A DNA stretch of 64,000 bases from Sulfurovum sp. (GTDB lineage: Bacteria; Campylobacterota; Campylobacteria; Campylobacterales; Sulfurovaceae), in assembly GCA_027065815.1 (NCBI GenBank), contig JAMONL010000222.1, positions 2,650-66,649 on the forward strand, in the 5' to 3' direction. Position numbers and translations under genes: made by a program. Under the pieces are notes generated by a model that did not search any database, was not told the DNA's origin, and saw only the letters and a list, made by a program, of their open reading frames with translations. This document shows, piece after piece, positions 1 to 64,000 of this stretch; position 1 is the stretch's first letter; each line of letters begins with the position of its first letter.

Positions 1-1
1 T

Positions 2-418
2 TCTTACAACAAGTTTTTCACCAATGGTCGCAACCTGAAGAGAAAGGTAATCAGCAAAAGGCTGACCGTCAATAGTTGAATTATTGATAGCATCAGCATC
101 TGCCAACTCATTGTCAAAGGCATGATTTACAACAGTTGAAAGAAGGTCTTTAAACTTGTCATTTTGTGCTACAAAGTCAGTCTGAGAGTTGATCTCAACA
201 ATAACAGCTTTTTTACCTTCAATTCTTACACCAATAGAACCTTCTGCAGCAGTCTTACCTGCTTTTTTCGCAGCAGCACCCATACCCTGGTCTCTTAGCC
301 ATTCAACTGCTTTGTCCATATCTCCATCAGACGCAGCGAGTGCTTTTTTACAGTCCATCATTCCTGCATCAGTCATCTCTCTGAGTTTTTTAATGTCTTT
401 AGGTCCAAAGTTCGCCAT
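2..418 (-). CDS. tsf: Elongation factor Ts (N-terminal part; runs off window edge)
   Basis: Manual translation from ATG 418: MANFGPKDIKKLREMTDAGMMDCKKAL...KKAGKTAAEG...EINSQTDFVA; directly downstream of rpsB. Confidence 0.97.
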   Translation of the reverse strand, partial: MANFGPKDIKKLREMTDAGMMDCKKALAASDGDMDKAVEWLRDQGMGAAAKKAGKTAAEGSIGVRIEGKKAVIVEINSQTDFVAQNDKFKDLLSTVVNHAFDNELADADAINNSTIDGQPFADYLSLQVATIGEKLVVR

Positions 419-419
419 A

Positions 420-1466
420 TTACGCCTCCGCCAATTCTTTTGCAGATGCAACAGCGTCTCTGAAGTTTCCTTTGAAGCTGTATTTTTCTTCCATAACTTC
501 GATCTGAGCATCCGTCATATTTGCAACATCCGCAAAAGTATAGAAACCTTCGTCATTCAATTTACCCTGATAGACTTTACCGACACCGGCGATCTTAGTA
601 AGGTCATCTCCCTTTTTATCAGAAGTTTCTTTGGCTTCTGTTTTAACCGGTGCAGCTTTCTCTTCAACAAGTTTTTCAACTTCAGCTTCAGTTGCCGGAG
701 CTGCCGCTTCTTCAGCTGCTGCCTCAGCCATAACTGTTTCCATTTCACCAGCAGATACTTCTTCTGCTGCTTCACCATTCGCTTCAGCGTATGCTGCTTT
801 ACCTTCGATAATCGCTTCAGCCATCTCTTTACAGAAAAGGTTAATAGATCTGATCGCATCATCATTTCCTGGGATCGGGTAATCAACTACATCCGGATCA
901 CAGTTAGTGTCTAGTGGTGCAACCACTTTCATTCCCATTCTTCTTGCTTCTTTAACAGCAATGTGCTCTTTAACAACATCCACAACAAACATCATGTCCG
1001 GAAGTTTTTTCATGTGTCTGAAACCTTCTAGGTATGAAGACAATTTCTCTTTCTTTCTTAAAAGCATCAATGCTTCTTTTTTAGTCAACATATCAAGCTG
1101 ACCATTCTCTTCCATCTGCTCGATGATCTCAAGTTTTCTGATAGATTTTTTCATTGTTGGGTAGTTTGTTAACATTCCACCTAACCATCTTGTTGCAACG
1201 TAAGGCATACCACATCTCTCAGCATGTTCTTTTACTGCTTGTCTCGCTTGTTTTTTAGTACCTACGAAAAGAACTGTTTGTCCCTCTGCAGCTGCATCTC
1301 TAACAACATTGTATGTATATTTGAAATATCTAAGTGTTTTTTGAAGGTCAATAATATAAATGTTCTTTCTTGCACCGAAAATAAATTTCTTCATTTTTGG
1401 ATTCCATCTTCTTGTTTGGTGTCCGAAGTGTACTCCACACTCCAATAGGTCTTTCATTGTTACCAT
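420..1466 (-). CDS. rpsB: 30S ribosomal protein S2 with acidic linker and C-terminal HhH-like domain
   Basis: [19 protein letters not shown] and PGNDDAIRS motifs; start set at ATG 1466 behind AAGGAG. Confidence 0.98.
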
Positions 1467-1679
1467 AAGTTCTCCTTGGTATATCGTTAATAGAACATTC
1501 ATCTGTGAACATTCAGTTAAAAGCATAGCTTCATCACTAGGTTTTAGAATTGAATTGGTAATTCATTCAAATCATCCGCTGCAGTCATCAACACACAAGG
1601 TGCAACCAGTCAAGGAATAACTACATGAGTATTTCCGTTATTCAAGCTGTCAGACAGCTGTAGGTGAATAAGGAACATG

Positions 1680-1685
1680 ATTATA
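1680..1685 (-). promoter_or_regulatory. Predicted -10 box (TATAAT) of rpsB-tsf, giving a ~205-nt leader
   Basis: attata at 1680-1685 on + strand. Confidence 0.55.
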
Positions 1686-1736
1686 TCGAAAAGGTGTTTA
1701 AGATTTTATAAAAGAAGGTATTTTGATCTATTTTCT

Positions 1737-1764
1737 GTAGGAACAAGGTACACCTTGCCCCTAC
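1737..1764. repeat. GTAG-type REP-like palindrome
   Basis: GTAGGAACAAGGTACACCTTGCCCCTAC. Confidence 0.6.
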
Positions 1765-1788
1765 TGTATAAGCAGAAAAATGAAGCCA

Positions 1789-2049
1789 TTATTTCCGTGT
1801 ATAGTTATGCACTTTTAGTTCAGTTTGCCTTGCAATTATTCTTCTGTATCTCGGTATGCAAGACATAACGATGACAAAGATAGCAACTAGTGCACTTGCA
1901 ATTGTCAAAAGTTTGATCTCAAAAAAAGAGATGAAAAAGACAATTAACGCAAGAAGCAGTATCTCTACTGTCAAATAATATTTAGGTCTATTATTTCTCC
2001 CTTTTACTCTTCTCTCTCTTTGCCCGGAACCAGTAATGTGAGCCTGCAT
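1789..2049 (-). CDS. Small two-TM hypothetical protein
   Basis: Two hydrophobic segments; AAGGA upstream of ATG 2049. Confidence 0.65.
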   Translation of the reverse strand: MQAHITGSGQRERRVKGRNNRPKYYLTVEILLLALIVFFISFFEIKLLTIASALVAIFVIVMSCIPRYRRIIARQTELKVHNYTRK

Positions 2050-2091
2050 CAAAATCCTTTCCTAGCATTAAAATTGGGCATTATTATACTC

Positions 2092-2559
2092 TTATTTCTG
2101 CAAGATTTCAAGTTTTTCTTTGACCTCTTCTACATGCCCTTTAACCTTTACTTTTGGCCAGACTGCTGCGATCTTTCCGTCAGGATCAATAATAAAAGTG
2201 CTTCTCACTACACCCATATACTCTTTTCCCATAAACTTTTTAAGCTGCCATACACCAAAAAGATTACAAAGTTCCTTATCCTCATCTGCCAAAAGTGTGA
2301 TCTTCAGATCTTTCTTTTCTATAAAGTTTCTGTGTTTCTTTGATGAATCAGGGCTGACACCAAGTACTATGGCAGAAAGTGCTTCAAAATTCGGCAATGC
2401 TTCTGTAAAATCACAGGCTTCGGTCGTACATCCGGGAGTATTGTCCTTCGGGTAAAAATAGAGTACGATCCATCTTCCTTTGATATCTCTGAGGCAGATC
2501 TCCTCTTCATCTTGATTCGGCAGACAAAAATCCGGTGCCTGGCTTCCAACTTCTAACAT
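2092..2559 (-). CDS. bcp: Thiol peroxidase Bcp/PrxQ
   Basis: YFYPKDNTPGCTTEAC motif; start ATG 2559 with AAGGA. Confidence 0.95.
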   Translation of the reverse strand: MLEVGSQAPDFCLPNQDEEEICLRDIKGRWIVLYFYPKDNTPGCTTEACDFTEALPNFEALSAIVLGVSPDSSKKHRNFIEKKDLKITLLADEDKELCNLFGVWQLKKFMGKEYMGVVRSTFIIDPDGKIAAVWPKVKVKGHVEEVKEKLEILQK

Positions 2560-2622
2560 TTTAAATCCTTTCATTTCTCATTTTTAATTTCTAATTTCTA
2601 ATTCATTTGCTAGTATATCAAA

Positions 2623-2838
2623 ATGAATACAAAAAATAAACAAAGCAAAGAAGAACTGCTCAAAGAGATAGACGAACTCATCTCCTACGGTAAAAAAGAT
2701 CCGACAATAAACCCTGCATTGTTAGCCTATCTTGGGATCGAAGATCTGATCTCCATCAAGGCAAAGCTGCTTGATAAGGTTGGTACGCTCAGCCAGGAAG
2801 ATAAGGAATGGCTGGAGCAATTCAAAAAATATGAATAA
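2623..2838 (+). CDS. Hypothetical protein
   Basis: 71-aa ORF filling the gap; no recognisable motif. Confidence 0.65.
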   Translation: MNTKNKQSKEELLKEIDELISYGKKDPTINPALLAYLGIEDLISIKAKLLDKVGTLSQEDKEWLEQFKKYE

Positions 2839-2921
2839 GATTAAAATTTCATCATCTTTATTAGTGATTCAATAGTCTTTCTTGACTATAATGATAAAAG
2901 ATATAAATAAAGGACTAGCAA

Positions 2922-3263
2922 ATGCAAATTACTTACGGCCCCTATAAGATCAGAACCCATGAATTGGACAACAAACTTGCGGTACAGGTAACCTCTGATT
3001 TTGGTGCAACACAAATGATCGAAGAAGCCCACGAAGCACATGATTTCCCCAACGGTATCTCTTTTAATATTGAAAATATTTCTGAAAAACCTGAAGCCAA
3101 AGGCTTAAAAAGATATTCATTTGGTGATTATACTTTTATTCTTGGTATTAACTATAATGGTGAATTGTGTCTTTATCATAGTGTCCAACTCTATGTAAGC
3201 AAAAAAGTAATTGACAATATCGATACATTGACCTTGGCATTTTTATCGGAGCCCAAAGCGTAA
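2922..3263 (+). CDS. Hypothetical protein
   Basis: 113-aa ORF with AAGGA RBS and upstream TATAAT. Confidence 0.75.
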   Translation: MQITYGPYKIRTHELDNKLAVQVTSDFGATQMIEEAHEAHDFPNGISFNIENISEKPEAKGLKRYSFGDYTFILGINYNGELCLYHSVQLYVSKKVIDNIDTLTLAFLSEPKA

Positions 3264-3332
3264 GACAGCAGGAATAAAATTTAAGTTCGTACCAGACCAG
3301 CACCGATTGTTAGCTCTCTGATGCTGTGGTTT

Positions 3333-4076
3333 TCAGGTACGTGTATTGAACGTGTTATTGAGGATGGTATTGTTGAGATATATCTTGCCATAGGCTTCCG
3401 ACTTCAACATATCAGAGAGAAAGTCAACTTGCTTCTTTCCATGTACATCCGAACCTAAAAAACTTATCATACCGGATCTGCTTAAAAATTCCGCCAATCT
3501 TTTTGCAGTTTTACCGTAGTGGCCGCCCAATGAATTGAGATTCACCTGAAGAAGTACGCCAAGTTCTTTGAATCTACTGTACTCACGCTCAGGGTCTTTA
3601 ATATAGCGGTAACGTTCCGGATGTGCCATAACAGGGATATACCCTGCCGCACTGATCTCAAAGATCATCTCTTCAAGCTGCAGCGGTTTGGCAAAATAGG
3701 ATGTCTCGAATAAAATATATTTACCTTCAAGCGTCATCATATCTCCCCGTTCCAAATGATCCAGGAAACCATCATCCAGATAATATTCGGCGGCAGCCTC
3801 TATGATGATATCGATCCCTTTCTCTTTGGCAGCTACTCTGAGTTCTACCAATCCGTTTCTTATGATCTCTGGTGTATTGCAATAGCTGTCTTTCATGATA
3901 TGCGGTGTCGTAATGATCTTATCATACCCCAGATCTTTCATTCCCTGAAGCAGAGAAAGACTCTCCTCCATAGTCCTGGATCCATCATCAATACCGGGGA
4001 TCAGATGAGAATGCACATCCACTTTGAGAGAAGGAACATCTTTCATGGGTTTTTTGGTTTTAAAAAAAGAAAACAT
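3333..4076 (-). CDS. CpsB/CapC-family PHP tyrosine-protein phosphatase
   Basis: DVHSHLIPGIDDG, TTPH, AHPERY, GSDVH motifs. Confidence 0.9.
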   Translation of the reverse strand: MFSFFKTKKPMKDVPSLKVDVHSHLIPGIDDGSRTMEESLSLLQGMKDLGYDKIITTPHIMKDSYCNTPEIIRNGLVELRVAAKEKGIDIIIEAAAEYYLDDGFLDHLERGDMMTLEGKYILFETSYFAKPLQLEEMIFEISAAGYIPVMAHPERYRYIKDPEREYSRFKELGVLLQVNLNSLGGHYGKTAKRLAEFLSRSGMISFLGSDVHGKKQVDFLSDMLKSEAYGKIYLNNTILNNTFNTRT

Positions 4077-4139
4077 TACTTTTACCTACTACACTATAAA
4101 TTAGCACTTGATAACGATTATAACACATAAACTTCCATA

Positions 4140-5579
4140 TCACTTTCTCAGATCTTCAGAACGGTTATATTCGATATTATACTTTTTAAGCAACTCATCC
4201 TGCCGGCCCAGTGCTTCCTCTTTATCTATTATCACTTTCACCCCGTCTTTATCTTCTAGTACAATAAATTTCTCTTCCATGTTTTCCATCATTGCATAAA
4301 ATTCTTTAAAATTCTTAAATGGCTTGCCATTAATGGTATCGATGGCCCACATCCCGAAATTGTTGTCACCGCGACTGATATCAGATGCCAATACCTTCAA
4401 GAGTATCACTACTTCATCTTTATCTTCTTCTTTCCATTTTGAAGCGAGACAAGACATTCTCAAACGGTTTCGATTTGTCGAGCGTATCAAATTTCTTGTA
4501 AGGGGAGAAAAAACATACCCTCCGTAAATATAATACGTTGGCATGCTGTCATAGCGTGTGGTCTTAACCAGAAACATATCGTCTGCTACATTTTTCAGTA
4601 TTCCGCTGACTTTCATAGGTTTTCTGTCCCTGATAATATCAAAATTGATACGGTCACCCATTTGATGCGCATCCACATAATAATTATAATCCGTATATTC
4701 ATGTTTTCTAAATGCGATCGTTCCATCATTTTCAATGTTATGCCCATCGATAGCCGTTAAAATATCACCTACTTTGAAAACCGATTTCATGGAAGAGTTG
4801 TACACGATCTTGTCGATCAGTTTTCCGCTGACAGAATTATCAAGTCCGTAATACCTTCGCATTGCCGGATTTTCAAGTTTCTGGGTACCTATACCCAATT
4901 CAGCAAAACCGTCATACTTCCCGTCTTTCATATCCGTAATGAAATGTTTTACCATATTGATCGGAACCAGATAACCGATATTCTGTGATTTGGAGATCAC
5001 CTGCATCACAACACCGACGATCTTTCCGTTAGAAAGTGCAGGTCCTCCAGAGTTACCGGGATTGACCGCTGCATCCACCTGCACAGCTAAAAAAGTCTCT
5101 CCGCTGTGTGCATAGGTATGATGTTCTACTCTTGAAACCACTCCGATCGTTGCCGAAAGTGTACTTCCTCCCATAGGATAGCCATAAACAACAATCTTCT
5201 GTTCCACTTCAGGAAGGCTCCCAAAAGTAAGTGGTGTCACACCGGAAGAGAATGACTCCTCTTCCACTTTCAAAAGTGCAAGATCCGCCTGATGGGATAC
5301 AGCAAAAACTTTGGCGATATAACGTTTTCGTTCTCCATAGCGCTGTACTTCCAAAAAAGCCTGATTGGCGACCACATGCGCATTGGTCAGAATATATCCA
5401 CCTTCAATGATAGTACCTGATCCGGTACTGCTTCCCATAGAAGTACTCCATGGAGAAAGATAGTTTGGTATCTTGGATACATTGTAGATCTTTACGATCG
5501 CTTGTTTGGTGATGTCTTCTTTTTCTGTTTGTGCCGTTAAAAAAAGTGTACTTAGCAGAAGTGTCAATAATAATTTCAT
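4140..5579 (-). CDS. Secreted HtrA/Deg-type serine protease with PDZ domains
   Basis: Signal peptide; TNAHVV, DLALL, GNSGGP catalytic triad. Confidence 0.92.
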   Translation of the reverse strand: MKLLLTLLLSTLFLTAQTEKEDITKQAIVKIYNVSKIPNYLSPWSTSMGSSTGSGTIIEGGYILTNAHVVANQAFLEVQRYGERKRYIAKVFAVSHQADLALLKVEEESFSSGVTPLTFGSLPEVEQKIVVYGYPMGGSTLSATIGVVSRVEHHTYAHSGETFLAVQVDAAVNPGNSGGPALSNGKIVGVVMQVISKSQNIGYLVPINMVKHFITDMKDGKYDGFAELGIGTQKLENPAMRRYYGLDNSVSGKLIDKIVYNSSMKSVFKVGDILTAIDGHNIENDGTIAFRKHEYTDYNYYVDAHQMGDRINFDIIRDRKPMKVSGILKNVADDMFLVKTTRYDSMPTYYIYGGYVFSPLTRNLIRSTNRNRLRMSCLASKWKEEDKDEVVILLKVLASDISRGDNNFGMWAIDTINGKPFKNFKEFYAMMENMEEKFIVLEDKDGVKVIIDKEEALGRQDELLKKYNIEYNRSEDLRK

Positions 5580-5626
5580 TCTTTTCCTTCGTTTTTATCG
5601 TCTATTGGTACTGTGAAATACAATAC

Positions 5627-6070
5627 CTAATACATTTCTGCATCAAAACACTCAATACCTCGTGCAAGTGCCTCTTTTGCCATCAATCCTGCTTCATCTA
5701 TGGTAAGCAGATTTTTTTCTTCATCATAGAGCCTTGCTGAACAGACACCACAGCTTGGGCTTCTGTCTTTACCTATGAAAATATCGACATCTGTATGGGT
5801 ATCAAAAAAGCTTCGGGCATATCCTTCTACAGCAAAGGAAAGATCTGTTCCGGTTTTATTGGAAAGTGCCCTGCTCCCCTGCGCTGTTTTTACCAGATCC
5901 ATTGTCGGACGGGGAGTGCCGAAAGCATGATCTTCCGGGCAAAAAGGGATCAGCTCACATCCCTCCAGTTTAGTGATAAGTACATCATCACGGTTGTCTG
6001 TTGCATCATAACGGCATTTCTCACCTAAAAGGCAGGCAGATATAGCTACTTTTGGCATATCAGTAGACAA
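5627..6070 (-). CDS. DUF523/TudS-family (2-thiouracil desulfidase-like) Fe-S protein
   Basis: SACLLGEKCRYD, CPE, SPSCG motifs. Confidence 0.85.
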   Translation of the reverse strand: MSTDMPKVAISACLLGEKCRYDATDNRDDVLITKLEGCELIPFCPEDHAFGTPRPTMDLVKTAQGSRALSNKTGTDLSFAVEGYARSFFDTHTDVDIFIGKDRSPSCGVCSARLYDEEKNLLTIDEAGLMAKEALARGIECFDAEMY

Positions 6071-6536
6071 ACAGGAGAAGATAGACCCAGATCCCCGTTA
6101 ACGAGGTCAGAGTGATCCCGATGAAGGTACGAAATCCTGCTTTTATGTGTGAACGGCTGTATGGTCCCGGCAATCCGCTTTCATAATCTTTTCTCGCACG
6201 TATCAATGTACTTGCCCAGATACCCAGTGTGATCACAGAAATAACAATATGTATCATCAACACCACAAAGAGATAATTATGGGAGACATTTGTGTTTTTC
6301 ACAAAGGCTTCATAACCACCACCCAAACGCACGCCATATTCAAAATATCCTACAACAATGATCGAGACAATGAATATCAGCGTTTGAACAAGTGCATGCA
6401 GATTATAATCTTTACGTTTTGCAAAATAGATCGCCATCCCTACCAACAATGGCAACAAGGCGACGATCAGTGTAACGAAATCCATAAAAAATGGAGCCTT
6501 TGTCCCTAAAAAACCAGGTTGAAACATATAATTCAC
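6060..6536 (-). CDS. DUF420 family membrane protein
   Basis: Four TM helices with conserved His; C-terminal TGIWVY. Confidence 0.8.
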   Translation of the reverse strand: MNYMFQPGFLGTKAPFFMDFVTLIVALLPLLVGMAIYFAKRKDYNLHALVQTLIFIVSIIVVGYFEYGVRLGGGYEAFVKNTNVSHNYLFVVLMIHIVISVITLGIWASTLIRARKDYESGLPGPYSRSHIKAGFRTFIGITLTSLTGIWVYLLLFVY

Positions 6537-6546
6537 ATGGGCCCCT

Positions 6547-7995
6547 TTAACAAATAACCACAGATTTGATCTCAGTGAACTCTTCCAGTGCCCACTTTGG
6601 ACCTTCCCGTCCTACACCGGAAAGTTTTGAACCACCGTAAGGTTGTACATCAAAACGTAAGGTCGGGATATCATTGATCACCACACCACCGCATTGAGCA
6701 TCATCTATAAAACGCTGTGTCATTTTCAGATCATTGGTAAAGATGGAAAACTGCAGGCCGAAAGGAGAATCATTCATCTTTTCAATAGCAGTCTCATACC
6801 CAGATACTTCAATAAGACTGACGATCGGAGCAAAAACCTCTTCACAAATGATATTCATATCATCTGTGACATTTACCATAACTGTCGGAGGAAAAATACC
6901 ATTTACCTCTTCTCCGCCTGTAAGTATGAATGCCCCTTCATTTCTTGCAGATGCCACCCATGTTTTCGCTCTGTGTTTCGAGTCGGCATCGATCAATGGA
7001 CCCATAAACGTATCTTCTTCATAAGGAGACCCAATCTTCAGAGTCTGTACCTCTTTTGCCAAATGCTCAGCAAACTCATCATAAACATCGGAGTGTACAT
7101 AGATACGCTGAAGAGAGATACAGACCTGTCCGGAATTTACAAATGCACCATAGGTACAACGCTCTGCTGCGTACTGTACATCAGCACTTTTATCGATGTA
7201 TGTTGCCGCATTCCCTCCAAGTTCAAGACTCACTTTCTTAATGCCTGCCTGTTTGGTAATAATGTTTCCTACAGATACAGAACCCGTAAAAGAGATCACC
7301 CTGGGGATACTGTTGCTCACCAGTGCAGAACCCACTTCCGCATCACCATAGACGACAGAGAGTGCATCTTTGACAGCGAATTCCGACTCAATAAAAAGTT
7401 TTGCCAGCATATAAGCTATCATCGGCGCTTCAGGAGTAGGTTTAAGTACCACAGTATTTCCTGCTCCCAATGCCGGTGCCAGTTTATGCGCTACCAGATT
7501 TAAAGGGAAATTGAACGGGGTAATGCAAACCACAACACCTACAGGTTCACGTCTGTAAAATGCCAGGGTTTTTTTGCCGCTTGGCATGATATCTGTGGGA
7601 ATGGTCTCACCATTAAGATTAGCCATTTCAAGTACAGTCAGGAAAAGTGTTTCCGAACATCTGTCCACTTCAAGACGGGCAAAAGCAATAGGTTTTCCCA
7701 CCTCCTTTGCCAGCATTAAAGCAAAATCTTCTCTATATACCTGTAATTTTCTTGCCACATCTTCCAACCATAAGAGACGTTGGGACATCTCTATTTTTGC
7801 AGCAGCAGGTGCTGCTTCTTTGGCTATTTGAAGTGCTTTCTCTGCATCTCCTGCATCACAGATCTGTGCGATACTCACTACAATACCGTCATACGGACTA
7901 CATCGTTCCGATTTCTCTTCTTTGGTTGCTTCTTCTGAACCAAAAAAGATCTTTGCTTCTACTTCGTCATCAAATGTTCCAAACATCATAACCAC
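6547..7995 (-). CDS. NAD(P)-dependent aldehyde dehydrogenase
   Basis: ITPFNFP, FTGS, LELGGN, GQVCIS, EEVFAP motifs. Confidence 0.95.
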   Translation of the reverse strand: MVMMFGTFDDEVEAKIFFGSEEATKEEKSERCSPYDGIVVSIAQICDAGDAEKALQIAKEAAPAAAKIEMSQRLLWLEDVARKLQVYREDFALMLAKEVGKPIAFARLEVDRCSETLFLTVLEMANLNGETIPTDIMPSGKKTLAFYRREPVGVVVCITPFNFPLNLVAHKLAPALGAGNTVVLKPTPEAPMIAYMLAKLFIESEFAVKDALSVVYGDAEVGSALVSNSIPRVISFTGSVSVGNIITKQAGIKKVSLELGGNAATYIDKSADVQYAAERCTYGAFVNSGQVCISLQRIYVHSDVYDEFAEHLAKEVQTLKIGSPYEEDTFMGPLIDADSKHRAKTWVASARNEGAFILTGGEEVNGIFPPTVMVNVTDDMNIICEEVFAPIVSLIEVSGYETAIEKMNDSPFGLQFSIFTNDLKMTQRFIDDAQCGGVVINDIPTLRFDVQPYGGSKLSGVGREGPKWALEEFTEIKSVVIC

Positions 7996-8064
7996 CTGTC
8001 TTATAAAATTGATTGATTATAACAAATTCGGGATAATAAAAGGTAAGTTATGGTTAAAGTGTGA

Positions 8065-8295
8065 TTATTTTTTAGAAGAACAGGAGGAACTGTCACAATA
8101 ACTTTTCTTCAGGACAAACTTATAAATAAGATCCTTGATCATGAGGAGTAGACAAAAGACCCACAAAATATTCATGATAATATTGTCTTTGTACTCAAGA
8201 CCATAGCGAAGCAGCGGCCATCCAAAGAGGATGATGTACTTCATATAGTAAAAAAAGAGGATCCCTACGCCATAGATCTCTTTTAAGATTTTCAT
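8065..8295 (-). CDS. Small membrane protein, last gene of the nap run
   Basis: Hydrophobic 76-aa ORF, 5 bp after the previous stop. Confidence 0.65.
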   Translation of the reverse strand: MKILKEIYGVGILFFYYMKYIILFGWPLLRYGLEYKDNIIMNILWVFCLLLMIKDLIYKFVLKKSYCDSSSCSSKK

Positions 8296-8300
8296 TTTAT

Positions 8301-8630
8301 TCAGCTTCCAAAATTTGGAGTACCGTCAAAGTTCGGTGTACCGTCCGGCATATTTTCTTCACCGTTTCTTTTGGCTTCCTGCTCTGCTTCATAAGCATTC
8401 ATCTGCATACGTACTTCATTGATCTGCTCCGGAGTAACATTGTCATCACTTGACCAGACCACTTCTACAGCACCGTCATACTCTTTACCCATCTCTTCCA
8501 CCTTGTCTGCATATTCAAAAACATCCAGACAGACAATTGGCGCTTCATCTTCCTTCATAGTGTCTATTAACTCTATGTACCATCGTCCTAACGGACTTGT
8601 TTTAATAGTTGATTCTATCATTCCTGCCAT
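8301..8630 (-). CDS. Acidic hypothetical protein
   Basis: 109 aa, GGAG RBS, follows napD; ends with DGTPNF twice. Confidence 0.75.
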   Translation of the reverse strand: MAGMIESTIKTSPLGRWYIELIDTMKEDEAPIVCLDVFEYADKVEEMGKEYDGAVEVVWSSDDNVTPEQINEVRMQMNAYEAEQEAKRNGEENMPDGTPNFDGTPNFGS

Positions 8631-8639
8631 ACTTTACTC

Positions 8640-8999
8640 CTAAAAACCAAAATCTTTTTTCTTTAAGTCACCGTTATAGACAATATCTCTGGCATCAATA
8701 GTATCATCATTCAGCATTGAGGGAACCGGATCCTGTGCTTCAAGGTTCTTGATCTCTTCGTCGAGAGAATCTTCCTGATAGGTCATCATCATATCTGCAG
8801 CCATCACTTTTGACATTTGCTGAATCTTAACAAGTTTTTCGATCTCTTCACCCACATCCTTACCTTCAATGGTCACAATAATCTTCCCCTTCTCTTTGTC
8901 ATGTAAATGATACTCACAAAGTTCTGAGTTCTTAAAATCTTCTACCAGTTCATCTATATATTTTGATGGTGCCTGCACCACAATACTTGATATATTCAT
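8640..8999 (-). CDS. napD: NapA signal-peptide chaperone NapD
   Basis: MNISSIVV and GKIIVTIEG motifs; nap context. Confidence 0.92.
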   Translation of the reverse strand: MNISSIVVQAPSKYIDELVEDFKNSELCEYHLHDKEKGKIIVTIEGKDVGEEIEKLVKIQQMSKVMAADMMMTYQEDSLDEEIKNLEAQDPVPSMLNDDTIDARDIVYNGDLKKKDFGF

Positions 9000-9021
9000 T
9001 TCAATTCCTTTTTAATATTAT

Positions 9022-9981
9022 TTATTTTTTAGAGGTATCCCATATCATGATGATATTATCATCTGAGGCTGAGAAAAGTCTATTTTCGTCTTGGAAAATA
9101 ATTACATTTAGTGTACTCTTTTGCCCTTTAAGCAAAGCTATTTTTGACTTACTTGATGTCTTATAGATGGATATATTGTTCTTTTCATCCATGGGAAAAG
9201 CTACTTTTTTGGCTGAAGGACTCAATGCTGTTGCATAAATGAGGAATTCGCCTTCTATGTAAGTGCCTTTTTTACTCTTCACATCATACAAAGACCCTCT
9301 TCTGTCCTGACCTGCACCAGAAACCATACCTGACTTAAAATCCACTTTATAAACATTATCGACATTTTGCCCCTGAAGCTCTTCAATGACTTTACCGCTT
9401 TTTACATCCACGACACTTAGCACACCACTTTCACAGGAAAATACAGCCCGTGTTCTGTCTTCATTTAACATAAAATCTGAAAATTTTGATTCACTCAGCT
9501 GTATTCGATATTGCTCTTTTTTACTTTCTATATCCAAGAGTGCTACTTCATCACCCAAATATCCCAGGAGAATATGGCCTTTATCTACAAAACGTGCTTT
9601 AACGATGGCTTCTTTATCTTCCGCTCCTACAAGTTTTGTTAATTTTTCCTCTTTGAACAAATAAAGATTTGAATAACCGCCTTTTCCGGAGTCACTCAAA
9701 AGAAGATATTGCTCTCCTATGGCATCTGCACTCATAACCCGTGCAGGCATTATATCACCCATGAAATCTTTGACATCGGGAATACTGATCTCTTTGATCT
9801 TCTCTCTGGATCCACTGTCATAAACTTCAATATGCCCCATATCAGTAGCAATGATTAATCTATTTTTATGCAAGATCATATCTTTTGCTGTACCGTTGAT
9901 CTCAATGGATGCGATCGGACTGAACGTATTAACGGCAAAAGAAGCAACGCTTATCATACAGAACAGTAAAATTTTTTTCAC
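9022..9981 (-). CDS. napL: Periplasmic WD40-like protein NapL
   Basis: Signal peptide, beta-propeller repeats ending SASDDNIIMIWD; between napF and napD. Confidence 0.85.
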   Translation of the reverse strand: MKKILLFCMISVASFAVNTFSPIASIEINGTAKDMILHKNRLIIATDMGHIEVYDSGSREKIKEISIPDVKDFMGDIMPARVMSADAIGEQYLLLSDSGKGGYSNLYLFKEEKLTKLVGAEDKEAIVKARFVDKGHILLGYLGDEVALLDIESKKEQYRIQLSESKFSDFMLNEDRTRAVFSCESGVLSVVDVKSGKVIEELQGQNVDNVYKVDFKSGMVSGAGQDRRGSLYDVKSKKGTYIEGEFLIYATALSPSAKKVAFPMDEKNNISIYKTSSKSKIALLKGQKSTLNVIIFQDENRLFSASDDNIIMIWDTSKK

Positions 9982-10316
9982 ACGATCTCCTCAATCTGAT
10001 CCAATACAAGATCTATGAGCTCTTCTCTAGCCAATGCTGATTTAACACCATAAAGATCTATCTCTGATGCCAAAAAATTTTCAAATGCATCTTTGTCATG
10101 AAGTTTGACCATGAATTGTTCCATCTTCTCAGAGCCTAAAGCATTTTGTACAGGCTCTGCAATATAGATCACATAATTATAATCTTCATGATCAAACTCA
10201 TACTCTTCCGAATCAAAATCTTCATAATTTTCATCAACATTCAAAAGATGTCTCAACTCCAACTCTTTGTCTTCAAGCTTATCAAAAAGTTTTGGGTACT
10301 TTTCTTCTAAATTCAT
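9978..10316 (-). CDS. Acidic hypothetical protein inside the nap cluster
   Basis: 112 aa, AGGAG RBS, stop overlaps the napL start. Confidence 0.75.
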   Translation of the reverse strand: MNLEEKYPKLFDKLEDKELELRHLLNVDENYEDFDSEEYEFDHEDYNYVIYIAEPVQNALGSEKMEQFMVKLHDKDAFENFLASEIDLYGVKSALAREELIDLVLDQIEEIV

Positions 10317-10381
10317 TTTTATTTTCTCCTGTCATTAGGGCATTCATATATAGCATAGTAGCACGATTTTATTCATAAATA

Positions 10382-10395
10382 TTGAGCCACATCAA
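10382..10395. promoter_or_regulatory. Fnr/NssR-type box, internal nap promoter
   Basis: TTGAGCCACATCAA; TACTAT -10 at 10355-10360 on minus strand. Confidence 0.6.
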
Positions 10396-10413
10396 GAGAG
10401 GAATATTTTTGAC

Positions 10414-10938
10414 TTAAACCTTTGCATGATCCAGTTCAAACACTTCATAAGTGATCGCCTGTGTCGGACATCGTGAAAGGCAAAAACCGCAGGCTGTACA
10501 CTTTTCATCATCGATCACAGGATTGAACATCCCGTTAAATAAAATGGCATCATCGATACAGGGTTCTTTGCATGCATGGCAGATCACTCCGTGATGTGCG
10601 ACACAACTTTCAAGAGATATCTTAAATATTGCGCTTAAATACTCTGACGTTTCACTATTCTCAAGCGAAAGAACATCAGCTTCACAGACTTTTGCACACT
10701 CTTCACAGAAAGTACATCCGTTCTTTTCAAAACTTAATGTCGCTGTACCGTCATCAGCAATCAAAATGATCTTTTCATCACAGGAAGCGACACATGCTTT
10801 GCTTTCACATGCAGGACACTCACTCTGAAAAAGAGATTCCGATTTTCCATACGGAGGTCTTACCAAGAGGAGATTCTCCTCTTGGGCTTGACTTAATGGT
10901 TTCGCAAAAGATTTAAAAAAATCCCGTCTGCTTGCCAC
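10414..10938 (-). CDS. napF: Ferredoxin-type protein NapF
   Basis: SRRDFF, RPP, four Cys clusters. Confidence 0.92.
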   Translation of the reverse strand: MASRRDFFKSFAKPLSQAQEENLLLVRPPYGKSESLFQSECPACESKACVASCDEKIILIADDGTATLSFEKNGCTFCEECAKVCEADVLSLENSETSEYLSAIFKISLESCVAHHGVICHACKEPCIDDAILFNGMFNPVIDDEKCTACGFCLSRCPTQAITYEVFELDHAKV

Positions 10939-11906
10939 TATTGAACACCTTCATTCATTGCATCTGCAAGACTTGAGTGTGATTTAAATTCATCAGTAAG
11001 TCCATCTGATTTAAATGTATTTCCTACTGCTGTTTTTATCTTTGCCTGCGGTGCATGACATTGTGAACAGTTAAATCTACCTTGATACAGGTGATCCAGC
11101 TTTTTCACTTTAGCAAGTTTAATATCACTTACGTTACCCATATCGCCTTTTGCGATACCCACTTTTTTACCTTCTTTGACCAACTCTCCATTTTTAAGTA
11201 CCGTTGTCGGTCTATAGTTCGTAAAGTGAGATAGTGGGATCGGCGTAGCACCCATAGATTTGGCAACGTCCGGCATGTGACAACTAAGACACTGATTGTT
11301 ACCTTGTTTAATTGGCAATAATCCCTCTACTGAGTGCGGGATCATTGGCGGTGCATTCACATACGCTCGTTCAAACTTTGTTGAAGAACCCGGTGCAGGT
11401 CTGTCAAAACTTGCTGCATTCGGTGATACTGTATCTTCAGTATAAAGATCTGCTTTTCTAAGTCCCAAAGTAGATTCTGTGACCACTTTTTTATTGCCAA
11501 GGTCTTCTTTATTCAGTCTTTCAGGCAAACACACATTTTTATTGATATCGATCACTGATGCCTGTGCCACTGCTGCGCCTGCCGCATGTTCTGTCGCTCT
11601 ATCTGTAGCTACTCCGGCACCGCCTTTGATAGATGCTGCGATCGCCTTCATATCAGCATCTGAAAGATTTGCAACCTGGCCTTTCATCAGACCTTTCATT
11701 GCACCCCCGTAGCTACCGTCTTTATATCCTTTAAGTGCAATCAGAATATCTGCTTCACTCATATCTTTTACCACTTTTGATTTACCCATCGCCACTTTTT
11801 CAAAATACTGTCCGTGGCAGCCAGCACATGCCGCTGTACTTACAGCATAAAGACTCGTTCCTGCAAGGAATGTTCCCAATGCCAATAACTTTATTGCTTT
11901 TTTCAT
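10938..11906 (-). CDS. napB: NapB with N-terminal cytochrome c553 domain (3 CXXCH)
   Basis: APPMIPH, CLSCH, RFNCSQCHAPQ plus N-terminal CAGCH; start ATG 11906 with AAGGAG and signal peptide. Confidence 0.92.
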   Translation of the reverse strand: MKKAIKLLALGTFLAGTSLYAVSTAACAGCHGQYFEKVAMGKSKVVKDMSEADILIALKGYKDGSYGGAMKGLMKGQVANLSDADMKAIAASIKGGAGVATDRATEHAAGAAVAQASVIDINKNVCLPERLNKEDLGNKKVVTESTLGLRKADLYTEDTVSPNAASFDRPAPGSSTKFERAYVNAPPMIPHSVEGLLPIKQGNNQCLSCHMPDVAKSMGATPIPLSHFTNYRPTTVLKNGELVKEGKKVGIAKGDMGNVSDIKLAKVKKLDHLYQGRFNCSQCHAPQAKIKTAVGNTFKSDGLTDEFKSHSSLADAMNEGVQ

Positions 11907-11922
11907 TCTTCTCTCCTTATAA

Positions 11923-12729
11923 CTATTTTTTGTTTCCAAAACTTCGAATACTAAAACCCAAAGCATCATCTCCACAGACATCGATACAGCGACCACAATT
12001 GGTACACTCACCATCTGTGACAGAGATGCTCTCTTTGTTGATCATATGTAAAACCTGATTTTCAGGACAAACGATCTTACACTCCATACAGTTTGTACAA
12101 GCTTCATGGTCATGTTTGACTCTGATAAGACTTGCTTTACCGATAAGTGAATAACTCGCCCCCAAAGGACATAAGTGTCCACACCAACCATTTTTAACCC
12201 CAAAAAGGTCAAAAAGGAATATTGCTATCACGACTGAAATACCTGCACCAAAACCAAAGATAAGTCCTCTTTGCATAATGGTAATAGGACTTAAAACTTC
12301 AAAGGCAGCTACCCCTACAACAGCTGAAACAATGAGTCCCAATACCATCAGCCAGTAACGTGCATTTCTTTTGAGAAAACGGTAGTTCACTTCCTCTTTA
12401 TCCAGATTGAGTTTGCGTCTGAGCCAATTTGCAAGGTCTGTCACCATATTGATGGGACATACCCAGCTGCAAAACGCCCTTCCGCCTACCACAAAATAGA
12501 ACAAGGTAATGATCACCGCGCCTAAAAGTACATCTGCACCGAGAACAAATCCGCTTGCCAAAACCTGCAGAGTCGTGTAAGGATCTGCCAAAGGAATGAA
12601 ACCAAATAATTTGGATGCACCAAAGGTACCTTCCAAAATGTGCCAACCATAAGCATTGGCACCAAAATAAAGGAACATAAGACCAATCTGAGTTACCCGT
12701 CTGAGAAGAAGATATTTTATGTTAGACAT
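11923..12729 (-). CDS. napH: Quinol dehydrogenase membrane subunit NapH
   Basis: GRAFCSWVCP, WCGHLCPLG, two 4Fe-4S motifs. Confidence 0.96.
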   Translation of the reverse strand: MSNIKYLLLRRVTQIGLMFLYFGANAYGWHILEGTFGASKLFGFIPLADPYTTLQVLASGFVLGADVLLGAVIITLFYFVVGGRAFCSWVCPINMVTDLANWLRRKLNLDKEEVNYRFLKRNARYWLMVLGLIVSAVVGVAAFEVLSPITIMQRGLIFGFGAGISVVIAIFLFDLFGVKNGWCGHLCPLGASYSLIGKASLIRVKHDHEACTNCMECKIVCPENQVLHMINKESISVTDGECTNCGRCIDVCGDDALGFSIRSFGNKK

Positions 12730-13559
12730 TAATACTCTACCTCCGTATTCAAATAATCAGAAGCCTTTTGCTCACTTCTTTCCGTTTTAGTCTCTATTTC
12801 ATCAAGGTTGCGGTCTCCTGCTCTAAGCTGGTCTTTTTTATCCCAGCCTTTCACATAATGATCTCCGGCTTTCCCTGTAGAATACTCTATAGGAAGCACA
12901 AAGATCGCAGGCTCTTCTGTAACACAAGCCTGTTCACAAAGTCCACATCCTGTACAGACATCTGAGTGTACAATAGGAAGCAGAAATGCATGTTTCCCTG
13001 TACGTTCATTTTTCTGATAATTCAATGTGATCGCTTCATCCATCAATGGACAGGCTCTGTAGCACGCATCGCACTGTATACCCCAAAAGGCAATACAGCT
13101 CTCTTTATGTACCACCGCCAGACCCATTCGTGCCTGATTAATATCAAGTTCACCTTTTTCATTGGTAACACTTTCTTCATTCAGCGCACCAGATGGACAT
13201 ACAGGAACACAGGGAATATCATCACACATGTAACAAGGGACATCGGTTGGTATAAAAAAAGGTGTACCAATCATTCGGTGGTCACCGCCTTTTGCCATTT
13301 GAAGTGTCCCGTCTCTTTTACTGCCGTCTTTGTTCTTGTTGCTGTCACGATTGACACAAGCCTCAGCACAAAGACCACATTTGATACAGGCTTTAAGGAA
13401 ATCCTCTTCTGCCAATGCACCTGGTGGTCTGAGTACCAATGGTGATGCTTTCACTTCATCCGTATAACCACTCCACAACAATCCACCAAGTGCCGTTAAG
13501 CCTACGCTTTGAAGGGTCGTTGCCATGAACTTTCGTCTATTGTTGTCGGAGTTAGCCAT
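12729..13559 (-). CDS. napG: Ferredoxin-type protein NapG
   Basis: Tat signal RRKF, LRPPGA, four Cys clusters. Confidence 0.96.
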   Translation of the reverse strand: MANSDNNRRKFMATTLQSVGLTALGGLLWSGYTDEVKASPLVLRPPGALAEEDFLKACIKCGLCAEACVNRDSNKNKDGSKRDGTLQMAKGGDHRMIGTPFFIPTDVPCYMCDDIPCVPVCPSGALNEESVTNEKGELDINQARMGLAVVHKESCIAFWGIQCDACYRACPLMDEAITLNYQKNERTGKHAFLLPIVHSDVCTGCGLCEQACVTEEPAIFVLPIEYSTGKAGDHYVKGWDKKDQLRAGDRNLDEIETKTERSEQKASDYLNTEVEY

Positions 13560-13563
13560 CTAT

Positions 13564-16419
13564 TTACGCCTTTGTGATCTTAACTGCACACTTTTTGTAG
13601 TCTGTCTGTTTAGACATTGGACAAGTTGCATCAAGACATACTTTGTTGATGAATACTTTTTCATCGAACCAAGGTACAAATACCAATCCCTGAGGAGGTC
13701 TGTTTCTACCTCTGGTCTCAACTCTTGCTTTCACTTTACCTCTTCTTGACTCAACCCATGCAAGCTCACCTCTTTTAAGACCTTTTGCTTTTGCATCTTC
13801 AGGGTGCATATAACAAAGTGCTTCAGGAACTGCTCTAAACAATTCAGGAACTCTCATTGTCATTGTTCCAGAGTGCCAGTGCTCAAGTACACGACCTGTA
13901 CATAACCAGGTATCGTAATTTTCATCTGGCATTTCCGGTGGATCCATGTATGGTCTCGCAAAGATCTTCGCTTTGTTCTTCAATGATTTTTTGCCAAGTT
14001 TTTTATCTGGACCGTTCAAGTTACCCTGGAGAAGATTTTTCGCCAATGGACCATAGAATGCGTGTGTAGAATCAGATCCTGCTGCTTTTGCTGCTTTCGC
14101 TGCATACGGATCATACTTAACATTAAATCTCCACTGTGTTTCTTTACCGTCTACTACAGGCCATTTAAGTCCTCTAACTTTATGATACACATCAAATGGT
14201 GCCAAGTCATGTCCATGTCCTCTACCGAAGAATGCATACTCTTCAAAAAGATACTCATGGATCATGAAACCATAACCCTTAAAGACTTTACCGTCAGAAC
14301 CTTTAACATTTCTGCTGTCACCTAGACACTCAGAGTTGTCGAAACCCTCCTGAGGGAATTTTTTAGTATCGATCTTGTATGATTTCGCGGCTTTGTTCGC
14401 AAAAAGGATCTCATACATGGTTGTATCTTCTTTATAACCCATTTTCAATGCATCTTTGATAACATTTGGAAGCTTCTTAGGATTACCTTTTTTATCTTTA
14501 CCTCTTAACGGCTGCTCACCCCAAAGATCTTTCACTGTAAATCTTTTTGAGAATTCAACCCACTGCCAGGTATCAGACATTGCATTACCTACAGGAAGTA
14601 CCTGCTGTCTCCAATGCTGTGTTCTTCTCTCGGCATTTCCGTATGCTCCCCACTTTTCGTAGATCATCGCTGAGGGAAGTACAAGGTCAGAAACTTTTGC
14701 CGAAATACCTGGGTATCCGTCTGAAGTAACGATGAAGTTATCCATCTCTCGTGCTGCTTTGATCCAGTGAGATGCAGAAGCTGAATCCTGGTATGCATTA
14801 CATACATTAACCCATGCGAATTTAACCACACCATCTTCAATATCTCTGTGGATCTTCATAATATGCTGGTTACCTACCGGGTTTAGTGTACCTGCCGGAA
14901 TATTCCATTTTTTCTCAACTACCGCTCTGTGTTTAGGATTTTTCACCATCATATCTGCCGGTAATCTGTGACAGAATGTACCAACTTCTCTAGCAGTACC
15001 ACACGCTGAAGGTTGACCAGTCAACGAGAATGCACCATTTCCTGGTAATGCTTGTTTATTAAGTAGGAAGTGAACATTGTAAGAGAGTGTATTTACCCAA
15101 GTACCTCTGGTGTGCTGATTCATACCCATTGTCCAGAATGAAACGACTTTTCTACCTTTTTCAATGTAAAGATCTGCAAGTCCCTGAAGTTTTTTCTTGA
15201 ACTCTTCGATATCTTCGTTCGGATCACCTTTGGCGATTTTCGCTACATAGTCAAGCGTAAATGGTTCAAGTGATTTTTTATAATCTTCGAATGAGATATG
15301 CCAGTGTTTCAATGTACCCGGCGTATTCTTCATTTTGTCACCCTCTTTAACACCATATGGTGCAAGTGCCGGTGCTTCTTTGGCAGAGATTGTTTTTACC
15401 ATCTCTTTATTAATGATTTCCATCTCTTTAGCTGTATATTTACCAGCTGAACCATCTTTATTCACAGGAGTAATCGATTTTTCACCTGCTCTTCTCATAC
15501 CGTAACCAATATTTAACGGTCCAGCTGTAAAGACAATATTTTGCTTCACAAAATCCCAGTCAATTGCTTCTGGATGATTATATACGATCTCATGAGCGAT
15601 ATAGTTCCATAATGCAAGGTCAGTATTTGGAGAGAAGATAATGTTAATATCACCAATATCACATGTTCTGTGCGTATAGGTCTGGATATTGACGATTTTT
15701 ACTTTGTCAGGGTTTGACAATTTTCTGTCAGAAACACGTGACCAAAGGATCGGGTGCATTTCTGCCATATTTGAACCCCACGTAACGATCGTATCTGTAA
15801 TCTCGATATCATCATAACACCCTGATGGCTCATCAATACCAAATGTCTGATAGAAACCAACAACCGCTGATGCCATACAGTGACGTGCATTCGGATCGAT
15901 CGCATTTGAACGGAATCCACCTTTCATCATTTTCTGAGCTGCATACCCTTCCATAACTGTATATTGACCTGAAGCAAATACTGCTACACCTTCAGGACCA
16001 GATGCTTTCAATGCTATTTTTGCATGTTTTTCCATCTCATCAAAGGCACGCTGCCAAGTCACTGGTTTGAATTTTCCAAACTTGTCAAATTCACCTTTGT
16101 CATTCATTCTCAATAATGGTGTTTTAAGTCTATCTGCACCATACATGATCTTCGCATTAAAGTAACCCTTAATACAGTTAAGCCCTCTGTTCACCGGTGC
16201 TGCAGGGTCACCCTTAACCGCTACAATTCTACCTTCTTTGGTTGCAAGCATGATCCCACAACCCGTTCCACAGAAACGACAAGCTGCCTTATCCCATCTC
16301 CAATCTTTCTGCGCATCGGTTGCTGCCGCATTCAGATTGGAAGGAACAGCAATTCCCACCGCACTAGCTGCAGATGCTGCCGCTGCACTTTTAAGAAATT
16401 CTCTTCTATTTAAAGCCAT
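13564..16419 (-). CDS. napA: Periplasmic nitrate reductase catalytic subunit
   Basis: Tat [33 protein letters not shown]. Confidence 0.99.
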
Positions 16420-16545
16420 ATTACTTCCTCCGTAAATTGATTTTTTGGTTATCTCGTAAAGTCCTCTAAAGAACTCTAGCTGTTCTTTAGGGAACTCTAC
16501 TTATAACAACGTAACTATTTTATCATAGGAAAGTCAACAGATGAG

Positions 16546-16559
16546 ATGATTTATATCAA
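16546..16559. promoter_or_regulatory. Fnr/NssR-type box upstream of napA
   Basis: ATGATTTATATCAA (one mismatch); TAAAAT at 16517-16522 on minus strand. Confidence 0.65.
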
Positions 16560-16675
16560 GAAAAATGAATTATCTTATAAATTGAACAAATATAGAACAA
16601 ATATAATTGGAGAAAAAAAGTCTTAGATAAATTAAAAAAATGAAGATTACAATAAGGATAAAAAAAAATAATGAA

Positions 16676-16698
16676 ATTAGGAGAAAAGCTCTCCTAAT
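16676..16698 (-). terminator. Intrinsic terminator after the DUF59 gene
   Basis: ATTAGGAGA-AAAGC-TCTCCTAAT hairpin followed by a T-rich run on minus strand. Confidence 0.65.
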
Positions 16699-16704
16699 AA
16701 AATG

Positions 16705-17016
16705 CTACATGCCGCCCAATGCTTTTTTGACATTATCATCTGCCATAGAAATATTCCATGCCGGCTCCCACACCACTTCTACCTCAACGGTTCCAACATC
16801 TTCTATACGTTCCACAGCTTCATATACCCACTGTTTGATCATCTGATGCAGTGGACATCCCTGGGTTGAAAGTGTCATAATGACATGGACATTACAAGTC
16901 TCTTCATCAATAATTGCATCATAGATCAATCCCATTTCTACAAGGTTAAATCCTACTTCAGGGTCGATCACCGTAGAGATCGCGTCAAATACATTTTCTT
17001 TTGATATGCTACACAT
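16705..17016 (-). CDS. DUF59/SufT-like metal-sulfur cluster assembly factor
   Basis: VIDPE...LGLIY-like, MTLSTQGCPL, VWEPAW motifs. Confidence 0.9.
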   Translation of the reverse strand: MCSISKENVFDAISTVIDPEVGFNLVEMGLIYDAIIDEETCNVHVIMTLSTQGCPLHQMIKQWVYEAVERIEDVGTVEVEVVWEPAWNISMADDNVKKALGGM

Positions 17017-17052
17017 TTATAATTTTCCTTACAATACTTATTTTATATTTGC

Positions 17053-17076
17053 GGGGTGCAATAAATTGAACCCTAC
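17053..17076 (-). repeat. GTAG-type REP
   Basis: Reverse complement GTAGGGTTCAATTTATTGCACCCC. Confidence 0.6.
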
Positions 17077-17078
17077 AT

Positions 17079-18314
17079 TTATTCTCCATACGCCAGCATC
17101 TTATTCATTGTGATAAACAAAAATATTCCACCTACAAATAAAAAACTTCCTCCGGCTTTAAACAGTATATCACTCTCAAAAAGGAGACCTAACCCACCTG
17201 ACAATACACCTACCACAGTAAAATTAAACATCATGGCTGCACCTTCTTTAGAATACATTTCATGAAGCATCGGTACTTTTTCCTTTCCGACTAAAGGTGA
17301 AAAACGTTCAAACCACACAAGAAATGGTACGATCTTGTAAAGGTGCCCGGTGATCATGGAAGAGATGAAGCCCAAAAATAAAAACCATACAGCTGCATGC
17401 AATACATTCTGCCCGCCTGCAAGAAAATAGACAAAACCAAGCAGTATCGCCACAATGAATGTTGCAAATGCAAATATCATTGATTTTGCCCAAACATCCA
17501 ACTCTTTCCGTACAGTCAGTTTAGCGATTATATAGATCTGCCAAATATAAAAGAATACGCCTGAAAATGTCACAGCATATCCTATGTACATCATCCATTC
17601 CAAACCGATCAGCGCTCCAACAAATACAATACCCACACCTGTAATGACCAGCTTGAAGGCTCTGTTGATCGCAGTTTCATCAAAGCCATGTGCCAGAGAG
17701 AACATCGGGATAAGTATAAGCGAAAGCCCTATGATCGTCAAAATGACATAACCGCCGATTACCGCATAGACATGGGCTTTCAGCATCAGGGAAACATCAA
17801 TGGCAAGATCTCCTGCAAGCCCGAGAGCAATGGCAAAACCGGTCAATATTCCCAATAACAGATAGCCGTTACTCCACTTGACCGTAGAAACCGTCAAGGT
17901 CTGAAGTTCTGTCTTTTTCAGTGTTGCAACATTTTCAAAAGCAAAGATGATCATAGCAATGAGTACAAGCAAACCTCCATAAGGCAGTAAAGCCGGCATG
18001 AACCAAAATCCTGCAACCATCACGATAACACCTGTAGCCAACAGAGGCAAAATGATATAATAGACATCTACAACAGCATGCCCGACTTCCAGAACTACTG
18101 GAATAAGTTGTGCCATAGCACCAAAAATGATCATCATGACAAAACCGAGCAGAAAAAGGTGTACCCAGCCTGCTACCCCCATTTGTTGATAGTTAAAGCT
18201 AGGTTCAAAAAAAAGCAGTGCCATCATCGAAAACAGATAAAAAACCACCCCGAATCGAAAAAAAGGTGCGATCAGTTTAAGAGGCGGGGCAAAATCTTTG
18301 GATACAGGATTCAT
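17079..18314 (-). CDS. ~12-TM membrane protein with internal repeats, function unknown
   Basis: Three similar segments: HLFLLGF...QLIPVV, HVYAVIGG...LIPMF, FLGF...GHLYKIVPF. Confidence 0.8.
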   Translation of the reverse strand: MNPVSKDFAPPLKLIAPFFRFGVVFYLFSMMALLFFEPSFNYQQMGVAGWVHLFLLGFVMMIIFGAMAQLIPVVLEVGHAVVDVYYIILPLLATGVIVMVAGFWFMPALLPYGGLLVLIAMIIFAFENVATLKKTELQTLTVSTVKWSNGYLLLGILTGFAIALGLAGDLAIDVSLMLKAHVYAVIGGYVILTIIGLSLILIPMFSLAHGFDETAINRAFKLVITGVGIVFVGALIGLEWMMYIGYAVTFSGVFFYIWQIYIIAKLTVRKELDVWAKSMIFAFATFIVAILLGFVYFLAGGQNVLHAAVWFLFLGFISSMITGHLYKIVPFLVWFERFSPLVGKEKVPMLHEMYSKEGAAMMFNFTVVGVLSGGLGLLFESDILFKAGGSFLFVGGIFLFITMNKMLAYGE

Positions 18315-18320
18315 AGTCTA

Positions 18321-18662
18321 TCAACCGCCACAAGAATTTTGTGTAAGATCCGCCTGTTCACTTTCACCACTTCTATAGGAAAAAATCAATTTGACACGGC
18401 CATCATCAAGTTTTTCCTCTTCAATATCATAATTCTCACCGATCTTTGCCAATAGACCACCAGGGCTTTTGTGGTTGATCATCACCACTTTTTTCCCAGG
18501 TCCGTCCAGCAGTTTCAAACCTGCCATGGCATTGACCATAGGATCCGGCGGTCCGCATTTGGAAGTATCGAACTCAATAATTTGATCTTCTCCCTCTTTA
18601 TAGGTAAAGAAAGGTACCGTCGCACCTTCAACTTCAATCACTTCTTTTAGTATTTCAGACAT
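18321..18662 (-). CDS. TusA/DUF2249-like small protein
   Basis: FDTSKCGPPDPM...MINHKSPGGL; C-terminal SCGG. Confidence 0.7.
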   Translation of the reverse strand: MSEILKEVIEVEGATVPFFTYKEGEDQIIEFDTSKCGPPDPMVNAMAGLKLLDGPGKKVVMINHKSPGGLLAKIGENYDIEEEKLDDGRVKLIFSYRSGESEQADLTQNSCGG

Positions 18663-18714
18663 ATTAACTCCTATTTAGTTTTTATCATTTTAATGACTTA
18701 TAATTAAAATAACC

Positions 18715-18728
18715 TTGATTTATATCAA
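18715..18728. promoter_or_regulatory. Fnr/NssR-type box
   Basis: Perfect TTGATTTATATCAA; TAAAAT at 18687-18692 on minus strand. Confidence 0.8.
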
Positions 18729-19297
18729 GACTCTTTAAAATTCTCTTTGAAATACTTCTCTACCAAGGTATCAAAATACTTCATACGCTCTTTTCCTTTC
18801 GGCATGGTCGTACGCAATGCTTTCATTTTTTGTAAGAATTCACCTACGGAATCAGGTATGATCTTTTCAAAATGTCTGCGGATATATTTTGCAAATGCCG
18901 GTGAAGCCCCTCCCGTAGAAAATGCAATGGTCAGATCTCCTTTTTGTACATATGAAGGAAAAATGAAATCACAATAATCCGTATTATCCACAGAATTGAC
19001 CAGTATCCTGCTTCCCCGGGACTCTTCATAGATCGCTTTATGCAACGCTACGGTATCTGTTGCCACAATGACAATATCGAAACCATGAATGTCTCCTCTT
19101 TTGTATGCACGCTGATAAAGGGTCAAACAGTGATCTTTGATGAGTCGATCAGCTTCCACACTTACTTCAGATGTGATGACCGTTATCTCTTTGGTGAAAT
19201 CTACAAGTTTTTCAAGTTTTTCAGTAGCAATAGCACCACCGCCGACCAGTAAAACTTTTAGATCCTGCATATCCATATACATGGGAAAGAAAGACAT
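18725..19297 (-). CDS. Precorrin-2 dehydrogenase/sirohydrochlorin ferrochelatase (SirC/Met8-like)
   Basis: VGGGAIA, VNSVD..CDFIFP, STGGASP. Confidence 0.92.
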   Translation of the reverse strand: MSFFPMYMDMQDLKVLLVGGGAIATEKLEKLVDFTKEITVITSEVSVEADRLIKDHCLTLYQRAYKRGDIHGFDIVIVATDTVALHKAIYEESRGSRILVNSVDNTDYCDFIFPSYVQKGDLTIAFSTGGASPAFAKYIRRHFEKIIPDSVGEFLQKMKALRTTMPKGKERMKYFDTLVEKYFKENFKES

Positions 19298-19354
19298 TGT
19301 GTTCCTTTTTATTCATTGTCAAAATTAATATAACAAAAGTCTATCATAATAGCT

Positions 19355-19368
19355 TTGATATGTATCAA
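19355..19368. promoter_or_regulatory. Fnr/NssR-type box between divergent promoters
   Basis: Perfect TTGATATGTATCAA; TATACT at 19391 (+) and TATATT at 19327-19332 (-). Confidence 0.8.
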
Positions 19369-19423
19369 TCTTCGCTACACTATTATTCAATATACTAACT
19401 TTAGAAAAAATGGAGCACAAAGA

Positions 19424-20416
19424 ATGCAAAACGAACTACTTTATGAGATGCAAAATGCCTTTCCTATGGCAGAGCGGCCTTTTAAGATCGTGGCTGACAA
19501 ACTCAGCAGTACAGAAGAAGAGGTACTGGCACTTGTACAACAACTCAAAGATGAGAAGATCATCAGACAGACATCTGCCATTTTTGACACAAAAAGACTG
19601 GGGTACAAATCTTCACTTGTTGCATTTAAAGTATCTGAGGAGAACATTGATAAAGCCGCCGACATTATTAACCGACATCCCGGTGTAAGCCATAATTATC
19701 TGCGTAACCATGACTACAACATCTGGTTCACCATGGCTGTTGCTCCGGACTCAGAACTGGGGCTTGAAAAAACCATCGATATTTTAAAAGAACAGACCGG
19801 TGCGGAAGACGGCATCGTCCTGCCCACCCTTAAAATGTTCAAAATTTCTGTAAAAATGGATACTACAGGCAAGCGTGCAAAAAAAGAGAAACTCAAAAAG
19901 ATCGCCCATAAAGAGATAGAGCTCACCCCAAAACATGTTGATGTCATTAAAGAGCTGCAAAAAGACATCACTGTTGTGTCAGAACCCTTTAAAAAAGCTG
20001 CAGAAAAACTTGGTTTAAGTTATGAAGAATTTTTTGCACTAGCTGAGGAACTCAAAGAATCTGGTGTCATGCGCCGTTTTGCCACCATACTCAACCACAG
20101 AAAAGCCGGCTTTGGTGCCAATGCAATGTCTGTATGGGTCGTACCTAAAGATAAGGGTGAAGAGATAGGCAGACAAATGGCAGAATTTTCAGCTGTAAGT
20201 CACTGCTACCTCAGACCAAGCTACCCCAACTGGCCCTACAACCTTTTTGCCATGATCCACGGAAAAAGCCAGGAAGAGTGTGATTCTCTCATAGAAGAGA
20301 TGGCTAAAGAGAGCGGTTTAACCGAGTACAGAAAACTCTACTCAACCAGAGAGTTTAAAAAGCAGCGTCTGGTCTATTTTGATGATGCATTTAAAGCATG
20401 GGAAGCAGCCGTCTAA
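19424..20416 (+). CDS. Fused siroheme decarboxylase (NirDL/AhbAB-type)
   Basis: Two Lrp-like halves with VSHNYLR and VSHCYLR, WPYNLFAMIHG; start ATG 19424 behind GGAG. Confidence 0.92.
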   Translation: MQNELLYEMQNAFPMAERPFKIVADKLSSTEEEVLALVQQLKDEKIIRQTSAIFDTKRLGYKSSLVAFKVSEENIDKAADIINRHPGVSHNYLRNHDYNIWFTMAVAPDSELGLEKTIDILKEQTGAEDGIVLPTLKMFKISVKMDTTGKRAKKEKLKKIAHKEIELTPKHVDVIKELQKDITVVSEPFKKAAEKLGLSYEEFFALAEELKESGVMRRFATILNHRKAGFGANAMSVWVVPKDKGEEIGRQMAEFSAVSHCYLRPSYPNWPYNLFAMIHGKSQEECDSLIEEMAKESGLTEYRKLYSTREFKKQRLVYFDDAFKAWEAAV

Positions 20417-20430
20417 GCTAAATAATTACT

Positions 20431-20672
20431 CAGGCAGTGCGATCGATGGCAATCGCCTCCTACGCGAAAGCAATTAGACATCAATCAGGCAAAGCGTGCC
20501 TTGTCACTGTGAACACCCAATGCACCCCACTTACGCTTTAGCGACGGAGGGTATCGTCATTTAGTGACAGAAAAGCAAAGCGATTTGAGAACAGTGACGA
20601 CTTTTGTTTCACCCCAAGGGTATTTCCGATGGGCACTTTTCTAGAAAAGTAATAAGAGAAACACGGCCACAA
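20431..20672. other. GC-enriched structured intergenic element (candidate ncRNA or non-autonomous element)
   Basis: REP-like left end, long-range stem 20501-20510/20591-20600, palindrome ACTTTTCTAGAAAAGT. Confidence 0.35.
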
Positions 20673-20760
20673 GTAAAATAACTAGGAAAATTAAAAAATG
20701 TGTTGAAATATGTATCTCCACGTAAAACATGGGAATAAGAAAGAAAAAAATTCTTAAAGA

Positions 20761-21462
20761 CTACTCTTTATACCCGATCTGCTCTTTAAAATTCGCGATA
20801 CAATTCGTACAATCTTTCATCGTATTCGTATCCACGATCGAATATAACGCCTCTTCATGATCAATAATGATCTTTTGTTTCTCAACCGAGATAATCCCCT
20901 CTTTTTTAAATTTTGTTAAAATTCTTGAGAAAGTTTCCGGTGTAAGATTCAAGATAGAAGCCAATTCATTATTTCTCAATCTATGAAAAAGTGAAAGCTT
21001 CTGAAGCATAAGATCTGCCACTTTAGCTTCGGAAGAGAGTACTGTTTCTTTATGCACAAGTGCCGAAAGAAGTCCCACTTTACCGGTAAGTGATTTAATG
21101 ATCTCTAATGAAAAGTTCGGATTGGAAAGGTGTTTGAACACCACTTCAAAAGGTAGAAGTCCCATCGTGCCATCTGTAATAAATTCACAGGTAGCAGGGA
21201 AAGGCTGATTTTCAAAGCAGGCATATTCGCCTATAAGGTCAGGGGCACCTAAACGGTTGATCTGTATTTGTGTACCTTTGGGTGTCGTTTTATAAAGTTT
21301 AATATTTCCCTCCAGCAAAATATGCAGATAGCCACTGTCATCGCCTTCATAAAACACTATACTGTCTTTCGCATAATTTTTAATATGGGTCTGATTATAA
21401 AGCTCTTTAAGATTGGATTGGGTCAATGTAGAGAACATTGGTATATCTTCAAGTCTTAACAT
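20761..21462 (-). CDS. Crp/Fnr-family regulator (NssR/Dnr-like)
   Basis: cNMP-binding fold; recognition helix LTPETFSR; no N-terminal FNR Cys cluster. Confidence 0.92.
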   Translation of the reverse strand: MLRLEDIPMFSTLTQSNLKELYNQTHIKNYAKDSIVFYEGDDSGYLHILLEGNIKLYKTTPKGTQIQINRLGAPDLIGEYACFENQPFPATCEFITDGTMGLLPFEVVFKHLSNPNFSLEIIKSLTGKVGLLSALVHKETVLSSEAKVADLMLQKLSLFHRLRNNELASILNLTPETFSRILTKFKKEGIISVEKQKIIIDHEEALYSIVDTNTMKDCTNCIANFKEQIGYKE

Positions 21463-21602
21463 AGCTTTAACTCCTTATTGTGTCATAGGAGCGTACTATA
21501 CAGTACAACAGATAAAATCTCTCCTATATCTTCGATAATAGCACCATTTAACCATAAAGAACTTAAAGATCAAATTAATATATAGTTAATTATTTGTTAA
21601 AA

Positions 21603-22337
21603 TTATTTTTCAAACCAGTTAAGCTGTTCCCTCAACGTAACCACTTTCCCCACAACGATCAATGCAGGGGTAGGAAGGTCTTTTGCTTTTTGATAAATAT
21701 CTTCCAATGTACCGATCACTGTTTTTTCATCCGGTCTTGTCCCCCGGGAAATTACGGCAATAGGATAATCTTTCGGTTTACCGATCTCTATAAGTTTTGA
21801 AGCGATCTTCTTTAAACGGTGAAGCCCCATAAGAAAAATGATCGTATCATCACTTTTAAAGTTTTCCCATGGGATCTGGGAATGGTCTTTCCCACTGGAT
21901 TCGTGACCCGTCACTACTCGGAAGGAGACCGTGATCCCACGATGAGTGACAGGGATACCTGCATACTCCGGTACTGCTATCGCTGAAGTGATCCCCGGTA
22001 TGAATTCAAACTTGATCCCTCTTTCATAAAGGTAGATCCCTTCTTCCCCTCCACGTCCGAAAACAAAAGGGTCACCCCCTTTTAAACGAACCACATTCTC
22101 ATATTTGAGCGCAGACTGATAGATCACTTCATTGATCTCTTCCTGTGGAAGGGTATGATGGGAGTCTTCTTTTCCTACATAGACAAATTCACATCCATTC
22201 TTCGCTTCTGCCAAAATATCCGGATTTGCCAATCTGTCATAAATGATGACATCTGCTTCCTTCACTACACGTAAAGCTTTAACTGTCAACAATTCAATAT
22301 CGCCAGGACCTGCTCCTGTCAAATATACTTTACCCAT
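21603..22337 (-). CDS. cobA: Uroporphyrinogen-III C-methyltransferase (NirE/CobA)
   Basis: GAGPGD, RLKGGDPFVFGRGGEE; start ATG 22337 overlaps the nirJ stop. Confidence 0.95.
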   Translation of the reverse strand: MGKVYLTGAGPGDIELLTVKALRVVKEADVIIYDRLANPDILAEAKNGCEFVYVGKEDSHHTLPQEEINEVIYQSALKYENVVRLKGGDPFVFGRGGEEGIYLYERGIKFEFIPGITSAIAVPEYAGIPVTHRGITVSFRVVTGHESSGKDHSQIPWENFKSDDTIIFLMGLHRLKKIASKLIEIGKPKDYPIAVISRGTRPDEKTVIGTLEDIYQKAKDLPTPALIVVGKVVTLREQLNWFEK

Positions 22338-23467
22338 TAATTGCTTCCTTGTGTTTTTTCTTCTGTTAAATAGCATGAGGGATCTTCTGCCCACATGTCA
22401 CCATATATGGCATAGGCACGGCTTCTTGATCCACCGTTGCAAATATTAATATACTGACACTCTGCACACTTTCCGCTCAGTTCTCTTGGATGTATGCGTA
22501 ATTTCTGTAAAAGTTCACTCGGTTCATTTGTCCATATATCTGAAAAATCCTGAGTCAGGATATTGCCTATCTTCACAGGAAAGAACGGGTCAGGTTTTAC
22601 AAAACCTTCAGAGTCAATATTCAGTAGTTTTCGTCCTGCAGAGTTACCACCCCAGTCGATAAGTCGTTTTTTCATCTCATCAGCATATTCAGGATACTTC
22701 TTTTCAAATCTGTCATAGAACAGAATGGCGTCCATCTCCATGTTACCCGTGACAATCTCAATATCACGTCCGATTTCATGGTATTCAAAAGCTTTGTCCA
22801 AAATGTAATTGACCGCGGTGATACGCTGTTCTTTACTCAGATCCATCTCCAGATTTTCAAGCCCTCTTCCGGAGTAAACCAGATGTGAAATATAGACTTT
22901 CGGGATATTGTGTTTCTCTGCCAGCTCAAAGATGAACTGCAGGTCATCATAGGTATCTTTGGTAATGGTAAAACGGATACCTACTTTGGTCTTTCCAAAA
23001 CTGTTCAGAAGATCGACCGCTTTCATAGACTCGACAAAGGAACCTTTCAAGCCTCTAAAAGCATCATGCACATCAGGAGAACCGTCAATGGAGATACCAA
23101 CATAGTCAAAAGTATCTAAAATTTTCTCTGCATTACTCTGCTTCACATACAATCCGTTAGTAGAGAGATAGGTCACGATACCCAACTCTTTACATTTGGC
23201 TGCAATGACAAAAAGATCTTTTCTCGTTAGCGGTTCTCCTCCTGAAAAAATGAGAAATTTCACACCGTTAGCTTTAAGCTTCGGCAGTGTTTCCATGATG
23301 TTTTCCGTCGTAAGTGTGTCAACCGCATCCAAGTCAGCCTTGGAATAGCAGTGCAGACAGGAGAGGTTACAGCGGTTGGTAAAATTCCAAATGGCAATAC
23401 TTCCATCCAGTACACGTGCAGGTTTTCCTGCTGTCACCGTTTTCAATAGATTGGATAATCTAAACAT
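22337..23467 (-). CDS. nirJ: Heme d1 biosynthesis radical SAM protein
   Basis: MFRLS N-terminus, CNLSCLHC, SPASM domain ending DPSCYL. Confidence 0.9.
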   Translation of the reverse strand: MFRLSNLLKTVTAGKPARVLDGSIAIWNFTNRCNLSCLHCYSKADLDAVDTLTTENIMETLPKLKANGVKFLIFSGGEPLTRKDLFVIAAKCKELGIVTYLSTNGLYVKQSNAEKILDTFDYVGISIDGSPDVHDAFRGLKGSFVESMKAVDLLNSFGKTKVGIRFTITKDTYDDLQFIFELAEKHNIPKVYISHLVYSGRGLENLEMDLSKEQRITAVNYILDKAFEYHEIGRDIEIVTGNMEMDAILFYDRFEKKYPEYADEMKKRLIDWGGNSAGRKLLNIDSEGFVKPDPFFPVKIGNILTQDFSDIWTNEPSELLQKLRIHPRELSGKCAECQYINICNGGSRSRAYAIYGDMWAEDPSCYLTEEKTQGSN

Positions 23468-23859
23468 TATTTCGACTCCTTGTTGGCTGCCATATTTGGA
23501 TATGATTCTTTCACTTTTGTACCGTTAGCTTCTTTACTCTCATTGTTTTCTTTTTTATCTTTAAAAGACAAAATATAGGATGTAATGGCTTTAAGTTCTT
23601 GTGGATTTAGCGTAAACGCAGGCATGGCATTTCGTTTATATCCCAGTACTTTTGAAACAGAAGCGGGGTCTGTGATCATCGCATGTATCTCTTCTGCCGT
23701 TCTTTTGGATGCTATTTCTGAAAAAGGTGGTCCGAATGCTACTGCGGTCTGATGATGACATCCCCAGCAATAGGTCTCAAATACTTTTTTACCGCTGTCT
23801 GCAAAAAGCAGAGAATTGAGTATTATAGTCACAAAAAAAAGTATATATATTTTTTGCAT
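23467..23859 (-). CDS. Monoheme cytochrome c (NirC-like position)
   Basis: Signal peptide, CWGCH, AMP ligand; coupled to nirJ. Confidence 0.85.
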   Translation of the reverse strand: MQKIYILFFVTIILNSLLFADSGKKVFETYCWGCHHQTAVAFGPPFSEIASKRTAEEIHAMITDPASVSKVLGYKRNAMPAFTLNPQELKAITSYILSFKDKKENNESKEANGTKVKESYPNMAANKESK

Positions 23860-23914
23860 GTAATTCGTCCTTAAATTAATATAAGGATAATAACAATTTT
23901 TTGATGTTGTAAAG

Positions 23915-23928
23915 TTGATTTAGCACAA
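23915..23928. promoter_or_regulatory. Degenerate Fnr/NssR-type box for cyt c-nirJ-nirE
   Basis: TTGATTTAGCACAA; TATTAT at 23887-23892 on minus strand. Confidence 0.55.
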
Positions 23929-23947
23929 GTAATTCAAAAATGGAGAT

Positions 23948-24091
23948 TTACTTGCTGATATTGTGCTCAAATATCGTCCAATACGCTCCATTTCGTACTA
24001 TCATCGAATCTGTTGGGTGCTGAATATTATAGTAGATATATGCACCCATTATTAACATCGTAATGCCAAGAAATATTAAAAAACCTTTCAT
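23948..24091 (-). CDS. 47-aa single-TM small protein (not in ORF track)
   Basis: MKGFLIFLGITMLIMGAYIYYNIQHPTDS...; GGAGG RBS; ATGA overlap with upstream ORF. Confidence 0.55.
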   Translation of the reverse strand: MKGFLIFLGITMLIMGAYIYYNIQHPTDSMIVRNGAYWTIFEHNISK

Positions 24092-24207
24092 TTTTCTTCC
24101 TCCTCCTTCTCATTGTAATCCATATCTTCACCATCTTCTACTTTTGCAATAACCAATATAATAATCAAAAAGAAGATAATGATACCTGCATAAATATAAT
24201 CCAACAT
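24088..24207 (-). CDS. 39-aa single-TM protein with acidic tail (not in ORF track)
   Basis: MLDYIYAGIIIFFLIIILVIAKVEDGEDMDYNEKEEEEK; starts 1 bp after the previous stop. Confidence 0.5.
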   Translation of the reverse strand: MLDYIYAGIIIFFLIIILVIAKVEDGEDMDYNEKEEEEK

Positions 24208-24208
24208 C

Positions 24209-24658
24209 TTATAAGTTCCCGTTTATAAAAAGGTAAAGATGCTCTTTGTCCCTAAAGAGCAGGCACATTCTGCCCTCTTTTGGATCTTGCAGATCATACG
24301 ATTTACTTAGGTAGATATAGGGTGATTTTTCTATCACTTCTACCATCTCTTTGTCAGTCTCTTTTGCCTCTTCCGGCAATTTCTCAATAGTTATCTTCTC
24401 CATCACACAATCTTTAGAGAGTTTTTCTATCATTTTTTTATCATCATCTGTTTTTATTGTAAAAAGATGCGGGGAGATAGCACCTTCCTTATAACGTCTC
24501 AGTGACATCTCTTTTATCTCGTTATACGGCTTACTGCCTGTTAATCTCTCAAACGTTACATCCGTTGTTCCCAGATAAAATGTCCAAGCTTGAAAAAATA
24601 CCAATATTGCCATAAGGACAACTAAAATATATAAGGGTACAAACCTGAGTTTAAACAT
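24209..24658 (-). CDS. Membrane-anchored hypothetical protein
   Basis: N-terminal TM helix; overlapping operon. Confidence 0.7.
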   Translation of the reverse strand: MFKLRFVPLYILVVLMAILVFFQAWTFYLGTTDVTFERLTGSKPYNEIKEMSLRRYKEGAISPHLFTIKTDDDKKMIEKLSKDCVMEKITIEKLPEEAKETDKEMVEVIEKSPYIYLSKSYDLQDPKEGRMCLLFRDKEHLYLFINGNL

Positions 24659-25163
24659 GAAACAGTCTACCTTTCTCTTTTGCTAAGCTTTTCAGTGCAC
24701 TTTTCTCTTCAATGGTAAGAAACGCATTTGAAGGAATATAAAAAGCATTTTCTTTATAGTAAAGCAGTATATCATCTTCTATGGGTACAAGCCCCTGAAT
24801 ATCCTGCCATGATATAAAAATATTGTCTTGTTTGACACCCTCTTCTGTTATCTGAAGCTTTATCTGAGAATTTTTCAATGGTGAGTTTTCATAAGCTCTC
24901 ATGGCTCTTTGATGTATCAGCCACTTTTTTATCATATACCAATAGAGTATCAAAATAGTTGATAACATTAAAAGTCCTATAGAGCCACCTTTAAATGCCG
25001 CCACTACACCGAACTGTGCCAGAGCGACAAAAAACCACCCCACATACCTTCTGGCAGAATTTTTAAACTGATGTGTATAAGATTTTGAAAATGCCTTTTC
25101 GAAATTTTCTCTATCCCATGTGTAGGATAAATTGATAGGATTAAATGTGCTCATCTGACTCAT
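24651..25163 (-). CDS. YcxB-family membrane protein
   Basis: Two TM helices plus ISWQDI...FYIPSNAF C-terminal domain. Confidence 0.75.
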   Translation of the reverse strand: MSQMSTFNPINLSYTWDRENFEKAFSKSYTHQFKNSARRYVGWFFVALAQFGVVAAFKGGSIGLLMLSTILILYWYMIKKWLIHQRAMRAYENSPLKNSQIKLQITEEGVKQDNIFISWQDIQGLVPIEDDILLYYKENAFYIPSNAFLTIEEKSALKSLAKEKGRLFHV

Positions 25164-25728
25164 CTATATAAAGATTTTCTTTCTTTACATGCCCCTCTTT
25201 TTCCAACGTTTCAATGAGAGCTAAGGTTTCTTCATAGAGTTCTTTGTACTTGGCACTGTTTACTTGATACTTTTTTTGCTGTTTTTTAGCATACCACCAG
25301 GCAGCAACAATAGAGAGCGAAAAGAATGCATAGATCCACCATTGCCACGCACCTAAGTCGAGCAACACGATAAAGTACTGCACAGAGAAGAGGACAAAAA
25401 ACTCTACTGAAAATATAAGCACAAGGGTAGAGCTGTGCTCAAAATCAAGGGTGTATTTTTCTATGTCTCTCATGATGTCTAAATTATGATTTATTTTTTC
25501 TGCTTTCTCTTTAACAGAGGCATCAACATGCTCAAGATCTATATTTTTCAGATGAATATTGCTTAAATTGTACTCGACATTTGTCTGCATGTAGTCTCGA
25601 AGAATTTGAGGCTCTTTTTTCAAAGCCTCTTCCAACTCCTCTTTTGTCGGTTTTTCTTTACCTACCACTTTTTGCACATCTTGAAGTACCAGATCATAAA
25701 GACCCACATTCAGAATCTCATTCATCAT
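25141..25728 (-). CDS. Hypothetical two-TM protein
   Basis: ~195 aa, central TM pair. Confidence 0.7.
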   Translation of the reverse strand: MMNEILNVGLYDLVLQDVQKVVGKEKPTKEELEEALKKEPQILRDYMQTNVEYNLSNIHLKNIDLEHVDASVKEKAEKINHNLDIMRDIEKYTLDFEHSSTLVLIFSVEFFVLFSVQYFIVLLDLGAWQWWIYAFFSLSIVAAWWYAKKQQKKYQVNSAKYKELYEETLALIETLEKEGHVKKENLYIDESDEHI

Positions 25729-25814
25729 TCTCTCTTTGTTTAACAAAGTGCTCTCCCTGTGTGCAAAATATTATCGATCTTTTAAATAAACCCAGATCAT
25801 ACAATAGGCTTACT

Positions 25815-25844
25815 AAAAAAATCATACGGGGAAATCCCCGTATG
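25815..25844 (-). terminator. Intrinsic terminator after heme-copper subunit I
   Basis: CATACGGGG-AAAT-CCCCGTATG hairpin plus T run on minus strand. Confidence 0.85.
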
Positions 25845-25851
25845 TAAAGTT

Positions 25852-27510
25852 TTATTTTTTCTGTGAAACGACAACAGAAGGTTGCGGATCTATACCAAAT
25901 GTCGCTGTATCATCTGAAGCCGGAAGGAAAATACCGACCAAGCCTTTAAGACCAACTGACATGATAATGTTGATCATAAAGAACATCCATGCTACAACCA
26001 TCATAATCGCAGCAATAGCCGCCAATATCATGAAGGTCTGATACTCTCCATCCATATAGAAGTGACGTCTGAGCATTCCCTCAAGTCCTGCCATACCCAT
26101 AAAGGCACCCATACCGATACTTCCGATCAAGTGCAGATAGAAGTGTGTGTTGGCGAACTTCATGGAGAAGAGCTTTGTATTGTTTGTCAAAAGTGGCCAG
26201 AGTACATACACCACACTGTAAAGTGTCATGTACAATCCGGTCAACAATGCCACATGCACATGCGCCCCAATGATCCATTGTGTATTGTGCAGAATTCTAT
26301 TCATGCCCATATCTGCCTGGATAATAGCCGCAGGCACTGCCAAACCAAATCCTAAGAGACCGGCAAGGAGATACTTTAACTCCATGGTCATTTTAAGAGG
26401 TCTGGCTTTCCAAAGTGTAATCAGTGTGATAAACAAAGCCAACCCTTGTGTAAGAAGCTCAAACATGGTTACCATCTCTCCAGAGATCAGTTTCATCATC
26501 TCAGGCTGACCTTGATCTGCCAAAAGGTGGTGAGACCAAACCATCCACGAAACAAAAAGCTCCAAGAGAAGTGCCGCACGTGCCACGTTTTCCATAAACA
26601 GCTTCTGACCAGTGATCAGTGTGGCCAAAAGATACCATGAACCTGCCACATAGATAAGCACCAATCCGTCAGCAACAAGGTCAAGCCCCCACCAGAAGAA
26701 GTTTTTATACAACAATGCATCTACCGCATGGACATCCCAACTGACACCACTTGCATCTGCAAGCAGATAAACCAGTACAAGGATACCTGCACCCAAAATT
26801 ACCAACGCATCCAGGAATGTATCTATGGTTCCTCTAAATATCGCAACAACTGGAAGTGACAACGCCGGCTCTTTTGAATAAGGCGGTTTTCCTGTCAATT
26901 TATGCACAAGGTTCAACATACCGTCAATACCAAAACCGGAAATAAGAAGCTCTTTGGTCGTTTTATTGGCATGTACCCCTACTTTTGCAAAGATGGTCGC
27001 ATAAATGTTATAGATAAACCCGAGTGTTCCTATCATAATAAGTGCAATACCTATGATAAAGACAATACCTCCGATGACATTAAACTGTGCCGTATCTGCC
27101 GGAAGTGGCCAATAGAGTGTATAGAGTGGTGCATAACTCCAGACAAATGCCGCAATCCAGGCCAATGCCGAACCGATTGTAATCATAAGCCATACAAAGT
27201 TTGCCAAGCCCACACTATAGAGTGGCTTTTTGGTCAAATATGGTATCAAAAACATAAATGCAGCAAATACCAGCTGATAGGTTGATCCAAATATACCGAT
27301 GATCGGGTGTACGGTCATGATAGAGAAAAAGTGTTCAGGTGCACCATGGATAGGTGGAATACTTGGATTTACCAAAGCCACTCTCATCAATGTCCCCTCT
27401 ATTGCCGCTAAACCATAAAACAAAAATGACATCACAACCGCACGAAGTGTTACTTTTTGAAGTGCTGTCAATGTTGATGCATCAAAATTTGTTCCTTTCA
27501 TTAAACTCAT
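25852..27510 (-). CDS. Atypical heme-copper oxidoreductase subunit I (gNOR-like putative NO reductase)
   Basis: MTVH, WSHH, AHVH and RR retained; helix VI reads FFWWGLDLVADG instead of FWFFGHPxVY; start ATG 27510. Confidence 0.85.
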   Translation of the reverse strand: MSLMKGTNFDASTLTALQKVTLRAVVMSFLFYGLAAIEGTLMRVALVNPSIPPIHGAPEHFFSIMTVHPIIGIFGSTYQLVFAAFMFLIPYLTKKPLYSVGLANFVWLMITIGSALAWIAAFVWSYAPLYTLYWPLPADTAQFNVIGGIVFIIGIALIMIGTLGFIYNIYATIFAKVGVHANKTTKELLISGFGIDGMLNLVHKLTGKPPYSKEPALSLPVVAIFRGTIDTFLDALVILGAGILVLVYLLADASGVSWDVHAVDALLYKNFFWWGLDLVADGLVLIYVAGSWYLLATLITGQKLFMENVARAALLLELFVSWMVWSHHLLADQGQPEMMKLISGEMVTMFELLTQGLALFITLITLWKARPLKMTMELKYLLAGLLGFGLAVPAAIIQADMGMNRILHNTQWIIGAHVHVALLTGLYMTLYSVVYVLWPLLTNNTKLFSMKFANTHFYLHLIGSIGMGAFMGMAGLEGMLRRHFYMDGEYQTFMILAAIAAIMMVVAWMFFMINIIMSVGLKGLVGIFLPASDDTATFGIDPQPSVVVSQKK

Positions 27511-27511
27511 T

Positions 27512-28081
27512 TTATACCCCTTTCTTGTCACATCCTGTGACAATAACTACTTTTTTAACAAACATTGCATTTCCCGCTGGCCCTGCATACTCTGTTGATC
27601 TTACATCAAACTCCCCACACTCATTAAATGTCCAAAGTAGATCATTTCTAGATCCGGGATTAACCTGCATCTGTGAAATCATACTTCCGTCTTGACGGAA
27701 AAGACCAAATCCATAAACCAAGTCTGAACTATGTGCATCAAATAGTACTTTCTCACCTTTTTTGATCTCCATTTTTTCCGGCATATCAAATTTATGATTC
27801 GCTATTTTGATTTGAAAAGTCTTATCTGGTGTGATATTGTGCCTCATAATATCCTCAGATACCCAGGGAATAGTATTATATGTGAATATATGATGCCCCA
27901 CACCCATCGCCACCAAAAATCCTATATACAAATAAAACGGTATCCGAACGATTGGTTCAGCTTTCTTTTCACGTGTTAGGTTATAGGCAAACCATGCTAT
28001 GACCGAAATGATCAGCATTGCATAAACGGTATAAGCAACATTATGAAATTTGAGCAGTTCTACTGAAGTTTCAAAAGTCAT
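27512..28081 (-). CDS. Heme-copper subunit II cupredoxin lacking CuA ligands
   Basis: Two TM helices plus SSDLVYGF...RSTEYAGPAGNAM; His and Cys ligands replaced. Confidence 0.85.
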   Translation of the reverse strand: MTFETSVELLKFHNVAYTVYAMLIISVIAWFAYNLTREKKAEPIVRIPFYLYIGFLVAMGVGHHIFTYNTIPWVSEDIMRHNITPDKTFQIKIANHKFDMPEKMEIKKGEKVLFDAHSSDLVYGFGLFRQDGSMISQMQVNPGSRNDLLWTFNECGEFDVRSTEYAGPAGNAMFVKKVVIVTGCDKKGV

Positions 28082-28137
28082 TTTCTCTCCTTTTTTATAA
28101 TTGACAGATATTATAGTTTCAGGTTATAGTTTAAAAA

Positions 28138-28151
28138 TTGATTTGTATCAA
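28138..28151. promoter_or_regulatory. Fnr/NssR-type box of the gNOR-like operon
   Basis: Perfect TTGATTTGTATCAA; TATAAT at 28110-28115 on minus strand. Confidence 0.85.
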
Positions 28152-28265
28152 CTCATAAGACAGAAAAATGATTAAAATTTAATCAATTAAATGACTTTTA
28201 TTATATCTTTTACTGATGAATGATTAAAATATGAACATCTGCTATTTTAGACAGGCAAATATAAA

Positions 28266-28288
28266 GTGAAGGCATACCTTCACCCTAC
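28266..28288 (-). repeat. GTAG-type REP
   Basis: Reverse complement GTAGGGTGAAGGTATGCCTTCAC. Confidence 0.6.
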
Positions 28289-28295
28289 CATCTTT

Positions 28296-28928
28296 TTATA
28301 GTTTCTGGAGTTTTGGTATAAAGGTAAGAAGTATAACCCAAAAAAGGCCGAGACTCAATCCTGCTATTGTATCAGAGAGCCAATGCACATTTAAGTAGAC
28401 CCGTGTGAAAGCGATGAGCAGAGGCCATAAAAGACAGACCATGAGTAACAATCTGCGTCTGGCAACCGAGTCGATCTTTGCTACAAAGATAAAGTAGAGA
28501 GTCAGTGCTATCGCCATAGACATCGTTGAATGTCCTGAAGGGAAAGAGAAGCCCTGCTCGTTGATGATCTTTAAAACAGGACGTGCACGTTCAACCAAGA
28601 GTTTGATCACAATGAACAGTGCAGAGGCTCCCAAAAATGCCAACAGATAAAATTTTAAATCCACATAATATTTCTTATGAATCAGAAAAGATATGAAAAG
28701 TATGGAGAAGATCGCAGAACCCATCATACCGTTGATATTGGTAATGAATATGATCAATTCTGTCAAAGCAGGAGACTGGATATTGGAGATCTCTCTACTA
28801 ACCCACCTGTCGATCATGAGCAAAAGTCCATTTGTAAGCACATTATAGAGAATAGCAAGAAAGGCCAAGAGACTGATGATAAGTAATCCTATGAGAACTT
28901 TTCTTTTACTCTCCTCTTCTGCTTTCAT
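28296..28928 (-). CDS. PAP2-family phosphatase
   Basis: K-x6-RP, SFPSGH, TRVYLNVHWLSD. Confidence 0.93.
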   Translation of the reverse strand: MKAEEESKRKVLIGLLIISLLAFLAILYNVLTNGLLLMIDRWVSREISNIQSPALTELIIFITNINGMMGSAIFSILFISFLIHKKYYVDLKFYLLAFLGASALFIVIKLLVERARPVLKIINEQGFSFPSGHSTMSMAIALTLYFIFVAKIDSVARRRLLLMVCLLWPLLIAFTRVYLNVHWLSDTIAGLSLGLFWVILLTFIPKLQKL

Positions 28929-28937
28929 ACCATACCT

Positions 28938-30023
28938 TTATTGATTGATATTGTATTCTACCACATCCCCCTCAAGGGTTTTCAAAAATGCCACCACATC
29001 ATCTATCTGTTCCGGCGTAAATTCATTCCCAACCTGATATTTACTCATGATGCGTACTGCCTCTTCTATTTTCTCTACTTTCCCATTATGAAAATAGGGA
29101 GAAGTTTTGGTCACATTTCTCAATATCGGCACACGAAAGAGCTGTGATCCGTCTTTACCCATAAATCCGCCCTCGTTGAGAAAAGGGAATGGACTCTCTC
29201 TCAGCTTGACATCCGGTTCAAACCACAAGCCGATATACTCTGATACATAACGTCTAAGTGGAAACTTCTGCATACTCTGTCCCCCTACCGACATACCGGC
29301 ATGACATCCTTTGCATCCCTGGGTAAGAAAAAGGGTCATCCCGCGTTTTGCCTGTACTGAGATGGCATTGTTATCACCCTCCAGAAATCTGTCATACGCA
29401 CCTCTGGTAAGCAGTGTACGCTCGTAGGCTCCGATAGCTTTTCGTACCTGTTCAAAGGTCACATTATTTTCATGAAAGACATTTTTGAATTTTGCAACAT
29501 ACTCAGAATGACTATTGAGTCTCTTCTCCACATCTTGCGGAGTCATATGCATCTCAAACGGCGCCTGTATCGGACCGCCTGCCTGCTCTTCCACATCTTT
29601 GGCACGACCATCCCAGAATTGCGCTTTTGCCAATGCGGCATTAAGTACCGTCGGTGAATTCAAGTGTGAAGGATTTGCTTGCCCCCTCACCCCTATGGCA
29701 GTAGGAAGATTGTCATCTCCTCCTTCTTTCAGTTTATGACAGGAAGCACATGAAACCGTTTTATCATCTGACAGCAGTGTATCGTTAAACAGTTTTTTTC
29801 CCAAAGCGATCTTCTCTTTGCTCATGGGGTTTTCAGGATTATCCACTACTTTCAACAGATCCTCATACGTGATAGGGATCGGTTTAAATGCTGTGGAGAG
29901 TGCACGGCTCCTCAACTGCGCATCAGTCAGTACCGGGATTGATTTTTTTATAAAAAATGGCAGTAAAATAATGAGTGTTACAACAACAAAAGTTATTGTA
30001 ACCGGATGAATTAACTTTTTCAT
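28938..30023 (-). CDS. Diheme cytochrome c peroxidase (membrane-anchored)
   Basis: CASCH, CKGCH, NSPTVLN, QFWDGRA, PYFHNG. Confidence 0.92.
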   Translation of the reverse strand: MKKLIHPVTITFVVVTLIILLPFFIKKSIPVLTDAQLRSRALSTAFKPIPITYEDLLKVVDNPENPMSKEKIALGKKLFNDTLLSDDKTVSCASCHKLKEGGDDNLPTAIGVRGQANPSHLNSPTVLNAALAKAQFWDGRAKDVEEQAGGPIQAPFEMHMTPQDVEKRLNSHSEYVAKFKNVFHENNVTFEQVRKAIGAYERTLLTRGAYDRFLEGDNNAISVQAKRGMTLFLTQGCKGCHAGMSVGGQSMQKFPLRRYVSEYIGLWFEPDVKLRESPFPFLNEGGFMGKDGSQLFRVPILRNVTKTSPYFHNGKVEKIEEAVRIMSKYQVGNEFTPEQIDDVVAFLKTLEGDVVEYNINQ

Positions 30024-30036
30024 GATGGATCCCTTA

Positions 30037-30849
30037 TTAGATACCGAAAGTCTCTTTTACTTTCTGTTCAAATGCTTTATCACTTAACTCTTTTCTTAGC
30101 GGTACAAAAGTCTCTGCTTCTACACCTACAGGCACAAAAATATCCGCATCATCATTCTCAATGATCATTTTAACGGCATCTGCTATAGGTTGTGGTTCGG
30201 GTCCCTCATTGATCGCTGCTGCAACGATAGGTACAAAATGCGCAACCAAATTTTTATAAGGAGAGTCTTCCGCAGTTGTTTTAGCATTTGCAACCAAACC
30301 CTCTTTGACAAAATTCGTACTAAAAAGTCCTGCCTGAACAGAGTGTACTCTGACATTATACGGTAACGTTTCAAAACGTAAAGAGTCTACAATGCCTTCA
30401 ACAGCATATTTACTTGCGTTGTAATGTGCCAAAAGTGGTAATCCCATTTTACCCAAAAACGAAGAAATATCAATGATAACTCCTGACTTTGCCTCTCTCA
30501 TATGAGGCAGAACTGCTCTTGTCACTTTGAGCAGTCCGAAGACATTGACATTAAATTGGTCAAACATCTCTTCGTCCGTACCATCTTCAACCGTTGAAAG
30601 TAGACCATATCCTGCATTATTGACCAATACATCGATCTTCCCTTCATTTTTAATGATGGTTTCAACTGCCTCCTGAATAGACTCAGAATCAGTGACATCC
30701 AGGTAGACAGGCTTTAGATTCTCTTTAGCTTCCAAGCTCTCTGCTTTTCTACTCCCTGCATAGACCATATACCCATTCTTTGCAAGAAATTCCGATGTTC
30801 GTTTTCCCATACCAGAACTTGCTCCTGTGATTAATACTACTTTTGACAT
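30037..30849 (-). CDS. SDR oxidoreductase (paralog 1)
   Basis: TGASSGMG, NNAG, YNASK. Confidence 0.95.
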   Translation of the reverse strand: MSKVVLITGASSGMGKRTSEFLAKNGYMVYAGSRKAESLEAKENLKPVYLDVTDSESIQEAVETIIKNEGKIDVLVNNAGYGLLSTVEDGTDEEMFDQFNVNVFGLLKVTRAVLPHMREAKSGVIIDISSFLGKMGLPLLAHYNASKYAVEGIVDSLRFETLPYNVRVHSVQAGLFSTNFVKEGLVANAKTTAEDSPYKNLVAHFVPIVAAAINEGPEPQPIADAVKMIIENDDADIFVPVGVEAETFVPLRKELSDKAFEQKVKETFGI

Positions 30850-30913
30850 TCTATATCCTTTTTATAATTTTGATAAGTTCAGTATAGAATAAGAGAAACG
30901 AAGAATCAAGATA

Positions 30914-30951
30914 CTTTTAGCACAAAAAGAATTTTCTTTTAGCACAAAAAG
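30914..30951. promoter_or_regulatory. 16-bp direct repeat, probable AraC-type operator
   Basis: CTTTTAGCACAAAAAG at 30914 and 30936 (22-bp period), upstream of the SDR promoter. Confidence 0.6.
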
Positions 30952-31000
30952 GTTTATTTTTTATAAAAACTGTTTAAATAGGAGTATTTCTATCCTATTA

Positions 31001-31014
31001 TTGATCTAGATCAA
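31001..31014. promoter_or_regulatory. Fnr/NssR-type box for the cytochrome c gene
   Basis: Perfect TTGATCTAGATCAA; TATATT at 31037. Confidence 0.8.
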
Positions 31015-31103
31015 TTTTTTATGCATTTTCTTGAGTTATATTTCTCATAAGTTTTTAAATGGGAGTATTTTTATCCTATTTAATCAAAATAGAAAGGTTT
31101 ATT

Positions 31104-31439
31104 ATGAAAAAAACATTAACACTTATACTTTTACTGGGGACATCACTTTTTGCAAATGTTGAAAAAGGGAAAGCTGTTTATGCAGCCAATTGTGCCATTT
31201 GTCATACGATCAATGGTGGAAACGGACTGGGACCGGATTTCAATATGGTCTCTTATACAAGAACCAAAGCAGAGATAGAACACTATGCCAAAGATCCGTA
31301 CAGTCTGGCAAAAGAATTTGGTTATTCTGCCAATGCTATGCCGACACTTCCTTTGGAAGATCAGGAATTTAAAGATGTCGCTGACTACATTAGCTCTTTG
31401 CAACCCTTCAAAAAATGGATGATCAAGAAAAAGAAATAA
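31104..31439 (+). CDS. Monoheme cytochrome c
   Basis: Signal peptide from ATG 31104, CAICH, AMP. Confidence 0.9.
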   Translation: MKKTLTLILLLGTSLFANVEKGKAVYAANCAICHTINGGNGLGPDFNMVSYTRTKAEIEHYAKDPYSLAKEFGYSANAMPTLPLEDQEFKDVADYISSLQPFKKWMIKKKK

Positions 31440-31445
31440 GCTTGG

Positions 31446-32360
31446 TTATCCTTTTATCAACTCTTTAGGGTACACACCATAACTGGCAAAAAAGAGTTTT
31501 GAAAAATGTCCCTGATGTCTGTAGCCTACTTTTTTGGCTATCTCCCCTATTGTAAGGTCTTCTTCTTTCAATAAAATGTTCGCCTCTTCCAAACGCAGTT
31601 TTTGTACATAGGTATGTATAGTGGTTTTGTAGACTCTTTTGAATACCATTTGAAGTTTGGAAGTATTGGTAGCACAGAGATGCGCCAGAACCTCCACTGT
31701 CGGAGGTTCAATAAAGTCGCTCAACAGTACAGACTTTGCTTTGGAAGCCAGCGCCAACTCTTCATCACTGACCTCATCAAAAATATCAAGCAGTGAAAAC
31801 CGATGTATCATAAACTCTATCACACGATGCTCGGCACGTATACTCTGCATTGTATCATTCTCTGTGATATGCAAGATCTTCTCTACCCTGTAGAGCGTTA
31901 ACGCATCTATGGGGAGCGTATTGATACACTCCAAAGAGAGATCATGCTGTATTTTGCCATAAAGAAAATCAATGGGTTCCTGTTTGTTTCCGCTCAGGTA
32001 GCGTTTTAGAAAAAAATCTGCAATAAAAAGGACAAAAATATTTGACTTTTCATACTCTGGAATATGAAAAGAGAGATCCTGATTTGAAGAGCAGAAAATA
32101 CTGATACTCCCCTCTTTGATATATTCTTGACGGTCTGAACGATGATCCTCTATGACCAATTCTCCCTTTTTAACCATCACGATCATTACCATTCTGTCCA
32201 GATTCTTAAGCCTCAGTGCTTCTCTTTTTACGTATGATCTGCTCTCGATAAAGACAATACCGTTGGAAATATCAACCCTTTGCAGATATGCCTGCTTATC
32301 TCTAAAAAGTTCTGTAACTTTGTAGCGTCGCTCTGTAATATTAAAAAAGAAACTTTCCAT
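31446..32360 (-). CDS. AraC-family regulator
   Basis: C-terminal double HTH, IAKKVGY.HQGHFSKLF...YGVYP. Confidence 0.93.
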   Translation of the reverse strand: MESFFFNITERRYKVTELFRDKQAYLQRVDISNGIVFIESRSYVKREALRLKNLDRMVMIVMVKKGELVIEDHRSDRQEYIKEGSISIFCSSNQDLSFHIPEYEKSNIFVLFIADFFLKRYLSGNKQEPIDFLYGKIQHDLSLECINTLPIDALTLYRVEKILHITENDTMQSIRAEHRVIEFMIHRFSLLDIFDEVSDEELALASKAKSVLLSDFIEPPTVEVLAHLCATNTSKLQMVFKRVYKTTIHTYVQKLRLEEANILLKEEDLTIGEIAKKVGYRHQGHFSKLFFASYGVYPKELIKG

Positions 32361-32373
32361 TTAACAGCACTTT

Positions 32374-33189
32374 TTAAAGATCATAATAGGCTCTTACCCT
32401 GCGTTCGAAATCTTCATCACTCAACTCTTTTTTCATTGGTATGAATTTTTTGGCTTTGTCTCCTGCCGTTTTACGTGCAGGAAAATTGACATTCTCTATG
32501 ATCTCCAGGATCATTTCCGAAACCTCTTCTGTACTGTTTCCTTCATTGATCTGCGCAACAATGGTCGGGGCAAGTGTTGAGACCATTTCAGCATAGGCTG
32601 AGTCCCCTTCAAAGGTTTTACTATTGGTCACTAAGTTATCACGTGCAAAATTCGTATCGAAAAAACCGGGCATAATAGAGTGTACACGTATATTGAAATC
32701 TTTTAATTCATAACGCAGCGAGTCGGTGATCCCCTCAACAGCATATTTACTTGCATTGTAAAAAGTAAACAGCGGCAGACCGATCTTTCCAAGAAAAGAG
32801 CTTATGTTAATGATGACCCCTGACTCCTGCTTTCGCATCTTCGGAATAACTGCTTTACACACACGCAAGATGCCAAAGACATTGACATTGAACTGATCGA
32901 ACATCTCTTTTTCTGTGACATCCTCAACCGTAGAGACCAAACCATACCCTGCATTGTTAATGAGTATATCTATCTCATCAATAAACCCTATACTCTCTTC
33001 AATATTTTGAGGATCAGTGATATCCAATTTGATCGGACGGATAAACTCTGTTTGTATATCAAAGAGTTTGTCCGGTGTTCGGGAACCGGCATAGACTACA
33101 AACCCCTGCTTTGCCAAAGCAATAACGGTTGATCTTCCCATACCGCTACTGGCTCCTGTGATAAGTACTGTTTTTTGACATTTTTTCAT
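32374..33189 (-). CDS. SDR oxidoreductase (paralog 2)
   Basis: TGASSGMG, NNAG, YNASK; closely similar to 30037..30849. Confidence 0.95.
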   Translation of the reverse strand: MKKCQKTVLITGASSGMGRSTVIALAKQGFVVYAGSRTPDKLFDIQTEFIRPIKLDITDPQNIEESIGFIDEIDILINNAGYGLVSTVEDVTEKEMFDQFNVNVFGILRVCKAVIPKMRKQESGVIINISSFLGKIGLPLFTFYNASKYAVEGITDSLRYELKDFNIRVHSIMPGFFDTNFARDNLVTNSKTFEGDSAYAEMVSTLAPTIVAQINEGNSTEEVSEMILEIIENVNFPARKTAGDKAKKFIPMKKELSDEDFERRVRAYYDL

Positions 33190-33224
33190 AACCTTTAGTA
33201 TAATAAAAAAGCTGACTTTATCTC

Positions 33225-33238
33225 TTGATACTTATCAA
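33225..33238. promoter_or_regulatory. Fnr/NssR-type box for SDR-AraC
   Basis: Perfect TTGATACTTATCAA; TATACT at 33197-33202 on minus strand. Confidence 0.8.
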
Positions 33239-33247
33239 ATAAAAAAA

Positions 33248-33754
33248 TTACATCTTTCTCAAAAATACTAACAAGCCCTCGATTATCTCCTTAGGCGTTG
33301 GAGGACATCCCGGAATATGGTGGGCAATAGAAAGATGCGCTTCTGCCGGTGCCTTTATAGCAAAAGTCTGTTCAAAAGGGGCTTCCATGGCAGGACAGGC
33401 ACCTAAAGTGATAACCCATTTGGGTGCTGGCATTTGTTTAAAGGCATCCAGTACATGCGGTACCATGTTGAAGGTCATCAAACCGCTGAGTAGCATGACA
33501 TCTGCATGTCTGGGGCTGGCAACGAAATAAATACCCAGTCTCTCCAGATCATAGTAAGGGTTGGAAAGTGCATTACACTCGGCTTCACAGGCATTGCAGC
33601 TGCCGCTGTCCACCATACGTATTGCCAGGCTACCGGCAAATTTTTTACTAACAAGACTTTTTATTTCTTTTTGAATGACTTTAAGTTCCCGGTCTATTTC
33701 AGGATTTTCAGTCAAGAGACCTGTTTTTATTCGTCTGTTCCAAAATCGTATCAT
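33248..33754 (-). CDS. Ehr small subunit (NuoB/HyfI-like)
   Basis: GSCNACE, SPRHAD, GAC, PGCPPTP. Confidence 0.92.
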   Translation of the reverse strand: MIRFWNRRIKTGLLTENPEIDRELKVIQKEIKSLVSKKFAGSLAIRMVDSGSCNACEAECNALSNPYYDLERLGIYFVASPRHADVMLLSGLMTFNMVPHVLDAFKQMPAPKWVITLGACPAMEAPFEQTFAIKAPAEAHLSIAHHIPGCPPTPKEIIEGLLVFLRKM

Positions 33755-35118
33755 AAATCATTTCCTGCATAACTGAGATCACAGCTTTTATTGATGAGCG
33801 GAAAATCGGCAATAATATTACCCGGCATCATTAAGTGGAGTGCCTGCCAGTTAACAAAGCTTGGATCACGGACAAAAAAACGTTCGATCACACCCTTATT
33901 GATCTCTATGCTCATAAAGAGTTCACCGATGGAACTTTCAACAAAGCTGAAATACTCTCCATCTTCTACTTCACCCAACTTCACAGCTTCACATGCTTCT
34001 ACCCTAAAGTTTCTCATCATCAGCAGTGTATTTTTTACTTCTTCAAGTCTTATTTTGAAGCGTGCCGCCACGTCAGCACTTTTTTGCGTCTGCATTACAA
34101 ACCCATGCTCATGGTAAAACGGTTCATCTCTTCTGTCAAGTCTAAGACCGGAAGCACGTGCAACAATGCCTACCGTATCGTATTTGAGCGCTTTTTCCGT
34201 TTTGAGAATACCGGTAGTATCGAAGCGGTCCCAGAGTGAGGGTATATCGATGATCCATGATTCAAAGAAAGTGATGGCTTCCTGCAGAGTATCAAGATAA
34301 ACTGTCATAGCTTCAGTGTCAAGTGTATGTGCTTCAAAATCTATGGCAGCAAAACCGAAACGGTGTCCTGTCACTCTTTTAAGTTCCCGTCTTGCTTCTT
34401 CCGAGAGTTTGGAGGCAAAGGCAAGTGCCACAGAGAAACCGGCATCATTGGGAATGAAACCAAGATCGGTCAGATGATGGATCGTACGTTCAAGCTCCAG
34501 CAGCAAGGCATGGTATTTATGGTTTACGTCAGGAAGTTGACTTTTTGTTGCCTGTAAAACAACATCTCTCCATGCGATCTGATACGCGATACTCTCATTG
34601 CCGCTGATACGCTCGATGACCGGTTTGGCGTCTATGAGTGTTTTACCCTCCAACATCTTTTCAATGGCACGATATTTGTAAAAATGTCTGACCTCCTGAT
34701 GCAGCATCTCTTCCCCTGCCTGTGAAAAATGGAAATGACCGGGTTCAATGATCCCTGCATGGATCGGACCGACAGAGACTTCAAACACACCGTCACCACC
34801 TATTGCTTCATATTTATACGCTTTGTAATCATCAAAAGCCAGACTTTTCTTTTGAAAACTTTTTTGCATTGGGTGGATACTTTTTGGAAAGCGTTCCTGA
34901 TGCACAAGCGGCCGGTTATCAAAAGCATCTTCAATGAGTATGCCAAAATCATCATGCATCTTACGCTCGAACCAAATGGCAGTGGGATGTGTTTTGGTCA
35001 ATGTTTTGATACGCGGATCATTTTTTGGAACCTGTTCTTTTTCTACTGCTTCATCCCACACAGTCACCACTTCAAATATATTTTCAAGTTCTTTGGCATA
35101 ACGGGCGATCAGTCTCAT
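33751..35118 (-). CDS. Ehr large subunit (NuoCD/HyfG-like) without Ni-binding cysteines
   Basis: VGPIHAGIIEPGHF; ERISGNE replaces RxCGxC; ends DFPLINKSCDLSYAGNDL. Confidence 0.92.
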   Translation of the reverse strand: MRLIARYAKELENIFEVVTVWDEAVEKEQVPKNDPRIKTLTKTHPTAIWFERKMHDDFGILIEDAFDNRPLVHQERFPKSIHPMQKSFQKKSLAFDDYKAYKYEAIGGDGVFEVSVGPIHAGIIEPGHFHFSQAGEEMLHQEVRHFYKYRAIEKMLEGKTLIDAKPVIERISGNESIAYQIAWRDVVLQATKSQLPDVNHKYHALLLELERTIHHLTDLGFIPNDAGFSVALAFASKLSEEARRELKRVTGHRFGFAAIDFEAHTLDTEAMTVYLDTLQEAITFFESWIIDIPSLWDRFDTTGILKTEKALKYDTVGIVARASGLRLDRRDEPFYHEHGFVMQTQKSADVAARFKIRLEEVKNTLLMMRNFRVEACEAVKLGEVEDGEYFSFVESSIGELFMSIEINKGVIERFFVRDPSFVNWQALHLMMPGNIIADFPLINKSCDLSYAGNDL

Positions 35119-36530
35119 GCGATACTCCTCAAGTAGTCAAGTGATGCCGGAAGCATTAGTGCAGCAAGACAAAGTGCAAAGATGACCAGAGCAAACAGTT
35201 CACTGGCATACACTTTTTTCTCTTCCTCTTTGCCTTCATATTTCATAGACTGGTAGATCGCCACAAAACGGTAGAAAATGACAGAGAGCAGTATGAGCAG
35301 AAGCAGTATGGCAGCGATCATTGCCAGCATATGGTCACTGTGTTTGGCAGTTTCCATCATGGCACCAAATCCATAAAGTTCACTGAAGAACATCGGGCTT
35401 GGAGGCAGAGAGATGATCGCCAGTAAAAAGAGGGAAACAAGAAACCAAAAGAGTGTTCCTTTTTTACCCCTGTACCCTCGTAAAGCACCTGCAATACGGT
35501 ATTTTCCATTGGACTCCAGTACACCTGTAGAGAGAAAGAGTGCCGGTTTCAAAAAAGCATGTGCACCAAAATGCAGCAGTGCGGCAAAGGTACCGCCACT
35601 TACCCAGAACAGCACAATAAGTGCCATATGTTCAATCCCCGAAAGAGAAAAGAGTCGCATAAAGTCTTTTGCCCTGAAGATCAGGAAAGAGACAATAAAA
35701 ATGGTCAAAAGGGTATAGACAAACACAAAGCCATAGAGATGTGCATAATTGATCTCCATGGCAATTTGACTGAAACGAAAAAAGCCGATAAGCACTGCCG
35801 ATTCCAGAATACCGCTGAAAAGTGCAGCAACAGGATAAAAAGAGGCACGTTCAATATTTGCCAACCAGAGGTTCATGGGGAAGAAGCCCATTTTTACGAA
35901 CATACCTACTGTAGCAATAGCAAACCCCATTTCAAAAAGGAACGGAGACGGAATCTCTTTGGCGTGGGAAAGTAGCAGGTCAAACTGCATCGCCTCCTCC
36001 CCAAGGATCGGCTTGGCACTCGCATACATTAGAATGATCCCGAACAAGACCAGTGAAATGGCAATGGCACCCACGATCATATAGTTCCATGCCTCTTTAT
36101 GGGCTGCACGGGTATGGTTAGTTTTGATCATATAGACGGTTGAAAGTGTGGCAAGCTCCAGTCCGATCCAGTAGATACCCATGTGATTTGAAAGAATTGA
36201 AATACTCAGACCTACCCAGAAAATGGCAAAAAACCGGTAAAACCGGCGGTAGGCATTGGCGGAGACCTTCACATGCTTGTCCAGTGTCAAGAGTGCCAAT
36301 GTCACCCCTATACCGACAATAGACGATACCAGTAAAATATAGGTATCAAGTTTATCTGCAACCAGATATGACCCCGCAATAGCATAAGGCTTTGGTAGCA
36401 CAAACAGTTCAATGATCGGCAAAAGTATGGCAAAGGAACTGACCGGTAAAAGAAACTTCGCTTTTTTATTCTTGAAAAAACTGACAATAAACATAATAAG
36501 TGCAGGAAGCACAAGCAGTGTAAGCATCAT
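35115..36530 (-). CDS. Antiporter-like subunit (HyfF-like)
   Basis: WIGLELATLST, EAWNY, KMGFFP. Confidence 0.9.
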   Translation of the reverse strand: MMLTLLVLPALIMFIVSFFKNKKAKFLLPVSSFAILLPIIELFVLPKPYAIAGSYLVADKLDTYILLVSSIVGIGVTLALLTLDKHVKVSANAYRRFYRFFAIFWVGLSISILSNHMGIYWIGLELATLSTVYMIKTNHTRAAHKEAWNYMIVGAIAISLVLFGIILMYASAKPILGEEAMQFDLLLSHAKEIPSPFLFEMGFAIATVGMFVKMGFFPMNLWLANIERASFYPVAALFSGILESAVLIGFFRFSQIAMEINYAHLYGFVFVYTLLTIFIVSFLIFRAKDFMRLFSLSGIEHMALIVLFWVSGGTFAALLHFGAHAFLKPALFLSTGVLESNGKYRIAGALRGYRGKKGTLFWFLVSLFLLAIISLPPSPMFFSELYGFGAMMETAKHSDHMLAMIAAILLLLILLSVIFYRFVAIYQSMKYEGKEEEKKVYASELFALVIFALCLAALMLPASLDYLRSIA

Positions 36531-37120
36531 AGGTTTGCCTCCTCATTATGGAAAAGCAGGTTAATGACCACGATCGCCATCAGCAGATCAAAGAAAATAC
36601 CCAGTTCCACCAGCATCGGCATACCGTCTGTAGCGGTAATACCCAAGAGGAACAGTGCATTTTCCATACTTAGAAATCCAATGATCTTCGGTGCCACATT
36701 GCGATGTTCCATCATGAGAAGCAGCGACAGAAAAAGTGAAGAGATACTGATAGCAATATAGTTGGCATTGCCATGTATCATATGTGTGATCGGTTCGGCA
36801 AGGTAAAAGGTAAAAACCAGGATCGCCGGAATCAATATAATGGCATACTGCACTTTGATCTCAGGCTGTATCTGGCGTACAAAATGGAATTTGGAACTCA
36901 AGTTCTTAAGCAGATAGGGAATACCGATCGCTTTGATGAGAATAGTGGCAATACCGGTGATTAGCATAGCCTTGTCATCCAGTGTTCTGCCTATAACAAG
37001 CGCCAGCAGACCCAGGATCAGTGAATTCATCGAATACCAGAGTATCAGACGGTAGAGTCTTGAGGTGAACAGTGCAACGATCAGTGTTGCCAAAAAAAGT
37101 CCAATAAGGAAATCAACCAT
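36527..37120 (-). CDS. HyfE-like membrane subunit
   Basis: GFLSMEN, MPMLVELGIFFD. Confidence 0.9.
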   Translation of the reverse strand: MVDFLIGLFLATLIVALFTSRLYRLILWYSMNSLILGLLALVIGRTLDDKAMLITGIATILIKAIGIPYLLKNLSSKFHFVRQIQPEIKVQYAIILIPAILVFTFYLAEPITHMIHGNANYIAISISSLFLSLLLMMEHRNVAPKIIGFLSMENALFLLGITATDGMPMLVELGIFFDLLMAIVVINLLFHNEEANL

Positions 37121-37125
37121 ATCTG

Positions 37126-38046
37126 CTACGCTCCCAGTACATAAAATGTGATCAATGACAAAAAAGCAAAGACAATGGCAATACCCAATAGATTGGGTAC
37201 TTTAAAAAGTCTCAGCTTGGCAGTATTGACCTCGATCAGTGCCACTGCAGCAGCAATAGCAAAGAGTTTAACAATAAAAAGTCCAAAAGCCACCGGTGCT
37301 GCATACTGCAGACCAAAAGGCATAAAGAGTGAGGCGAACAGAGAAGCAAAGATAACAAACTTGACAGAGGCTGCCGATTCTATGATCGCCAGATAAACTC
37401 CCGTAAGATCAAGGATCATCGCTTCATGCACCATCGTCAGTTCCAAATGTGTCTCAGGATTATCCACAGGGATACGCCCATTTTCTGCGATCAGCAAAAT
37501 GAAAAAAGAGATAGCGGCAAAGAGAAAACTTGCCATATGTTCTTTAGGGAAATGGGCAGCCAGATTGACGCCTGCCTGTCCCACACCAAGATCACCTGCC
37601 ATCATGGAGACAGAAAAAACCGTTAACACCATGGCAGGCTCCACCAGTGCAGCGATAAAGGCTTCACGCGAACTCCCCATACCTCCGAAAGCAGAAGCAC
37701 TGTCAAGCCCCAGCAGCATTAAAAAGAATGTGGAAAGTGCAATAAGCCCCGTAATCGTAAAGGCATCCACAAAACTGACATAATAGGCACCCTGCACCAC
37801 CGGCGGCAAAAAGAAAAGCGTCACGAGCAGAGGAGAGAGTACCAGGAACGGTGCAACCCTGGTAATGGCACTTGTTTCTGAAGAAATCACTGTCTCTTTT
37901 TGCATCAGTTTGGCAAAATTCCGATAGCCCTGAAAAAGAGAAATGGGTTTTTTGTACAAGAGCAGCATTTTGAGTGCTTTAATAAAATCCAGTAAGATCG
38001 GAGCAAGCAGCAGCAGTATCACAATGGTCAAAAGATACATGATCAT
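37126..38046 (-). CDS. NuoH/HyfC-like subunit
   Basis: GSSRE, ENGRIPVDNPETHLELTMVHEAM. Confidence 0.92.
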   Translation of the reverse strand: MIMYLLTIVILLLLAPILLDFIKALKMLLLYKKPISLFQGYRNFAKLMQKETVISSETSAITRVAPFLVLSPLLVTLFFLPPVVQGAYYVSFVDAFTITGLIALSTFFLMLLGLDSASAFGGMGSSREAFIAALVEPAMVLTVFSVSMMAGDLGVGQAGVNLAAHFPKEHMASFLFAAISFFILLIAENGRIPVDNPETHLELTMVHEAMILDLTGVYLAIIESAASVKFVIFASLFASLFMPFGLQYAAPVAFGLFIVKLFAIAAAVALIEVNTAKLRLFKVPNLLGIAIVFAFLSLITFYVLGA

Positions 38047-39938
38047 TTCCTATCTCCTATGATCAATACTTTGATCGAAATGATCATGACAACCCCTTCA
38101 AGTACCAATGTCGCCCAGGAAAAATCGTGTGCAAAGATACGATAACTGAAAAGTACGGTCAGCATTAGATTAAAGATCATCGCTGCATAACGGGTCTGTT
38201 CAAAATGGGAGAGACGATAGACCCAGTAACTGATACGGTTGGCTGCTTTCCCTACAGATGTATAAAGTGTAGTTTCAAAGAGCGGTTTGACATGTACTTC
38301 ATAATGGGAATCACTGAATTTACTCTGATGTCCTGCAATATTCTCCTTGGAAAAATGTTCATCCGGCTTGTAGAGCCAGCTGAAGAACCTTCGTATCGGT
38401 CCGGCAAATCCTGTTGCAGAATATTGCGTACGGGCAGAAGTCCGATAACCGCAAGCCCAGGTATGATGGATACGTTCTTTGACTTTTAAGGTTTTGTAGG
38501 CGAACATCAACAGTACAGTGATCCCTAGGAGTGCCAAAAGAAGGATGAGTGGAGAGACGACCCCTCCATTGGAGCTTACCGAATGCATATGCCAAATGCC
38601 GTCAGGAAAGATCTTGTCATACACAGAGAGATGTCCCAGTCCGGAAAGGACTTTATCGAACCAGCTTATATAAAAGGGGGTCAAGAGCATCAGGGAAAGT
38701 ACCACCATGGCCATCAGTATCATCCCGGCACGCATGAGAAAATTCACTTCATGGGCATGTTTGGCATTGCTACTTCTATGTAAGCCAAGAAAAGTAATAC
38801 CATAGGCTTTGACAAAACAGGCGATCGCCAATCCTCCTGTCATTGCCAGTGCAAAAATGGCAAAAGGAATCGCCAACTTTAAAGAGGTGTTATCAAGATG
38901 GCTAGAACCAAGCATGGACTGGAAGATCATCCATTCACTTAAAAAGCCATTGCTCGGAGGTAAGGCAGAGATAGAGATAGATGCCAACAGAAACGTTAGC
39001 GCAGTCACAGGCATGGCCTTGATAAGTCCACCATATTTCTCAATATTTTTAGTCTGTGTCTGATGCAACACTGCTCCTGCACCCATAAAAAGCAGTGATT
39101 TAAAACTCATATGGTTAAAGGTATGAAACAGTGCTGCAATGAAAGCGAAAGAGCTTAACACTTTTAAACCCATACTGTCAAAGATCATCCCCATTCCAAA
39201 CCCGATCAGGATAATACCGATATTTTCAATAGAGTGATTTGCCAGCAGTGCTTTGATATCATGCTCGCTCAGGGCATAAAGCACCCCGATTAGAGAAGAG
39301 AGTGACCCGATAACAAGAATGAACACACCCCACTCCATAGGCCAGGGGTAAAGTACATCAAAAAGAAAACGGAACAGTCCGTAAATAGCAACTTTGAGCA
39401 TCACCCCACTCATCAGGGCAGAGACTGGAGAAGGAGCTTCCGGATGGGCATAAGGCAGCCAGACATGCAGAGGTACAGCACCCGCTTTACTTAAAAAACC
39501 CAGTATCATAAAGAAAAAAAGCAGAGTTGGGTAGGCAAATTCGGAAACAATGCCATGCATAGCAGAAAATCCCAGTTCCAGATCACCGTCTGTTGCAATG
39601 AGAAAAAAGAGCAGCAGAAAAACAAATCCGAAATGGGTCATAAAAAAGTAAAAGCTGGCAGCTTCAAGCGTTTTTTTCTCTTTGCCTTCTGTCAGGATCA
39701 ACTGCCAGCTGGTAAGGCTCATCAACTCCCAAAAGAGCAAAAATACCAAAGCATTGGCAGAGACCACGACACCAAGCATTGAAAGGATGAATGTAAAGTA
39801 GTGTAGTTGATAGTGTGCTTTTCTCTCGATATGGGAAAGGTAACCTGACGAATAAAAAATATTAGGTATGGCACCCAGGACAATGAGTGCTACAAATACC
39901 AAAGAGAGGGTGTCAAAAATAAACATAACGATCATCAC
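38043..39938 (-). CDS. Antiporter-like subunit (HyfB-like)
   Basis: WELMS, KAGAVPLHVWLPYAHP, HSIENIG, WACGY. Confidence 0.92.
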   Translation of the reverse strand: MMIVMFIFDTLSLVFVALIVLGAIPNIFYSSGYLSHIERKAHYQLHYFTFILSMLGVVVSANALVFLLFWELMSLTSWQLILTEGKEKKTLEAASFYFFMTHFGFVFLLLFFLIATDGDLELGFSAMHGIVSEFAYPTLLFFFMILGFLSKAGAVPLHVWLPYAHPEAPSPVSALMSGVMLKVAIYGLFRFLFDVLYPWPMEWGVFILVIGSLSSLIGVLYALSEHDIKALLANHSIENIGIILIGFGMGMIFDSMGLKVLSSFAFIAALFHTFNHMSFKSLLFMGAGAVLHQTQTKNIEKYGGLIKAMPVTALTFLLASISISALPPSNGFLSEWMIFQSMLGSSHLDNTSLKLAIPFAIFALAMTGGLAIACFVKAYGITFLGLHRSSNAKHAHEVNFLMRAGMILMAMVVLSLMLLTPFYISWFDKVLSGLGHLSVYDKIFPDGIWHMHSVSSNGGVVSPLILLLALLGITVLLMFAYKTLKVKERIHHTWACGYRTSARTQYSATGFAGPIRRFFSWLYKPDEHFSKENIAGHQSKFSDSHYEVHVKPLFETTLYTSVGKAANRISYWVYRLSHFEQTRYAAMIFNLMLTVLFSYRIFAHDFSWATLVLEGVVMIISIKVLIIGDRK

Positions 39939-40095
39939 TCCAAAACTGTGTAATCATATACGGGTTCGGTGGTGTTGCCATCGGACAGGAGGGCTGTATG
40001 AGTCCTAAAATATTTACAGAATTATACTCCGAAAGTACTTAAGATAACTTCTGTTTAAGATTTTTCATTATAATAAGCTTTTTAGGAATTTTGAC

Positions 40096-40299
40096 ATGTC
40101 AACATCTACACTGCTTATTTATATTTTTTTCGGTTCAGTGGCATTATCATACATGATGTACGGGAAGTCCCAGAGAAAAGCCATAGCGCTACTCTCCGGT
40201 ATAGGTTTGGCCGTATTACCCTATTTCAGCCTGGATCTATGGCTCATGGTATTTTTGTCTCTTCTAATGATGGCTTTACCTTTTTTTATACGCATATAA
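40096..40299 (+). CDS. Small membrane protein
   Basis: Hydrophobic 67-aa ORF with AGGA RBS. Confidence 0.65.
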   Translation: MSTSTLLIYIFFGSVALSYMMYGKSQRKAIALLSGIGLAVLPYFSLDLWLMVFLSLLMMALPFFIRI

Positions 40300-40382
40300 A
40301 GTGATTTTGATACGTATCAATCAAAAAAGAGTGGTAGCAGAGAATATACTACCCACTATCAATATTAACAATATCAATTTTT

Positions 40383-41060
40383 CTACGTTCTCCAAACCAC
40401 TTTCAACTCTTTAGAAAGCCGTGATGTATCAAAAGGGTTTTTTTCTTCTTTAACCCTTCCGATCGTATGCTCAGTAAAGACAAAGGGCTGCAGATAATAC
40501 GTGCCCTTATATCCTTTTTTAAGTAGGTCTTTGATGATCCTGTTGATCTCTTCTACTCTTAACAAATCACTATGCACTGTTGTCCTCACCTCAAAAGGAA
40601 ACTGCTTTTGGATCAGAAAATTAAGTGTTTTGGAAAAAGTGTCAAAATGTTTATCTTTTGTTATCTCAAAATATTTCTCTTTGGGGGCTTTGTAATCAAG
40701 TGCAATATAATCAACCAGGTCATTCTCTACCAAAGCATGAACCCTGTCAAAATTTATACCATTGGTATCCAGCTTGATCTTGAATTTTAGCTGCTTGATC
40801 TTTTGGCAGAACCCTACCAGGTCATCATAGAGTGTAGCTTCTCCTCCAGAGAGAACCACTGCTTCAAGCAGTCCTACTCTACTCTCCAAAAAAGCCAATG
40901 CCTCCTCCTGGCTTATCTTCCCCTCTCCAAATACGATGTCTTTATTGTAGCAGTATACACAACGCATATTGCACTTGGCAAACCAGAAAATAGTTGCCAG
41001 GTGATCCGGATAATCCAGAGCTGTGAAAGGAGTGATGTCGTAAAGAGGTTTATGCAGCAT
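40383..41060 (-). CDS. nrdG: Anaerobic RNR activating enzyme (radical SAM)
   Basis: DYPDH, CNMRCVYCYN, SGGEAT, EVRTT; likely start ATG 41060. Confidence 0.93.
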   Translation of the reverse strand: MLHKPLYDITPFTALDYPDHLATIFWFAKCNMRCVYCYNKDIVFGEGKISQEEALAFLESRVGLLEAVVLSGGEATLYDDLVGFCQKIKQLKFKIKLDTNGINFDRVHALVENDLVDYIALDYKAPKEKYFEITKDKHFDTFSKTLNFLIQKQFPFEVRTTVHSDLLRVEEINRIIKDLLKKGYKGTYYLQPFVFTEHTIGRVKEEKNPFDTSRLSKELKVVWRT

Positions 41061-41223
41061 TGATCTGTGATGCTCTTTCAAGAAAAAACTTTCTCTCTTG
41101 ATGCTCGCCTTTTTTACCGATATTAAAACTCTCGACCGGTCTGTGGTACCCCATTACTCTTGTATACACAATACATTTTGTTCTTTTCTCTTTTAACGAT
41201 TCAAGTCTTTTATTTTGATTCAT
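41050..41223 (-). CDS. Stand-alone NrdD glycyl-radical domain (57 aa)
   Basis: CIVYTRVMGYHRPVESFNIGKKGEHQER; AAGGAG RBS before ATG 41223. Confidence 0.88.
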   Translation of the reverse strand: MNQNKRLESLKEKRTKCIVYTRVMGYHRPVESFNIGKKGEHQERKFFLERASQINAA

Positions 41224-41552
41224 TTTATCTCCTTTAAAAAAATATCTACACACGCTTGTGCATTATGGACTAACATCTCTATCTCCTCTTTACTGGCATC
41301 ATCGATATGAATACCGCAAACCACCAACAGGTCTTCACCCATTTTATCATAAATCATATTTGCCATTTTCTCTGAAATAACATGATCCTGATGTCCTTTT
41401 TTGATCATGGTCTGCAAATGACCTTTTCCTTCTATCAAGGTTGCCGAACCCATATGCTCCTCCTCTCCGCCTGTGATAATAACAAGCCTGTCCTTACCTA
41501 TGGCATAAGACTCTAAATGGACACGGTAGCGCCCTTCTCCTGCACTGATCAT
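41220..41552 (-). CDS. LpdD/PAC4-like small His-rich protein
   Basis: GGEEEHMGS, GHQD, VCGIHID pattern; TGATG and ATGA overlaps with neighbours. Confidence 0.7.
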   Translation of the reverse strand: MISAGEGRYRVHLESYAIGKDRLVIITGGEEEHMGSATLIEGKGHLQTMIKKGHQDHVISEKMANMIYDKMGEDLLVVCGIHIDDASKEEIEMLVHNAQACVDIFLKEIK

Positions 41553-43648
41553 CAACACACCTCTTGCAAAATTTCTTCATCACATTTTGGACAATACTCA
41601 TGCTCACCGGAAAGATAACCATGTTTCTCACAAATAGAAAATGTCGGTGTTACCGTAATATACGGCAATCTAAAATTACTAATAACATTTCTCACCAGTT
41701 TTCTTCCTGCTTCTGCAGAACTGATCTTCTCTCTCATATAAAGGTGCAATACCGTTCCCCCTGTATATTTGCACTGCAGATCATCTTGCAAAATCAATGC
41801 TTCAAAAGGATCATCCGTATAAAATACAGGGATCTGGGAAGAGTTGGTATAGTAGTTGTTCTCCTTCGTTCCTGCCTGGATGATATCGTCATATCTTTTG
41901 GCATCTTCTTTGGCAAACCTGTATGTCGTTCCCTCTGCCGGTGTTGCTTCCAGATTGTAGAGGTTCCCAGATCTCTCTTGAAAATCTTTGAGCTGATCTC
42001 TCATAAAATCCAGGATCTTCATCGCCATCTCTTTTCCAAAGGTATCGGCTATCGTATGCCTGTCATTGGAAAAATTTCGTATCATCTCATTCATCCCGTT
42101 GACACCGATCGTAGAAAAGTGGTTGTTAAATCCTGGAAGGTACCTTGCCGTATAGGGGTAAAGACCTCTATCATACATTTCCTGGATAAAGATCCTTTTT
42201 TTCTCAAGTGTTGAATAGGCATACTCCATGAGTTTGGAAAGTCGCGCAAAAAGCTTCTCCTCATTACCGGCATAAAGATACCCCAGTCGCGCCATATTGA
42301 TCGTCACCACACCGATACTTCCTGTCATCTCCGCACTTCCAAACAACCCTCCGCCTCTTTTCAAAAGTTCACGAAGATCCAACTGAAGCCTGCAGCACAT
42401 ACTTCGCACATGTCCCGGTTTATATGCTTCTTCATTGGGTATCAGTTCACCCTTTTCATTTCTCACATACTGACTGCCTATAAAGTTTTGAAAATAGGAA
42501 GATCCGATCTTTGCCGTATTTTCAAAAAGGATATCCGTATTTTCTCCATACCAGTCAAAGTCTTCAGTGATATTTACCGTAGGAATGGGAAAGGTAAAGG
42601 GCTGTCCGTTCTTGTCGCCTTCCGTCATCACTTCATAATACGCTTTGTTAATAAGATTCATTTCAGGCTGAAAATAGCTGTAAGTCATACTCTCCAGAGA
42701 GGTAATACTTTCATCTCTCTCCTTGGCACGCGTCAATAACTCTTCATCATCCAGTCCTGAAAAAAGGTGATGCTGATCTCTTGTCGGTATCTGATCCTTC
42801 AAATCGGCAGGAACCGTCCAGTCAATGGTAATATTAGTAAAAGGGCTTTGCCCCCAGCGTGCCGGGACATTAAGATTGTAAACAAAACTTCTTATGGCTT
42901 TTTTGATCTCATCAAACGAAAGTCTGTCTTTAAATATATAGGGTGCCAAGTAGGTATCAAAGGAAGAAAATGCCTGTGCCCCTGCCCATTCACTCTGCAA
43001 AATACCCAAAAAATTTGCCATCTGTCCCAATGCTTCTCTAAAGTGTGACGGTGCGCTGCTCTCTACTCTGCCTCTGACCCCGTTAAACCCTTCATCTAAA
43101 AGTACTCTCAAGCTCCATCCTGCACAATATCCGGTCAAACAATCCAGATCATGGATATGATAATCTCCGTCTCTGTGTGCATACCCCTCTTCTTTGGAGT
43201 AGATCGTATCGAGCCAAAAGTTGGCAATCACCTTGCCTGCGGTATTATTGACAAGTCCGGCATTGGAGTAGCCGGTATTTGAATTAGCATTGATCCTCCA
43301 GTCGGACTTATCGATATACTCTTTGATGGTCTGTGTGGAGTTGATGTATGTAGTATCTTCATTCAGCCCCAATATCTGTTCTCTTTGGATTTTATGCATA
43401 TGACGATAGAGCATAAAAGACTTCATCACTTCAAAATGCTGATGGTCATAAAGTACCTTTTCAATGCTGTCCTGTATCTCTTCAACAGAGATCTCATCTC
43501 TGTTTTTGATACTCTCCATTAACTCCGAAAAAACACTCTTGTCATAGGTTTTTACTTCACTTTCAAAGGCTTTTTTAATAGCATCCTCTATCTTGAAAGG
43601 TACAAATTTTTGAGAACTTCCGTCTCTTTTTATAATTGTTTTTATCAT
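41552..43648 (-). CDS. nrdD: Class III ribonucleotide reductase core lacking the C-terminal glycyl loop
   Basis: ATP cone IIKRDG, YCAGW, RSMCCRL, EATPAE; ends at Zn site CEKH...CPKC. Confidence 0.95.
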   Translation of the reverse strand: MIKTIIKRDGSSQKFVPFKIEDAIKKAFESEVKTYDKSVFSELMESIKNRDEISVEEIQDSIEKVLYDHQHFEVMKSFMLYRHMHKIQREQILGLNEDTTYINSTQTIKEYIDKSDWRINANSNTGYSNAGLVNNTAGKVIANFWLDTIYSKEEGYAHRDGDYHIHDLDCLTGYCAGWSLRVLLDEGFNGVRGRVESSAPSHFREALGQMANFLGILQSEWAGAQAFSSFDTYLAPYIFKDRLSFDEIKKAIRSFVYNLNVPARWGQSPFTNITIDWTVPADLKDQIPTRDQHHLFSGLDDEELLTRAKERDESITSLESMTYSYFQPEMNLINKAYYEVMTEGDKNGQPFTFPIPTVNITEDFDWYGENTDILFENTAKIGSSYFQNFIGSQYVRNEKGELIPNEEAYKPGHVRSMCCRLQLDLRELLKRGGGLFGSAEMTGSIGVVTINMARLGYLYAGNEEKLFARLSKLMEYAYSTLEKKRIFIQEMYDRGLYPYTARYLPGFNNHFSTIGVNGMNEMIRNFSNDRHTIADTFGKEMAMKILDFMRDQLKDFQERSGNLYNLEATPAEGTTYRFAKEDAKRYDDIIQAGTKENNYYTNSSQIPVFYTDDPFEALILQDDLQCKYTGGTVLHLYMREKISSAEAGRKLVRNVISNFRLPYITVTPTFSICEKHGYLSGEHEYCPKCDEEILQEVC

Positions 43649-43708
43649 CACTGTTTCTCCCACACTTTTACAAGGAGCCCATTATAATAGAAGCTGTTTC
43701 CAAATGGT

Positions 43709-43722
43709 TTGACAACTGTCAA
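43709..43722. promoter_or_regulatory. Fnr/NssR-type box of the nrdD operon
   Basis: TTGACAACTGTCAA; TATAAT at 43681-43686 on minus strand; second box TTGATTAAAGTCAA at 43767-43780. Confidence 0.75.
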
Positions 43723-43801
43723 TAAATCAAAGATCTTTGATCGAAACATTTTATTTCTGTTATTTTTTGATTAAAGTCAATCAATTTATTTTAATATTAT
43801 G

Positions 43802-44821
43802 CTATGTGGTTTCCTGAATGACTTTTACCATATCAACCAGTCTTTTGGCATACCCATATTCATTATCCTGCCAGGCTGAGATCCTTAGCAGATCTCCTCC
43901 TGAAAGATCAGTCAAAGGAAGATTGATCACAGCACTATGCGGATTCTGTATATAATCGTTGGATTCATTTGGAATATTTGTAATATCAAGTATATCTCTG
44001 TACGAGGATCTCACCTCTTCCTCCAATCGTTGATTGACCTCTTCTCTTGTATAGCTCCCCTCAAGTTGGATACTTAGATCATAAAGGGTAGTACTAGGGA
44101 TGGGCACTCTAATACTTTTAGCATAAAGCCTCTCTTTGAGATGTGGGAAAAAACAGCCCGTCGCTTCTGCAGCAGAACTCATAAGAGGAATAATATTCTG
44201 TGTTGCAGAACGTGTTCTTCGTATATCTTTTGAGTAGTGTTTTCCATCAAGCAGATTCTGGTAACTCGTATAACTGTGATACATACTCATCATCGCAGCA
44301 TTGATGCCAAAATACTTATCGATGATCTTAAATATGGGGACAATGGCATTGGCGGAACAACTGCTGTTCGAAATAACAGACTCCTGTTTATACGCTTTGT
44401 CGTTTACACCCAAAATATACGTTGGTGTATCATCTGTTGCCGGTGCAGAGATAATCACTTTCCTTACACCATTCCTGATCAAAGGCAAATTCGATCCTGT
44501 TGTCAAAAACATACCACTGCATTGCAGAACCACATCTACATTTAAATCGTTTATATCCATATTTTCAGGATCAGGTTCCGAAAAAAGTTTTATAACCTTA
44601 TCATCGATAAAAAGTCTATCTTCCTTTACACTTATAGTATAGTCAAGCATGCCATAACTAGAATCATATTTTAAAAGATATGCCATCTGCTCATAACTAT
44701 AGAGGTCATTGATACCCACTAACTCCAGACTCTCTTCTTCCAGTATGATGCGAGCAGCACTTCTGCCTATACGTCCAAAACCATTAATGAGAATACGTAT
44801 CTTTTCAGACTGCATAGGCAA
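43802..44821 (-). CDS. gap: Divergent type I glyceraldehyde-3-phosphate dehydrogenase-family protein
   Basis: INGFGRIGR, SNSSCSAN, WQDNEYGY. Confidence 0.88.
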   Translation of the reverse strand: MPMQSEKIRILINGFGRIGRSAARIILEEESLELVGINDLYSYEQMAYLLKYDSSYGMLDYTISVKEDRLFIDDKVIKLFSEPDPENMDINDLNVDVVLQCSGMFLTTGSNLPLIRNGVRKVIISAPATDDTPTYILGVNDKAYKQESVISNSSCSANAIVPIFKIIDKYFGINAAMMSMYHSYTSYQNLLDGKHYSKDIRRTRSATQNIIPLMSSAAEATGCFFPHLKERLYAKSIRVPIPSTTLYDLSIQLEGSYTREEVNQRLEEEVRSSYRDILDITNIPNESNDYIQNPHSAVINLPLTDLSGGDLLRISAWQDNEYGYAKRLVDMVKVIQETT

Positions 44822-44941
44822 TACTCCATGCAGGATCCATAACCATGATTCTATCCATACCGATACGGGATTTTGTCATAAAAACAACTGTTTGATGATT
44901 TTGCATAGTAAGCATTATAATGAAAATCCATGGTCAGAGTA

Positions 44942-44971
44942 TTGACAGGTATCAAACTTGATACTTGTCAA
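44942..44971. promoter_or_regulatory. Back-to-back Fnr/NssR boxes for divergent gap and nrdB
   Basis: TTGACAGGTATCAA-AC-TTGATACTTGTCAA; -10 boxes at 44914-44919 (-) and 44994-44999 (+). Confidence 0.8.
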
Positions 44972-45034
44972 CAGATTTAGAGAATCAAAAAGATAAAATG
45001 ATATACTAATTTGATAACAATACAGGAGAAGTTT

Positions 45035-46048
45035 ATGGATGTAACACATTATTATAACCCTCAGGGTGAAGAGATACTCGATGAAAAGATCTTTGGCGGG
45101 TCACCTACAGGTTTTGTAGACTTCAACCGTTCCAAATACCGTTGGGACAGCAATATTTATGACCTGATGAATGCCAATACCTGGTTCCCCTCAGAAGTCA
45201 ATACAAGTTCTGAAAAAAAGAGTTTTGACAAACTTACCGATAATGAACAATCCATTTACAAAATGACTTTTGCTCAACTCAGTTTTAATGACTCTGCACA
45301 GGAAGAGTACCTTTCCGACTTCAGACGTTTGGCAAACAACCGTCTGGTCAAATCCGTACTCTCTCTGCAGATCATGCAGGAGGTCAACCACTCCAAGTCT
45401 TATGCTGTACTTCTTGATGCCTGCGGAAATTCCGATGAAGTCTTTAACCTTTACAAATATGATGCCGCACTCAACAACAAAAATCAGCAGATAGCAGAAC
45501 AGTTCGCACGTTACATAGACGGCGGATCTGTAGACAAAATGCTGCTCTCTGCCATGGCTTCAGTAAACTTGGAAGGTATCTACTTCCTGCTCGGATTCTC
45601 CTACATCTACCTGCTAGGAGACAAAGTACCCGGAGCAAGAGATATGATCAAGTTCATCGCCCGAGATGAACTCAACACCCACTTGCCGCTTTTTGCCAAC
45701 ATCTTTAAAACCATCCAGAAAGAAAACAAGATACAAACTTCTACCATAGACGCTGCCTATATCATGATACAAGATGCCGTGAAGATAGAATTGGAATACG
45801 GGAACTATCTCCTGGATCAATTCCCTATTATGGGAGTGACCCCTGAACTGATGAAACAGACGGTACACAACTATGCCAATGACAGACTGACAAAGATCGG
45901 CCTTGATCCGATCTTTAAACAGACAAGCACAACCTACTTGCAAAAACTGGTCACCAAACATTTAGAGATGAATGAAGTCAAATCTAACTTCTTTGAATCC
46001 AATGTCTCCAACTATGCCAAATCCAGCATTGACCTGAATGACTTTTAA
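45035..46048 (+). CDS. nrdB: Class I ribonucleotide reductase beta subunit
   Basis: FND, EVNHSKSY (radical Tyr), EGIYF, RDELNTH, NFFE...NY; ATG 45035 with AGGAG. Confidence 0.95.
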   Translation: MDVTHYYNPQGEEILDEKIFGGSPTGFVDFNRSKYRWDSNIYDLMNANTWFPSEVNTSSEKKSFDKLTDNEQSIYKMTFAQLSFNDSAQEEYLSDFRRLANNRLVKSVLSLQIMQEVNHSKSYAVLLDACGNSDEVFNLYKYDAALNNKNQQIAEQFARYIDGGSVDKMLLSAMASVNLEGIYFLLGFSYIYLLGDKVPGARDMIKFIARDELNTHLPLFANIFKTIQKENKIQTSTIDAAYIMIQDAVKIELEYGNYLLDQFPIMGVTPELMKQTVHNYANDRLTKIGLDPIFKQTSTTYLQKLVTKHLEMNEVKSNFFESNVSNYAKSSIDLNDF

Positions 46049-46950
46049 TGATGACCACTAAAGAGTTTCTTCCCTACCTTAAATGTGTAGGAACAGGGCC
46101 AAAACGAAACCGTGATCTTACAAAAGAAGAAATGAAGACCGTCATGCGGGCTTTTTTAAAACAGGAAGTCATACCGGAACAGGTAGCTGCATTCATGTTG
46201 GGTTGGAGAGTCAAAGGGGAGAGTCTTGATGAATTTGCCGCATCCATTGAAATTTTTGATGAATTCGTCAAACATGCACCTTTGGAAAATTCTGTGGAGT
46301 TCGGCTACCCCTATGACGGGAAAGTCAAAAACCCATACATTTTTCCTTTAACGGCAAAATATCTACAGGCGTATGATCTGAAGCTTTCTCTTCATGGCGA
46401 CTTACTGCAACCGGCAAAAGACGGTACCACGGTCAAAGAGATCTGTGACAACACTACCTTGCCTGACAATATCCACTATTATGACCGTTCAGAGTATTTT
46501 CCGGAACTGTATGAATTTTCCAGGATCAGAGAGAAACTGGGACTGCGTTCTTCTTTCAATACCATTGAAAAACTACTCAATATCACGCAAAGTGACACTG
46601 CTATCATTGGTGCTTTCCATAAACCTTTTATAGACAAATACATTGCCCTCTTTAAAGACCGCTATAAAAAACTCATTATCATCAAAGGCAATGAAGGGAC
46701 ACCAGAGATCTTTTCAAAGTGCAGTATCACTATTATAGAAAATGATGAAATCACAGAGATCAAAGTGGATCCTCGGGAATACGGTATTGAATATAAAAAA
46801 TCCACACAGCATATTTCACTTGAAGAAGCATTAGGGCAATTAGAAAATCCTAGTGATGAATTTATAAAACTTGCAAAACTCAATGCTGCCGTGATCTTAT
46901 ATCTCACGGGTAAAACAGACGCTATATCAGAGACGTACACTTCTCTATAG
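46048..46950 (+). CDS. YbiB/TrpD-like glycosyltransferase family 3 protein
   Basis: VGTGPKRNRDL, AFMLGWRVKGE, LGLRS, KGNEG. Confidence 0.85.
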   Translation: MMTTKEFLPYLKCVGTGPKRNRDLTKEEMKTVMRAFLKQEVIPEQVAAFMLGWRVKGESLDEFAASIEIFDEFVKHAPLENSVEFGYPYDGKVKNPYIFPLTAKYLQAYDLKLSLHGDLLQPAKDGTTVKEICDNTTLPDNIHYYDRSEYFPELYEFSRIREKLGLRSSFNTIEKLLNITQSDTAIIGAFHKPFIDKYIALFKDRYKKLIIIKGNEGTPEIFSKCSITIIENDEITEIKVDPREYGIEYKKSTQHISLEEALGQLENPSDEFIKLAKLNAAVILYLTGKTDAISETYTSL

Positions 46951-46951
46951 A

Positions 46952-46975
46952 GAGAAGAGATCTCTTCTCCTTTTC
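46952..46975 (+). terminator. Intrinsic terminator
   Basis: GAGAAGAGATCTCTTCTC palindrome followed by CTTTT. Confidence 0.6.
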
Positions 46976-47039
46976 AAGCCCATTCCCTATCCTATAACAT
47001 AAAAATATGTTATACTTTTAAATAATTGTAAGAAAAGGA

Positions 47040-47738
47040 ATGTCTATGTCATTAAGTAAAAAAATGGGTGCTGAATTCTTCGGTACTTTTTGGTTGGTTC
47101 TAGGAGGATGTGGATCAGCAGTCCTTGCCGCAGGTTTCCCTGAACTTGGTATCGGTTTTGCCGGTGTCGCGCTGGCATTTGGTCTAACAGTACTGACCAT
47201 GGTCTATGCAGTAGGTCACATCTCAGGCGGGCACTTCAATCCGGCGGTTTCTTTTGGTCTCTGGTCCGCAGGCAAGTTTGAAACCAAAGAACTTCTGCCT
47301 TATATTGTTGCACAGGTCATTGGCGGTATTTTAGGTGCGGGAGTACTCTACCTCATCGCTACGGGGAAAGCAGGTTTCGAAGTAGGTAGTTTCGCCTCTA
47401 ACGGATATGGAGAACTTTCTCCCGGTAAATACAATCTAACGGCTGTCATCATCACTGAAGTGGTCATGACCTTTATGTTTCTCTTCATCATTCTTGGTGC
47501 CACAGATAAAAGAGCGGTAGATGGTTTTGCAGGTATCGCCATAGGTTTGGGGCTTACCCTTATTCACCTGGTCTCCATCCCTGTTTCCAACACTTCTGTA
47601 AACCCTGCGAGAAGTACTGCAGCTGCACTTTTTGCCGATACAGCGGCACTTGATCAACTCTGGGTATTTTGGGTTGCACCGATCATAGGAGCTATTTTAG
47701 CAGGAGTTGTTTGGAAGTTTTTTAAAACGGAAGAATAA
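47040..47738 (+). CDS. aqpZ: Aquaporin Z
   Basis: SGGHFNPAV and SVNPARS (two NPA motifs). Confidence 0.96.
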
Positions 47739-47750
47739 TCACTAGATCCT

Positions 47751-47780
47751 ATAGGGGTAAAAGGCATGCCTTATCCCTAT
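47751..47780. repeat. REP-like palindrome / bidirectional terminator
   Basis: ATAGGGGTAAAAGGCATGCCTTATCCCTAT between convergent genes. Confidence 0.55.
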
Positions 47781-47788
47781 AAGCGCTG

Positions 47789-48076
47789 CTATTTATCCAC
47801 AGGACAGGTAGTACGTTTTAGCTCTAAAGGTTCTGCCGGACCTACCATCCCTGATGGTTTTATACTCGCTTTACGCCTAAAAATAGCTTTACAACCTGCA
47901 CCAAAATAAACCGTGCTGTTTACTACGTCTATCTTTCTGATCGTTACCGCCACTTTTGGATGCTGCTTAACAAAGTCAACCAAAGTATCCAGATCTTTTA
48001 TATTTTGATGCTGTGGCGGTAAAGCAGCGAATAATACCGCTGACCCCATCATCAGACTTAAAACTATTTTTTTCAT
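47789..48076 (-). CDS. Small secreted protein
   Basis: Signal peptide from ATG 48076; ALPPQHQN, two Cys. Confidence 0.7.
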   Translation of the reverse strand: MKKIVLSLMMGSAVLFAALPPQHQNIKDLDTLVDFVKQHPKVAVTIRKIDVVNSTVYFGAGCKAIFRRKASIKPSGMVGPAEPLELKRTTCPVDK

Positions 48077-48117
48077 TATAACCCTTTCCATCGTTTATCT
48101 CACACAATATACAAACT

Positions 48118-48513
48118 TTAGTTAAATAATTCAACCACACGCTTTTCATTTATCTCAATACCGTACAACGGTAGTTTCAAAAAGACTTCTCTGCTGCTGT
48201 CCACTAAAAAAAGTGCAGGGAAGACAATGGTATAATACATCTCTACAGGGTAAGACAAAGTCCCCTCATAGGTGACGATCACAGGCACAGTATTTTCATT
48301 GATATGAGTCACATACTGCTTGTTCATGAAACTATCTTGAATAATTTTTGATGAGAGAGGATCACTCTTTTTGACCACAAGCACCAACAGGGGCTTGTAT
48401 TCTTTTAAGGCTTTTTGATGTGCAAGATCATAATCGCCAAGCCAATTCACAAAATTGGCATGAAGAAAAAACGGCAGCAGCCAAAGCAGTACATACTTCA
48501 CAAACGACTGCAT
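48118..48513 (-). CDS. Thioredoxin-fold periplasmic protein without CXXC
   Basis: VNWLGDYDLA...KPLLV; DPLS at the CXXC position; cis-Pro-like FPALFLVD. Confidence 0.7.
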   Translation of the reverse strand: MQSFVKYVLLWLLPFFLHANFVNWLGDYDLAHQKALKEYKPLLVLVVKKSDPLSSKIIQDSFMNKQYVTHINENTVPVIVTYEGTLSYPVEMYYTIVFPALFLVDSSREVFLKLPLYGIEINEKRVVELFN

Positions 48514-48522
48514 AGCTTCATA

Positions 48523-49623
48523 TTATTTTTTATCATCCGTCTCATACAGAAATATCCCAGAAGGATGTTTTATCTGAAAGATCTCACGTTCGAGGAACCA
48601 TTCATCGGTATCAATGACATTGACCTGGTTTGCATCATTGACAGAGACATAGAGTGCAGGGTATCTATTTGACCATCTTACATGAAGTACTTTACCTTTA
48701 AAGGTAAATGTTTTTATGATCTTCAATGTTTTAGTATCCAAGATCTGGATCGTAGGAAAATCTTTACCTGAAAAGGTCACTGCCAAATATTTTTTGTCGG
48801 GGCTTAAGGAAGTAAATACAGGTAGGCCTTTCATTTCAACATTTTTAATAAAGTTGAATTTATTGTCATAAACCATGACGGCATTATCTCCTACAGCAGG
48901 GATAAAAGTTTTGTCATCAGACAGTGACCAGAAACCAAAATGCGGCACTTTCAGTACAGGCTTGTTGTCTTTCGCTGTCACTTTGATCTCAGAGAAGGTC
49001 ATTTTGTCAAGATCGATCACACCAAAAGCTTTAGTAAGGAAGAAACCGACAATATATGTATTGTCTTTGATCATCGCATCAAACGGCATCTCTCCAACAT
49101 TGAACTCTTTGAATATCTTGAATTTCGGTGTACCTTTCCCCGCATTTTCATCTTTAAGTACTGTGACTTTATCATTATCCATCTGTGCAAAAATGATCAT
49201 ATCTTTATAAATTTTAATGCCGACATTCTTGGAACCTGTGACGATCTTCTCTATGGGGTTAAGATCACGTGTCAGAATATCTACCGATTTATCATCATAA
49301 TTTGCCACAGCCACATAATTCTTCCCTATCACAAACCCGATAGCAGATTTACTGGTTTTGTACTCTGCTTCAATTTTTTCCGTTTTGGGATCGAACTTGA
49401 TAATAAAGCCGTCACGACTGATCAAGTAGGCATCGTTACCATCAAACTTGATGATACCATGATTCATATTGTGCATATGCTCCATATGTCTTTTGGTAAG
49501 ACCATCTTCAATGACAGCCACAGATTCACTCTCCCGTTCAACCACAAAATATTTTTCTTTTGCACTTAGTGTTGTTGTAAAAAATGCAGAACCTAAGAGT
49601 AAAGCAGCAAATAAAATTCTCAT
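48523..49623 (-). CDS. nirF: Heme d1 biosynthesis protein NirF
   Basis: VVERE, HGIIKF, SRDG, KVPHFGFW, VLH, PSGIF; ATG 49623. Confidence 0.9.
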   Translation of the reverse strand: MRILFAALLLGSAFFTTTLSAKEKYFVVERESESVAVIEDGLTKRHMEHMHNMNHGIIKFDGNDAYLISRDGFIIKFDPKTEKIEAEYKTSKSAIGFVIGKNYVAVANYDDKSVDILTRDLNPIEKIVTGSKNVGIKIYKDMIIFAQMDNDKVTVLKDENAGKGTPKFKIFKEFNVGEMPFDAMIKDNTYIVGFFLTKAFGVIDLDKMTFSEIKVTAKDNKPVLKVPHFGFWSLSDDKTFIPAVGDNAVMVYDNKFNFIKNVEMKGLPVFTSLSPDKKYLAVTFSGKDFPTIQILDTKTLKIIKTFTFKGKVLHVRWSNRYPALYVSVNDANQVNVIDTDEWFLEREIFQIKHPSGIFLYETDDKK

Positions 49624-49682
49624 CAAAAAATCCTTTAATTTATAATTGAAGTTATTGTACTTAAATCTCGCTAACAAGCCTA

Positions 49683-49696
49683 TTGATATATATTAA
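49683..49696. promoter_or_regulatory. Fnr/NssR-type box for nirF
   Basis: TTGATATATATTAA (one mismatch); TACAAT at 49654-49659 on minus strand. Confidence 0.6.
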
Positions 49697-49701
49697 AACC
49701 C

Positions 49702-51156
49702 TTAAAACTTTTTCCAGAAACTTCGACTGAAGAGTAAAAATACAGTATAAAATTCCAATCTCCCAATGATCATGGCTATGGACAATATCATTTTGTCTAC
49801 AGAAGAAAAAAATGCATAATTATGTGCCGGACCGGTCAGCGCAAAACCTGGACCAATGTTACCCACCGTGGCCAGAGCAGTTGAGATCGCTGTCAAAGCA
49901 TCAAAACCTCTGCCGAAAAGATAAAGAGAAACCAACATATTGGTCATCACAAAAAGGAAAATAAATCCTGTCGTAGAAGAGATGATCTGCGATGAGATCT
50001 TTTTCCCATCGATAAAAAGTCCAACAATCGCATTGGGATGCAGAGTTCTTGTAAATTGCAATATTATATTTTTAAACAAAACAATATAACGGATCACCTT
50101 GACTCCTCCGGCTGTTGAACCGGCATTCCCACCCACAAGCATGGCTACAAAAATAACAGAAATGGCAATATGCCCCCACTGTTCATAGTCAAGTGTTGCA
50201 AAGCCTGTTGTCGTAAGCACAGAGGCTACCGTAAAAAATGAGTGTGTCAATGCATGAAAAGTACTGTCATAATCAACAAAAACATCTACACTGCCAAGTA
50301 TGAGAGAAAGGACAATAAAGATCGTCATATACCAAAGGACTTCTTCTCTTTTGTAGCCATCCAGTCTACCTGTAGAAAAAAGTTTGAGATGTGCCAAAAA
50401 ATTGATCCCGGAGATGATCATAAAAAAGGTAGTGATCCAAATGATCCAAACTGAATCATAATACCCCAGTGAAGCATTTTTGGTAGAGAACCCTCCGGTG
50501 GAGATCGTAGAAAAAGCATGGTTGAGTGCATCAAAAGGTGTCATTCCCGCATACCACAAAGCAATAGCGTCTATCACAGTGAAAAACAAATAAATTCCCC
50601 AGAGCCTTAACGCAGTATCTTTCACTTTTGGCGTGATCTTCTCCATCTTTATCCCTGTGGATTCTGCTTTGAACAGTGCCATGGAACCACTGGGATTGAT
50701 AAGAGAAAAAAGCCCGACACCCAGAACAATAATCCCCATACCTCCCAGCCAGTGCATCAGACTTCTCAAGTAAAGTATGGATTTGGGCAATGCTTCAATA
50801 TCGGAAAAAATCGTAGCCCCGGTCGTTGTAAACCCGCTGACAGACTCAAAAAATGCATCTACCGGGGAAATCCCGGTATAAAGTATCAAAGGAATTGCTC
50901 CGGCAACCCCCAAAAGGATCCAAATGAGATTGACAGAAAGAATACCTCCCTTAATGCTTAATTTCATGGTATGTTTTCGTAACAGAAAAAAAACCATAGC
51001 ATTCACAAGCAACAAGGAAAGATCAAAATAGATGAATTTTGCCATATTCTCATCATAGATCCAGCCTACAAAGATAGCAGTCAGAAAAAAAAGACTAAGT
51101 GCCATACCTATCACAGAGACAAATTTGAAAATATTTTTTAAAGCGTGTATATCCAC
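49702..51156 (-). CDS. trkH: TrkH potassium uptake protein
   Basis: SGFTTTG, STGGFS, GSTAGGVK, GNIGPG, GRLE. Confidence 0.95.
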   Translation of the reverse strand: MDIHALKNIFKFVSVIGMALSLFFLTAIFVGWIYDENMAKFIYFDLSLLLVNAMVFFLLRKHTMKLSIKGGILSVNLIWILLGVAGAIPLILYTGISPVDAFFESVSGFTTTGATIFSDIEALPKSILYLRSLMHWLGGMGIIVLGVGLFSLINPSGSMALFKAESTGIKMEKITPKVKDTALRLWGIYLFFTVIDAIALWYAGMTPFDALNHAFSTISTGGFSTKNASLGYYDSVWIIWITTFFMIISGINFLAHLKLFSTGRLDGYKREEVLWYMTIFIVLSLILGSVDVFVDYDSTFHALTHSFFTVASVLTTTGFATLDYEQWGHIAISVIFVAMLVGGNAGSTAGGVKVIRYIVLFKNIILQFTRTLHPNAIVGLFIDGKKISSQIISSTTGFIFLFVMTNMLVSLYLFGRGFDALTAISTALATVGNIGPGFALTGPAHNYAFFSSVDKMILSIAMIIGRLEFYTVFLLFSRSFWKKF

Positions 51157-52463
51157 TGCACTATCTCATCTTCCTGTTCGATCTCTCCGAATATCACCAA
51201 TATATCACCCTGTTCCAAGTGATCGATTTGCGATAAATGATATATTTTCTCTTCCCTCAAAAGTAACTGTATTGAACTCTCTATACGTGAAGCTCTGATC
51301 ATTTTACCTATCAATTCAGAGTCGGGGTACACTTTTCTCATACACAGTAGGCCACGTCCTCCGCAGAAATGTCTTTGGGTAATAATGGAACTGGAAGATA
51401 TCTTTTCCAAGATCGCATAATGTGCACCTGCTTTACTGCCTCTTACCACAACCACACCCATTTGATGCATCAGGTTATAATAGGCTTTATCATTATTGAC
51501 TGCGACTACTTTTTGAATGCCATACTCTTTTGCTTCCAGGCATTTTACAATATTGGTTTCATCATTATGCCCTGCTGCGATGATCATATCGGCATTTTTC
51601 AACCCTTCCTCTTCAAACAGACGCTGATCTTCATGGGCAGAGTTTATAATGCTCACTTTTCCCTGTAGCAATTCTGAAGCTATTTTGCAATGCTCAATAT
51701 CTTTTTCGATCATTTTAATTTCCAGTTTCTTGTCCAGCAGTACTTTTGCGATCTTCCTGGCCAGCGTATTTGCACCGAATATAACAATCTTCTTGATAGA
51801 AGAAGGCATTTTTTCATCCAATATATATGCGATCTCTTCAATCGCAGCAATATGACCAAAAAGATAAACAAGATCATCTTGATGGATCTTCTCATCACTC
51901 TGTGGGATAAAGAATCTTTTTTCTCTCTCTATCCCTACAATAGACACCCTGTCATTGATCAACTGTCCGGCACTGTGACTCTCTGCATTCTCATATTGCA
52001 CTCTTATAGAGATAAGTTTATGTTTTGTTTGATGAAACGTCTTTACATTGTTTGCTTTGGGAAAAGTAAAAAGGGCTTTCACCTTATTTGCTGTGGTAAG
52101 ATCCGGGAAAACAGCATACTCAATAGCAAGCTTTTCCAATACATGACTCTTTAAAAATCCATCATTCTTAAGTCTGATGATCTTTCTTTTGACATCAACC
52201 ACATCCTCTACGATCAAAGTGGAAAGAAGATTCGCTTCATCCGAATCTGTCACGGCAATAAACAGATCTGCAGTAACATTGTTAAGAGACTGGTATGTTT
52301 TCGGGTTTTCAATATCACCATGCAATATCAATATATCAATATCTTCATCCAGTTTATTGAGTTTATTAATATCTTTGTCTATAACGATCACATTGTGTTT
52401 GTGGGAGAGTGTCTGTGCCAGTGAGTAACCAACCGTTCCTGCACCTGCTATCATTATATCCAT
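51138..52463 (-). CDS. trkA: TrkA potassium uptake regulatory subunit
   Basis: Two RCK domains; GAGTVG, AVTDSDEAN. Confidence 0.92.
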   Translation of the reverse strand: MDIMIAGAGTVGYSLAQTLSHKHNVIVIDKDINKLNKLDEDIDILILHGDIENPKTYQSLNNVTADLFIAVTDSDEANLLSTLIVEDVVDVKRKIIRLKNDGFLKSHVLEKLAIEYAVFPDLTTANKVKALFTFPKANNVKTFHQTKHKLISIRVQYENAESHSAGQLINDRVSIVGIEREKRFFIPQSDEKIHQDDLVYLFGHIAAIEEIAYILDEKMPSSIKKIVIFGANTLARKIAKVLLDKKLEIKMIEKDIEHCKIASELLQGKVSIINSAHEDQRLFEEEGLKNADMIIAAGHNDETNIVKCLEAKEYGIQKVVAVNNDKAYYNLMHQMGVVVVRGSKAGAHYAILEKISSSSIITQRHFCGGRGLLCMRKVYPDSELIGKMIRASRIESSIQLLLREEKIYHLSQIDHLEQGDILVIFGEIEQEDEIVQWIYTL

Positions 52464-52505
52464 CTATCAATCCTTCCAACTACGTATATTGTACACAAAA
52501 AGTAA

Positions 52506-53636
52506 TCATTTATTAATAAATTCAACCATTTTCATCTCTTGAGAATCTGTTAAATCACTCTCTTTCAGATCTATGACTTTTGCACAATCGCTTTTTGCAA
52601 ACTGTACATACATTGTAACCCTGATTTTATCAGATTTTTCAAGTTCCGGTACAGTGTATTTCAACTCTTTTGTCTCTTTTGCTTCCAAATTGTAAACATG
52701 ACCTCTGCTTGCATGCGCAGGGATGATCACCTTTTCCCCATTTTGTTTGAAACTGTAAGAAAAATACCCCTGCTTATCTTCACTGGGCTCTTTATAGTAA
52801 TTTTTCCAGATCACTTTATTCTTCCTGATGAGCTCTATCTTTAAAAATTTCGCACGTGCCGGTTGTATGATAAGCGGATGTTCCATTTTGTTAAAGAGTG
52901 TAACGGCTATCTCTTTATCGTTCACGGAGATATTGATATCTACACCTGTTTTTCTGAAGGCTTTATCATGAATACCCAAAAACTTATGGCTGGCATGATG
53001 ACCTCTTGTTCTTTTATCCATCTTCTCAGCCCCGCCGCTCACCTCTGGCATATGGCACTTAATACATCCGATACTGTCTTGTTTTTCACCCATTGCCTTA
53101 AATATCGTCACATTGTTATCGTTCAGTTTATGGGAGTGACAGCCCATACATACTTTTTTAGCATACACAGGGTTGTATACAGATGAGTGTTTATCACAGT
53201 CATCAGGATTATTCAGTCTGCCATAGAGGGTAGGTTTGTATCCTTTGGCCTGCCGTGCCTTGGTATTAACATTGAATTTATGTGCTGTTTTGACGTAGGC
53301 TATCGTATGACAGAAGTAACAGGAGATCGCATCGGTATGGGTTTTATTGCGCTTATCGGGTCTGGCTTCACCTGAGACAAGTGCCTTTAGGTTATCTGCC
53401 ATAGGCATATGACAGGTGGCACAGCCATACTTCTTGGTACTTACTTTGTCTGCGATCTTTCGATGTAATTCATCAGTAAAATAACCCTTGGCATGAAAAG
53501 ATAATTGATATTCTTCGTAGATCTTTTCATGACATTCATTACACGAGTGATTGTCTAAATATTTATCTTTTGCTTGAAGTGGCGTAAAAGAGAGAGAAGA
53601 GCATAAAAAAATCGTAATGAGAACAAAGCGTTTCAT
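52506..53636 (-). CDS. Periplasmic pentaheme cytochrome c
   Basis: Signal peptide; CNECH, CATCH, CYFCH, CMGCH, CIKCH. Confidence 0.9.
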   Translation of the reverse strand: MKRFVLITIFLCSSLSFTPLQAKDKYLDNHSCNECHEKIYEEYQLSFHAKGYFTDELHRKIADKVSTKKYGCATCHMPMADNLKALVSGEARPDKRNKTHTDAISCYFCHTIAYVKTAHKFNVNTKARQAKGYKPTLYGRLNNPDDCDKHSSVYNPVYAKKVCMGCHSHKLNDNNVTIFKAMGEKQDSIGCIKCHMPEVSGGAEKMDKRTRGHHASHKFLGIHDKAFRKTGVDINISVNDKEIAVTLFNKMEHPLIIQPARAKFLKIELIRKNKVIWKNYYKEPSEDKQGYFSYSFKQNGEKVIIPAHASRGHVYNLEAKETKELKYTVPELEKSDKIRVTMYVQFAKSDCAKVIDLKESDLTDSQEMKMVEFINK

Positions 53637-53692
53637 TGCATAAAAACCTTGGTAACTTATTGAGATGATCAGAAATGATCACTTCAATAAAT

Positions 53693-53716
53693 TACCCTCT
53701 CCAAAAGGAGAGAGTA
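53693..53716 (-). terminator. Hairpin/terminator after nirS
   Basis: TACTCTCTCC-TTTT-GGAGAGGGTA on minus strand. Confidence 0.6.
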
Positions 53717-53726
53717 AAAGTATTAA

Positions 53727-55466
53727 TTAAGCACCAGGGATATGTTGTCTGTGCTCAACTGAGTATGTAAATGTTGGCGTAGTCAAGTTATTGATATACT
53801 TTACAAATTTACCAGTGTCAGACTCGTAGATACCAATTCTACCTGTAGTCCACTCAGAGATCATCGTCCATTTACCATGGTTAGCAGGCTCAGCGTGAAG
53901 CAATCTTGGTTGTACAGGATTTTTCACAGCCGCACCTAATTTAGCTGGCATAGGCAAGATTTTCTCTTTACCGAATGCTTTTTCATTCACAGCCACTTTT
54001 TCATGTTGTGTTGCATCCCACTCTTGAAGTACTTTTTTAGTCTTCGCATCAATTAGTTGACCTTTTTTCTTACCGACTTTAATGATTCTGTCAGTCTCTA
54101 AAGTCTCTTTATTGATCAAGTGTACTTCATTGTATTTGTCCGGCTTACCGAGGACACAGTCAGACCAGATCCAAGGTGTATGCTCAGCAGTACCTACAAA
54201 CAGACCACCACCTGCTGTTGGTACTTTTTTAACAATTTCCCAGCTTGGAGATTCCCAGATAACAACTGAACCGAAGTTCATAGAGTTCGTAGCATTAAGC
54301 TGTTTACCCATTTTTTTGTTGAACCAAGATGAACCCTGTCCTGGGTGTGGCTTAGATTTCTTACCAGTATGTACTTTTGCAGCCAATGTTTTGGTCTTAA
54401 AGTCAACAATTCCCATAAGGTCTGAACCCTGAGAAGCGATCATAAAGTATCTACCAAAATCCTCACCTTCGTTTTCATTCAAGAAACAGTCATGAAGGAT
54501 CTTACCGATATTTGGAATATCTCCAACAATTGGAAAGTCTGGTTTAGAGTAATCGATGATATAAGTATGTCCTGCATCTTTAAGTGCCATTGCGAAGTAT
54601 GGTCCATAAGGCGTATCTGCAATACCGGCAACTCTTGATGGTCCGATCTGTCCATCAGGATCAATAACACGGCTTGTATCATATACTTTTAACGGCTCAA
54701 GTGTATGTGCATCACAAAGTACTGCACCACCTGGATTATAGTTACCCGCCAAGATATATTTACCATCTGGAGATACTGCAAGTCCTCTTGATTCCTGTCC
54801 TACCTGAACAGATGCCAATGCAGGCTGCCCCGGAGCACCGATATCAAACATCGTCAACTTACCTGAACGCGAGATAGAGTATGCGTATCTTGGATCTTTT
54901 TTATTGGTCACTGTTACGTGTACCGCAAATCCAGCTTTATGACGAGACAATACTTTTCCATTTGTAGAGTCAATGAAGTCAACCAAAGAAGCATCTCTTT
55001 CCGTTGCAAAAGTGATATCTTTTACATTTTTAACTTCACCCTTACTATCAACTCTTCCCGCATCATCTACCGGATGTTTCTTAGCCAAAGTATCTCTGTC
55101 TGCAAGTTTGGTCCATGATTTATGTACTTCATCAAAGTCAAGTGTTAGCTCAACCGTATTTTTCCAGTCCATCAGCCAATCGATCATACCTGCTGCATCA
55201 TCTTTAGAGAAAGTAGATTCCCATGCTGGCATTGCAGTGTTTTCCCTACCATGCATGATGACTGCTGCCAACATTTCTCTGTTTTTCTTTTTCAATGCTT
55301 TAGGTCTAAGGTCAGATCCAACACCACCCTGGTGGATCGGTCCGTGACACCCTTGACACTCTTTTTCAAACTTTTGTGCAAAATCCATGCCTGAAGTTCC
55401 GGCTAACGCAAATGTTGCTGCAAAACTTGTTGCTGCTGCTAAACCTAAAATTCTGTTCAATTTCAT
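53727..55466 (-). CDS. nirS: Cytochrome cd1 nitrite reductase
   Basis: CQGCH, AMP, GFAVH, ILHD, KPHPGQG; d1 beta-propeller. Confidence 0.95.
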   Translation of the reverse strand: MKLNRILGLAAATSFAATFALAGTSGMDFAQKFEKECQGCHGPIHQGGVGSDLRPKALKKKNREMLAAVIMHGRENTAMPAWESTFSKDDAAGMIDWLMDWKNTVELTLDFDEVHKSWTKLADRDTLAKKHPVDDAGRVDSKGEVKNVKDITFATERDASLVDFIDSTNGKVLSRHKAGFAVHVTVTNKKDPRYAYSISRSGKLTMFDIGAPGQPALASVQVGQESRGLAVSPDGKYILAGNYNPGGAVLCDAHTLEPLKVYDTSRVIDPDGQIGPSRVAGIADTPYGPYFAMALKDAGHTYIIDYSKPDFPIVGDIPNIGKILHDCFLNENEGEDFGRYFMIASQGSDLMGIVDFKTKTLAAKVHTGKKSKPHPGQGSSWFNKKMGKQLNATNSMNFGSVVIWESPSWEIVKKVPTAGGGLFVGTAEHTPWIWSDCVLGKPDKYNEVHLINKETLETDRIIKVGKKKGQLIDAKTKKVLQEWDATQHEKVAVNEKAFGKEKILPMPAKLGAAVKNPVQPRLLHAEPANHGKWTMISEWTTGRIGIYESDTGKFVKYINNLTTPTFTYSVEHRQHIPGA

Positions 55467-55718
55467 TCTTTCTCCTTCTTTATTGATCGTTCATTCCTAT
55501 GATCAAAATATATTTTGATCATAGACCCTTGTGTAAGAAACTCAAAGCTTCTTACGCTAAAATCCGATGTCTTTTCTATAAAGAAAGACAGTCTACATTT
55601 TTGAGGGCTCTACCCAGCCCTCATACTCTCATCTACAATTCCGAAAAATCGTTTTAAAGTGTATCATTTATTTACTTAAGTAAATTATATAATCATCATA
55701 AAATAAAATGATAATTAC

Positions 55719-55874
55719 TTATTTATTAAGTCTTTTCTTTTCACTGAAATAGATCCAAAACATCGGTAATATAATTATCGTATGCAAAAAGATCGTTAAT
55801 GTGAGCGGCCCTTGATTGAGCCAGCCAAAAAAACTTGGCACAACATCTGTAAATGGTTCAAATAAAGTTCCCAT
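55719..55874 (-). CDS. 51-aa membrane protein after norB (not in ORF track)
   Basis: MGTLFEPFTDVVPSFFGWLNQGPLTLTIFLHTIIILPMFWIYFSEKKRLNK; AAAGGAG RBS. Confidence 0.7.
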   Translation of the reverse strand: MGTLFEPFTDVVPSFFGWLNQGPLTLTIFLHTIIILPMFWIYFSEKKRLNK

Positions 55875-55929
55875 TTTTTCTCCTTTGTTAAATGGTGTAC
55901 AGACGCTTTAGCGCCTGTATATATTTATG

Positions 55930-57378
55930 TTAGGCTGCTGCCTGCGCTTTTTTAGCCTGTTTACCGAGAGTCAGCAAATCCCAGACAAGATAGATAAATC
56001 CTACGAATGTAACCACACCCATGATCGCTCTCCACATTTGTGCCTGAATATACCAAGGTAACTCTTGTGCCATGAAGAATGCATTCCATCCGCCGCCAAG
56101 TTCAGCTCTCTCTACAAGTACTTGCTCGTATCCGGCGATAGTCAATGCAATACCCATACCAAGCACACCAAATGTGATCATAAAGATCGCCATTTTAGAT
56201 TTAAATGTTGCTTTCAAACGATCAATACCATAAGCATATTGGATACTCATATACATCATTCCGATAAGGATCGTTGCATAAGCACCAAAGAATGCCAAGT
56301 GACCATGTGCCGCTGTAAACTGAGTACCGTGCGTATAAATGTTTACTTGTGGTAAAGTATGGAAGAATCCCCAGATACCTGCACCCAAGAAGTTACCGAA
56401 CGCATTGGTTACGATCCATGCCATAGCCGGACCATTATTCATAACAGAACCCTGTCTACCTTCCGCTTTTGCAATCCCCTGCTCTTTACCCCAATCATAA
56501 AGGACGTGAACAAACATCGCTACCAACGGAACTGGTTCTAGTGCTGAGAATAGTGCACCAATTTCCCACCAGTACTCAGGTGTACCGATCCAGAAGTAGT
56601 GGTGACCCATACCAAGGATACCTGAACCGAATAACATCAATACTTCGATCCATAGCCACATTTCAACGATCTCTCTCTTTGCACCGATGATCTTGATCAA
56701 TGCATATGCTGCCAAGGCGCCAACAAATACTTCCCATGTCGCTTCAACCCAAAGGTGTATTACCCACCACCACCAGAATTGATCCATGGAGATATTGTCT
56801 GTAAAGAACATACCTGCAACATAAAGACCTGCCAGTGCCAAAAGGTCAGCAACCATCACGGTCATGATCCCGGTCTGTCTCCCTTTCATATAAGTAGCAA
56901 ATACATTCCAATAGAAAATAAGTACCACCACGACAATACCGATATCGGCCCATCTTGGTGCTTCAATATACTCTCTACCTTCATTAATGAACCAGATAGA
57001 CGCTTCTGTACCTGCACCGACCTGAACAAAGATAAACACAAGAACAACTATGGTTACAGCCAGTGTAAGCACCCAGAAACCAATTTTTCCAAGTAACATA
57101 TGCACACCGTCTTCACCTGTTTCATCTGCCAACATAAAGTAAACGGAACCGATCATTGCATAAAGCATCCAGACTACCAATGCATTAATATGCACCGTTC
57201 TAGCTACTGAAAAATCCAACAGTTCAAACAAGAACCCCGGAACCAAAAACTGTATTGCTGCGATCAGACCAAAAAGAAGCTGTGCTCCAAAAAGGATGAT
57301 AGCAACTCGGAAATACATCATTGCCAATGCTTTGGACTGACTACCTTTAAATTCATTTGTTTTAATACTAGCGAGCAT
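55930..57378 (-). CDS. norB: cNOR catalytic subunit
   Basis: GREYIE, HLWVEATWE, GHHYFWIG, HGHLAFFG; ATG 57378 with GGAGG. Confidence 0.96.
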   Translation of the reverse strand: MLASIKTNEFKGSQSKALAMMYFRVAIILFGAQLLFGLIAAIQFLVPGFLFELLDFSVARTVHINALVVWMLYAMIGSVYFMLADETGEDGVHMLLGKIGFWVLTLAVTIVVLVFIFVQVGAGTEASIWFINEGREYIEAPRWADIGIVVVVLIFYWNVFATYMKGRQTGIMTVMVADLLALAGLYVAGMFFTDNISMDQFWWWWVIHLWVEATWEVFVGALAAYALIKIIGAKREIVEMWLWIEVLMLFGSGILGMGHHYFWIGTPEYWWEIGALFSALEPVPLVAMFVHVLYDWGKEQGIAKAEGRQGSVMNNGPAMAWIVTNAFGNFLGAGIWGFFHTLPQVNIYTHGTQFTAAHGHLAFFGAYATILIGMMYMSIQYAYGIDRLKATFKSKMAIFMITFGVLGMGIALTIAGYEQVLVERAELGGGWNAFFMAQELPWYIQAQMWRAIMGVVTFVGFIYLVWDLLTLGKQAKKAQAAA

Positions 57379-58039
57379 GGGTACCTCCTGCCTTAAATGT
57401 TTCAACTGATTTAGAGAAGTTTCTTGGGAAACCGTTTGTGTCGATTGAACTCATATGTTTAAGAAAAGCAACCAATCCCTTTGCCTCATCCGCTGTGATA
57501 CCAAGATTAGGCATCATACGTGCATGTGTAGGATACTGTGAAGGGTTCTGTAAAAATTCAGCTATTGCTTCTTCAACAGTGCTTTTCCCTGTCATACCCT
57601 GTAGCGGTCCACCATCTTGCCATGCCGGATCTAACCATGCTTTTGTAAGATCCGGTGCATAATATGCTCCGTTACCTAAAAGTGTATGACAATCCATACA
57701 GTTCTTCGCTTGAGAAGTCAGTTTACCAAGGTGTAGCAATGCTGCTGCATCTTTGTCACTCCACTCTTTCCCGAAAAATGGCTGTTTTTCACCAATAGTC
57801 GGTACTTCATGTCCTCTTTCCTTACTCATTTCATAACCAATTTTATAATTGATCACCGTTGCTGCCGGTACCCTTTTGGTTACCTTGTTCAGTAGATCTG
57901 CATCTGTCCCCATTGTGATCTGTCCAAGTGTATCAAACGATAACCAAATAAGCAAAATCGTTGCAAACCCTGTTACCCATGCCGCTGAACGACGCCAAAA
58001 TGGTATACTGGTCCAAACCGAAACATTTTTGTTAGCCAT
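57368..58039 (-). CDS. norC: cNOR cytochrome c subunit
   Basis: N-terminal TM helix, CMDCHTLLGNGAYYAPDL, RMMP. Confidence 0.95.
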   Translation of the reverse strand: MANKNVSVWTSIPFWRRSAAWVTGFATILLIWLSFDTLGQITMGTDADLLNKVTKRVPAATVINYKIGYEMSKERGHEVPTIGEKQPFFGKEWSDKDAAALLHLGKLTSQAKNCMDCHTLLGNGAYYAPDLTKAWLDPAWQDGGPLQGMTGKSTVEEAIAEFLQNPSQYPTHARMMPNLGITADEAKGLVAFLKHMSSIDTNGFPRNFSKSVETFKAGGTHAR

Positions 58040-58050
58040 GTGTCCTCCTT

Positions 58051-58404
58051 TTATTTTGTATCTTGTAAGATTTCATCTTTGTCTTCGTAACGTTCATCCG
58101 CAGCAGATATCAAATAAAAATATAAGTGCGGTACAAACAGATACGCCACCATCGTAACCATCAATACTTTCATCGTAAAATGATTACTCTGGATCATCAT
58201 TGCAAAATCATACAAGAAGTAAGTTTGTAATGCCCAAAACAGATATCCAACCGGCATCCATTTTTTGGAAAAATAACCCATTTTAGCTAGAGTGATGATT
58301 GCTGCATACCCTACCCCAAAAACGAGTACAAGTGTCGATTCTACAAAAATCGGTAAGAATTGATCTAACGCGATCTCTGGTCGAACTATCATAGTTTCCA
58401 TCAT
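58051..58404 (-). CDS. Three-TM protein, first gene of the nor operon
   Basis: AGGAG RBS; 11 bp before norC. Confidence 0.8.
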   Translation of the reverse strand: MMETMIVRPEIALDQFLPIFVESTLVLVFGVGYAAIITLAKMGYFSKKWMPVGYLFWALQTYFLYDFAMMIQSNHFTMKVLMVTMVAYLFVPHLYFYLISAADERYEDKDEILQDTK

Positions 58405-58489
58405 GTGACTCCTGTCGTCTATCTATTTACTGAAAGGATCAAAACCTTAGAGCATGGAGGTATTATGACAGTTTAAAAAATAGATAGGA

Positions 58490-58503
58490 TTGACATATAT
58501 CAA
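58490..58503. promoter_or_regulatory. Fnr/NssR-type box of the nor operon
   Basis: TTGACATATATCAA; CATAAT at 58462-58467 on minus strand. Confidence 0.8.
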
Positions 58504-58604
58504 GAAATTGAAGAAAAACGGAAAGAAATGATTGTCAAGTTAAGTAATTATTATAATATTTTGTAAAGGGAAAGAAGAAGTAAAACACTGTAATCTACAG
58601 CATT

Positions 58605-58970
58605 TTACTTTACAATACAGCGTGCAGAGAAGAAGGGTCGATTGTAATGAGGGGAGACAAAATTGTTATTTTCCAGTGTCCAATCATTGGATCTTTGCAC
58701 AGTAACAGTCTGTGCGACCTTTCTCTGCATTCTACTCTCACACAAAATAGGCAAGTCTTGTTCAAATGCTGTCTGTACTTCCGCCATTCTGTTTACTGTG
58801 ACTATATAATGCCCTCCAATGAAGAATGCCAGAACCAGGGTTACCCATAAGAGCCCTTTTTTCCATGCACCTTTTGTCATGAATGGACGGGTAGAGACAA
58901 ACAGGGTAATAAGCAGTATGATCCCACCCAGAATAAGATATGCGCCTTCTAAAAAGAAAAAGTTTTTCAT
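58605..58970 (-). CDS. Two-TM hypothetical protein
   Basis: Two TM helices plus soluble domain with two Cys. Confidence 0.75.
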   Translation of the reverse strand: MKNFFFLEGAYLILGGIILLITLFVSTRPFMTKGAWKKGLLWVTLVLAFFIGGHYIVTVNRMAEVQTAFEQDLPILCESRMQRKVAQTVTVQRSNDWTLENNNFVSPHYNRPFFSARCIVK

Positions 58971-59029
58971 TGATCTACCTAACTATGTATTTGATAGAGA
59001 AATAATAACACACTTTAATTAGAAGCAGA

Positions 59030-59043
59030 TTGATATTCATCAA
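59030..59043. promoter_or_regulatory. Fnr/NssR-type box between divergent genes
   Basis: Perfect TTGATATTCATCAA; TATACT at 59066 (+), TATTAT at 59002-59007 (-). Confidence 0.8.
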
Positions 59044-59099
59044 GCGATCTTTATCCAAAACGCCCTATACTGTCAAAAACTAATCATAAGGCACAGTAT

Positions 59100-59483
59100 A
59101 TGAACTCTTTCAGAAAATATCTTCCACTGGCATTACTGTTAGGCTTTCTATTTATCGGGCTGGGTGCTTTTTTTCAAAGCAGACCAAGCCATAAAAATGC
59201 TTACGTCTATAAAGCCGTACAGAAATACAGTCCCTACTATATGGATAAACGTTTTGGCGGACTTCAGATCATGAGCAAAGAAGATCCTGAATTTAAAGAA
59301 AAACCCAACAATATGACGCTCTTTAAAGAGTTTGAACGTCTTGAAAAAAAGTGGGCAAAAACCCATTTGAAACTGGATAACAATACGCTTATCATCACTG
59401 ACAGCAACAACTCACAAGTCGCCACACTCCCTCTTCAAAACAAAGAAGAGTTGGATTTTGTACATAGCTATTACGGACTGTAA
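59100..59483 (+). CDS. Membrane-anchored hypothetical protein
   Basis: N-terminal TM helix; YSPYYMDKRFGGL segment. Confidence 0.75.
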   Translation: MNSFRKYLPLALLLGFLFIGLGAFFQSRPSHKNAYVYKAVQKYSPYYMDKRFGGLQIMSKEDPEFKEKPNNMTLFKEFERLEKKWAKTHLKLDNNTLIITDSNNSQVATLPLQNKEELDFVHSYYGL

Positions 59484-59485
59484 AG

Positions 59486-59674
59486 ATGATAGATCTTGTT
59501 ATTACGCTGACCTTTACTGTCGTCATGCTTGTTTTCATGGCTTTTCCTGCCATGAAGATCGTAGATCTTATAGAAACAAAGATCACATTCTCTGAAACCA
59601 TGCACAATGTCATGCTTATTGGTACCACTATCCTTCTTTCACTGTTGATAGGACTCTTTCTCAAATTCGCATAA
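59486..59674 (+). CDS. Small two-TM protein
   Basis: 62 aa, 2 bp after the previous stop. Confidence 0.65.
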   Translation: MIDLVITLTFTVVMLVFMAFPAMKIVDLIETKITFSETMHNVMLIGTTILLSLLIGLFLKFA

Positions 59675-59752
59675 CCGGTTATTAACCACTTTTTAGCTAA
59701 ACTATCCAATTATTTTACACACCTTATTTTGGTGTGTTTTGGAGCATAGAAA

Positions 59753-60673
59753 ATGGATAAAGCAAAATATATATGGATGGATGGTGAACTGACACCCTGG
59801 GATGAAGCCAAGGTTCATGTTCTCACACATACACTTCACTACGGAAACGGTGCCATTGAAGGAACAAAAGCCTATAAAACAGTGGATGGAAGATGTGCAA
59901 TATTTAAACTTAATGAACATACACAAAGACTTCTGAATTCATCAAAAATGACACTAATGGATGTCCCTTATACCCTTGAAGAACTCAATGATGCACAAGT
60001 CAAACTGCTTCAGGAAAATGAGCTCTTTGACGGTGCCTACATCAGACCGCTTGTTTATCTCGGTTATGGTGTTATGGGTCTCTATCATAAAGACTGTCCG
60101 GTAAATGTCTCTATCTCTGCCTGGAAATGGGGAGCCTATCTCGGTGAAGAGGGCCTTAAAAAAGGAATCCGCCTCAAGATCTCATCAATGACAAGAACAC
60201 CGAACACTTCAGGGATGGGAAAAGCCAAAGCCGTTGCGAACTACCTAAACTCACAAATGGCCAAGTTTGAAGCAGTTGAAGCAGGGTATGATGAAGCACT
60301 GCTAAGAGATGACCAGGGTTATATTGCAGAAGCATCTGGTGCCTGTTTCTTCATGGTAAGGGACGGAAAGCTTATCTCTCCTCCATCGGACAATACACTT
60401 GAATCCATTACCCAGCAAACAGTCATTGATCTGGCAACAGATATGGGAATTGAAGTTGTAAGAAAACGTATTACAAGAGAAGAGATCTACATTGCAGATG
60501 AAGCTTTCCTCACAGGAACAGCAGCAGAAGTCACACCGATTCGTGAAGTCGATGCACGCATCATCGGTTATGGTTCACGCGGGGAGATCACGGAAAAACT
60601 CCAAACAGCCTATTTTGATGTCGTGGCAGGAAAGAATCCTGACTACCTTCAACATTTAACATATATCAATTAA
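59753..60673 (+). CDS. ilvE: Branched-chain amino acid aminotransferase
   Basis: HTLHYG..EGTKAY, YIRP, AKAVANY, TGTAAEVTP. Confidence 0.97.
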   Translation: MDKAKYIWMDGELTPWDEAKVHVLTHTLHYGNGAIEGTKAYKTVDGRCAIFKLNEHTQRLLNSSKMTLMDVPYTLEELNDAQVKLLQENELFDGAYIRPLVYLGYGVMGLYHKDCPVNVSISAWKWGAYLGEEGLKKGIRLKISSMTRTPNTSGMGKAKAVANYLNSQMAKFEAVEAGYDEALLRDDQGYIAEASGACFFMVRDGKLISPPSDNTLESITQQTVIDLATDMGIEVVRKRITREEIYIADEAFLTGTAAEVTPIREVDARIIGYGSRGEITEKLQTAYFDVVAGKNPDYLQHLTYIN

Positions 60674-60679
60674 TTTAAT

Positions 60680-60701
60680 GGTGCGTATTCACGTACCCTA
60701 C
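60680..60701 (-). repeat. GTAG-type REP
   Basis: Reverse complement GTAGGGTACGTGAATACGCACC. Confidence 0.65.
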
Positions 60702-60718
60702 ACAACATAAGGAACATT

Positions 60719-61810
60719 ATGCCAGCAGATATGAATGACTATTTTAAGAAAAAAAAGCCCGGTAATTCTTCAAATAATAACGGAAATAATAGAGGAGGAA
60801 ACAACTTTGAGAACCCTCTGAACAATTTGGGTAAAGGTGCACCTTGGATCGTGGTCTTGATCGCTGTCGGTTTTGCATTTTTCATCTTGAAACCTTTTAC
60901 CATCATCAATTCAGGAGAAGTAGGGATCAAAGTCAACACAGGTAAGTTTGAGCCAACACCTTTAAAAGCAGGACTTCACTTTTTCATCCCGGTATTCCAA
61001 AAGATCATCCCAGTCAATACACGTATCAGACTCATCACCTACTCTGACGTAAGCACAGGCGCTTTGGGAGACTCATACAGAGGCTTTGAAGGTGGACTTA
61101 GAAGAAACCCTGCCATCTCAGTACTTGACAGAAGAGGTTTGACTGTCAAAATTGATATTGCAGTGCAGTACAGACTTAAAGCGGATACCGCTCCTGCAAC
61201 TATTGAAAAATGGGGTTCAAGCTGGGAAGAAAAGATTATCAACTCCAAAGTAAGAGAAGTAGTACGTGATGTGGTTGGACAATACACAGCAGAACAACTC
61301 CCCGAAATGCGTAATGAGATCGCTGCTGCCATTGAGACAAAAGTGAAACAAAGTGTAGATGACCTTCCAAATCAACCTGTCATACTTACTTCTGTTGAAC
61401 TAAGAACTATCAATCTTCCTACGAAGATCAAAGATCAGATAGAAAGAGTGCAGATCGCCAAACAAGATGTCACCATTGCTGAGCAACAAAAAGAGAAAGC
61501 AAAACAGCAGGCACAAAAAGCAGCTGAAATAGCAAAAGGTGAAGCGGAAAGAAACCGTATTGAAGCACAGGGTGAAGCGGACAAGATCCGTATTGAAGCA
61601 GAAGAGCAGGCAAAAGCCAACTTACTCATCTCATCTTCATTGACACAAGAACTTTTACAGCTTGAGCAGATCAAAACACAGGGGAAATTCAATGAAGCAT
61701 TGAAAGTCAACAAAGATGCAAAGATTTTCCTAACCCCAGGCGGTGCGGTACCAAATATTTGGGTCAATACACAAGGTAAAGAACAAAAAACCGTTTCGGC
61801 GCAACAGTAA
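60719..61810 (+). CDS. SPFH/prohibitin-family membrane protein
   Basis: TM helix, SGEVGIK, GLHFFIP, coiled-coil with AEA-type repeats. Confidence 0.92.
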   Translation: MPADMNDYFKKKKPGNSSNNNGNNRGGNNFENPLNNLGKGAPWIVVLIAVGFAFFILKPFTIINSGEVGIKVNTGKFEPTPLKAGLHFFIPVFQKIIPVNTRIRLITYSDVSTGALGDSYRGFEGGLRRNPAISVLDRRGLTVKIDIAVQYRLKADTAPATIEKWGSSWEEKIINSKVREVVRDVVGQYTAEQLPEMRNEIAAAIETKVKQSVDDLPNQPVILTSVELRTINLPTKIKDQIERVQIAKQDVTIAEQQKEKAKQQAQKAAEIAKGEAERNRIEAQGEADKIRIEAEEQAKANLLISSSLTQELLQLEQIKTQGKFNEALKVNKDAKIFLTPGGAVPNIWVNTQGKEQKTVSAQQ

Positions 61811-61812
61811 TT

Positions 61813-61912
61813 GTAGGGTGCGTTTGCTAACGCACCGCATAATAAAATTTTATATAAAATAGAACTTTCGCCGTAAGGGCTATTCAATAGTGCGTTGGGA
61901 AACGCACCCTAC
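61813..61912. repeat. REP doublet (REPIN-like): two inverted GTAG REPs
   Basis: GTAGGGTGCGTTTGCTAACGCACC (61813-61836) and GTGCGTTGGGAAACGCACCCTAC (61890-61912). Confidence 0.75.
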
Positions 61913-61926
61913 ATGGAGAAATTATC

Positions 61927-62592
61927 ATGACTATAAATTGGAATAAAAACCCCCTCATCCCGGCCATTGCACAAGATGCCGAAACTTCTCAAATACTTAT
62001 GCTTGCCTATATGAATGAAGAAGCTTATAACCTTACTCTTTCTACAGGATATGCCCACTACTTCAGCAGAAGTAAGCAGCGTATCTGGAAAAAAGGTGAA
62101 AGCTCCAACCATACTCAGAAAGTGAAAGATATATTGCTTGACTGCGATGCAGATACTGTCATACTGAAGATCAAGCAAAATGGTGTAGCCTGCCATACAG
62201 GACGGAAAAGCTGTTTCTTCACTTCTGTCCTTCAGGAGAAAGTCATTTTGGACAAAGAGGTTGATACTGATGCCATCTATGGCGTAGTCGATACACTCTA
62301 CCATACCATATTAGAGCGCAAGAATGCTTCTCCAGAGACAAAATCATGGACAAAAAAACTCCTTGACAATAAGGAGCTGATGCTGAGTAAGATCCGTGAA
62401 GAAGCCGACGAAGTCTGTGTCGCGATCAATGAAGAGAGTGACGAACAGGTCATCTACGAATCGGCAGACCTACTTTACCACATACTTGTAGGTCTGGGCT
62501 ATAGAGAGATCTCCCCAGACAGAGTCAAACAGGAACTTGCAAGAAGATTCGGTATGAGCGGGATCACCGAAAAAGAGAATAGAACAAAATAA
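61927..62592 (+). CDS. hisIE: Bifunctional PR-AMP cyclohydrolase/PR-ATP pyrophosphatase
   Basis: SRSKQRIWKKGESS, DCDAD, ACHTGRKSCF, ESADLLYH. Confidence 0.97.
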   Translation: MTINWNKNPLIPAIAQDAETSQILMLAYMNEEAYNLTLSTGYAHYFSRSKQRIWKKGESSNHTQKVKDILLDCDADTVILKIKQNGVACHTGRKSCFFTSVLQEKVILDKEVDTDAIYGVVDTLYHTILERKNASPETKSWTKKLLDNKELMLSKIREEADEVCVAINEESDEQVIYESADLLYHILVGLGYREISPDRVKQELARRFGMSGITEKENRTK

Positions 62593-62740
62593 ATATTATA
62601 TCAAAGTACACATAGATCGCTGTGAGGGCACTCCGTCCTACTCTCTTCGTCTCTACTAAAGAATACTTTCCTTTCTCTTCAGTACATTATAAGAATAATG
62701 GATCTATAATTAACTAACCAGTTAATTAGTTAGGATACTT

Positions 62741-63388
62741 ATGTCTAAAAGAATACAAAAAAGAGATGCTACACTTTCCAAGCAGCGTATTATAACCCAT
62801 GCCGTGGAACTCTTTTCGCAAAAGGGCTATGCTTCTGCTTCTATGGATGAGTTGGCAAGACGTTCCGATTTGAACAAGGCGATGGTCTTTTATTACTTTA
62901 AAAACAAAAAAGGGCTCTACGAAGCAGTAATGCGTGAGGTGCTTCTCGAGATACAAAAGAGCATTCTGGAAGAGAACAAAAACTATAATACGCCTCAGGA
63001 AGAACTTGAAAGCTTCATTCGTACTTATGCAAAGTTTGCTTTTACACACCCCTACCTGCCCTCTTTGTTACTCAAAGAGCTGAGTGACAGTGGCGCTGTC
63101 ATTCATGAAATGTTATTTATTTCTATGCGGCAGCTTTTTGCACTCTTTTGCGATATTCTTAAACGTGGGGAAGAGAAGGGATGTTTTAGAGAAGTACAAC
63201 CGATGGTAGTCTACTTTATGGTGCTGGGTACACTCAATCTTATGGTTACCACACATTCACTTCGCCTTAAAGCTTCGCAACTTGACGACATAAAAGTTGA
63301 TACCTGTGCAAATTGCAGCAGTGAAGAAATAGCAGCTTATGTGCTGGATAACATAGAACGTATTATACACAAGGAAATTTCACAATGA
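62741..63388 (+). CDS. TetR/AcrR-family regulator
   Basis: N-terminal HTH LFSQKGY...YYFKNK. Confidence 0.93.
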   Translation: MSKRIQKRDATLSKQRIITHAVELFSQKGYASASMDELARRSDLNKAMVFYYFKNKKGLYEAVMREVLLEIQKSILEENKNYNTPQEELESFIRTYAKFAFTHPYLPSLLLKELSDSGAVIHEMLFISMRQLFALFCDILKRGEEKGCFREVQPMVVYFMVLGTLNLMVTTHSLRLKASQLDDIKVDTCANCSSEEIAAYVLDNIERIIHKEISQ

Positions 63389-64000
63389 AACACATATTAC
63401 TTTTGGCAGGGATGGCTCTTTCTTTACAGCTTCATGCAAGTTCTATTACCTCTTTACTCAATGCATTGGAACAAAGACCGGAAAACAGACTCGATGCACT
63501 CAATGTTGAAAAAAGTCTTTTGGGGAAACAAGAAGTTTCTGATAAATTAATGCCTACCGTAAACCTTTATGGAGGTTATGAAATTTACTCTTCACCCAGT
63601 GGAATGTTACCTGTTGCTCCTAATGAATTGATACGTATGGTTCAAGACCAAACTATTGGACAGCCTTTCAGTAAAAATATTTTACATGAAGGTTTAAATT
63701 TTACCTGGCCTCTTTTTGTTAAATCTATTTATACGTTAAAAGAGAAAGCATCACTGCTCCATTTGGCAGCCAAAGAGAAAAAAAAGCTGAACTTCATTCA
63801 GCGGGAGGCTATTGTCGTAGGTTCAGTGGCACAACTACGCTATTTGGAATCTTTAAGAACAGCGCTTATGTCTAAAAAACATTCTATTCAGCAAACAGAG
63901 ATAACTACAAAAATGCAAGTCAAAGAGGGTCGCACACCTGAAAGTGCCATTTTTATACTCAACAGTCACATCAATACACTCGATATCGCAATGAACGATA
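63385..64000 (+). CDS. TolC-family outer-membrane efflux protein (truncated by window edge)
   Basis: Manual translation MKHILLLAGMALSLQLHAS...LMPTVNL...FTWPLF; ATGA overlap with TetR; open to the end. Confidence 0.7.
   Translation, partial: MKHILLLAGMALSLQLHASSITSLLNALEQRPENRLDALNVEKSLLGKQEVSDKLMPTVNLYGGYEIYSSPSGMLPVAPNELIRMVQDQTIGQPFSKNILHEGLNFTWPLFVKSIYTLKEKASLLHLAAKEKKKLNFIQREAIVVGSVAQLRYLESLRTALMSKKHSIQQTEITTKMQVKEGRTPESAIFILNSHINTLDIAMND

Follow-up and report, generated by a model that had tools for sequence, protein, structure and literature searches.

A class III ribonucleotide reductase of Sulfurovum with its predicted glycyl-radical loop encoded by a separate gene

Introduction

Can a class III ribonucleotide reductase (RNR) operate with its glycyl radical on a protein other than the one that forms the catalytic barrel? 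The question is raised by an nrd operon in the window, that is, the whole stretch of 64,000 nucleotides of Sulfurovum sp. DNA analysed here, in which the large nrdD gene stops before the radical loop and a gene of 57 aa encodes such a loop. Published accounts of NrdD, in the parts available to us, place the glycyl radical domain at the C-terminus of the same chain. The Sulfurovum system shares with single-chain NrdD and NrdG (P. copri 8P23, T. maritima 4COI/4U3E, S. thermophilus 9D3X, phage T4 1H78, and the NF006126/PRK08270 type) the ATP cone, barrel, double-cysteine finger loop, zinc site, RxxGY loop and adjoining activase, but differs in that the loop and the tail form a separate gene, the cut lying between the zinc knuckle and the loop.

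Results

Organisation of the nrd operon

The nrdD core gene (41552..43648, minus strand) codes for a 698-aa protein with an ATP cone, a barrel, an MCCR finger loop, a CxxH/CxxC zinc knuckle and an acidic tail, DEEIL, and without the glycyl loop. Its translated reading frame ends in CEKHGYLSGEHEYCPKCDEEILQEVC followed by a stop codon, 9 residues past the zinc knuckle. A motif scan located HIHD164, YCAG174, CCR418 in RSMCCRL (MCCR417-420), TPAE569 and CEKH673/CPKC686, and found no R..GY motif in the 698 residues. In Pfam, the core matched the ATP cone (PF03477) and positions 2-532 of the 562 of the NRDD profile PF13597 (529 bits); in NCBIfam, it scored 1085 bits with NF006126/PRK08270 (cut-off 548) and 393 with TIGR02487 (cut-off 326).

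The loop is encoded 329 nt downstream of the core by a gene of its own (41050..41223, minus strand). The 57-aa product, RTKCIVYTRVMGYHRPVESFNIGKKGEHQERKFF, contains an RVMGY radical loop, where the radical is predicted to sit on Gly25 (codon 41151-41149), and it matches positions 531-562 of the 562 of PF13597, which is exactly the end missing from the core. An AAGGAG ribosome-binding site (41229..41234, minus strand; -8.0 kcal/mol against the anti-SD) lies 5 nt before the ATG, inside the end of the preceding gene. The start of nrdG (40383..41060, minus strand) overlaps the last 11 nt of the peptide gene, and its 225-aa product is a radical-SAM activase of the NrdG2 type (TIGR02495, 185 bits, cut-off 131). 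An earlier note on this DNA had described an NrdD with ATP cone, YCAGW, RSMCCRL, TPAE and zinc site and no RxxGY loop, the missing segment as a separate ORF with an AAGGAG site, and the coupling of this ORF to nrdG; the Pfam matches, the motif scan and the gene overlap bear out this description.

The locus has the barrel and the substrate and finger-loop motifs of a class III RNR, with NrdG nearby. The zinc site CEKH673/CPKC686, for which zinc binding is predicted from sequence, is invariant in 37 cores, and so is H676-G677-Y678. The locus departs from the class in that RxxGY is absent from the polypeptide that holds the barrel and is present in the 57-aa ORF. The core and the peptide account for all NRDD matches of the genome, which is 86% complete in 247 contigs, and at the same completeness it contains no match to PF01228 or PF02901 that would indicate a PFL-type enzyme or a Gly_radical domain. 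One class I/II large subunit is encoded elsewhere in the genome; the gene for the small subunit of a class I enzyme is located at 45017. Folded alone, the peptide gave a weak model (mean pLDDT 62, pTM 0.33) with a helix at residues 3-9 and a hairpin; a fold search with this weak model returned no match, and none of the PDB sequences was matched by the peptide or its profile.

The gene between the two halves (41220..41558, minus strand) encodes a 112-aa PAC_bac protein (PF21758) related to LpdD. In the genus, 16 PAC_bac matches were found in 15 of 81 genomes, all of them directly after the nrdD core and sometimes followed by a NifU-like gene. The view that a whole unrelated gene separates the halves therefore holds for its sequence and fails for its position, all 16 matches adjoining the core. 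As a needed partner PAC_bac was rejected: it occurs in few of the 80 named loci described below (L025, L026, L030), is interrupted by stop codons in L118, and a remnant is left of it in L119. Because it has decayed in two loci and is absent from most split loci elsewhere, the gene is regarded as accessory.

A TTGAC-N4-GTCAA palindrome (43709..43722, no strand), an FNR/Crp-type box, precedes a TATAAT sequence (43686-43681, minus strand) at a distance of 22 nt, and a second box, TTGA-N6-TCAA, is located at 43767-43780. The window, which is rich in denitrification genes, contains 14 FNR-type boxes against 3.3 expected. The presence of such a box before nrdD would fit expression at low oxygen. An NrdR-box pattern occurred at chance level (81 counted against 86), as did the hits of the promoter and terminator scans.

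Integrity of the locus and selection on the peptide

Close homologues bear Sulfurovum names, and the best-matching sequencing run is a hydrothermal vent metagenome. The assembly, in 247 contigs and 86% complete, might be suspected of having produced the split by error, or the peptide gene might be a decaying pseudogene. A misassembly, which the earlier note had itself named as fatal to its reading, was looked for in other reads: a contig from run X2, from another study than the best-matching run, crosses 41077-41607 with 0 differences and thereby covers the stop codon of the core, the gene in between and the codons for RVMGY. Run X8 contains the whole stretch at about 92% identity, and the split also occurs in closed single-contig genomes. 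The peptide is under strong purifying selection, with a median pN/pS of 0.12 over 34 conserved codons in 103 comparisons, where pS is near saturation and the choice of the segment by a motif pattern biases pN downwards; in the four closest comparisons pN was 0 at pS 0.42-0.47. Set against the bridging contigs, the closed genomes and the selection, an assembly error or a pseudogene is extremely improbable.

Two genes or one recoded chain

The two ORFs might still yield one chain via frameshift, readthrough, ribosome bypass or splicing. The core and peptide ORFs overlap or abut in many genomes (-41 to about +50 nt, within a range of -41 to +867 nt in the named loci), and intron-interrupted phage nrdD genes are known (PMC3653736). 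However, all three frame offsets between core and peptide are present among the 72 split loci (19, 33 and 20), and whole genes stand between the halves here and elsewhere, the gap being 329-971 nt within the genus and 5.2 kb in L122, where four signalling genes intervene. In L051 and L098 the peptide gene is located upstream of the core, and in L126 after nrdG; five Campylobacter loci have the peptide and nrdG without a core in 894 to 4001 nt of upstream DNA. No Rfam intron family was found within 39900-45100, and the marks of an interrupted RNR gene, namely a self-splicing intron, an intein, an endonuclease or a fixed frame offset at the break, were not seen. The offsets, the gaps of up to 5.2 kb and the reversed gene order exclude recoding, and, the peptide having its own ribosome site, a single chain from the two ORFs is highly improbable.

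Distribution of the split

In an order-level survey of 151 genomes, drawn at 95% completeness with the genome studied here added, the peptide was found in 83, and the matching core type in the identical 83; three more genomes have a distant NrdD only (25-27% identity) and 65 have neither. These 83 genomes are kin, and the co-occurrence therefore does not represent 83 independent events. All peptide frames of the survey are short (52-129 aa). Among related genomes, several of them closed, the peptide occurs in 22 of 61, at 24 loci, in frames of 53-97 aa.

A wider search of 8 of 64 parts of a sequence collection found 600 loci, and among the best 80 of them the split form accounts for 72 and the fused form for none, while 8 have no core within the locus; since these named loci were picked by their likeness to the peptide, this is not an unbiased rate. 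Taxa with the split type include Campylobacterota, Bacteroidota, Cupriavidus, Bradyrhizobium and Paracoccus. An apparent tandem duplicate of the peptide gene in L116 contains an N gap and was set aside, since it probably arose in scaffolding. The earlier suggestion that the split may be widespread is upheld.

Location of the radical site

In single-chain relatives, whose identity to the core reaches 75%, one protein carries both the zinc knuckle and the loop. Through one of them, P0141, the alignment with full-length NrdD that the earlier note had proposed places RVMGY on RITGY of P. copri NrdD (Gly711) and RIVGY of T. maritima NrdD. In P. copri NrdD, Gly711 is the radical site and Tyr712 a flap contact (PMC11226230). 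Gly25 is therefore the predicted radical residue, as the RVMGY glycine of P0141 aligns with a known radical glycine of NrdD.

The same split is found on pHG1 of Cupriavidus necator H16, which encodes a 676-aa core (76.2 kDa), a 66-aa protein whose gene, H16_RS32675, is called nrdD in RefSeq, and NrdG; the core is 53% and the peptide 71% identical to those of Sulfurovum over the aligned parts. In the work of Siedow et al. of 1999, a G650A change in the C. necator core reportedly abolished function, and Gly650 is said to have been named as the radical site. If this account is right, the split enzyme works in vivo and the radical site was probably misassigned. A rival reading is that the core bears its own radical at the CxxHGY glycine (Gly677; Gly650 in C. 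necator), the peptide being a regulator or leftover. Residue 650 of the C. necator core is indeed the glycine of CPTHGY, in the zinc knuckle, and besides the null phenotype the invariance of HGY in 37 cores favours such a role. However, the HGY glycine directly follows a zinc ligand, and a change that breaks the knuckle would explain the null mutant. In nearly all close single-chain relatives this glycine and RVMGY occur together, and the radical glycine of solved NrdDs aligns with RVMGY rather than with HGY. A radical on the core is consequently very unlikely. NrdDG of C. necator H16 is essential for complete denitrification, as stated in PMC2864759, which cites Siedow 1999; this split operon thus lends indirect support to radical formation and anaerobic ribonucleotide reduction by such an enzyme. 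In C. metallidurans, Rmet_5138, which PMC2864759 passes over, is a candidate for the peptide gene.

Fused relatives and the history of the split

Among 150 representatives of distant clusters, 51 have knuckle and loop in a single chain, joined by 8 (n=46) or 10 (n=5) linker residues, and 52 stop after the knuckle without a loop, a class assigned from the core sequence alone in which some may be fragments; the rest have no recognisable knuckle or end right at it. With a narrower pattern the figures were 47 single-chain and 56 loop-less. The linkers of close fused relatives range from 8 to 61 residues, and some resemble a leftover core tail joined to a peptide start. The loop arginine is preceded, at a distance of five residues, by a cysteine at 105 of 105 chromosomal or plasmid peptide loci and in 51 of 52 close fused forms, compared with 17 of 51 distant fused forms; a glutamate three residues after CPxC is present in 47 of the 52 loop-less cores.

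A tree was built from 39 split and 37 fused cores (76 rows), hand-picked from 56 long fused hits and 61 listed cores with near-duplicates and fragments excluded. It requires at least 10 state changes, 5 of them forced by well-supported branches, and grouping the fused cores as one clade was rejected (p-AU 5e-44). The tree is unrooted, so the direction of change is inferred; the simplest reading of these sequences would be an old fission, the acquisition of new contact ends and repeated re-fusion. Since fused forms recur inside the split clade, the split is unnecessary for function. Fused forms also occur in the same phyla as split ones, e.g. in Chitinophaga silvisoli.

This history bears on whether the separate peptide has any use as a replaceable part. 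A two-protein enzyme could have a neutral split, in which a peptide, once bound, is kept for good, with no exchange following oxygen damage and no advantage under oxygen; this competes with the idea of a replaceable part and not with the two-gene anatomy. The many state changes, the rejection of a single fused clade and the occurrence of fused beside split forms in Bacteroidota and Campylobacterota all agree with neutrality. So do the splits in Nautiliaceae (L061, L089), which are anaerobes. On the other side stands the ribosome site of the peptide gene, which, taking the best of several starts, is stronger than that of the core in 22 of 26 Campylobacterota loci, themselves related, and not so in 12 Bacteroidota loci.

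Lone copies in phages

A second point against neutrality comes from viruses. In 79 of 80 viral loci (the best 80 of 279, with 42 distinct peptides) the peptide occurs without a core or nrdG in the available flanks, and this holds for 38 of 38 loci with both flanks longer than 3 kb. None of the 8 whole viral records examined contained a core, and four of these records are at least 90% complete; the positive controls of the search were detected. The peptide also lies beside holin, terminase or methylase genes in prophage-like regions of Campylobacterota (L069, L124 and L123; broken in L125). Curated phage genomes gave no peptide match at E 0.001 and, at E 10, weak hits to full NrdD tails only; PHROG 4132, with no assigned function, matches the peptide.

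The phage peptides keep the glycine. A lone phage peptide implies a capacity for action in trans on the core of the host, and a glycine-intact copy makes sense only if an extra peptide has this capacity. The lone phage copies and the strong ribosome site thus point towards the swapping-in of fresh peptide. Weighing both sides, a neutral split has close to an even chance of being correct, and replacement of the peptide after oxygen damage, which the earlier note saw as suited to a microaerophile, is plausible, if a little further short of even.

Discussion

Proposed mechanism

Judged from sequence, the locus very probably encodes an obligate two-protein class III RNR in which the glycyl radical is supplied in trans by the peptide. 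The earlier suggestion that the radical carrier is permanently separate is well supported by the strict co-occurrence of core and peptide and by the purifying selection, and further by naturally fused relatives, altered gene orders and the copies that stand alone in phages. Binding of the 57-residue peptide to the 698-residue core is likely. By homology, NrdG would activate the peptide by abstracting a hydrogen at Gly25, its RVMGY loop would enter the barrel beside Cys418/419 of the finger loop, and the rest of the peptide would cover the active-site flap, like the C-terminal tail of single-chain NrdD. Conservation suggests that new ends may have taken over from the lost covalent linker: the core has an acidic DxE tail, and the peptide an R-x-x-C segment with a short helix. 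The peptide alone would be cut by oxygen.

The broadest form of this proposal is a widespread class III RNR with its glycyl radical on an obligate, exchangeable 6.8-kDa subunit: O2 would destroy the peptide only, cells would overproduce it and reload the core, and phages would bring it to sustain host dNTP synthesis. We put this forward tentatively, as a possibility that does not reach an even chance.

Relation to known systems

A close parallel is GrcA/YfiD of E. coli and Y06I of phage T4, likewise small stand-alone glycyl-radical-loop proteins for a large partner, with phage-borne copies. As with GrcA, the peptide has a small gene of its own that is also found in phages; unlike GrcA, it has an NRDD match only and none to PF01228, is 57 rather than 127 aa long, and no PFL partner for it was found in the 86% complete genome. 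The enzyme that GrcA rescues is a full-length one cleaved by oxygen, whereas the core here never has its own loop, and the peptide would therefore be obligate. The split RNR is similar to GrcA in logic, not in family. The split class II RNR NrdJa/NrdJb of Pseudomonas aeruginosa is also a naturally split RNR with the C-terminal part as a second gene. It belongs to the B12-dependent class, unlike the class III system described here, and NrdJb is not known to carry a protein radical. Phage nrdA and nrdD genes broken by introns, inteins or homing endonucleases are another case of RNR catalytic genes in pieces, shown to be functional for Aeh1 nrdA (PMC3653736). In the present case there is no intron or endonuclease; the break falls at the same site in different phyla, and the small part moves alone.

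According to section 5.3 of a June 2026 review that is not focused on RNR (PMC13450708, available in part), spare parts are known for formate lyases only, and whether they exist for glycyl radical enzymes beyond PFL is yet to be determined. The split was not described in the accessible portions of the literature found (PMC9669993, PMC4390871, PMC11226230, PMC3653736, PMC8683613, PMC2795772, PMC5645315, PMC2864759, PMC12662201, PMC3019208, PMC9531940, PMC13450708, and bioRxiv 2025.01.15.633287), and supplements, RNRdb or subscription papers may mention it. It is thus fairly probable that a split NrdD is previously unpublished.

Significance

If the proposal is true, a spare-part system would be known for the first time beyond pyruvate formate-lyase, as would a glycyl radical enzyme that lacks a loop of its own in cis, and C. 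necator NrdD would have its proposed radical site reassigned. A 57-residue peptide can be made, labelled and activated alone, which offers a direct test of the spare-part idea and a convenient substrate for NrdG. A small class of phage genes, labelled 'nrdD' or left without a function, is also brought to notice. The NrdD genes of many denitrifiers and microaerophiles, among the Campylobacterota, Bacteroidota, Cupriavidus, Bradyrhizobium and Paracoccus, would need rereading, because the annotated large gene, purified alone, is likely to give a dead enzyme.

Genomic context of the split nrdD operon

The gene that separates the NrdD core from the radical-loop peptide in the Sulfurovum window encodes a PAC_bac/LpdD-like protein (41220-41558), and all 16 of its 16 matches in the genus lie directly 3' of nrdD and nowhere else. 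At five loci (L005, L006, L025, L030 and L116) a further gene, encoding a 160-aa NifU_N (IscU-like) protein, is inserted between the PAC_bac and peptide genes; at L116 it occupies positions 1829-2311, with PAC_bac on one side and the peptide gene on the other. This protein could have a role in the Fe-S loading of NrdG. In the window, nrdG is directly followed by a six-gene membrane module (33248-39938, minus strand) resembling complex I and group 4 hydrogenases.

The split operon is present twice in genomes G021 (loci L006 and L023) and G017 (L010 and L024), and the second core copy of G021 appears to be frameshifted. The peptide gene alone is found in prophage-like regions at loci L069 (4001-4177), L123, L124 and L125, and in L069 it is immediately preceded by a holin gene. 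Among genetically studied strains, Cupriavidus necator carries a split nrdD on plasmid pHG1 (L105:18275-20648), where nor and nos genes adjoin the operon; Gly650 of its NrdD is located within the zinc knuckle.

Unusual NrdD relatives

Among the relatives of this NrdD type numbered P0242-P0391, many are 800-1900 aa long and match in multiple stretches, which suggests that inteins are common near the finger loop. Some fused, single-chain forms (P0271 and P0304) end in a C-terminal glutaredoxin-like CxxC domain. In the database proteins P0183, P0222 and P0169 the peptide is joined to radical-SAM sequence; these may be peptide-NrdG fusions or else frameshift artefacts.

Putative regulatory sites

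The perfect 16-bp palindrome ATCAAAGATCTTTGAT (43734-43749) is located upstream of nrdD between two FNR-type boxes. TTGA-N6-TCAA boxes number 14 in the window against 3.3 expected, spanning positions 10382-59043, and include those at the class I small subunit gene (44942 and 44958). Nitrate reductase-like, haem d1, nitric oxide reductase-like and peroxidase genes share the window with them. The boxes appear to represent a local FNR/Nss-type regulon, of which nrdD seems to be a member, as does the gene for the class I small subunit.
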